Source: Blastocystis sp. Blastoise
Taxonomy: Eukaryota > Protista > Bigyra: Opalinata
NCBI GenBank assembly: GCA_039096225.1
Contig: JBBPEB010000021.1
Span: 186,001-250,000 of the forward strand
Reading direction: 5' to 3'
Length of the DNA stretch: 64,000 bases
Translations under genes and position numbers: made by a program
Notes under the pieces: model-generated
What the model was told of the DNA's origin: nothing
The model's input: only the letters and a program-made list of their open reading frames with translations
Database searches by the model: none
Shown: positions 1 through 64,000 of the stretch, in pieces
Layout of the letters: every line of letters starts with the position of its first letter
Numbering within the stretch: the stretch's first letter is position 1

Positions 1-257
1 AAAAAATAAAAAATAAAAAATAAAAAAAAATAATAATGCTACACTACATAATAGAATGTGATCTATAAAGAATATGAATATAATTGAATAAAAAAAAAAT
101 AAACTATTTGAAAGACAGTAAAGAAATAATAAAGGTATAAAAAGAGTTTGTCATAACTCATGAAATTATAGAGCATAATAATAATTTGAAATAAGAAATA
201 CGGTTTAAAGTAATGCAAAGCTATTATCCTATAAAAAAAGTAAAAATTGTAAATAAT

Positions 258-1140
258 TTAAACTCGTTCAGGATAAATGCATGAACTAATATTTTCCACA
301 AATGCAGGAGATGAAGCGAAAAAATGATCTTGAAAAACATAACTTGATACTGCCTTCAAAATCACAAATGAAACATATTTTGAAACTTGATCTCTTTCAT
401 AATACATATACTATATATATAATTATTTAAAAATACTAAATAATACATAATTATTGTTATAAACATAAAAACAAATCAACTATGAGAAAAAATGAGAAAA
501 AAATGGCTGAAAATATCTGAAATTTAAATACTAGTTTTCTTTTATTTAACAAAATGACAATTGAATTACTTAAACATTCAGGATCAAAATAAGTATAAGA
601 GTTCTCTAGAAAGACAATATGATAATAAGAATGTTTCATGTAGAGCATAACGTGATTTTCATCGGAAACGTCTACGGAGCAAACATAGTGTTCCAAAGAG
701 AGTTGCTTCTGAATATCAGAGACGATGTTAGGAACATCCTTTAACATCTTGGATATGACCAAAATATTTAAATTCTTAGCACACTGAATAGGGAGTGAAA
801 ACTCGTTAAAGTAAATTGACATTTTTCTAAATGAATAGAAGAGTTGATATATTAAAAAATAGAAAAATGTTGAGATATCTTCTAATAAAAGATAAAGCCC
901 TAACAAATGATATGTTTTAAAAACATGGAGACGTCATCCCAAAATCATTTCTCGATTTTAGAATTTAAAGTTTACCTCTTTTTGATCCCCTTGACAACGT
1001 AGATATTCATGAATAATTTCTATTTTTGTTCTATCTACTAATCTAGAATCGTGAATATTAAAACTATAAAAAGAACTCATAAAATACACAAGTGTATTTT
1101 CTAAACTAGGATTTTCTTCCAGATTCTGAAGTGAAACAAA
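258..1140 (-). CDS. Hypothetical multi-exon protein; 5' end uncertain
   Basis: Coding-like middle exon within ORF 457-906 (KMSIYFNEFSLP...YFDPECL) and a last exon after an ATATAG acceptor (YMYYERDQV...IYPERV*, TAA 258-260). No family recognised. Confidence 0.45.
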
Positions 1141-1822
1141 CTACTAAAAATGAAATTTCTTTTAATTTTTTTTAATTTTTTGATTTTTTTTTATGTATGT
1201 TTTTGAACAAATTTCTATTTTGTAATTCTTCTCAAATCATTTATGAACAGGATATACTATTTTAAATACTTGTTTTATTGCTTCTAGAATACTATTTAAT
1301 TCAAACTCATTATCCTAAAGATAATAACGAATTCCATTATTTTTTTTTTGAGAATAAAGTCATTTAAAAGATATTTTTTATACATTATCTATTATATTTA
1401 ATTTCTGTTAAAATAAATGCTATGAAAAAAAAGCATGAATAAAAAATAAAAGTGAATACTCGTTGTTAATCAGACTCATTGCTCATAATCATAAGTATAT
1501 TATATCAATTTCTAGTATTTGAGAGTCATTCAAAATATCTGAATAATTGATTATAAGAAAAAGATACATTTTAGGACAAAATGAAATTCACTTTGTTATT
1601 TGAATATCAATTTTTTTGATATTAAGATTATTGGCTACATATCCCAGATATCTTAGCTAATTTTATTACATAAATTTCTAACAATAAACGCAATAATACT
1701 GATTTTTATTATATATTTTCATTCCATAATTCATATATCAATAATAAAGTATCAGGAAAATATATAATATATCATAAACATATAAATTAAAAGAAACAAA
1801 ACAATTAAATTACAAAAAAACA

Positions 1823-2794
1823 TTATAATAATTCAATTTTATCTACAAGAATATTGAATATTGCAATACTACATTTACCCATACCTTCTGTATCCTTCTG
1901 AATACGCACATAACCATCTTCACCCCAATCAGATCCCCAAGAATTTTTGACAATCCAATACTTTATACCATTTTCTTCACCATATCCTACAGCTAGAACA
2001 GCATGATTCACATTATCATCACATTCAGTTATAATTCCTGATTTATAATGTTGCATAGCTGTTCCATCAAGAATAACAGATACTACAGACTCATTGAGCA
2101 TATTAGCGAGTGATTCTTCACCACCAAAACTAACTTGTTGAGTACTTATAACTTTAACAATCTTCTTACATTGATCAGATGCACATTCATTATCTTTTGC
2201 AGTATATGGATAATCTTTTTCTGAACATAATCCATTATCAGTCACATATTCCATACCATGATCTGTGCAACCTCCTTGACATCCATTGTTATGATAGGGA
2301 GCTATTTTAGAACAATCAATCAACTCTTGTTCTGAAAACTCAATCATTTCATTCTTCTTTTGATAATATGCACTTTCAACAGCTCCAGTCACTGAAAATG
2401 ACCAGCAACTACCACAATCACCTTGATCTTTCACTGGAGAAACGGCACCTTGTTGTCTCCAATCAATAGTTGATGCTAAAGTACCTTTATATACATAAGG
2501 AATAGTTTTCTTCATGTTTAAATAATGTGATCTATCTAAACAACCACAGAATTTTGCTTGAAACTCATCAGGAGTTAAATCTGTGAATTGATTAGCACCT
2601 TCTTTCCAAGATAATTGCTTTGAATTATGATATTCTATATCTCTCATATTTAATGAGAATACTTTTAATCGATATTGATATTCAAGATTTGAATAATTCT
2701 TGGAATGAATGATCAAATAATGATCAAATTCAGTTTGTCGAAGCAAGCTAGCATGTACAACAAGCAAACATATCAAAAAAATAATATATTTCAT
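1823..2794 (-). CDS. Cathepsin L-like papain-family (C1A) cysteine protease, intronless pre-pro-enzyme
   Basis: Signal peptide MKYIIFLICLLVVHAS (ATG 2794), ERFNIN- and GNFD-like prodomain motifs, catalytic QGDCGSCWSF, NHAVLAVGYG and KNSWG. Confidence 0.96.
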   Translation of the reverse strand: MKYIIFLICLLVVHASLLRQTEFDHYLIIHSKNYSNLEYQYRLKVFSLNMRDIEYHNSKQLSWKEGANQFTDLTPDEFQAKFCGCLDRSHYLNMKKTIPYVYKGTLASTIDWRQQGAVSPVKDQGDCGSCWSFSVTGAVESAYYQKKNEMIEFSEQELIDCSKIAPYHNNGCQGGCTDHGMEYVTDNGLCSEKDYPYTAKDNECASDQCKKIVKVISTQQVSFGGEESLANMLNESVVSVILDGTAMQHYKSGIITECDDNVNHAVLAVGYGEENGIKYWIVKNSWGSDWGEDGYVRIQKDTEGMGKCSIAIFNILVDKIELL

Positions 2795-3270
2795 GAATAA
2801 GAACAATATATAAAAGAAAAAAGAATAAAGACAAATAAGTATTCCTTGTGTACAGAGTTGAATTACCCTCCAAAAAGATAACATTGTGTTTTTCGTTATT
2901 TGTGGGGAATCCCTATCTTGAAAGACTTATTTATAATAATTTATTTTCAAGGTAAATTCAATTGTATTCACTATAATTTCATTTTATTTTGTTCAAGTTT
3001 ATACTATAAAGGAGAAACAATGAATAGAACATGAATAATGATTGGTAAGTCCATAAATAGAGATGCAACGTCATAGTTTCTCAGAAATTCAGATTCTATT
3101 TGATGAGATTCAGATAGAATAATCATGTATTGTAATAACTGAAATAATCTGAATATTGAATCACATGATCTCAAATCATATAACGAGGAGATACAATCTC
3201 ACCTCAAAAAAAACAAAGATACAAAAAAAGAAGAAACGTTTTTATATAAAAAATTTATCAAAGTTTAGTA

Positions 3271-7725
<4,455 letters not shown>

Positions 7726-8014
7726 TATATATATATATATATATATATATAGTTTAAAATGCTTTACTTTTATACTAATTAATTGAATACTTTTATTCTC
7801 TTAAACAAATATATATTAATTACTTATAATAATTGAATTAATTATGAATTGTTTAGTATATTAATAAGATATTCTCTAATTTAAACAAAACGATAAAACT
7901 AACGAAAGATGGATATTAAAAGATTATTTACATTTATAGAAATTAAAAAAAAAATAAAACAATATAAAACACTATATGAATACAGTATTTACATTGTTAT
8001 TCAATAAATCATAT

Positions 8015-10008
8015 TTAAATAGAAGAAGCAACTTTAGAAACAAAAAGCCATACAGTTGAACCAACGGTAACAAGTGCTCCTAAACCAATTAAGACTAAAT
8101 CAATAATCATGTCTTTCTTATCCTTATATTTTTCTAATTTAAAATGAATATAAGGAGGTAAAACAAAAGAAACAGCAGAACAAGCGAAACAACCAAGTAA
8201 TTGTATTAAAGAAAATAATATTTATATTAATATTATTATTCATATATTTTATGAATAATTATAGTGAAAATATATAATAATAATAAGTTTAAATATAATA
8301 ATAATAATAATAATATAATAAATATAAAGGATATTAAAAGAGACAATACCTCCAAGGTAGGGTAAGAAGGCGGCCATAATACAGACGGCGGCAAGAGATC
8401 CAGCACGCATAAGTATACGCTTATAATCAGTTACAAAGAACTTAGTTTCATCTATAGATATATATATTAGTCATTCATATAATAAACATAAACATAATAA
8501 TAAACATAAACATAAATATAATAATAATAATAATAATATCATATACTAGAATCAATCCATAATTCAATAGCCTTCATAGCAGGATAAACAGTAATAGGAT
8601 AAGATAACCAACAAACAATAGCAATACAAGCAGAGGAAATATAATAATAAATTGTAGTACATTGAATATTTTGTAGAATCATATCATATATACCAACTAT
8701 TCAAATAGTATATTATATAGTATATTATATAGTATATATATATATACAGGCATCATTAGAAAAGAAAATAATGGCAAAAGCAGCGAAAATAACGTAAAAG
8801 ATGACGCATCCAGCAAGAGATCCACCAAGTACCCAATCAAAATGATTTGTGTTCTTCATGTTATTCTATAAGAATAAATAAAATAAATATAATAATAATA
8901 AATAAAATAAACAGAATAAACATAATATAAACATAATAAATACTCTAGCAGAAGGAGCAATAAAAGCAACACATAAACAGAAACACATAGTACCCCAAAT
9001 AGAAGCATAATTAAATATATTTCCGAAATTAAAAGTAAGTTCATCTACATTGTCCCAACCATAAGTAATATCACCATAACTATTTTAAACATAAGTATAA
9101 GTATAAAAACATAATAAATTATAAATAAATATATATATATATAATAAATAAATATATATATATAATAAATAAAAATATATATATATAATAAATCAAAAAA
9201 ATTTATATAATAAATAAAAAAAATAATAATAACAGAATTTTTCTACATACAAAAAAAAACTATAATATATATATATATACATTAAAACAACAATACAGCT
9301 TACAATGAAGATAGCGCTACCAACAATAGATACAATACTAAGAGAACTATATATAATAATAATAATAATCATCATGAATATATAACAAATAAAAATACGA
9401 AAGACTTCTGAATAAAACAAGAGGAAGAGTAATTACAAAGAAAACACCAGCCCAAAGTTTAGGATCTCTGCCAAGAGTGAAACCAACTTTTTTCCATAAA
9501 TAACCAGATAAAGTTTTTTCAAATGTAATCTAAAACAATAATAAATAGATTAAAAAGCAAATGAAGATAACAGACAATAAATATACAACATAAGTAAGAC
9601 CAGAACCGAATAAAGTAACAACATAAATAGCTCCCATAATGAGAGTACCAAATTTAGGGAATGTTTTATCCATTAAAGTGATCCAAGGATCTTTCTCAGG
9701 ATCAGGACCAAAGAACCAGCTATCGGTTTGGCAAGAAAGAAGACGATGTTGACAAATAGTAATCCATACAACAGCGATTACGCCACAAATAATAGTAGGT
9801 AAAATACCAGCCTAGATATTTATATTCGATAATCATATTTAAATATTGTTATCTAACATACACCGTAAGCAGCAGCAGGAATGGCTAAAACACCAGCTCC
9901 AACACAAACTTTAACGAAATTGGCAATAGTCTAGAGAAGAGTTGTCAATATATATAAATATGTAAATATTATAAATACAGATATATCAGAAGTAGCAGTA
10001 TCCTTCAT
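8015..10008 (-). CDS. Amino acid/auxin permease (AAAP, Aa_trans) family transporter, multi-exon
   Basis: Spliced translation MKDTATSDIS/TIANFVKVCVGAGVLAIPAAAYG/AGILPTIICG...SYPITVYPA...LGCFACSAVSFVLPP...VASSI*; TM1 motif GAGVLAIP and many hydrophobic helices. Confidence 0.88.
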
Positions 10009-10909
10009 GATTAAAAAGAAAATAATATTTGTGTAATGTACCTAACACATCTTAACAACAAAGAAAAATCCCGATTTTTTTGTTTCCAGAAAATGAATGG
10101 TAAAGAATATTTCAAAAAATTCTAAAAGAATCTTTTTTTTATCATTTTCACCTCTTTCTGAGACACTATTAATTGATAAACCAATAAAATATGAAATACA
10201 TATGCATAGAATTATGGGGATCTTTATTGCCACTCAAAAACATGTATTGCGATCTGAAAAATAAATCATACAGGATGAATCAGTCTGAAAAAGAAAAACA
10301 GTGGGGAAAAGCATTTAATTGGTCAAATGGCATTTTAACAGAAATGAGGAAATTATTGATTAAGAAAAAAAGGCGAATAATTCGACGAATAGCGGTTCTT
10401 TGTCTATTCCATGGGTGAAATAGCATATTCCCATGGATATCTAGTCAATAACGAAATCTATGTTTTATTTTTTATCGAATATTTTATTGAAAGATTGTTT
10501 ATTTATTTAAAATACAAGTTATCTATGATGTATGCATGGTTATGTGTAGTATTAGTTCATGGAATTGTTAGTAAGTGTGTGAATGAGTATTTTTGTTCAT
10601 TAACATATAAATTTAAGTGATATTTTTTTTAGAGCTATAAAGAATAACTTCAGTAAGAGCAATAGAATTAGTTTAAGAAATAAAAAAACAAATTAGAATC
10701 GTTGATAGAAAAAGATACATAATAATAAATACTGCCTACATATAGCATCAAATATATTTAAAGAATTAAATAATTATTTCATATTAAATTGATAATTCTA
10801 TAAGAAAAGAAGAAAAAATAGAAAAAGTAAAAAATATTGTGAATAGGAATTTAAAGAAAGAATCTATGTAAGATATAGAAAAAAGAATATTTAAAAATAA
10901 AGAATCATA

Positions 10910-13900
10910 TTATTTTGATTGCATAGTTTCTGCAAGGAATTGTTTTTTAACGTTTAATTTTGGTAAAGAAAGTAATTGTGGTGATGATAAAGAAGAATTA
11001 TTATTATTATTTATATCCTTGGATAATGTTGATATTTGTTGTGAATTATAGTTATTATTCATTATTATTGAAGAAGGTGTTTGTCCTATGGATAGATTGT
11101 TATTAATTTTTTGTAATGAGGGAGTAGAAAGAGAAGGAGATAAAGAAAAATAAGGAGAAGAAGAAGAAAGAGAAGAAGAAGAAATAGTTTCTGCTGACTG
11201 TTCTTGGGATAAAGTGTACATATTCATTATGTTTTCTGTATTAGAAAAAGATGGTTTTAGACAAGAAGACGTTATTTGAATAGTATTATCAAATAAGTTA
11301 TTATTAGTTGAAAGATTCGTAGAATTGATATCATAAATAGTATCTATATTCTTTTGATTCTCTTGAGAAGATGGAATTGAATGAATAGATGATTGAGTAT
11401 GAGAAATAGAAGGAGATATGTGAATATCATTATTTAATGTATTATTTATAGGTATAGATGGTTTCGGAACAAAAATAGGAGAAGAAGAAGATTCAGAAAT
11501 AGGTTTATCACTAGCTTCTATATCTGTATATGTGACTGGAGGAGGAAGAGGAATAGAAGAATGAATAGTAAATGAAGGTGAAGGAGTATTATTATTATGC
11601 TTATTATTATTATATTTATTATCTATAATATCTTTATTATCTATAATATCTTTATTATCTATAATATCTTTATTATTATTAATATTATTACTATCTTTAT
11701 TATTTATAATATCTTTATTATTATTATTATTATTATCTATAATACTATTATTAACAGGAGGAATTCTAAAAGAAGGTGATGGAGTCTGATTTTCATGAAT
11801 AGAAGATTCTTTAGGAATAGAATCTATGTTCTCTGTTTGTTCATTAGGAGATTGAGGAATAGCAGGTAAATGAGAAAGAATATTCGAAATATATTTTGAT
11901 TGAGAAGAATAAATATGATTTTTAATGGATTGTATTGGTGTATTAGAAATAGATTTTGAATCACGTGACAAAGAAGATGCATCAATTGAATCATCCAATG
12001 AAATTTCCATAGGGCTATTCAAATGAGATTTATATAAATATTTATTTTGATTATTATCATTATTATTTGTAGAATTATAAAGTTCATCATTAGTACTTCG
12101 TATCGTTGATAAACGTCCATGCATCAATATATAATGGTCTATAGGATGTTCAAATAATGATTCTGATTCTTCTTCTGTTAAATATAATGAGGGTTCTGAA
12201 GAATTATTTTGATTGGATAAATCTGTTAAGTTTTGAGATGAACGAGTTGTCGAATGGCGTGTCATTGAATGACGAGCATTCGATTCGGTTTGTCTTAATA
12301 TAGTTAAACTATTGGCCCTTCTTCGTTGTGTTGAACAACATTTTGAAGAGAAGAAGATAATACATGCAATGATTACCACTATAATAATTATTAGAATAAG
12401 AAGAGTAGTAGAATTATTGCCTAAAGTCACTTTTACAGGATTATTTCCAGAAAGCAAAGACATATTTGATATTATTTCCGTTGGAATTGAATGATTCTCT
12501 TGGAATAAAAAGGAGGAAGAAGAAAGGATATAAAATTCAGTGGAATTCAGAAATTGTTGAATATCTCTTAAAGAAAGATTATTCATTTCATATAATTGAA
12601 TAGTAAAAAATATATGATTATGAAATAAAGAAATATAGCTGATATTTAATTTTGTAGTATGCATATATGTTTGAAGAGAATTCATCAGGTAATTTTGTAT
12701 ATTAAATATTAAGGAAGAGTGAATCGTATTTAGATAGAGAGAAGATAGAGTATATTGAACATATAACGTATGAAGAGATCCTTTTGATAGATATATATCT
12801 TGAAAATCGTGGTTATTATAACTTTGTTGAGCATTATTATTATTATTGATTAATATGTTATTATGTTGATATGATACGAGAGATTGAGAAGGAGAAGGAA
12901 TGAGTATATATATAGGGTCTGAAGAAGGAATTATTGACTGTTCTTGTACTATATATATAGATATATATGGAGAATATATAGTAATTATAGATAGAGTAAA
13001 AATAATATTCATTATCATATATAGTATAGAGAATATAAATTATATTTATTATCATTATATAGCATAAGAGTATAAATAATGTTTAGATAGTTTAGAGTAT
13101 ATTCGATAAAATTATCTTTCAATATATATATAGTAATATTTTTAAACATACAAGTTTCATAAATAGATAATGAAAAGTGATTTGATGAAAACCACGGGAA
13201 TTGATGTTGTTTATTTGAAACATATAAGGAGAGAACAGAGTAGTTGTCATTCATAATATAATCTTTCAAAGATACTAAGAGTCTAAAGAAGATAAATGAT
13301 TTATGAAAAGAATATAATAGTTATTATAATAGTTATTATGATAGATATATTATAGTTATTATGATAGATATATTATAGTTATTATTATAGATATTATTAT
13401 AGATATATAAGTGATAATATCATTAGAATATTAATATATTAATTATTTACTGAATAGTAATAAATTGTTTATTTGTAAAATATTTAGTTGAGTTTTTTAA
13501 TTGAGGCCTATATATATATGATTATTATAATAAAATAAATATACTATATATGATTCTAATAATAAAATAAATATTATTTATGATTCTAATAATAAAATGA
13601 TTATAACATATATGATTATTATAATAAAATAAATACTATATATATACATAAAATCACTACTACTGCTAATTTGTTTATTATTTATAAACAACGAAAAATT
13701 TCCTGTGAAAGAAATATATATCATTTGATAATTATATTTCAGCATATTATGATTTATTTCAAGTTTATAATAGCGAGGAGAATCAAGAGAATCACGAATA
13801 TTAATTGATTTTATTGTATTCCATTCATTATCATCATAATCCTTTTCAAGTAATGGAATTCCTGAGAAATCTAGTAAATTGATATATTTCCAGCTTGAAG

Positions 13901-14535
13901 ATATATTAATAGGCGAATAAACTATATATATATAGTTATTTATATATATAGTTGAATGTATATATTTTATATATATATATTTATATATAACTATAAATAT
14001 TATTAAGCATATATTCATTCATATATACGTTGAAATGAATAATTAGTTTGATATTGTTTTATATTTGTATTATATTGTTGAGATACTCGAAGAATTAAAA
14101 TTTCATTATCATACAGTTCTATAGAAGAATCTTTAGACCATAAATCATTCTTTCTACATAGATAAACAAATATATATATATATATGATAAATAAATAAAT
14201 ATATATATATATAATTAATAAATATATATATACTTATGTTTTAAAGTCAGTAGATATGTAGAACTCGTATCATTTATATAAATAGTATTTATAGATTCAG
14301 ATCTTAAGTGATTCAAAGCATTTAATGACGAATCAAAGAGTATATTTTGTTCATCATTATTCTTTTGGATACTATAGTATTCGTCATTATTCATCTTCGT
14401 ACTATATTTTATGATGATTAATCTATGTTGTCTTTGTTCCAACTGACCTATAAAATATGAAAAATAATCGAATGAGTGTTAATTACCCAAAATGAATTGA
14501 AATAAAAATAGGAAAACAAATAGTTTCTTTATCAT
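10910..14535 (-). CDS. Hypothetical type-I membrane protein (signal peptide, ectodomain, single TM, long Ser/Asn/Pro-rich tail)
   Basis: MIKKLFVFLFLFQFILG signal peptide at 14535, several GT-AG exons, ~2-kb terminal exon with TM LLILIIIIVVIIACIIFF followed by SSKCCSTQRRR; DIIDNK repeats at ~11620-11720. Confidence 0.7.
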
Positions 14536-15119
14536 TGATTACTAAATGGTATATATAATATAAATAAGTTGATTTAAAGTTCTAATGAAATAAAAGAAAT
14601 AATAATAATGTCATTTTTAGTGTTTCGCTCAGCAAATGAAGTATCTTTAGCACTTTTGTTTTTAGTAAAAAAAATGTTGTCTATTTTTTTTATTTGTTTA
14701 TACGTATAGTTAACATATATGAAACCTGATAGATGTTTGAAGCTGATCTGTACATTGATAGAAGAGAGAAACAATGATTTTTTTTAGAAATCAACTTGTG
14801 AATTATTCAAGAGTTGTTGATTATAATTGCTAAGTAGTAATTATGGTTTATGGAACGTCCATGATTAGTTTACAATATATTATTATCAATGAACTAAGAA
14901 TATTCTATGATATATTTACATTTTAGGGCAATATTCTGTTGTTTTCATTATTATTAAGTTGTGATATTGATGATATAAAGATTAAAAGATAACTAAACTA
15001 TTTTATTTAATAAAAATTGTACATACTCAAACAACAATAATAGAGTTTAAAGAAAATACAAAAAAAAGTGAATTCTTAAAAAGAATTTTATTTTAAATAT
15101 ATATATATATAATTTGTTT

Positions 15120-15840
15120 TTATTCGTGTTTCTTAAGATATTCATCGATACTATCACAACGTTCAATAAGAGTAGGATGACTATATATATATATTTATTT
15201 ATATATATAGAAATAAAGAGAATAATATATATGAATAATAATATAGATAATAAAAAGGAGTATTAAATTTTTTGTTAATAATAAGCATAATAATATTAAG
15301 AATAATAATATATATAACTCTATATATATACTCATAACGAAGTAAACTAACAAGTTTATTAGGTTTTAAGCATGATCCATTATCGATATGTAATTTATAT
15401 AAACCACGTTTTAATTCTACTCCGTAACCTTTTTTACAAGCAAAACGATCTGCAGCGAATTCCATGGCACGTGACATGAAGTTCTCAAAGAATGAAGTTA
15501 AATGATTTAGAACTAACCAAATACACTAGAAAATAAATATTTATATTCATAATAAAATAGTATATATATATATATATATACAGATAAAAAGAGATTAAAA
15601 CCAATTACAACTGGAGTTTCAGAAAAACCAAAACTATATATATATATTATTATGATTATTATACTTTTATTGAATATATATATAAAGTATTATGATTATT
15701 ATTATGATTATTATACTTTTATTGATTATATATAAACTATTATTATGATTATATATATATACCTATGATAGAAATCTTGATTGTGAATGAAGAAGGAGAA
15801 TAAATAGAGAATAACAAAGAAATTCAAAGAATTTGTAAAG

Positions 15841-15871
<31 letters not shown>

Positions 15872-17768
15872 TCATAAGTAATATATATAATGAGTAATAG
15901 AACTATATAGGTATATATATTAATATATATACAATATAAATATGACAATATTTCCAATGACCAAGTTCGTGAGACAAAACGGCTGTCATTTCACGAATAG
16001 ACATCTATATATATAATAATAATAATATATAAATAAATAGAGCAAACATAATCAATAATAATAATAATAAATAATAAATAATAATAAATAATAATAATAA
16101 ATAATAATAAATAATAATAATAAATAATAAATAATAAATAATAAATAATAAATAATAAATAATAAAAACAACAACAAAATTATTCAGAATCTTATTATAT
16201 ATATATACCTTTTCTACAATAGTATCATAAAGAATAATACCGTTATTTCCACATAATCCATAGGCCATTGCATTTCCCTTACTACTTCTCTTACTACCAT
16301 CCATTATATACATCTTTTTACAATTATAATGAGTCTCGCTACATAAAGACTCTAAAGAAGATCTTAAGGCACCTGGCTCTAAAGGAGATAACTTGTTAAA
16401 TAAAGGCATAATAACCACGGGGTAAATGAGATTTATAAATAAAGAAAAAGAAACAAATGCTATCCAGGTATATATATAGAAACTTGAACCAAAGTGCTAT
16501 ATATATTATATATATATATAATAAAATAATTAATGAGGAATAGTATAAAATAATACATTATATAGAACAATATCGATTAATATATCTATATTTATTAATA
16601 AAAATAAATAAATAAATAAATAATATTTAAAAATAATAAAAATATAGATAAAATAATAATAATAATATATATATATACTTGGACTATATAGATAATACCA
16701 GAGTTCATGACTCCAGAAATAATAACTTCAACAAGAATATTCTTTAGAATGTCTGTTACAAAAGTGTAACGTGTTGAACGATTGAAACCATATCTATTTA
16801 TATTGAAAATATACATAATATATATTTGTTATTATAAAAAAATATATAAAAATATATATATATAATTCTTTTATTATAATAACTATATATATATACTTTT
16901 GTTCAATATGAAAAACTTCGTAATATCCCCATGGGAATGAAGTAATTGAACTTAAAATAGTAATAATAAGAGTTAATAAAAAGGAATATATATATTCATT
17001 TTCAGGTAAACCAAATTTCTATATATATAATTATATATAATAAATATAAATAATAATTCTTATTAAACTAATTATAAATATAATAATAAATATAGAATCT
17101 ATATACAACTGTAATTTTCTTGCATAATTCCCAGAAATATACATCAGAACCAATAAATAATAAGAAAAGATCCTGTATAAATGAATATACACTATGAATT
17201 AGCCCAAAACCACTCTTTTCACGGTTATACACTTGATTCTTCTCAAATGAATTCAATATCTTACCTTCTAAACTATCTATATATATATATATTAGTATCA
17301 ATAATTTTAATTTTTAATAAATTATAAATTGATTCTCTTTTCTTATATTTATAATAATAATTATAAAAATGTAATAAAAAATAAATAGATATTCTATTCT
17401 TTCAAATACTAACCATAAATAGAATACTATATTCTCTTACCTTCAGAATCTTTAGTAACATTATTCTCAGCATCAATACTTCTAGCTAAATTCAATACAT
17501 CCTATACAAAAATATATTATATTTCTAATTATGTATATATTATAAATATACTTCAGAAGGACTTTTTTCAAAGAAAACTCTTCTTTCAAGAAAATCAAGA
17601 ATGGTCTCAATAATTTGGCTAAAAATAACATTAGAAAAATATAACAACAACTTTATACATAATAAGGAATCCAAGAACTGTATATTTAAAATAAGGAATG
17701 GGAGATGACTCTACTCCTTCTTGTTTAAAGTATGGAGAATTGTTCCAATCAAACTTGAAATCAAACAT
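15120..17768 (-). CDS. STE24: CAAX prenyl protease 1 (peptidase M48A), multi-exon
   Basis: IPYFKYTVLGFLII...ETILD, YGFNRST, IMPLFNK, MDGSKRSSKGNA, zinc motif HELGHW (~15955-15972), SRAMEFAADRFA, SHPTLIER. Confidence 0.95.
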
Positions 17769-17968
17769 TACTTATTACAAATTTCGTCAAAAAACAAAAT
17801 TTACTTGTATACTACAAGAATAATGAATCAAAAATTCTTTTAGATGAAAATCATTTCTTTAGATTCAGCAGAATTCAGCCACTTCTGAAGTTTATCGTTC
17901 GTTTAGTATCGCTATCGAGCTTCAGTTTTCTTTTTTTTTTGATATTTTTCTCGTATTGAAAGTAAATA

Positions 17969-18217
17969 ATGAGTAACGATCAACAAATCAATGATAATAA
18001 GTCTATGGAGACGTCAATTGCTATGATGAACTCATTCCTCGCTCAAACAACAGACTCGATCAATCAATTAGCTAGCAAATTTGAAGCAAGTTTTGCTAAT
18101 TTATCTGTTGAAGTCGGTAGTATTGAGCAACAACTCTCTATGATGGAAAGAAAATTTCGTGATATTCATGTAGAGGATCAGTCTAAGGAGCAAGCCAATC
18201 CAAATTCTAACGAATAA
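17969..18217 (+). CDS. WASHC3: Short coiled-coil protein resembling the N-terminal domain of WASH complex subunit 3 (CCDC53)
   Basis: Intronless 82-aa ORF; MMNSFLAQTTDSINQLASKFEASFANLSVEVGSIEQQLSMMERKF matches the CCDC53 helix pattern as I recall it. Confidence 0.65.
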   Translation: MSNDQQINDNKSMETSIAMMNSFLAQTTDSINQLASKFEASFANLSVEVGSIEQQLSMMERKFRDIHVEDQSKEQANPNSNE

Positions 18218-18734
18218 ATTAGATTTTAAGAAACATTTAACAAATTTGGTTGCTTTCTTTTCAATAATTAATTTTTATCCTATAATATTATGTAGACCTA
18301 TTCCTATATCTTATAGTATATATGTATATGCATATTTTTTTATTTGCTTATATATCTATATTGTTGTTTTTTTTATTATGTTTATTCGTTCTCATTCTCT
18401 TTTTTTTCTTTATTTGATATAGAATTATGTTTTATTGATTTCAGAATGTTATTTCTATGCATTTCTATATATGTATTCTAGTTTGTCAGAAGCTTTTATT
18501 TCGTTAATGTGAAATTAATTTTTATTTTGAATTTAATTTTGATTTTTTAGTAGTTGTAGCTCATTGTCTAGAATAACAAAGATTAATATTTTTAATTTTG
18601 TCATTCTTTAAGTGATGAATATCAAAAAAGAAATAAAGGAAAATTTCACGAGAAAACAAATTTTTACAGACATTAAACTCAAATAATAATGAATATATAT
18701 TTTTATTGTATGATTATTAAAAAAATAGCTCTAC

Positions 18735-19108
18735 ATGACTGAAACTTATTTGAAAATACAAAGACTACAGGAACAAATATATGAATTACAGAAAACAGCA
18801 GATCTCTTGGAAGATAGAAGAAAGGATATCACCAAGGCCATAGAACATACGAATTCATCAAAGCAAGATAATTATTATTTCTGTAGAGGCACCTATTTTG
18901 TCGAATCAACTCCACAATATATCAAAGAACAATTAGAAAAAGGTATTTTTTATTTTATCCATTTCTTGTGTCATGAATATTGACTCAATTCAATATAAAC
19001 TATTCATTTTTAGAGCTTTCAAATATTAATCAGACTTCAGATACTATTGATAATCAAATGGATAGTCTAAAAGAAGATCTTGATACATTATTTGCATTTA
19101 GAAAATAG
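18735..19108 (+). CDS. Prefoldin-like protein (PDRG1/beta-prefoldin type), two exons
   Basis: Coiled coil, beta-hairpin (NYYFCRGTYFVES), coiled coil; intron ~18942-19013; ends ...LDTLFAFRK* (TAG 19106-19108). Confidence 0.65.
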
Positions 19109-19649
19109 TTATTTCTTTATTTTTGATCTAATTTGATGTTCACTTATCCTATGTTTTCTATTTTTTCTTTTTGTGTACAAACTCTATTTTATTTTTGTTT
19201 TTTTTTGTTATATTTTTTGTTAAATATATTCAATCTTATTGTATTAAATTATAAATAGTATTTTATCAGTCATATTTTTGAAATTTAATTGAATTCTAAT
19301 CATGTTTATATGTTCTAATTAGTATTTAATACTTTTTATTTATTATTCAATTTAGATACGTTTCCACAACGCAATCCATTTCACAAAATATTCATAAATA
19401 ATGATAAATTGAGATAATTACTGTATTTTATCAATTAACTTTGCTCTTATGTAATCTACAAGATATTACACGATATCTTAAATATCATAAGCCATTTTAT
19501 ATCACACAAATCAAATATTTATTCTATATCAAGGGAGCAATTCTTTCAAATAAATCATATAAAGAGTACATTAACGTGTTACTTCAATAGTTTTATTTTC
19601 TTCTGAACTATCGAACAATTCATAAATAAGCAAATCATTTATATTTCAA

Positions 19650-20600
19650 TAAAAACAACAAAACACTATGAGGCACTTTTTAATTTTTAAAGCTTTTTGA
19701 TTGGCTAATTTTCGTTCAGAACTTATTCAGCCAATAAAATTTGAATAAAAAAAAGACTTAGGCAAAAAAATGAAAATTTTCACAAAATTTATAAGTCGAC
19801 TGTTGATTTAGACACAAAGACCCTGTTAGACAAATTTTATTAAAGAATTAACATTATTTTCTTATATCAGTGGGTCACACAATATCCAAAACGTTTTTAT
19901 TTATTTTAAAGTCGCAATTCTGAAGAAAATGGGGGTCAATATTTTAAAATATTTTATAGTTGTGTTTAAAGTGAAGACCCTCTAAGAGTCACATATATGA
20001 TTAAAAGTGAATAAGCTGACCTCTATGGGTCAGAACCAAAATTCAGCCAAAAAGTCAAAAAATTATATTTTTTTTACACTGAAAAATTGAACCGAGCCTA
20101 TTTATTCCATGGGCAGTCAGACCAGAGTTTTGATTTTTTTAAAATATTTACGGGAATAATTTTTTTGTTCAAAACTGAGTCTATTTATATTTTATTATAT
20201 ATCAGACGACATAAGAGTTTTAAAAGACTTTTTTCATTTTATTCTATCATGACTTAAAGTTCCGCATACAAAGAGTATGTCAAAACTTATAAAAAAACTA
20301 CTTTTCCTCAGAATCAAAGAAAAGTCTTTTAAAAAGTTGTTTTGAGAGTTAATTATGTATTATAAAAACGTTTCAAGTTATAATCAATAGTTTTTAGAAC
20401 AGAATATAAACAGATCAGAGAGTCAACAAAAATGAGTAATTTTTTAAAACCTGAAAGTAGTGGGATACAATAATGTTGTGTCAATAGTGTAATATATAAT
20501 TGTTAAAACTTGTTATTTTAGTATTGAGTCATAAAAAATTTAAAAAAATTTAAAAATGAATTTTTATGAAAATTTTTAGTATTTGACTAAAAAATCGACT
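19650..20600. mobile_element. Non-coding block of probable transposon/satellite origin, distantly resembling 59.8-61.9 kb
   Basis: No ORF and no intron-type microsatellites; shares short strings with the 60-kb block (TTTTTGATTGGCT, AGGCAAAAAAAT, CTCTAAG[A/G]GTC, GAGTCATAAAA). Confidence 0.35.
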
Positions 20601-20659
20601 TTAAATATGAATTTATCTTTATTTTTAATTTGTTGCATACAAGCAGATCTAGTGACTGC

Positions 20660-24900
<4,241 letters not shown>

Positions 24901-25785
24901 CTTTATAAAGCATAAAACAACTTAAGAATCTCTCAGACATTCTCAGTTCATTTATTCACTAATAATAATATATGATTCGTTGATATAAAACATATCATAA
25001 AACAAAAGTTGTAAATTGCGAATTATATCTTCATAAATAACTATACTAAATATATTTTTTGTTTCTCCATTGCACTCTTATTAAAAATAAAAAATTATTG
25101 TATAAATATAACTAACAAATATATTTAATTGTAATAATAGTTTATTAAAATAGCAATTTTCTTGTTTAATTAAGTCCGGAAATATGTTATAATTAAATAA
25201 TTAAACTTAATAGACACATACAACACTTATATATTAATTTATATTCAAATAGACTTTTTTTAGTAGAGAAACAGAGAAAAAATTTAAAAATTTGTTAACC
25301 CCTGGAAATAAAAAAAATTATACAGACTTTTATTATAGGAAAAAAAAGATTTTATAAAAGGGCCACCCTATGTTTGTTTTATGTAAAAAAATTTTGTATT
25401 TTGACATAAATCTTTTTATTTATTATCTATTAAAGCTTTTTATAAAGTTTTTAAAAATGTAATTTTTATTATTTATATATCTTATATAATATAGGCTCTC
25501 TTTCTTCTCAAAATAACTACAAATATGGCTCCATTTGTCTGATTCTTTTCGAGCTAAACCATGGTGATAGAAACCCATCATGATCTTGATTTCTTGGTAT
25601 TAAGCTAGTACGTGGTGTATCAAGTCCTCCTGATCTGATCCGTATTCTTTTAAAGTATATAGGTGGTTTCTGTCCTCTGGAAGCATTCCTATAAGGGTTA
25701 CAAAGGTTTCTAAGTTTTTCCTTTTCCTGTGCAAGTCTTAACTAAAGGTTCTTCAAAAAAGGTATATATTATCTAATAATATTAT

Positions 25786-25882
25786 CACTAATAGGCACTT
25801 TTGACCTTTTAACAAATATGATTGGGTATTCTCTCCGTTTTATCCAATCAATTATCGTTAAAAGCCAAAATGCCTATCAGTG
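25786..25882. mobile_element. 97-bp hairpin/MITE-like element with CACTA...CAGTG ends and TAT flanks
   Basis: Left arm CACTAATAGGCACTTTTGACCTTTTAACAAATATGATTGG vs reverse complement of right arm CACTGATAGGCATTTTGGCTTTTAACGATAATTGATTGG; TAT on both sides (3-bp TSD-like). Confidence 0.55.
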
Positions 25883-26327
25883 TATTTTAATATACTAATT
25901 TTATATTTCTTTTTAGTTTTAGTCTTAATCGGGTAATGGAAACTAGGAGAGGCTAGTAGAAACTATATATAATTAAAAGTCTTGCTTATTCTTATATCTA
26001 TATATATATATATTATTATGTTTTTCTTGTTAGTTATTAAATTTTGTAATTATTAATAAATTGTTGTGTTTTTTTAAATTTTGTTGAAAATCACTGAAAA
26101 TTCTTAAAAAAGAGGACAGTTTTTACACAAAACTATTCCCGTGAATATATTCTCTAATCATATGTCTGAATTTATCTTAAAAAAATTCTACAACAATTGG
26201 CGTTGATCTGCAAATAATATTTACGGGAATGCCTCATAGTGAAAAAATAGTAAAAAATTCTGTTTTTGTTTCTAGATTCTTCACAGAGGAAACGATTTTT
26301 TAACATTTTTTGCAATTAAGGTTTATT

Positions 26328-27827
26328 ATGAAAGAATATTTTCTATCTCAACAACTAGCAGGTCATGCTGGTGCTGTAATTCCATAATTCTAAACTTTTA
26401 AAAATACATTTTATTCATTAGGTAAAATGTCTTCAATCAATTCAAGCAGATCGAGAAGTTATTATTTCTGGTGGTGATGTACAAAATATAGTAAACGTTT
26501 TTGAATATCTTTTATAGACAGGTGAAGTCTTTTTTTGGACATTTGCAGAAGCTAATGAATATATTCCTTTTCAGGACCCATTGAGTTTTCCTAAAGGAAT
26601 CAACTGTATGCTTCCTTTCTCGGATTGTATGTTTTTTTTCATGTATCATTTATTTGTTATAGCTACTTTCTTTGCTGGATTCAAGGATAATGTAGCTCGA
26701 CTTCTCACATTCGACGGTACAACCTTACAAACATATAGTGGCCATTCTTCTGGAGTTATATCTCTTGGATTAACAAATCAAAACCAACTCATCACAGGAA
26801 GCTGGGATGGAACTGCTAAGGTATTTTTTTATTATATATATATATTGTTTATTTTAATCTGAATATCTTCATTGTTTAATATTGAAATAGTGTTTTTTAT
26901 CTATAATTATTATTATTATATATTATATATAGTTATATTATTATTATTATATAGGTATGGTCTATTGAAAGTGGTGAATGTATATATACACTTCCAAATC
27001 AAGAAAATGGTATTTCTGTTATTGGATTACCTGATGGTACAGTAGTTACTGGTATATATATATATTATTATTATTATTATTACTATTATGGAAATTCATT
27101 TTTAATATTATAAGGATATTAATATATTTATTATATATATATATATATATATTCTATAACTTTTATATTTTAATAAATACAAAATAACATTATTCTTCTA
27201 TTCGAATTCTATAGCATCAACAGGAATGAAAAGTGATGATTTAAATCCTCAATTGATTGGATACAAATTGAGGGTTTGGAACACAAATCATTGTACAAGA
27301 ATTATAACGCAACATAACAGTAGTATTCGATGCTTAGTTCCTGTTGGCAATACGTCAATTCCCGTGGGAAACTCTCAAGAAGGATTGTTTATTAGTGGTA
27401 GTAATGATGGAAGTGTTAAAATATGGAATAAAAAGTGTCAGTGTATTATGGTATATATATATATATATAGATTTGTTTTTATTTTTATTTTTATTCTTAT
27501 TTTAATTTTTATATATTTTTATTATAATTTTGTTTTATTTTTATTGGCATCCTATTTTTTAATATATATATATATATAATATTTAATATATATAGACTGC
27601 TCAAGCTGCCCCCGATGTATATATATATATAAAGAAATAACTATAGGTGACTCTATTTTATTATTATTATTATTATAGCAATATTACTATATATATAATA
27701 TATATATATATATAGGATGAGATGAAATATCCGTTTGTACTTTCATGTCGTTGTGTATATAACCGCGGGAATAGCAAGTATTTTATAGTTACAGGTACTG
27801 ATGATAACAGACTCTGTATTTGGGAAA

Positions 27828-27863
<36 letters not shown>

Positions 27864-28143
27864 CTATTTCACTTCTAGACGATATATTGGTTCAAACGAT
27901 AATGCATCCCTCAACCGTTTGGTCCGTTCTGATCACAAATAATAACGATATTATAACGGCTTGTAACGATGGAGTATATTATTATTATTATTAATATTAT
28001 TATTATTATTATCATTTATGTTTATGTTTATTATATATACATTTTATATTAAGTATATTTTGTGTTTTGTTATATGTATTTATTATATAGATAATTCGTG
28101 TTTTTTCTTGTGATAAGAACAGAAGGGCTGATGCAGTTACTCT

Positions 28144-28190
<47 letters not shown>

Positions 28191-28251
28191 CTATATATAT
28201 AGAGTGATTTTGAAGAAGCAGTAAAGAAAGGAACAAGAAAAGGGTATATAT

Positions 28252-28338
<87 letters not shown>

Positions 28339-28473
28339 GAAATGCACTAGATCCAAAGACGTTACCGCCATACGAAAAGAGGGAACAATATCCTGGTAAA
28401 AGAGAAGGAGAAGTATTTATATTCCGAAAAGGTGATATACCCTATGCATATAACTGGAGTGTATATATACATA

Positions 28474-28563
<90 letters not shown>

Positions 28564-29589
28564 TATATAGATGTCTAGTCATAGTTGGATAGAAGTGGGA
28601 GAAGTCACAGGAGGATTAGAGGGAGAAGTGGGTAAAGATGGACGTATATATGATAAGATAATGGATATATCTGTAGAACAAGGTACAGGAGAAGTAGTAT
28701 ATCAATTGGGATACAATTTCACTGACAACCCCTACGTCATCGCGACACAATTCGTGGAAGAACATGGTTTGGACGAAACTTATATAGAAGAAATTGTACA
28801 AGGAATGTCCCGTGAAAATCCTTCAAAAGTTGGAGGAAATAATCAAATAATCGGAGATTCACGAGTTACTCCTCAGGAATCCAATAAAAATATGATTTCT
28901 ACATTTAATTCTAATATATTCCCTTCAACTACCTATATTCGATATACAAAATTGAATCAAAAAGGAGTTTTTAATAAAATACTTTCCTTAAATAACCGCG
29001 GTTTATTTGTTCATTCTCCTTTACCATTTGGTGATTCCCGTGGGGATACTGATATAAGTCAATATTTATTATATGATGAAGAAATACATCAACTTGAACT
29101 ATTAACACAAAGTTTATCAGAGGGACAATCTTTCTCTTTTCTTCCAATACATCAAATAATCATGAATAAATTGATACATTGGCCTCAGGAAGTGATATTC
29201 CCGTGTTTAGATATTCTGAAGAGTTTAGCATTAAATGATGACGCAATCGATGTATTCTTTACGAAAAATGAAAATAACCGTGGGAATGATAATAAAATCA
29301 ATTTCTTTACTATTTTACAGCAATGGGATTCCTCAAGACTTGATTCCCGCGGTATTTTAGTCATATTCCGCTTTTTATCTAATTTTATTCGTGAATCTAC
29401 AGCAGATTATATATATCCCTACTTATTATTATTATTAAATTGGTCAAAAGTATATATGAATACATCAGAAGTAAATTTATTACAAGTATATATATAGCGT
29501 ATTGTTATTATTATTATTATACTTATTATTATTATTATATATAGGCAGCCTCTAGTTTCTTGTTAAATACAACTATTTGCTTATCAAAA

Positions 29590-29631
<42 letters not shown>

Positions 29632-29949
29632 GAAGCATGTTGATCACACGCACGTGATGGAGACAGTTGTCAGTTTATCATGTCAATTATTAACGGTTAC
29701 TAACGATAATTCAACATTACAACGTATATTCTTAACACTTGGAAACTGCCTTTTAGATACTTACACTGTATTTCGTTGTATTGATGAAGACACAAAGAAT
29801 TATATTAATATATATACAAAAGCTATTGGTATATATTTTCATATATATATATTAATATATATACAAAAGCTATTGATCCACAAGTATCTTCAAAAGCTAA
29901 AGAATTAGACCGTTTGTGTGTTTTTACAATCTCAAAATTATATGTTTAA
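26328..29949 (+). CDS. PLAA: Phospholipase A2-activating protein / Doa1-Ufd3 (WD40-PFU-PUL), multi-exon
   Basis: [10 protein letters not shown] start, WD40 repeats ([37 protein letters not shown]), PFU ([25 protein letters not shown]), PUL ([14 protein letters not shown]). Confidence 0.93.
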
Positions 29950-30086
29950 TTCATTATATATATATTTCTTTATATTTTAAGTAATCTATTTTAATTATTT
30001 CCTACAAATTATTCAATAAAACAATCGCTTTTTTATATATTTATCAATACACAACAAATATACATATATAATTCATTTTTTTTATT

Positions 30087-30728
30087 TTATATTTTATTTT
30101 CTTCTTCTTTTTCTTCTTTCGGTTTAAAAGCACTACCTCCTGAGCAAGAAGAATCAGCATTAGGATTCTTTGTAACGACAAATCCTGTACGAATCATTTC
30201 ATCTTCCCAATCAATTGTAGAACCTTTGATTCGCTCCCAAGAAACACAGTCAATTGCAATTTTTACACCTTCAATTTGACGAATTCTAAGAGAATAGAGA
30301 CATTAAAACATGTCTTAAATGCTCTCTATTATATATAATGTACATATATATACTCATCAAGTTCAGTCTCGCTACCATAATCCATTTGATAAAGATATTG
30401 TAAGCCAGAGCAACCACCTTTGCCAATATAAATTCTTAACTTAGCACTATCCTTTGATTTGCCTGATCTTGATACAATCTTTTCAAAGTTCTATGGAATA
30501 AAGCACTCAATAAAAACAACAATTTTTGGAATAACTACCTTTTTACATTCTTCTGTTACAAATAAGTCTCCTTTGGATGATGTATACGTCTGTGAGAAGA
30601 AACGGTATACTAAATAGAAATAAGTATATGGTTATTGTAAGAAAAATACATGAATGTGGACGATTAACTGAATTATTTTGTATTATAGCTTTTATAGACG
30701 GTTTTAAACATGAAATAGAACGAAACAT
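30087..30728 (-). CDS. ISCA2: A-type iron-sulfur cluster assembly protein (IscA/HesB, ISCA2-like) with N-terminal organellar targeting peptide, 4 exons
   Basis: Spliced translation MFRSISCLKP...LRIYIGKGGCSGLQY...IDCVSWERIKGSTIDWEDEMIRTGFVVTKNPNADSSCSGGSAF...NKI*. Confidence 0.88.
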
Positions 30729-30953
30729 TATAAAAATAAATTAATGAAAGGAAGAACAAATAAAGAATATTTAAAAAGAGTTATTTACAAAAGAAAGGAG
30801 ACTTTTTAAAAGAAATCGCGGGAAAATGAAAAACGGTGTTTTTGCCTTTGAACTGAAAAACAAATAAAATTCATTTATTAGTGACTAAACAAGTATAGAT
30901 ATATAAGATTTATGAATACCTTGATATGTAATTCTATGAATGCTATTGTATAG

Positions 30954-34750
<3,797 letters not shown>

Positions 34751-35736
34751 ACAGAATTATTCACTATTTCTATGAAGACAATCTTCTTCTTTTATATAAT
34801 TTAATAAATACACTTTATAAATATTTATGTTATTTATAATTCTATTGTAATCCTTTTTATCTATATCTATACAATTCTCTTATAGCTTTTTGTTTTCTCA
34901 TGTTAATTCATTATAATTCTTTATACACATTTTTTATCAAATTACAAAAAAAAATGCATTTTCTTAAATCAAATAAGGTTATCACTATACACATTTAGAA
35001 TTCAGCTTTATATCAGGAATTCAAAACCACACTCATCAATAAACACTCGATGTTTCAGTCCAAATGACCCATTTTAATCAGCCACTTTTGACTATCTATC
35101 ACTAATTCTGTCTCTCATATATCTATTGGTCTTCATAATAAAAATAAATAAAAATACAGCAATCTCTTTGATCAATATTGAAAGGACACAATAATGACCA
35201 AAAATATCAAAATATCTTTATTCAAATAGTCCTATTGTGATAAACACTCTGTTGAATTATTCTATAACTCTAAAATCTATTTGTATACTCATAAAAACAC
35301 TTTCAAAGCATATGTTATCAAATCACACGAATTGTACTTCTTATTTTCATCATTCCTTCTTCTACATAATCTCATTCTAGTTGCGAGTGTTCGTTTCGTT
35401 GTTCTATAAATAATGTACTTCTATAGCTAAAACACACCAGACACATTCATCAATCGAATAATCATTAACAAATACGATATGCTTTATATAGATCATGAAG
35501 TCTTTGTACATTAAAGCAATGAATAATACAAGTCAAAGGACTGTATTCCACAATCCAAAAAAGAGAAAATACTAAAATGAAACTACCAAAAAAAAAGACG
35601 TTAGCAAACATTTTACTAAAGATTACTGTTTTTAGTATACTTTTAGTGTTCAATCTTATTTTATAAAATGAAAACCTTTTTTCAATCATAATTATTTTTA
35701 ATCAATTAATTTTTCTTAAGCGCTACTTTATTTATA

Positions 35737-35838
35737 ATGGCTATCAGTACTATTGCTCTTATTACTATTGGTTGCACCGTTGGTGGATTCCTTTTAGATC
35801 AAGTTGGTCGTTGTTTAATTGATAAAAGCAAGAAGTAA
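35737..35838 (+). CDS. 33-aa hydrophobic microprotein A (MAISTIALITIGCTVGGFLLDQVGRCLIDKSKK)
   Basis: ATG-TAA ORF, GC-richer than flanks; shares CxVxGxxLx[QE]VGxC and Lys tail with ORFs at 37795 and 39037; TGTTTGTT at 35976. Confidence 0.72.
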   Translation: MAISTIALITIGCTVGGFLLDQVGRCLIDKSKK

Positions 35839-36087
35839 AATTGCCTTACTTTGCTTTAGCTTATTCATTATTTGCTTGGATCTTTCTTTTTCTTTTATTC
35901 TTATTTAATTTTAATCTTCTTTTAATTTTATTTTATTTGCAATTATCATAAAATGATTGTATTATTCTTCATTCTTGTTTGTTCTAAATACTCTTTTTCC
36001 TTTGTAATTCACTACATATATCATAAATCATTACTCATTTTTCTATAAATCATACTACAATGAAAGTATTAATTCCATAGCTACTAT

Positions 36088-36363
36088 TCACATTTTGAGA
36101 AATACTATTTTAATTTTGACGAAAACAAAGCCATGATAGATCAATCTTATCACATATATAATAATAATAGAAATAGCTATCATAAAAGTAATCAATTCAT
36201 ATGAATCTATATATATATCAAAAAGGGAGATAGCACAAAGTAAGTAAAAAATCATGCCAACATATGAGTCCCTTTTTGTGGCGCTCAGACTAAGAGTAGT
36301 CATGAAAAATATATATAAAACAGTAAAAAGAGCCTTATTATAGCATATATTAATATCTGACAT
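36088..36363 (-). CDS. Possible 91-aa small multi-pass membrane protein
   Basis: Intronless ATG ORF with about three hydrophobic segments, not microsatellite-derived; could be chance in AT-rich DNA. Confidence 0.25.
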   Translation of the reverse strand: MSDINICYNKALFTVLYIFFMTTLSLSATKRDSYVGMIFYLLCAISLFDIYIDSYELITFMIAISIIIIYVIRLIYHGFVFVKIKIVFLKM

Positions 36364-37794
36364 TGACGAATCATTTTTTAATAATTGTTTTCATTCTTAG
36401 ATAATCGATTTAGGCATTTTAATTAACATAAGAAATCAGTACAGTTACCATTTATGAAGGATTCCACTTTAGAGCATCATGAGTTGTTTTGAAATAACTT
36501 CGCTATATGATTTTTCAGTTGGCATTTATTTAAAGAAGAATAAATAATGATTGTAATCACATGAATTCATTAGATTCTATCCATAAATGTCTTTCATCAA
36601 GTAAACACATGTTCCTAATTACAAAAAATATATTATTATGAATAAATAAATAAAAAAAGAATTCAAAAAGAAATTAGATAAATTGAAAATAATTTTTCTA
36701 ATAAAATTTCTCTGAATCATCGTTTTTGAGGTTTTTATATATATACTTTACTTCTTTTATTCATTTTATAATATTAAAGAATTCTTGACTCTTCCAATAT
36801 GATACAAGAGAGTTCTAATGTGTTTTTAATTAATTATATGAAAATAATAATCTACAAATTGATTTACAAAACTGTCTAGTTAGATGAAAACGCACTTTTT
36901 AATAGGCGCAAAGCAAATTCATAAAATTACTATGCACGAGAATACTTTTAAAGAACATTAAAGAGAATTACTTCGAAAACAAGTATCTACAACAACAACA
37001 AATATCAGAAAACGTATATTGACAACTAGTTATACTCTTTAGATATTTAATTTCATTTTTATATTGAAAGTTGTCTATTGAAAGTCTTTTCAATTCTATT
37101 TTTTTCTACTCATTATTCTAATGATTCATGTATAACAATAATATAGTTATTCATCACATAACCAGTTCAACGACAGTCTCATATTTTATGCAATATTAAA
37201 ATAAAACTCCAGCTACAGTCTTACAAATCTATTAGCAATATACCCAAAGTGTTGATATATAAAACAACTCAATTACAAACAGGAATAGTAAAAAGAAACA
37301 TTATAAGAATAAATGATCCTGCTGATAACACTAATGCTCTTCAAAACACATTGAAAGTCATGTATACATATAATAACTAGAAAAGAAAGAAAGAAGAAAG
37401 AGAATGAATTCATGGAGTCTTTCTTTGCTTGTTCTTTTTAGATTCCAAATATAGCCTACACAACAGAGATAATTGACTTATCAATATCAATACATAAGAA
37501 GAAGAACTTTGTGTTGTCTTTTAATCCACAATCAATCACTAATTATATATTTTTTTGGTTTTCTGTACATTGATGTCATGATATATCGATCTTCACAATC
37601 CATAGAAATACCTCAAATATCCAGATTACTAACAAGAAGCATCAATAAATTTTGAAATACGTTTATTCACTATATCGATTCTTTAGTGAATCTCTCTTTT
37701 TAGTACACTATTAAATATTATTATATTTTTATATTTTGTATAATTATTTATTTAATTAAAAGTTTTACTTGTTTTAATAAAATTAAATTTTAGA

Positions 37795-37893
37795 ATGGAT
37801 GATAATACTGTATTATACATTGTTGGCGTTGTTTGTGTTGTAATTGGTACTGTTCTCTCTGAAGTTGGTGGATGCGTTGGCAAGAAGAAGTAA
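37795..37893 (+). CDS. 32-aa hydrophobic microprotein B1 (MDDNTVLYIVGVVCVVIGTVLSEVGGCVGKKK)
   Basis: ATG-TAA ORF duplicated at 39037 with only two synonymous differences; TTGTTTTGTT at 38013. Confidence 0.8.
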   Translation: MDDNTVLYIVGVVCVVIGTVLSEVGGCVGKKK

Positions 37894-39036
37894 TTCGAGT
37901 TTCTTAAGATACATTTAGTTCGTGGTTCATTAATCTAAACTATGAATTTATTTCTAGAATATTTTGTTTTTTATTAGCTAATTTATCAATTGCTTCTTAT
38001 GATTTACTTATTTTGTTTTGTTTTGATTATTTTATATAAAAACGATTACTTTATCATGTAGAAACATTGAATTATATACATTTAAGAAGACTATTCTTTT
38101 TAAAATTCAAATTGGAATACATATAAAAAAGGTTTGAGAAATGTGTAATTCATAGAGATATTATAATCAAAGTATAAGAATTTGTTTTTCAAACACTACA
38201 AAAGAATATAACATAGTAAATTTACAAAAGAATTCATTGTAGTGCATTATTATATAACAATATACACATTAGCCAGAAGGATAAGTGATACTATTATAGT
38301 TGAGAATAAGTTCCTTTTTATGAATCTTTATATAACACATTTCCAAAGAGTAAATTCATACCAAAACTTATATTTAAAATATGTTGCATAACAATAAGTG
38401 AATACAAAACAATTAACTAATGAGCAACGAAGTGATGATAGAAGAATTGATTAAAAACGTGTATGCTATTGAATAGAAAAGTTCCACTCAATTCAGTGTT
38501 GCTCTCTCATCAGTATAAGTTCTAATAGATGCTTCAGTGCTTATAAAGAAAAGTAAGGAAGATAAAGTATGGTTCTAAATGGATATTGAGTGAGTCCGAA
38601 GTTCTAATTCACATAAATTATGTTTTCCTTTCTATTTTGTCATGCATTCATTCTTTAGATGAATGAAATTAGTTTCAAATTTGCTTTGACATACATAAGA
38701 AAGAACAACTCAATTTCTATGAGTCTATATTTTGTTGATTCTACAAAATTCCCTTTTGAATCACTAAAAGTATGTATTGACTAAGTATTCACACCTAAAG
38801 ACGAGATAAACGTTAGGATATATCATAGTAGTTTGCAAGAGTCTATAAACAATAGAAACCGTCTTTAGTAAAAACTTATACCTGAAACAGAGGGATGAAG
38901 AATCTTTCGCTAAAAAAATCTTTTTTTAGTAAAATGAAAATGTTTTTAGTAATAATTATGTTTTGATTATGTTTTTATCCATAAATTATTTATTTAATTA
39001 AAAGTTTTACTTGTTTTAATAAAATTAGATTTTAGA

Positions 39037-39135
39037 ATGGATGATAATACTGTATTGTACATTGTTGGCGTTGTTTGCGTTGTAATTGGTACTGTTCTCT
39101 CTGAAGTTGGTGGATGCGTTGGCAAGAAGAAGTAA
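39037..39135 (+). CDS. 32-aa hydrophobic microprotein B2 (same protein as B1)
   Basis: Differs from B1 only at Leu7 (TTA/TTG) and Cys14 (TGT/TGC); TTGTTTTGTT at 39281. Confidence 0.8.
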   Translation: MDDNTVLYIVGVVCVVIGTVLSEVGGCVGKKK

Positions 39136-39694
39136 TTCGAGTTCAGCATATTATAATACTGCGCTGAATCAAAATATAAATACAAATATATAAATATATA
39201 TATTAATGCAATATTTTATTTGAATAATTATATTATTTCCTTTTCCAATTTATCAATTGCTTTCTTATGATTAATTTATTTTGTTTTGTTCAAATAGTCT
39301 ATATATGTTTGATAATAAAATGTGTGAATGATATATAAATGATGATTGATTTATAAAAATGAGTGGATTCGTAAAATAAAGCTTCATTGATCCATATTTC
39401 AAATCATATGAGAATGTATAGTTGAACATTTAAAAGTGAATGGATTATATAATGAGTAAAGAAGTGATTACTAACAAGTTAGAGTACATGATTCAGTGAA
39501 TTAGTTATCATTAAGAAGCTTTTTATAACAAAACAAAGGATAATATTTTATAAGCTAGGAAAGCAAATAATATAGCAACAAAAAATCAAAACCAGAGAGT
39601 AGAATATTGATGAATAAAAAGAAATAATCTGAATAAATCAAATTAATTATATAAATTATATTTATTTCTATTCAAAATCTAAAAATAAAATGAT

Positions 39695-40114
39695 TTATAC
39701 TAATTTGAGTATAGAGTCTTTATATATATGCTTATATTGAGTATCAATTATGCCATTTACAATATCATTATATTTTGATTTTATAGGAACAACAGAATAA
39801 TAAGAATATTTATTATGTATATTTCTATTTAGGAATAAATTATTTCGATATAAAAACTCCAAACGACCGTGTTTTTTCCGATACTATATGTATATATATG
39901 TATATATATGTATATATGTATATATACATTTTTGGACCTTTTTGCAGTATATCGTTTTGTCACATAATCATTTATCTATATATAGTTATATATAGTTATA
40001 TATAGTGATATATAGTTATATATAGTTATATACTGTCGAAAGACGTTGATAGATTTCTTTTGCCATATGTTTGCAAACCTACATATATATGGTAATAATA
40101 ATAATAAAAATAAT

Positions 40115-40156
<42 letters not shown>

Positions 40157-40238
40157 TTTTTGTCATAGTATTTTCGACGAATAATTCCAGTCCCATGTCC
40201 ATGCTGCGATCGCTCGAATAGTCCATCTATATATATAT

Positions 40239-40335
<97 letters not shown>

Positions 40336-40594
40336 ATATACATAAGGATCTCTTTTTTCTCCTATAAAACCGCGGCAATTGGCACTTCCGCAGTAACATA
40401 CATTATCTTCCTATATATATACATTATTATTATAAGAAATATGTAAATATTTATATAATAAGTATAATAATAATAATAAGTATATATACATCAGTATAAC
40501 GTTCAAATTGATAGTCAAAAGTCAATTCCTCCCCGCGGTGAATTGCTCTTCTTGAAAATATACCTATATAATCAAACTTATATATTATTATTAT

Positions 40595-40657
<63 letters not shown>

Positions 40658-40832
40658 TAATAATATATACCTATGCAAACTTCTCCGTTAACATTCCACT
40701 TTTGTGTTTCACAATTAGGGTCACAACTGTGATTTATGTACCTATATAATAGGATCATATATGTATATATATATATATTTACCTAAATAAACCTCCTTTA
40801 TAAGTAGCATCAATCATCTATATATATATATG

Positions 40833-40864
<32 letters not shown>

Positions 40865-42010
40865 CTTCTCCTCCTCCAAGAGCCATTAAATAAACATGTC
40901 TATTCTTACGCTTCTATATATATATATATTATATATATATCAATTATATATATATACTTCAATTCTTTCTTTCATATCTTCAACATTAATTACTTCTCCA
41001 GTATATCTATATAAATAAGAAATAACCACAAGAATATAATAGAAGGCATTTATATATATATAAAATTCAAAATTTTAAGTATAATAATATAATAATAAAC
41101 ATAATAATAATATATATATATATATACTCTCCAATGAATGTATTTTTCGGTATATATTCAGCGGCCAATAGACCCCATCCCTTGTGGGGAAACTCTTTTA
41201 AGTATACACTCTGGTATCTATATATATATATATATAATCATAATAAATATAATATATTTTATGAAACATAAAAACACAAACAATATTATAGCATACAATA
41301 ATAAACGTAATATAATAAACATAATATATATAATATCCTATAATATAATAAACATAATAGATATAATATCCTATAATATAATAAACATAATAGATATACT
41401 TCTTAGTAGAGAACATTCTATTCGTACATCGTTTGCCGTTAGGACAATACAGGGGGTTACACTCCACAAAAATCTCTCGATTTAAACAGTGTTCCCCACA
41501 GGGGATCTTATCCCCACCTTTGGAACACATACATATATCAACCGTTGACTAGAATAATAATAATAATAATAATAATAAAAATAAAAAAATAATAATAATA
41601 ATAAAATAAAAAATAATAATAATAATAAGTATATAAAATATATTTAATTATACATAAAAAAATAAATGATAATACTATATATATATATACAGCTGTATCG
41701 TGTTTCCTTTCTCTATGTATATATATATTATTATCAATTAGTTCAAATTCATTCATCGCTGTATATTTATCTCTTATAATACCATTATTATAACGTTCAC
41801 CATTCTTGAGTTTTGATTGGCTATCTTCGCTAACATCCATAGGTGTAATTGTAATTGTGTCTATTTGTGTGTCTATATCTTTAGGGGATATTGAGGGAAT
41901 TGGAGATGTATTCACGGTTATGCACGTGGAACACTGCAATTTCTTCAATTTAATTGGCTGAGTAACTGAAGCATCATCTGAAGATTTCCTTAATGAATTA
42001 TCATTATTAC

Positions 42011-42075
<65 letters not shown>

Positions 42076-44008
42076 GTTGTTGTAGTAGACTTAATAATAC
42101 CAGTAATAGGAGTAATATTATTATTTATTATAGTATCATTATTAGTAGTAACAACGGTAGTAATGCTATTATTACTATTAATATCTGTATTATTACTATT
42201 AATATCAATAGTTTTATTAATAATAATATTATTATTAGTAGTAATATTATTATTATCAGTTGTAATAACATTATTATTATCAGTTGTAATAACATTATTA
42301 TTATCAGTTGTAATAACATTATTATTATCAGTTGTAATACCATTATTATTATTAGTAGTAATAGCATTATTATTATCAGTAGTAATAAGAGGAGAAGGAG
42401 GAGGAGGAGGAGTACCATTATCGATAGTAAATAAATCTTCTTCCTCCTGATCATTCGACAAGGAAGACAAAGATACAGATATTATATTATTATTATTATC
42501 TTTATGATTCTCTTTATTATCTTTAATATTATCATTATTACCTTTATGATTCTCTTTATTATCTTTAATATTATCATTATTACCTTTATTATCTTTAATA
42601 TTATTATTATTCTCTTTAACATCCTTTTCACAATTGACACCTTCTTCATTTTCTGTTTTCTCATTCCCGTGGTTATTTTCATTATTTGATAGAGAGGGTA
42701 TAGGTGATGTTAATGTACATTTCATTCGATTTCTTATTAATTGTTGACGTATGTAATTAATATCTAACTCATCTTCTTCTCCTAAAAAGCCTTTTATAAA
42801 CTTATATGCATGTGCATGCATATTCCGATTTATGAATGAATCGGGAGATTCTGAAAATGAATATTTTTTTAATGCATTTTCAATCGATTTTTCAGTTGTA
42901 AATAAAGAACACGTTGAATCATTTTTATCCAATAGTATAGATTGAATATTTTCTTGTTTATTTATATCTTTAAGTTTTGATTGAAATTCTGATTTATTCA
43001 TAGAAGAGATAGAATTCTTTTTATTCTTTGGTGTTTTCGATCCTTCTTTCCGATTCGAATTCGAATTCGAATTCGAATTTGATGAGTTTCTAGACTTCAC
43101 AGAAGTCTGTGATTTGTTTTCTTGTTTCTTTGTTTTTGACTTTTGTGATTGTATATTATCATCTAACGATATATCATCATCATCTAACGATATATCACTA
43201 TCATCACTATCATTATCATTCAAAGATGAAAAATCAACATCATCACTGTCATCATCATCTATAACATAACGACTTCTTTTACTCACTTTAGACTTCTTTG
43301 AAGAAGATATAGATCTAGAAGATTTGATGGACTCACGTTCATCTTTTTCTTGTTTTATTACTAACACCGGTTTTTGAGTTTTTGAAGTCGTTGCATTATG
43401 ATTATCAAATGTATTTTTTGTATTACTCTTTTCATTTATTTTATTGTCAGAAACAGTAGACGAATCTTCCTTTTTGACTTTTGATAAATCAGACTTTGTC
43501 TTAACTGATGCTATAATACTTTTTTCATGATCATTAACAGATCTATCTTTACCGCTGTTTCGTCGTTTTAATGGCGACAATGATGAATCTTTACGCTTTA
43601 ATGTTTGTGAAGGCATTATTGATTCGGCTTTACTTGATATATCTTTGGAAGAACGAACAATGGAGATTTTATTATTGTTTTCCTGATTGTTTTGTAATTT
43701 ATTTTGGTTCATCTCACGTTGTCTTATCTTATCAATTTTCTCAGAGGTTTTGGAGAATGAAGAACTAATAAAAACGATAAAAATAAGAGAATTAATCATA
43801 CTTTTCACGATATCCATAAGAATAAGGCATTCTATAAGGAGCAGAAACAAAGTTAAGTCTAGGGAAAGATAGTTCATCCTTTCTATTAAGAGCTGCTTTC
43901 GTTGAACGCTCCGTGATTGTCCGGCACAGAACGAAATCCTATGGAATTATGTAGTTTTGATAATTTACAATTCAATACTGATTGTGACGATATGGAAAAC
44001 TTCTCCAT
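39695..44008 (-). CDS. Histone lysine methyltransferase, AWS-SET-postSET (Set2/ASH1-like, probably H3K36) with long disordered N-terminus, multi-exon
   Basis: AWS ([27 protein letters not shown]), [34 protein letters not shown], post[16 protein letters not shown]. Confidence 0.92.
42240..42610 (-). repeat. Coding tandem repeats in the SET gene (24-bp TTDNNNVI units; [14 protein letters not shown] units)
   Basis: Visible in both the DNA and the translation of ORF 41538-43877. Confidence 0.8.
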
Positions 44009-44246
44009 ACTCTAGAAAACAAAGAAATGAATTAAAAAAGGAAAATCATTTTTTAATAGGTATAAAGTTGTTATTCTCGTGATTATTTCAATTCAAAAAT
44101 TTTTTCATTTTCAGTTTTTAACAATAAAATTTCGGGAAAATTTTGGAGGAAAAAATAAAAGAGTTTCTGAAATAGTATTCAGCTAGAATAATTAATCTGT
44201 TTTATCGACTTTAGCATCTATATTTGATATACTCTTATTGCTATAG

Positions 44247-46673
44247 ATGAGTAGTACAAACGAACGGTATGATCGACAAATTCGTTTGTGGGGATTACAT
44301 GGACAAGTATGTTTTTTTTTGATATATTTTAACTAAGTACTCTAGCTATTAATTGAGAAAACTTGCGTTTGTGTCGTTGGATCTGATTCTGTTGCTTCAG
44401 AAATCATAAAAAACTTGGTTCTAGTTGGAATTCGTAAGTTTTTTCATGATTTTAAGATTATTTATATTAGATTCGATATATATAATTGATGACTTACTTG
44501 TGACACAAAAAGACATAGAAAATAACTTTTTTATTTCAGCTGATTCGATTGGAAAAGAACGTGCAACAGTAAATGATGATTTATTCATATGCATATTCAA
44601 ACTACTAATTTAGATTATTGCAGAAAATCTTCAAAAATTAAATTCAAATTCACATATTACAGTGATTAAACAAAATATCCATGAATTTCTTACTCATTAT
44701 TCAAAATCGAATTCTTCATATGATTTTGTATATATAGTTTGTTTATTTAATGCTATATATATATAGATAGTTATAAATAAATTATTTCCTTCTTCTTCTG
44801 ATTCTAATATTCTTGATTCATTTGAAAAAGATAATTATATATATACATATTCAATAGGATTATGGGGAAGTATTAGTTGCCATATATTAGGTATATATAT
44901 GTATTTTTCTCTTTATTTATTTATTTAAATTATTAATATTATGGTTTTTTAAAGTAAATTTATTAGTTTTCTTCACAATATTTTATTGTATATATATTTT
45001 TAATTATTTTTTACTATATTTTTAATTATATATATGTAGATTATATAATATTAAAGAAGCAAGATGAGAATGACTTACTTAAAGAGTTTAATATATATAA
45101 CTTTATTCAATATCCTTTCTCAAAATGGATTGAGTCAATAAATACATATAGATATGATAATATCAAATTAAATGAAACAAAAACAATTCCATATCTATAT
45201 ATATTAAATCATATATATAAAAAACATATTATATATAAAAAAATAATACATATATCAAATAATATTTTTTTTCTCTATATATACAATTATCATTATATGA
45301 ATTAATTTTGGTTTTATAAATTTTTAAATTCATTCTATATATAGATATATAATGAAATAATGAAAGATACAAATGGTCAATTTACTTCTATAACATCAGA
45401 AACAAGGTTATTTATTGAAGAAAAACTGAAAGAAATGAATATTAAGACAGAATCAGCATTATATTCAGAAATCATGGAACACATAAATTATTTGAATTCC
45501 CCACGATTATCGGACCTATTCATACTTTTTAACAATCCTAAATGTGCCATATCAAAAGAGTCCTCTTACTCTGAAGAAAACGCTCTTTGGATGGTTATTG
45601 TTGCACTCAAACGATTTTATACAATTTTTAGTATATATATAATTTAATTTTTTTTATTTAATATAATAATATATAATAATATATAATATAATATATAATA
45701 ATATATAATATATGTATATTATATACTATACTATATACAGAGAGGCTTCCTTATTCTCCTTCTCTTCCCTTGATGACTATATCTCCATCTCTATATACTG
45801 AACTACTACTACTAGTGCAAGAACAAGTATATAATAATAAGAATAATTTATTATTAGTATTAGTATTCTTTTAACTCTATTTATCTACAGAATAAAGTAG
45901 ACTTAACGTTTTTACTCTTCTCTTTTTAATTACAAGAATTTTTTTTGATTATATATTTATATATAGTCATCTAAAGATAAACAATTCATCATGAATTACT
46001 TAATAACAATATTCCCCAAAATATATGATTTTATTGATGATACCTTATTAGACATGATTTTATTTCATCCTTATTTATTGTGTTTTTATACAAACCAATC
46101 AGAAGAAGATAATGAATATTATACAACGGATTCTGAACTCACAGATGATAACAATACTGAACAATTCATTTCGCCAGTAAGAATTTATTGTTTACTTAAA
46201 GCTTATTCTATATTTGAATCCACCTATCATTATCTGTTTTGTATATATATAATAATTATCACATAGTATAACAAAATCTTTTTCCTGTTAATACTACTTT
46301 ATTATGATAATTACAATTATAATTATAATAATTATTATTATAATTATTATAATAAATATAATAATAAACATAATAATAATAACACTATTATTCTATAGCT
46401 TATCAATCTACAAAGGACGATGAAAATAAGTTTATTGAACTGTATAAAGAACAACTGCATGATTTTTCTCTTCTATATACAGAAACAGATATAAAGATAA
46501 TCAATGAAATAAAGAGATATTCAAACACAGAATTAAATATGACATCTTCTATCCTTGGAGGGATTATCTCCGAAGAAATTATTAAGGTTATTTCGAAGAC
46601 ATATATTCCAGTAAAAGGCACAGTTGTCTGGAATGGACTTCAGAGTAAAATAGAAACTATTCACACACCCTAA
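44247..46673 (+). CDS. NAE1: NEDD8-activating enzyme E1 regulatory subunit (APPBP1/Ula1), divergent, multi-exon
   Basis: RYDRQIRLWGLHGQ, ASEIIKNLVLVGI, DIENNFF, SIGKERA, C-terminal EIKRYSNTELNMTSSILGGIISEEIIKVISKTYIPV. Confidence 0.9.
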
Positions 46674-47095
46674 ACGTTGTCATAAAAATGAATTCACGAG
46701 AAAAAATGTTCGTTTTCGTTCTTTTGTTACACAAATCTTATGTAAGTCTTATACAACAAATCTGCAAAGTGTTTTAGAATAGTTATTTACACTAATAATC
46801 TCATTTTTCAACAAAAAAACACTGATTGATAATTTTTAGCATTTGAAATGATGAAAGTAAAATAAGGGCATGGAGTACATAAGAAAATATTTGGAAACGA
46901 TAAAAAACAAATCGTAATAACAACCAATGAAGAAAATAATCCATTTCTTTAAGAAATAAAAAAAATTATCAAAATTGTCTAAATGAATATGAAATCCCCA
47001 TGGGAATTTCAAAAACCATTTTTTAGAAAAAAATTAAAACAATTATCATTCTATTTTATATTTCTAATTCATTCTTTTTATTAGTAAAAGTCAAA

Positions 47096-48656
47096 ATGAG
47101 TTATATGATGGTAAATTCATTCTTCATGTGATGACAATATAGTTCCATATATATAGCAACCTCAAATTATTTTATTAAAAGATGGTACTGATACAAGTCA
47201 AGGTCGTGGCCAACTTATTAGTAATATAAATGCTTGCCAAGCTGTAGCTGATGCTATTCGTACTACATTAGGACCTAGAGGTTTAGATAAGTTAGTTCAT
47301 GATGGTAAAACTGCCACTATTTCTAACGATGGTGCTCAAATTATGAAGTTATTAGATATTGTTCATCCTGCTGCTAAGACTCTTGTTGATATAGCTAAGT
47401 CTCAAGATGATGAAGTAGGTGATGGTACTACAACTGTTGTTTTACTTGCTGGTGAGTTATTAAAGAGTGCTAAAGAATTTGTTAATGATGGAATGCAATC
47501 TCAAATCATTATAAAAGGTTATAGAAGAGCTTTAAATAAGTCAATTGAAGTTTTAAAGTCAGTTGCGATTCATATTGGTGATGATGAAAAATTACGTCGT
47601 AATATGTTAGAAAAAGTTGCAGGAACTGCTTTAAATAGTAAATTAATTCGTTCTCATAAAGATTTCTTTTCTCCAATGATTGTTGATTCTGTATTATCTT
47701 TAAAGAATGATTTAGATTTAAATTTAATTGGTATAAAGAAGGTTAGTGGTGGCTCTATTACAGATAGTCAATTAATTAATGGTGTTGCGTTTGAAAAGAC
47801 ATTTTCATATGCTGGTTTTGAACAACAACCTAAAGCATTTACAAATCCTTCTATTTTATTATTAAATGTAGAATTAGAATTAAAGAGTGAAAAAGAAAAT
47901 GCTGAAGTATATTTTATTATTATTATTATTATTTTTTTATTATTTTATTGTTATTTCTTATTACAGAATATTTATCATAATAATAATAATAATAATAATA
48001 TATATATTAATATTGTTATTAATCATAATCATAATCATAATCATATATTTATCTTCTATCCTATATATATATATGTATATATATGTATATATATAGATTC
48101 GTATAGACCCTAGTCAATATCAGAGTATAGTAGATGCAGAATGGACTATTATTTATAATAAATTAGAAGCATGTGTTAAGACAGGTGCTTCTATTGTACT
48201 TTCTCGCCTTCCTATTGGTGATTTAGCTACACAATATTTTGCAGATCGTAATATATTCTGTGCTGGTCGTTTAAGTGATGCTGATATAAAACGTGTTGAA
48301 AAAGCTACTGGTGCTAAGATTCAAAGTACGGTTTATAATTTAGATAAAGATATTCTTGGTTTTTGTGGTAAATTTGAAGAAATTCAAGTCGGTAGTAAAC
48401 GTTATGAAACGTTTACCAATTGTCAACATGCTGAAACGGCTACTTTTATTCTTCGTGGAGGTGCAGAACAATTCTTAGCTGAAGCTGAACGATCTATTCA
48501 CGGTATATATTATTATTATTATGGTTATTATTATATTTTATATGTTTATTTTGTTTATTATTATATTTTATATGTTTATTTTGTTTTTTATGCTTATTGT
48601 TCTTGTTCTTCTTGTTCTTCTTATTATTATTATGTTTATTATTATTATTCTTCTCC

Positions 48657-48689
<33 letters not shown>

Positions 48690-49169
48690 TTAATATGTTT
48701 ATTATTCTTATTATATAATAGATTCCTTAATGGTTACTAAGAGATGTATAAATAATAATGATATCGTTGGAGGAGGTGGCGCCATTGAAATGGCGGTATC
48801 TACAGCTCTTAAACAGTATATATATATTATATATATTCATTATTATTATATTTATTATTATTATATTTATAATACTAATATTATATATATTTCTATAGAT
48901 ATTCATTATCTATAACAGGTAAGTTACAAACAGTTGTACAAGCATTTGCTACTTCTCTTGAAGTCATTCCCCGCCAATTATCTGAAAACGCTGGTTTTAA
49001 TGGAATTGAAATTATGAATTTATTAAGAAATAAACATGCTCAAGAAGTATATTATTATTATTATAGTATTGTTATTATGTATAATATATATTATTATGTA
49101 TAGTATTATGTATATTATTATTATAGTTATTATTATATATTATTATCATTCTTCTTCTTCTTCTTCTTC

Positions 49170-49210
<41 letters not shown>

Positions 49211-49645
49211 ATTATTATTATAAATATAATAAACTTAATAATAATAATAATAATATATATATAGGATGGATGTTGGTATGGTGTGGATATAGATAACGAG
49301 GGTATTTGTGATGAAATAGAAAAAGGAGTTTGGGAACCATTATTAAGTAAATTAAATAGTTATAGTTCTGCTTGTGAAGCTGCTTGTACTATTTTAGCCG
49401 TTGATGAAACTATTACAAATCCTAAATCAGAACAGGTATATATATATATTGTTATTATTATTATTATATATAATATATTCATTCTTCTATACTACTACCT
49501 TCTCTATATATAGGCTCAAATGGAGCAAAGAGGTCAATTACCTATGGGTAATATGGGAATGGGTGGTCCTGCAGGAGGTGCTAGTCTTAAAGGTATGGCT
49601 CAAGCTATGGGAGGGAAAGTATTAAAAGGAAGAGGTGGTAAGTAA
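47096..49645 (+). CDS. CCT7: T-complex protein 1 subunit eta, multi-exon
   Basis: [62 protein letters not shown]. Confidence 0.98.
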
Positions 49646-49936
49646 AATTAATTTTTATTCTATTTACTCATCTTTTTTTTTTTTAATTTAATATTTTATA
49701 GTCTTTCCATCTTTTTTGTTTAATTTATATTTATAATAATACAATATATATACATATAACTTCTCTTGGGTTGATTTATTTATTTTCTAGTTTAAACGTT
49801 GTTTTGTTATATATAATAAAAAATTCTTAAAAATAATTTAAAAACAACAAAAAAAAATATGTACTGAAATCAAGACATTATTCACATAAATTATCATATA
49901 TAATGAAAGAAAGAGTTAGATATAAAAAAAAATGTT

Positions 49937-50302
49937 TTACTTGGCATCCTTAAACATGAAAATACTCCAAATAAGAATATATAAATATTCAAGAATGTAG
50001 CATAAACCAGCAATATTAACAAATCCAGTAAGAACACCAAAGAGAATACTTAAAATTAATTGATAAAGGAACATCCACATAATATCTCTTTCAAAACCGG
50101 ACATACACCAACCAATAAGAGTACCAAGGGCTATATATAAATATAATCATAATATATATATATATATATATAACAAAGGAATCAATAAGATAACATCATA
50201 TTTTAAATGTGTTAAAATCTATATACAAGGACAGAAAATGTTAACAATAAGAATGACAAGAGCAGTGCATCTGCCAACTTGAGGAACGTGCCAAAAAGCC
50301 AT
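49937..50302 (-). CDS. Small membrane protein (~89 aa), SPEC3/Stum-like, two exons; absent from the ORF track
   Basis: Spliced MAFWHVPQVGRCTALVILIVNIFCPSLGTLIGWCM...LYQLIL...LIWSIFMFKDAK*; NI-x-x-P-x-LGT and IWSI motifs. Confidence 0.75.
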
Positions 50303-51266
50303 TTTAGTGAATTGATAGCAAATAAAAAATATTAATAAAAATTTGACACTTTTAAAAAGAAATGGAGACATTTTTTTGTACAGAGCATTTTTTAGTTGAA
50401 TTAGAGGGAATAATCAGATTGATGACCGTAATGAATGTAAATTGTAGTAATATTGTATAATATCTTCGATAATATTTAGGGCCATACCCGTATTTATTTA
50501 GCCAATTAAATCAATACTGTCTTAAACAACAAAAACCTCCTTTCATGATTCTGACTCTTTCATTCGTTTCAAGTTTCATAAAGTTTCTTAATCTACGGTA
50601 ATTTTTGATTACACACTGGCATTATCGATTTTCTCATGGTTTTCTATTTTTCTAATGTAGCGACTCTATGAATTTATTGGTTAAGTCAATTGTTTTTTCC
50701 AAATATATTTTATTTATTATTTTCTAAAAGATGATATAAGATATAGAAAATTATTGCACCATTTCTTTGTGCTTAAGGCATTCTATAAATATTTCAGTCA
50801 TTTTGGGAATGTATAGTTTAATGAATTCAAGTTTGTGAGTATCAATTCGTTTATATTAGCTATTTATTTTCATTGGATGATTTAGTACTGAATTAAGGAT
50901 TCTTAATGACTAGTGCAAGTGAGATGAAAATGAAAGTAGAACTGTAAACTATATGAAACTGAAAAGAAAACGTATACCTTTTTTTAAGGATATTTTATAA
51001 GTGATTCATATCAATTAATATACTTTGTTTCTATTAGTCTTTAGAGTATGGAGAAACTTTAAATGAAACAAATTATTGAATAACAAAACAAATTTGAAGA
51101 TAAAATGTAAAACTATTATTTCAATAAAAAACGATACTAAACAGATTGCATGAGATAGAAAAGATATGTTGGAAATATATACATATAGAGTTATAAAAAT
51201 GGATAAAACTAATAATTATTTATAGAGAAATTGTATATAAACATTATATAATATAAATAATAGTAT

Positions 51267-51934
51267 TTATAAAAGTTGACCTTCTTTATACATGATAGCA
51301 ATATCTCCCTATATAATAATTATTATAAGATAATAAATATAATAAATATAATAAATATAATAATAATAATATACATGATATTTTTCAGTGGTTAAATTAC
51401 GTTTAAGTTTCATTGAAGGAGTTAAAAAGTTATTTTCAACAGACCAGGGTTCACTTTCAATATACACATTACGAATTCTCTCAAAACCAAATAACTATAT
51501 ATATTATTATTATTATTATTATATTATTATATTATATTATTATAAATACGAATAATTAATATATAAACATAATAAACTATAAATAAATCTATATATATAC
51601 TCCATTTTCTACAGCAGTCTTATTGACGTATTCTAGAATAAATTTTCTAATTTCTGGTTTTTTACATAATTCTTCATAATCATCAAATTCTTTTTCTTCT
51701 TTAACTAAATCATTATTGATTAATAATGAACATAATTGTTGTTTATTTGGTACAATCACACCTACAATATAAGATTGATAACTATCACCATAGATAAATA
51801 TTTGTTCAATTAAACTATTTAATAAATAAATCTATATAGAGAAATATTTATTAAATTTATTATGGATAGATACTATGTTATTTTTCATTTGTTTATATAG
51901 ATAAATAATAATATAAATTATATATATAGTTATT

Positions 51935-51974
<40 letters not shown>

Positions 51975-52045
51975 TTTCAACTTTTTCAACACTGATATAT
52001 TCACCTTGAGATAATTTAAAAATATTCTTAATTCTATCAATAATC

Positions 52046-52141
<96 letters not shown>

Positions 52142-52155
52142 TAATAATAATAATA

Positions 52156-52241
<86 letters not shown>

Positions 52242-52796
52242 TATATACTTGAACTGCTCCATTGTCTTCTCTAACATAAGCAATATCCCCAGTATGAAAC
52301 CATCCTAAACTATCGAATACTTGTTTATTCAAAGCATCCTCCTTATAATATCCTTGGAAAACAGAAGCACCGTGCATGCAAACTTCTCCTCTTCCTTTTA
52401 TAGCTATAGTAGTAGCATTGCCATCCTTATTAACTGTATGCTCTTTATCTAAATAACTATATCCTTTCTCAGGTACATTAAATAACTATATACAGGATAT
52501 TATATTATTTATATGTGTTATCTATTATTATTAATAATAATAATAATAATAATAATATATATATATATATACTCTGATTTCTAGACTATCGACAGGTGCA
52601 CCGCAGTGACCTACTGTCATGAAATCATAAGGACATGTACAAATACCACCTATATATATATATTAATAATAATAAGTATAATATAAATATTATAAACATA
52701 AATTTAATAAATTTAATAAATAACTAAATAAATATATATATATATACCTCCACAGCATTCAGTCATACCATATCCATTCATCATAGGAGCACTATA

Positions 52797-52828
<32 letters not shown>

Positions 52829-53238
52829 AATATAATCAACATATATATATACCTAAAGATGATTTTAAAGAATTCGCTAATATCATCAGCTAAAGGTGCA
52901 GAACCATTTAAAAACCATCGAATTCGATCGAATCCTACCTTAGCAGCAATAGATTTAAATATTAAACGATCAAATAAACTATGAGTTACTTGGTTATATA
53001 ATAAATTATTCTTCTATATATTATTATTAATAAATATAATAATAATAATAATAAACAAAATAATAATATATAACATACCTTGGCATTATAAGCAGTTCTG
53101 AACAGCCACTTCTTGAGACCTGATTGTTTCTCTACATTACTATTTAATATATTATAAATACGATTCAATAATCGCGGGACTGAACAGAAAACAGTAGGAC
53201 GAAGAGCACGTAAATCATCAACAATCTTCTTGATATCT

Positions 53239-53291
<53 letters not shown>

Positions 53292-53678
53292 AAAAAGAAT
53301 AAAAGAATTAAAACATTAATAATAAATATAGAATATATACTTGATAATAACCAATTTTAGATCCGTTAGTAAAAGCATTTGCTTCGATAAAACGTTCAAA
53401 AACGTGAGCTAACGGTAAATAAGCTAAATAAACATCGTTCTCCGTAAAACGACAAGTCCATAATTGATTGATAGATATATTTAAGGATAACATATTTCCA
53501 TGAGTTAAAATAACTCCCTATATAATAATAATAATAATAAACTATATATATATAATAATAATATATATATATATATACCTTAGGACAAGCAGTAGTACCT
53601 GAAGTAAAGCAAACAGTACATATATCATCATATTGAGTATTATTAGGAGGAATAATAGACTTTTTACCCTATATATTT

Positions 53679-53717
<39 letters not shown>

Positions 53718-53822
53718 TATATACATCTTCAATAAGTGTATGGAAATCATACATATTTAATTGAAGAGCACGTGCTTCTTCTTTAAGTTCATCACTAATT
53801 GGTTCATACTATATATATATAT

Positions 53823-53855
<33 letters not shown>

Positions 53856-54818
53856 CTTATATACACTAATAATATGTTTAATCTTAAGTTTTGCTTCTTG
53901 TTTCATCATACCTATAATATTCTTTAATTCATTTTCACCTGCAACAAATACAGTCTCCATGTTAGTTATATTAAATATATAACTAGAAAGAAATATAATA
54001 ATAATAAACATAATAATAATAAACATAATAAACATAATAAACATAATAATAATAATAAATACGCAGATGATTCAGGTCCTAAGGAATCATATAAAGTAAC
54101 AACAGCGGAATTAGTATAATAACAAGCATATTCAGAAATAATCCATTCATAACGAGAACGTGAATATATACCAACTAAACGACACTATATAAAATATACA
54201 TTATTTATACATATATTTTTAAAATAAAAACATTATTAAAACAAATAATATGAATAACATATACATGTTCTCCATCAGAACAATGTAAATTAGAATCATC
54301 ATTTTCACTTATAAGATTCAATTTTTTCATTGAACTACCAAGTCCTGCAATCATATCACGAACTTCTTGATAACTATAATAATATCATATAAATATATAT
54401 ATCCATAAAATAAAATAATAATAAACAAAAATATATTAATAAAAACAAAAAACAAATTAATATTTACGTGTAAAAAGTAAAATCTTGAGCAACACCATCT
54501 TTCATTGGTCTATAACCAAGACATTCACGTTCTAAAAACTTCTCAGTTGTCTTTCTATATTATATTACATGAATATTACTTTAAATATTATTTTAATTAA
54601 AATGAAATACAAAAATTGATCATAAAGACTGGTAAAACCATATTCTTTAGCATCTTCTAAGTTCTCAGCAGGAACATTACTTCTATAAATTGGTCCCTAA
54701 TAACAAAAATTAACATAAAAGAACAGAATACAAAAAAATATACAAGACCAATTTCAGGTGATTCACTACCTTCAAGACATTTTGTATAATATACTGGAAT
54801 CTCCCCTTTTTTACCCAT
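51267..54818 (-). CDS. ACSL: Long-chain fatty acyl-CoA synthetase, multi-exon
   Basis: [75 protein letters not shown]. Confidence 0.96.
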
Positions 54819-55179
54819 TATTAAGTACCCTTAAATAAAATTGTGTTTATAAAAATATAAATAAACAATTGAAAAAACAATCAGTTGAAAAGTCATTTCT
54901 TATTGTGATTTCATTTGCTAAAAGAAATGAACCATAGAAGATCTCCTTTATTCATAGGGGATTTATTGTTATTCAGTATGGCAAATAAAATGTTTTCAAT
55001 TCTGAATTAAAAAGTAGACATTTTTTAACCTTGAATATCTTTAAAAACTGAACTAAAATTTCATTATCCACATAGAAATTATTCTTAAAAATATCGATGC
55101 TTTTTCACCCATGATTCCCTATCTAGAACGATATAATGCAATTTTTAAACTGTTTTTTGAATTACATAAGAGCTCGATG

Positions 55180-55218
55180 AATGATGACGTCATGTATATT
55201 TTGAATGACGTCATCATT
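55180..55218. promoter_or_regulatory. Pair of ATGACGTCAT (CRE/ATF-type bZIP) palindromes forming an inverted repeat
   Basis: AATGATGACGTCAT...ATGACGTCATCATT, cores 21 bp apart, ~370 bp upstream of the ACSL start. Confidence 0.5.
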
Positions 55219-56483
55219 TTGATTCTATTTCTTCTATAGAATAAAATTATTTTTTGAGTGATTATTTTTCAATAAACACGATTATTTTTAGAATTTTAAA
55301 ACTTTATTATAAACTTAGTTTTATTGTTTAAGCTTGTTTTACCAGTGGAGAATGATAGATATTCACGCAGAGACTTCTAAAAACAGAAATAGAACATTTG
55401 ATGAACAGAATATTTAAAGACTGTTTTTTCAATTTTGCTTAAAACTAAGTTTCTATTCTAATTTATTCTTGATAAAAGCATTTACCAATCGCGCATCATA
55501 TCAATTGAAACAAAAAAAATGATTTTTTATTGTCAATTATCGATGAATAGCTTCATTATTATCTACAAACCCTATTTTAGAACTCAGCTATATCTGAAGA
55601 ATAGGATATAAATAAATGTTACACAGAAATCAGGTGATTTGCAAATTGAAACGTTCAATAATACGTTAATATTGTATTTATACATTTTATTTTAAATATA
55701 AATAAACTTTTCAACATAGGTATAGAATAAGCATACCATTAAAAACAATAATTACAAAAGAAATTTCAATTATAGTCAACAAAAGAATTATAAAAGATTA
55801 GTAGCATAAATGAATTTTATTTGTTTCCTTTAACACTTTAAATTCGTTCCAATAGTTGCATTTACAAAAAAGTAAATTTTTCAAATAAGTTATAATTGCT
55901 TATTCACTAACTTAAAAGTGTTTTTAGTATCTTATCAACTTGTTCCTTTATAAAATATATCAAAAATATCGTTTCACAAGTAAATCAAAATCTTTCTTGT
56001 TGGCAAGAAGATTAGAAAAGAAAGAGTATGAAATAATCTAACAGTTAAATATATGTGAACTAGAATATGTCTAGTTCACCGATTTAGGCAAGGAAAAAGA
56101 ATAATAAAATGAAGCACCATGAAAAAGGGAATTGGTAAGAAATAAATGACACACAAATGAATATCCAATAGGTATCGCTACTTATCAGATTAAACCAATA
56201 ATTATTCTTTTTCAAGATTCCATTTTTTTTACCTCCACTGGCTTTTTTGGGCTCGAAATGACTGGCAATAAATATGAAATCTTACAAGGTACCATAAAAT
56301 CGAGATTGACCGTTTATTATCATTGAGAATAGTAAAAATTAAAAATATTTCTGGAAATATTAAGGATATATATAAGAAGTCGACCGTATTGAACATTGTT
56401 TGTTAATAATCAAGTGTCATATTTCTTTTTTTTTGTGTATCACTGACTTTCCTCTTACTCCAAGCGATCGTACTCACTACTTT

Positions 56484-57367
56484 ATGGACGAACAGATCTC
56501 TCAACATGAAGTATATTATAGGAGAATATTGGCAATTAATTCTTTTTAGATTTCATTCTCTAACGTAAATGGATGCTTACAAAGTATTTTTTTAAAATTA
56601 TCTACTGTTTCTAAGCATTATTTTATAGATCAAATAGTTACTAATGCTCAAATGAGCAATCTTCCTCAAGTATTCTTTTTTTGTTCTATCATAATCATTT
56701 ATTTATGAACTCTTTAGGTTGCTGTTATTCAAAATCAGCAATACTTAGCATGTTCCAACGGACAACAAGTCGCTTATCCTATCGTTGTATGTTTAATTCA
56801 TATTATTTACATATTTTTCTTTTATTTACTTTTAATTTTGCGTGATTTTTATAATTTGAATACTCTATAGAATGGTGGTTATGCCACCTATTCTGCTCAA
56901 CCTTCAATGGATATGAATACTTATTATATTCCTGGCCAGACGGGTTCAGTGTCGAATGCTTTTGTTGCTTGTCCTGACGTGAACAATAAAAATGAGGATC
57001 CTCAGCATTTATTGAATAATGGACTTGAAATGAACATGAACAAGAATCTGTGTGTTGCCAGTAATCAGCAGGTAACAACTTCTTCTTCTTTAAATTATTC
57101 TAATAGTCTTAGACGAAGGAACCAAGTAGACGTCGTATGCAAAATACTCTTGTTGGTCGTTTAGCTGATTTTATGAGTAAATTTTTTTTTTTATTTTTTT
57201 TTTTTTTTTTTTTTATTTTTTATTTTATTTTTTTATTCTATTTTATTATGTATAGGACAAATGGCACGTCCTGTCACTATTGAAGAATGTATCCATGCAA
57301 TTGGTGATTCTTTTAGTGAATTGCGTAAAGCAGATGGTACAAAGTATATTTGAAATATTATTATTTA

Positions 57368-57415
<48 letters not shown>

Positions 57416-58953
57416 TATAAAGGTGACCATTTTAAAGCTATTAATGGCGCTCTTTTTTCTACTGGTATCTTTCGTCGTCATGAGGTATGTTTATTATTAT
57501 ATTTATTGGTTAATATGTTTATTTATAATATATAATTATATAGGACAATCGTTGGGTTCTTCGTCCTGAGGAGATTCATGCCTATGAACAACGTATGCAG
57601 CAGAAGTTTGAAGATAAATTAAAACGAAAAGCGTCTTCTGATGATTCATCATCGTATCCTGTTCCTCAGTCGAAGAAAAGACGTTGTACTCCTAAGAAGA
57701 CGAAGAAGGATGCTATCTTACACATGGTCAATCATTTAGTGGATGTCTATAAGCAAGATCCTGACACCAATGCAAACTATCTTAAAAACCCTTTCAAAGT
57801 ATTTATATATATTATTATTATTATTATATAATGAATTTTAACTTAAATTTTTATTTATTTTAATATAAATTATTAATACTATATATATAGGGTATAACTG
57901 GCGATGAAGATGTGACTCGTTTAAAGAAGAAATTAGGTGATGATAAATATGAATTTATGATACAAATATTTCATTTCTTTGAGAATAAATTCCCTTCTTC
58001 TTGTTCTTCTAAAAACACTATAAATACTAATAATAATAGTAGTAGTTTTGGTGGATTAGGTGTTTCTTCTACTAATATATCCCCTGCTTCATCTACTACT
58101 AATAAGTATACTAATAATACAAATACTTATTCTATGGATGGTTTGATATATACTTGTAATACTCCTTCTACAAGTATATCTCGTAGTGATATATATACTC
58201 CAGTATCTTATTTACCAGAACAAGAAATAGAGAGTTTCAAACCTGAAGGATCGATGGTCGCTTATGATTCAGTACATGCACTTCATTCGAATAGAATACT
58301 TCCTATTCATAATAATGCTATGAATAATAGTAATAGTAGTAGTAGTAATATATGTAGAAATACATGTATAGAGAACTATAGAGAGAGATCCTATAGTATA
58401 TCTAGTAATATTATGAATATTATGAATACAAGTCTCTATTCGAATGCTAGTACTAATAATAATACTATTATGAATACTAATAATAATAGTATACACAACA
58501 ATTCATCTTTAGAGATGAATACTGATAGTTTCGGTAATGAGAAGAACACTATTAGTCAAGTTGTAACTATGACAAACACACCGAATCTTAGAGCAGCATC
58601 GATTCCCGCGGGAATGATCTCTCCTACTTCATCAAGTGTATATTCTAATGGTATACCTTCTAGTGGTTCAGGTATTCTTTTATTTTTTTATTTTTTATTT
58701 TTTTTTTTATTTATTTTTTATAAATTTATATTATTTATTATGTTTATTTTATATTTTCACTCTATATCTAGATGAAGATAATGATGTTGAAGAGTATTAT
58801 TCTGGTATATCAACTCCAGGAATGCTTCTTCCTTCTACTTCTCCTTGTTCCTCTCAAGATGTGGAAGATATAAGACAACAGTTGCGATCCATTCAACAGA
58901 AATTGAGCCTTCTGGAACAATGCGGTGACTATAATAACAGAAACTACTTTTAA
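56484..58953 (+). CDS. Putative winged-helix-type DNA-binding protein with low-complexity tails, multi-exon
   Basis: Spliced domain RRRMQNTLVGRLADFMRQMARPVTIEECIHAIGDSFSELRKADGTKYKGDHFKAINGALFSTGIFRRHEDNRWVL, basic NLS-like KKRR, Ser/Asn-rich tail. Gene is clear; fold is inferred. Confidence 0.65.
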
Positions 58954-59363
58954 ATCCTATATATATATATACTATTTATATATATATTTATAAAACAAAC
59001 AACATAAGCTCAACACTATATATAGTTATTCTAATAATAACTATTTATCATTTTTTTTTTTTTTAAATCAAGAATTATTTGTCACTTATTATTTATATTG
59101 ATGTTGTTTTTAATAGTTTATTTTTTTATATTGTTATTTATACTTTTTAAATTATATATATATATTTTAAATATCATTTATTGAATTAATTCTATTTCTC
59201 TGTATAATAATTTCAATTCATTACTTCATTTTTTTCTATTTTATTCTTATTTATTTATTTGATGTTATTTATATGTTATTTTTTCTATAGATCTTTTTTT
59301 TTAATATAACAAGTATTTACAAATAGTATTTATATAATAGTCACTACGGACAGTTTTTTGGGG

Positions 59364-59640
59364 TTTAGTAAAAAGATAATCGCAAATTTCAGTGTGGTTT
59401 CCCCAGTGATCGAGCAGTAAAAAGGTTTAAAGACATTTCAGTGGGAATTTTTAAATATGCTTTAGTAAAAAGATAATTGAAAATTTTAGTTTGGTTTCCC
59501 CAGTGATCAAGCAGTAGAAACATATTTTGACATTTCAGTGGGAATTTTTAAATATGCTTTAGTAAAAAGATAATTGTAAATTTCAGTTTGGTTTCCCCAG
59601 TGGTGGAGCAGTGTCATTTTTGGTCAGAGTTTCAGTGGGT
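59364..59640. repeat. Tandem array of three ~97-bp units
   Basis: TTTAGTAAAAAGATAAT at 59364, 59461 and 59558; each unit has GGTTTCCCCAGTG and TTTCAGTGGG. Confidence 0.9.
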
Positions 59641-60439
59641 TTTTTTATCAACAGAGCAGTGAATAAGTATGACACACCTTAAAATAGATAATTGGCCAAT
59701 AGAAATGCTTATTTTCATCCTTTATTCTATATTTATTGGTCTTTATATTATTTTTGTGGTGTAATAATCAACGATACAACAAAACAAGCAAATTAAATAA
59801 CATCAAATTATAATTAAAAACATATCATTACTATATATATGAGAATAGGCAAAAAAATTCCCATTGGTCAGTTTTTGGAAAATTCATTTGATTGGCTACT
59901 ATATACTCAAGTTTGTACCCACAACTCCTCTAAACTTACGGGGAGTTAACTTTTCGTTGAAACACAGTTCAATAGGATATAACATGTAGTTGTGCACCAT
60001 ATATTTGGTTAAGCGATATTATTTATATTTAAAAAGTTATTAATAAAAGAACAGAAAACATGATTTTTGAGTCGTTTTTGATTGGCTCTTTGGGATCATC
60101 CCGATAAAAATTGTTGACCAGACAATTGAAAAATAAACATGGGGTAAACTTGATTTTTTCTCAATCCCACAATATACGTTATCCGTGTTTATTCTTTATA
60201 TTTATCTATTTTTTAATACTTTTTCATATTGAACACGTGAGGCCTTAACGGTCAAATTTAGATTCTTATTTTGACATGATATTCTGATTCAGGAGGTCAA
60301 AAAACCTAGGTGTACCAATTTTGAGCTCCTGAGGACGATTTTTGAGTGATCGATATTTTCTTCGATCTTCTTATAATGGACTAATATTGTATCATAGTAA
60401 TCAATAGGTCCTCAAACTACTATAGTTAAAACAAAGTTT

Positions 60440-61900
60440 TAAAATAATGAGTTTGAGTGTCACAATTTTGAAAAATGTGAATTAAGTGGTCTTAGAGTGA
60501 GAGATTCAATATAATGACTTTTATTTAGTAAACTAAAGATAATACTCTATTCTATGTCAAAAGAAGAGTCAAAATTATGAAGGTCAAAGTGTATGACCAA
60601 ATGACAAAATGTGTCTTAAAAAGTAAAAGGGTTTATATATGTGTTTCGAATCATATATTAAGTATATTCTATGAATAAGAGCTTTAAATAAATAGTTTAA
60701 GGTTGTCAAATTTCAAAGAATGTGTAAAACATAGTCTTAGACTTTGAATAAAAAATTTAGAGATATTAATTAGTGTACAGCTGTAGTAGCTCTACAACAT
60801 ATCAAAAGTACAAAGAAAATAATTTTTAGAGAGTGGATGTGTGAAGGGTTGTGACTATTATTTAAAATTTATTTTTACTTCAGTTTATATAAAATCGTGA
60901 ATTTCGTGCACTGTAGAAAAATTGAGTCAAAAAGTCAACTCTAAGGGTCTTAAATTTAAAAAAATGTAAAAATGAGTGACTTAGAGGACGAGATTCAAAA
61001 TAAGAGCTTTTATTCATTAAACTAGAGTGTATGATCTATATTATGTTAAAAGGAGGGACAAAAATATTTTGGTCGAAGTGTATGACCAAATGGTAAAGTC
61101 TTCTTAATAAGTCTAAAGTGTTGACTAATGTGATTATAGAGTCATATAAAGTCTACTATGTGAATATTAGCTTTTAAAAATGTGTTTAAGTCTTTCAATT
61201 AGTAAAAATATGTTTAAAGAGAGTCATAAAATGAGAGTTTTAAGAAACGAGATATTGTTCAGTATACACTAAGAGACACTCTACAACATATCAAAAATAT
61301 AGCAAAATCTATTTTTAGAGACTGCATGTGTAAAGGGTTGTGAGAGTTATTGAAAAAATATTTTTACTTCAGTTTGTGCAAAATCGTGTTTTTGGAACAC
61401 TGTAGAAAAATTAACTTCAAAAATCAACTCTAAGGGTCTTAATTTTTAAAAATGTGAAAATGTTTGACTTAGAGGACGAGATTCAAAATTCCATCTCACT
61501 TTCATATAACTAGACCACACAGTCTATATTATATCAAAAGGAGGGACGAAAATATTTTGGTCAAAGTAAATGAGCAAATGCAAAAGGTTTACGAAATGTC
61601 TTAAAGTGATGACCAATGTGTAGCTATGGTATTATTAAGTATAGTGTGTAAATATTAGCTTATAAAAATGAATTTAAGTGTGTCAACTTTTCATAATGTG
61701 TCAAAAAGGGTCTTTAAGAAAGAGATTCAAAACATTTACTTTTATTTAATAAATAGTATGATAAACTCTATACTATATCAAAAGACTGACGGAAACTGTT
61801 TTGATACAGTGGATCTTGAATGGGTAAAGTCTATTTAAAAGTCACTTTTTCGAGTCATTTATGATTAAAATAAGTATTTGAGACAACTGAAGAAATATTA
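60440..61900. repeat. Diverged satellite: about six ~244-bp monomers with a 488-bp dimeric higher-order period
   Basis: TCTA...T[G/A]T[C/T]AAAA anchor at 60545, 60790, 61034, 61279, 61522, 61766; CTTAGAG..GAGATTCAA at 60491, 60980, 61468. Confidence 0.85.
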
Positions 61901-62339
61901 ACTTTTTAAACCATGTTTTATTAGTCAAAGTTAGAATGAATGCTGACTTTGTTATGATTAAAGCTTTCTAATTCTTTTAAAAAGTATGAAAATGAGTTTA
62001 AATCATTATATTACGTTTATTTAAATAACTTTTATGAATTAAAAATACTTCAGAGTTCTTCACATTGTGACTCATTTCTAAAGTTATTGACTTTAAAAAC
62101 TCACAAAATGTTTAAAACAGTTGTTTAATTATTAATAAATACAAAATATATTTTAAAAATAATAAATAATATGTATAATGATTCAAAATAGTTTTTTAAT
62201 TTTCTTTCAAGTATTGTTTTTAGTTTTTTTGATATCATTTAAAGAATTTATTTAATTCTTATATCAGGAATTGAACCTGATTACAATCAATAAATGATTG
62301 TAACTCTCCATATAGAGTATAAGAAGTGTTATTAAAGTA

Positions 62340-62490
62340 ATATATAATATATAATATATAATATATAATATATAATATATAATATATAATATATAATATA
62401 TAATATATAATATATTATATATTATATAATATATAATATATAATATATAATAGATAATAAATAATAATATATAATAGATAATATATAATA
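62340..62490. repeat. (TATAA)n microsatellite
   Basis: Direct reading. Confidence 0.85.
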
Positions 62491-62534
62491 ATGAAAAAAA
62501 GAAAATAAAAGCCAAACTGTTATTATTTTATGCA

Positions 62535-62581
62535 GCCGCGGTCCGGTGCCGTTAGGCCCCGGACCTGCGGCGTGACCCTAG
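62535..62581 (+). mobile_element. Helitron-type 3' terminus (GC-rich hairpin followed by CTAG|T)
   Basis: GCCGC-GGTCCGG-T-GCC-gtta-GGC-C-CCGGACC-T-GCGGC stem-loop, 6-nt spacer, CTAG 62578-62581, then T. Confidence 0.72.
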
Positions 62582-62694
62582 TAATAAAAACAAGAATAAT
62601 AAATATATAAAAAACAATATAATAAATATTTAAAAAAAGATAATAAAACATATAATTAACAATATAATTTAGTATATATAATATTTAATAATAT

Positions 62695-63358
62695 TTAAGC
62701 AGCAGGACAGTTTCAGTCTTTAATTGGAAACCCAAACCAAGCCAACCTATATAAAGAGATGATATTAATTAACTAGTACTATTAGTAATATATATAACAT
62801 TTTAAAATAATAATAAAATAAAAATATATACCTTTTATCACGACAATTACAAGAAAAGAAAGGAAGCGAAGACAAGGAACCATCCTATAAAAGATATATT
62901 AAATAGTATAAGTAATAAAAAGGAATATAATTAATATATATACATACCTTTGATAAGCCATTCTCTCCAATTAACAACAACGACAGCAACGGAACCCCCG
63001 GAAACCTATATAAAGATAGAGTAAGTTATATAATATAATAATATATAATAAAGTAAATTAATATAGAATAATAAAATATAAATATATACATTACTGCTAT
63101 ATAAATATAAAGTGGGGTTAGTTATATAATATGTAATAGATAATATAGATGATATATACCTTCTTTTAACATTGATTCCTTCCATTCTAGACCTAAAGAA
63201 CCCATCTATAAGAGAGCCACGACCACACAAAAGAAGGACCAGAACGTTTAAGGAGACCAGCAAGTGTCAAAACACCAAGCAGAGACAGCTACTATAGAAA
63301 ATGAATGAATAGAGTAGAAAAAATAAAATATAAAGAAACAGCAAACACCTACCATCAT
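62695..63358 (-). other. Spliced transcription unit with about five GC-richer exons and no convincing long ORF
   Basis: Exon-like blocks 63160-63288/91, 62948-63005, 62832-62884 and ~62695-62746, each bounded by canonical GT/AG on the minus strand. Confidence 0.5.
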
Positions 63359-64000
63359 AATAGTATCATATATAATAAAATAAAAATAAAATTTAATAAT
63401 ATATCATATTAATCATATAAGATATAATAAAATAAATATGTAATAAGTCATATTGCTTTTTTGTTTTGTTGTAAAAGGGAATAATAGGAATTTAGAAGAT
63501 ATGACTGAAATATTGGGCAGCAAATATTCTGCTAATTCATTTTGTCGGTTCTGGCTATATTTTTAAACCAGAAAAATAACGATTATTTTTCCCACAATTT
63601 ATTCGTTCAATTTATGATTATTTGAATATTTTAGTAGGAAAATATAAGTCAAAAATCAATAGCAGAAAGTATATTTTGAGTTGTTTTGAGTTTACTATAA
63701 AGAATCAGATTAAATTAAACATTTTTTATTAAATTAAAAACTCTCAAGTATATGTAAAAACCATAAAATATATATATATAAGTATTATTAAGGAGATAAT
63801 TTAAAAAATGTGAATAATATAGTGAAATAATGATTTATAAGAGGAAAATAGTTTAATATTTACGGTAATTTCATAGAACACCTTTAAGTTACACCTTACT
63901 TATTTATACTATTTATTATTGATTTATAACTAATTTCAATATTAATTGTTTAAGTATACAATAGAGATAGTCAGAGAGTGGTTAGGATATATTATAATAA

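Follow-up and report, generated by a model that had tools for sequence, protein, structure and literature searches.

A seemingly gene-free interval of a Blastocystis genome most likely holds three small genes for single-helix membrane proteins

Three open reading frames between NSUN2 and the SET gene

Does the long gap between NSUN2 and a SET gene in a tortoise-gut Blastocystis genome (33 Mb, 23% GC) contain genes of its own? Within the window, the 64,000-nucleotide stretch of DNA that we analysed, NSUN2 ends at its own stop codon (34748-34750) and the SET gene ends at a minus-strand motif (39527-39535), which leaves a seemingly gene-free gap of about 4.8 kb. A sequence-only reading had described three ORFs on the same strand of this gap, here called A, B1 and B2, and all three were present with the coordinates and sequences it gave. 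Most likely, three small genes missing from the annotation lie in this gap and encode single-helix membrane proteins of 32 to 33 residues without known relatives. Tortoise-associated Blastocystis relatives were annotated with BRAKER3, StringTie and Mikado (PMC12129017), and to judge by exact look-ups and searches of libraries, that annotation has no gene model for A, B1 or B2.

The listing of ORFs around the gap contained 59 of at least 25 aa in 6 kb, and we estimated from base composition that chance alone would give each strand of 4.8 kb a few ATG ORFs of 32 codons. Because short ORFs are this frequent by chance in AT-rich DNA, the case for A, B1 and B2 rests on evidence other than the presence of an ORF. 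Each would be a stand-alone, intron-less protein-coding gene in a unit of ∼290 to 310 nt, with a leader of ∼50 nt, an ORF of 32 to 33 codons and a 3' UTR of 120 to 146 nt ending at a TGTTT(T)GTT box. The parts of the units are as follows.

35690-35736, plus strand: gene A leader, 47 nt, without an upstream ATG; an RNA-library contig is colinear with the window from 35690
35737-35838, plus strand: gene A ORF, 33 aa, one predicted hydrophobic helix and a Lys-rich tail; RNA-library contig at 35744-35878
35976-35983, plus strand: gene A 3'-end motif TGTTTGTT, 137 nt past the stop
37742-37794, plus strand: B1 leader, 53 nt, with 1 difference from the B2 leader
37795-37893, plus strand: gene B1 ORF, 32 aa; RNA-library contigs at 37830-37995
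37980-38022, plus strand: B1 conserved 3' box, ending in TGTTTTGTT (38014-38022), 120 nt past the stop
38984-39036, plus strand: B2 leader, 53 nt, conserved with the B1 leader
39037-39135, plus strand: gene B2 ORF, 32 aa, protein identical to B1; RNA-library contigs at 39030-39162
39247-39290, plus strand: B2 conserved 3' box, ending in TGTTTTGTT (39282-39290), 146 nt past the stop

The start context is alike in all three ORFs (A at -3, G at +4). The TGTTT(T)GTT motif reported downstream of each ORF was found at the distances listed, and TGTTTTGTT is overrepresented in the window, with 11 occurrences against 1.44 expected and none of 100 shuffles reaching 11.

Conservation, codon content and RNA-library coverage

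The B1 and B2 units can be aligned only from position -53 to the TGTTTTGTT box, with 81% identity overall. Leader and ORF together are 98% identical, and in the 3' UTR the middle is scrambled while the 3' box of 43 to 44 nt is kept. The two ORFs differ at codons 7 and 14, in both cases synonymously; the identity of B1 and B2 could have arisen through recent gene conversion. The poly(A) RNA library of another strain added 3 variants within the ORFs, all of them synonymous third-position changes, so that 5 of 5 changes were synonymous (P of about 8e-4, taking 0.243 as the synonymous fraction). For B, this test does not tell the strands apart because an open antisense frame uses the same wobble positions. 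That frame, the one antisense frame of B that is open, has a lower codon score, contains no ATG in B1 and does not stay open in A, and we consider it less likely than the sense reading.

Of the six frames, the sense frame had the best codon log-likelihood in each of the three ORFs, and it alone was open in all of them. Their codon scores ranked 9, 11 and 14 among 213 small ATG ORFs, and the per-codon scores (0.21 to 0.31) lay essentially within the span of the window's long ORFs (0.22 to 0.53). The remaining ORFs in the interval had negative, that is, non-coding, codon scores. Further, the GC maxima of the interval are the three ORFs themselves (0.37 to 0.42, versus about 0.20 in the flanks).

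The RNA evidence consists of contigs from one poly(A) metatranscriptome run of a different strain, which carry no strand, transcript-end or level information and whose placement is in part a matter of sequence conservation, not of where transcripts begin and end. These contigs cover each of the three ORFs together with the proximal part of its 3' UTR and leave the spacers at 35948-37728 and 38003-38961 uncovered; they also fall on 39236-39500, beyond the B2 3' box. No splice joints were found in the RNA-library contigs over the locus. Contigs and fragments were colinear with the window across the candidate acceptor sites ahead of both A and B2, including an adaptor-bounded fragment that starts at 39014 and continues through the "tttag" directly before the B2 ATG. 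One other-strain contig extends at least 255 nt upstream of the A leader, where it is unlike the window before 35690, and could represent a longer transcript in that strain. A 30-mer from this extension was absent from the window and from this genome, and we rejected it as an upstream exon. The extension looks like a flank that has diverged in the other strain, since it is missing from this genome, meets the window at a site that is not AG and resembles the bases that the window itself has upstream.

Relationship of A and B and searches for relatives

Alignment of A and B recovered, without gaps, the CxVxGxxLx[QE]VGxC core that the sequence-only reading had proposed, and both proteins end in the Lys-rich tail it described. 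The alignment score of 42 had a shuffle P value of 0.0014, and A and B were mutual best matches among the 213 small ATG ORFs. They are alike in strand, Cys spacing, tail and near-equal length (33 versus 32 aa). At the nucleotide level 37 of 81 positions are identical, with identity peaking at second codon positions (17 of 27). By BLASTP the match had an E value of 0.094 over 8 residues, and genome searches with either protein did not retrieve the other. From these sequence comparisons, A and B are probably paralogues. The same reading had spoken of an amplified family; this probable kinship stands, and the amplification is limited to three copies, A, B1 and B2 being the only ones that genome searches found in the 33 Mb. 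Taken together, they have the appearance of genuine genes missing from the annotation, a small family whose hydrophobic products are rich in Gly and Val, share two conserved Cys and end in a Lys tail. We also weighed a hydrophobic 31-aa ORF at 8015-8110 (minus strand) as a candidate fourth microprotein and rejected it: an acceptor-like "aaattag" precedes this ORF, which extends a membrane-protein gene.

The family had not been recognised from the sequence, and our searches bore this out, as none of the protein, family, structure and RNA libraries that we searched yielded a homologue. Exact look-up of the ORF proteins among 15 billion proteins gave no match, and a profile of A and B gave 0 matches in a library of 1.84 billion representative proteins; since none of these representatives contains A or B, no annotated longer gene model ends in the ORFs. 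A word-indexed protein search with the open frames containing B (45 aa) and A (42 aa) returned no candidates, and the best ESM Atlas score (0.77) was below any useful level. A scan of Pfam-A (E up to 10) listed DUF3185 alone, at an E value of 0.019 and 15.4 bits against a cut-off of 25.3, and the NCBIfam models had no match. Among PDB sequences only immunoglobulin heavy chains appeared (E > 0.3), and of 209 pattern matches in JGI metagenome contigs 0 were confirmed. The Rfam 15 covariance models (34800-39600, both strands, E up to 1) gave no match. We found no paper joining Blastocystis with small ORFs.

Two accounts would do without genes of this kind. That A, B1 and B2 are chance frames in conserved non-coding units (short ncRNA or regulatory DNA), with B1 and B2 made identical by recent duplication or gene conversion, is in our judgment unlikely: every one of the five substitutions is synonymous, the sense frame has the top codon score in all three units, the GC peaks coincide exactly with the ORFs, Rfam holds no match, and A and B keep Cys spacing, length and tail despite a nucleotide identity of 37/81 that is highest at second codon positions. 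The frequency of short ORFs in this DNA, the weak A-B similarity by BLASTP, the protein-library searches without a homologue and a leader and 3' box as conserved as the ORF all count in favor of such units. The other account makes the ORFs the last exons, perhaps alternative ones, of a longer gene that the annotation lacks. It has a precedent within the window, since the ORF at 8015-8110 on the minus strand shows that such last exons occur there. An AG precedes the start codon by 1 nt in B and by 18 nt in A, the reading frames could be extended to these sites, and the other-strain contig does run on upstream of A; however, the RNA contigs lack joints and are colinear across both candidate acceptors, the contig sequence upstream of A looks like diverged flank rather than an exon, and 0 of the 1.84 billion library proteins contain A or B. 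With NSUN2 stopping at its own codon and the other ORFs of the interval scoring as non-coding, we find the exon account improbable.

Translation of A, B1 and B2 would bring a family of orphan membrane microproteins to the poorly known proteome of Blastocystis, the most common eukaryote of the human gut. It would also show that very small genes can lie concealed in long "intergenic" gaps of these genomes.

Predicted topology and possible roles

The best 17-residue Kyte-Doolittle means were 1.93 for A and 2.65 for B, and AlphaFold2 modeled B as one helix (residues 3 to 29; mean pLDDT, 85). The hydrophobic run of 17 to 19 residues is uniform rather than amphipathic, and A carries a net charge of +2, against 0 for B. 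Lys and Arg are found almost exclusively close to the C terminus. The Gly/Val/Ile helix would cross the membrane, followed by an 11- to 14-residue tail ending in Lys, and the positive-inside rule would place the N terminus, which is short and neutral or acidic, outside or in the lumen and the C terminus in the cytosol. Insertion would be post-translational, because a peptide this short would leave the ribosome before its helix emerges.

Cys14, Gly18, Leu21 and Gly25 (alignment columns), conserved between A and B, form an i, i+4, i+7, i+11 stripe of mostly small residues that may serve as a helix-helix packing face. Because the stripe resembles such a face, we propose that the protein is a small subunit with an accessory or regulatory role, which would associate with itself or with a larger membrane protein. 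Directly ahead of the Lys tail, where the cytosolic edge is predicted, stands the second conserved Cys, a candidate site of S-palmitoylation. We give roughly even credence to this reading in full, namely that the genes stand alone and encode single-pass N-out/C-in microproteins whose conserved small-residue face mediates packing and which have a possibly palmitoylated Cys near the membrane edge. Two earlier suggestions were not supported. A di-lysine ER signal has K at -3 plus -4 or -5, and both tails are non-canonical: B ends in G-K-K-K (K at -1, -2 and -3, G at -4, V at -5) and A in D-K-S-K-K (K at -1, -2 and -4, S at -3). A disulfide is unlikely, with one Cys predicted in mid-membrane and the other on the cytosolic side.

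Regulatory proteolipids of P-type ATPases (yeast Pmp1/Pmp2, sarcolipin, phospholamban and FXYD) have 30 to 50 residues, one helix and a basic cytosolic segment; some carry a Cys in or beside the helix, palmitoylated in FXYD1, and they act by packing on a large membrane protein. By Kyte-Doolittle hydropathy and the AlphaFold2 model, A and B would share the size (<60 aa) and the single helix of ∼20 residues of such micropeptides. The Pfam models of the latter had no match in A or B (all Pfam-A, E up to 10), and sarcolipin and phospholamban, whose N terminus is cytosolic, have the orientation opposite to that predicted here. The small-residue face and the membrane-edge Cys are handles for tagging, pull-down and acylation tests via the published Blastocystis transfection system (PMC6395660), and practical value is modest pending a function or partner.

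Ost4, an oligosaccharyltransferase subunit of ∼36 aa, is a single helix with a lumenal N terminus and a cytosolic C terminus, beginning with a short acidic or polar segment followed by Leu. It resembles A and B in length and predicted topology, and a canonical Ost4 was not detected in this genome. That A and B are highly diverged Ost4-like subunits nevertheless seems to us very doubtful: they have a C-x12-C core and a Gly stripe, which to our knowledge are not Ost4 features, and three copies, which would be unusual. Neither matched PF10215 (cut-off, 25 bits; E up to 10), the 16 weak matches to PF10215 in the genome included neither A nor B and none reached the cut-off, and OST-complex chains were absent from the PDB matches.

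An antimicrobial role had also been suggested. Antimicrobial peptides of the cationic amphipathic type have a net positive charge and an amphipathic helix and usually carry a signal or pro-region; A and B have charges of +2 and 0, a hydrophobic run uniform as in a membrane anchor, and no separate signal peptide. The neutral charge of B in particular weakens the suggestion. The genes could still be real and their products be released as leaderless antimicrobial or pore-forming peptides against gut bacteria, and a small hydrophobic helix with a Lys tail, a duplicated gene and a host living among gut bacteria speak for this, as does a general design reminiscent of bacterial type I toxins and leaderless bacteriocins. 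With neither signal peptide nor pro-region, a uniformly hydrophobic helix, no net charge on B, no NCBIfam match and no Pfam match above cut-off, however, we hold release to be a slim prospect. An equally small chance attaches to the wider view of A and B as lineage-restricted, strongly conserved Cys-bearing proteolipids that form a self-assembling channel or act as a released leaderless membrane-active peptide. A homo-tetramer prediction for B scored 0.02, which speaks neither for binding nor against it. On this wider view, the targets of the protist would be its own membranes or the bacteria around it in the gut, and the peptide system would be the first of its kind described in Blastocystis. 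The bacterial type I toxins Fst, Ldr and PepA1, along with KdpF and AcrZ, are like A and B in being ∼30 residues long, with the hydrophobic helix at the N-terminal end and charge in the C-terminal tail. Unlike these, A and B are eukaryotic nuclear genes with the composition and the 3'-end motif of their host.

The NSUN2-SET interval

In our ORF listing we found the three plus-strand ORFs that the sequence-only reading had proposed as a hidden cluster of microprotein genes. They lie in the interval between NSUN2 and the SET gene as follows.

34748-34750, stop codon of NSUN2
35737-35838, + strand, ORF A, 33 aa
37795-37893, + strand, ORF B1, 32 aa
39037-39135, + strand, ORF B2, 32 aa, same protein as B1 (protein B)
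39527-39535, - strand, 3' motif of the SET gene

The genome assembly comprises 34 contigs and 33.3 Mb, and the GC content of the window is ~23%. The gap from the NSUN2 stop to the SET-gene motif, 4.8 kb, is unusually long, because the median intergenic length reported for tortoise-isolate Blastocystis genomes, annotated with BRAKER3, StringTie, and Mikado, is 645-719 bp (PMC12129017). Short ORFs alone are without significance in AT-rich DNA, and 59 ORFs of at least 25 aa were listed within 6 kb. The GC maxima of the interval coincide with A, B1, and B2, all three of which have A at -3 and G at +4 around the start codon. For an antisense hydrophobic ORF of 91 aa inside the cluster (36088-36363, -), the codon score of -0.155 per codon resembled that of non-coding sequence, and no contig of the RNA library lay over it; it is probably not a gene.

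Coding signal, conservation, and RNA contigs

When codon log-likelihood was compared across six frames, the sense frame scored highest for all three ORFs, and no other frame was open throughout the set. Their codon scores ranked 9, 11, and 14 among the 213 small ATG ORFs of the window, and several ORFs ranked above them resemble exons of real genes (e.g., an IscA exon). All remaining ORFs of the interval, including 36088-36363, scored negative.

The alignable part of the B1 and B2 units reached no further than from -53 relative to the ATG to the TGTTTTGTT box, with 81% identity overall. The leader (directly 5' of the ATG) and ORF were 98% identical, the central 3' UTR was scrambled, with indels, and a 43-44-nt 3' box was again conserved. 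As judged from this alignment, conservation is limited to gene-like blocks. The two differences between the B1 and B2 ORFs were both synonymous, as were all three variants, each at a third position, within the B ORFs of the RNA library; the combined count (5/5; P about 8e-4) cannot separate the B sense frame from one antisense frame because the two share wobble positions. That antisense frame has no ATG in B1, has a lower codon score, and is closed in A.

The RNA library was a single poly(A) metatranscriptome, labelled "gut metagenome," available as contigs only, without readable strand, ends, or level. Contigs covered all three ORFs and the first 40 to 100 nt of each 3' UTR, and none lay over 35948-37728 or 38003-38961. 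The contig over A was colinear with the window from 35690 on and unlike it upstream, where a 30-mer was not found in this genome; the library comes from another strain, whose contig extends at least 255 nt further upstream. Thus, ORF-confined coverage may be due in part to conservation and not to the bounds of the transcripts, and in either case the RNA contigs mark the ORFs as special. The word AATTATTT, 47-53 nt upstream of the ATG, marks the start of cross-strain colinearity at A (35690) and of B1/B2 conservation (37742 / 38984). It may mark the start site or belong to the core promoter, but with so many copies of the word in DNA this rich in AT, its placement could be coincidental. Other-strain contigs also covered 39236-39500, past the B2 3' box, where the 3' motif of B2 (39282-39290, +) and that of the SET gene converge; one contig diverges after 39388. 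Read-through could account for this coverage, as could a longer 3' UTR or the presence of DNA in the library.

A and B might instead be last exons of a longer gene, for which the window holds a precedent: a hydrophobic 31-aa ORF at 8015-8110 (-) with a coding-like codon score, which we rejected as a microprotein and regard rather as the probable terminal exon of a transporter-like gene, given the acceptor-like 'aaattag' before it and a membrane-protein exon (8249-8410) upstream. At the cluster, however, RNA contigs contained no splice joints and ran colinear through both candidate acceptors of A and B, the gap upstream of the ORFs held no coding-like sequence, and NSUN2 ends at its own stop. 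Moreover, no protein of any length among 1.84 billion representatives contained A or B. This library has no length filter and apparently includes the annotated proteins of this genome, so no gene model's CDS takes in the ORFs. The ORFs themselves were correctly observed, and from conservation, RNA contigs, codon usage, composition, and start context we consider it likely that A, B1, and B2 are real, unannotated microprotein genes.

Predicted products and the search for relatives

Both proteins have a uniformly hydrophobic run of 17-19 residues (Kyte-Doolittle means, 1.93 for A and 2.65 for B), flanked on the N-terminal side by 2-4 residues, neutral or acidic, and on the C-terminal side by an 11-14-residue stretch that ends in Lys. 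AlphaFold2 predicted a single helix (residues 3-29; pLDDT 85), and the positive-inside rule would suggest an N-out/C-in topology. Four conserved columns, Cys 14, Gly 18, Leu 21, and Gly 25, are spaced i, i+4, i+7, i+11 and line up as a stripe along a single face of the helix, a geometry consistent with a packing interface. The second Cys lies between helix and Lys tail, a common site of S-palmitoylation in membrane proteins, and is a candidate for it. Of the roles suggested earlier, a di-lysine ER signal finds no canonical motif in the A and B tails, and a cationic antimicrobial peptide is weakened because the net charge of B is 0.

The A-B alignment has one small gap near each end and 10 invariant columns, including both Cys, 12 residues apart. 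BLASTP gave only an 8-residue match (E = 0.094), and genome searches with either protein did not retrieve the other. The Smith-Waterman score of 42 was attained by only 0.14% of composition-preserving shuffles, and the two were reciprocal best matches among the 213 small ORFs. A and B also lie next to each other on one strand, match in length and in Cys spacing, and share the Lys tail; taken together, this suggests that they are probably paralogues.

Exact protein look-up and a protein-library profile search returned no relatives of A or B, and a word-indexed search with the open frames containing them, the ESM Atlas, NCBIfam, PDB sequences, metagenome contigs, and Rfam gave no match; Pfam returned DUF3185 alone, under its cut-off. 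The Ost4 model (PF10215) matched neither protein, and a six-frame search of the genome found no canonical Ost4 at or above the family cut-off, the weaker matches being repeated 16-residue matches on several contigs. The family, unrecognised at first reading, is thus an orphan among the protein, family, structure, and RNA libraries searched. In design, A and B would resemble accessory subunits with a single helix, such as the regulatory proteolipids of membrane pumps. That they are both real genes and membrane subunits is, taken jointly, an evenly balanced proposition.

The downstream motif

A TGTTT(T)GTT motif had been claimed downstream of each ORF, and we located it 120-146 nt past all three stops: the 8-mer TGTTTGTT at 137 nt for A, and the 9-mer TGTTTTGTT, one T longer, at 120 nt for B1 and 146 nt for B2. 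In the window, TGTTTTGTT occurred 11 times against 1.44 expected, sited downstream of genes; the 8-mer on its own was not enriched (6 against 2.9). Examples of TGTTTTGTT follow.

1795-1803 and 39527-39535, - strand
28063, 31122, 38014, 39282, 49800, and 63462

A human-type downstream gene element was not enriched in tortoise isolates (PMC12129017); given the enrichment of TGTTTTGTT here, this variant, longer by one T and in many cases at a greater distance from the stop, may have escaped that analysis. One copy lies 20 nt past a cathepsin ORF (1823-2884, -). At least 20 copies of the cathepsin-L-like family are present in the genome, among them three in tandem on contig C4 (C4:961305-966805; 89-100% identity) and others at 17 other places. 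The window copy is 54% identical to the tandem copies, and WA158_001145, a cathepsin paralogue under the NCBI name "Blastocystis sp. Blastoise," is 100% identical to contig C4.
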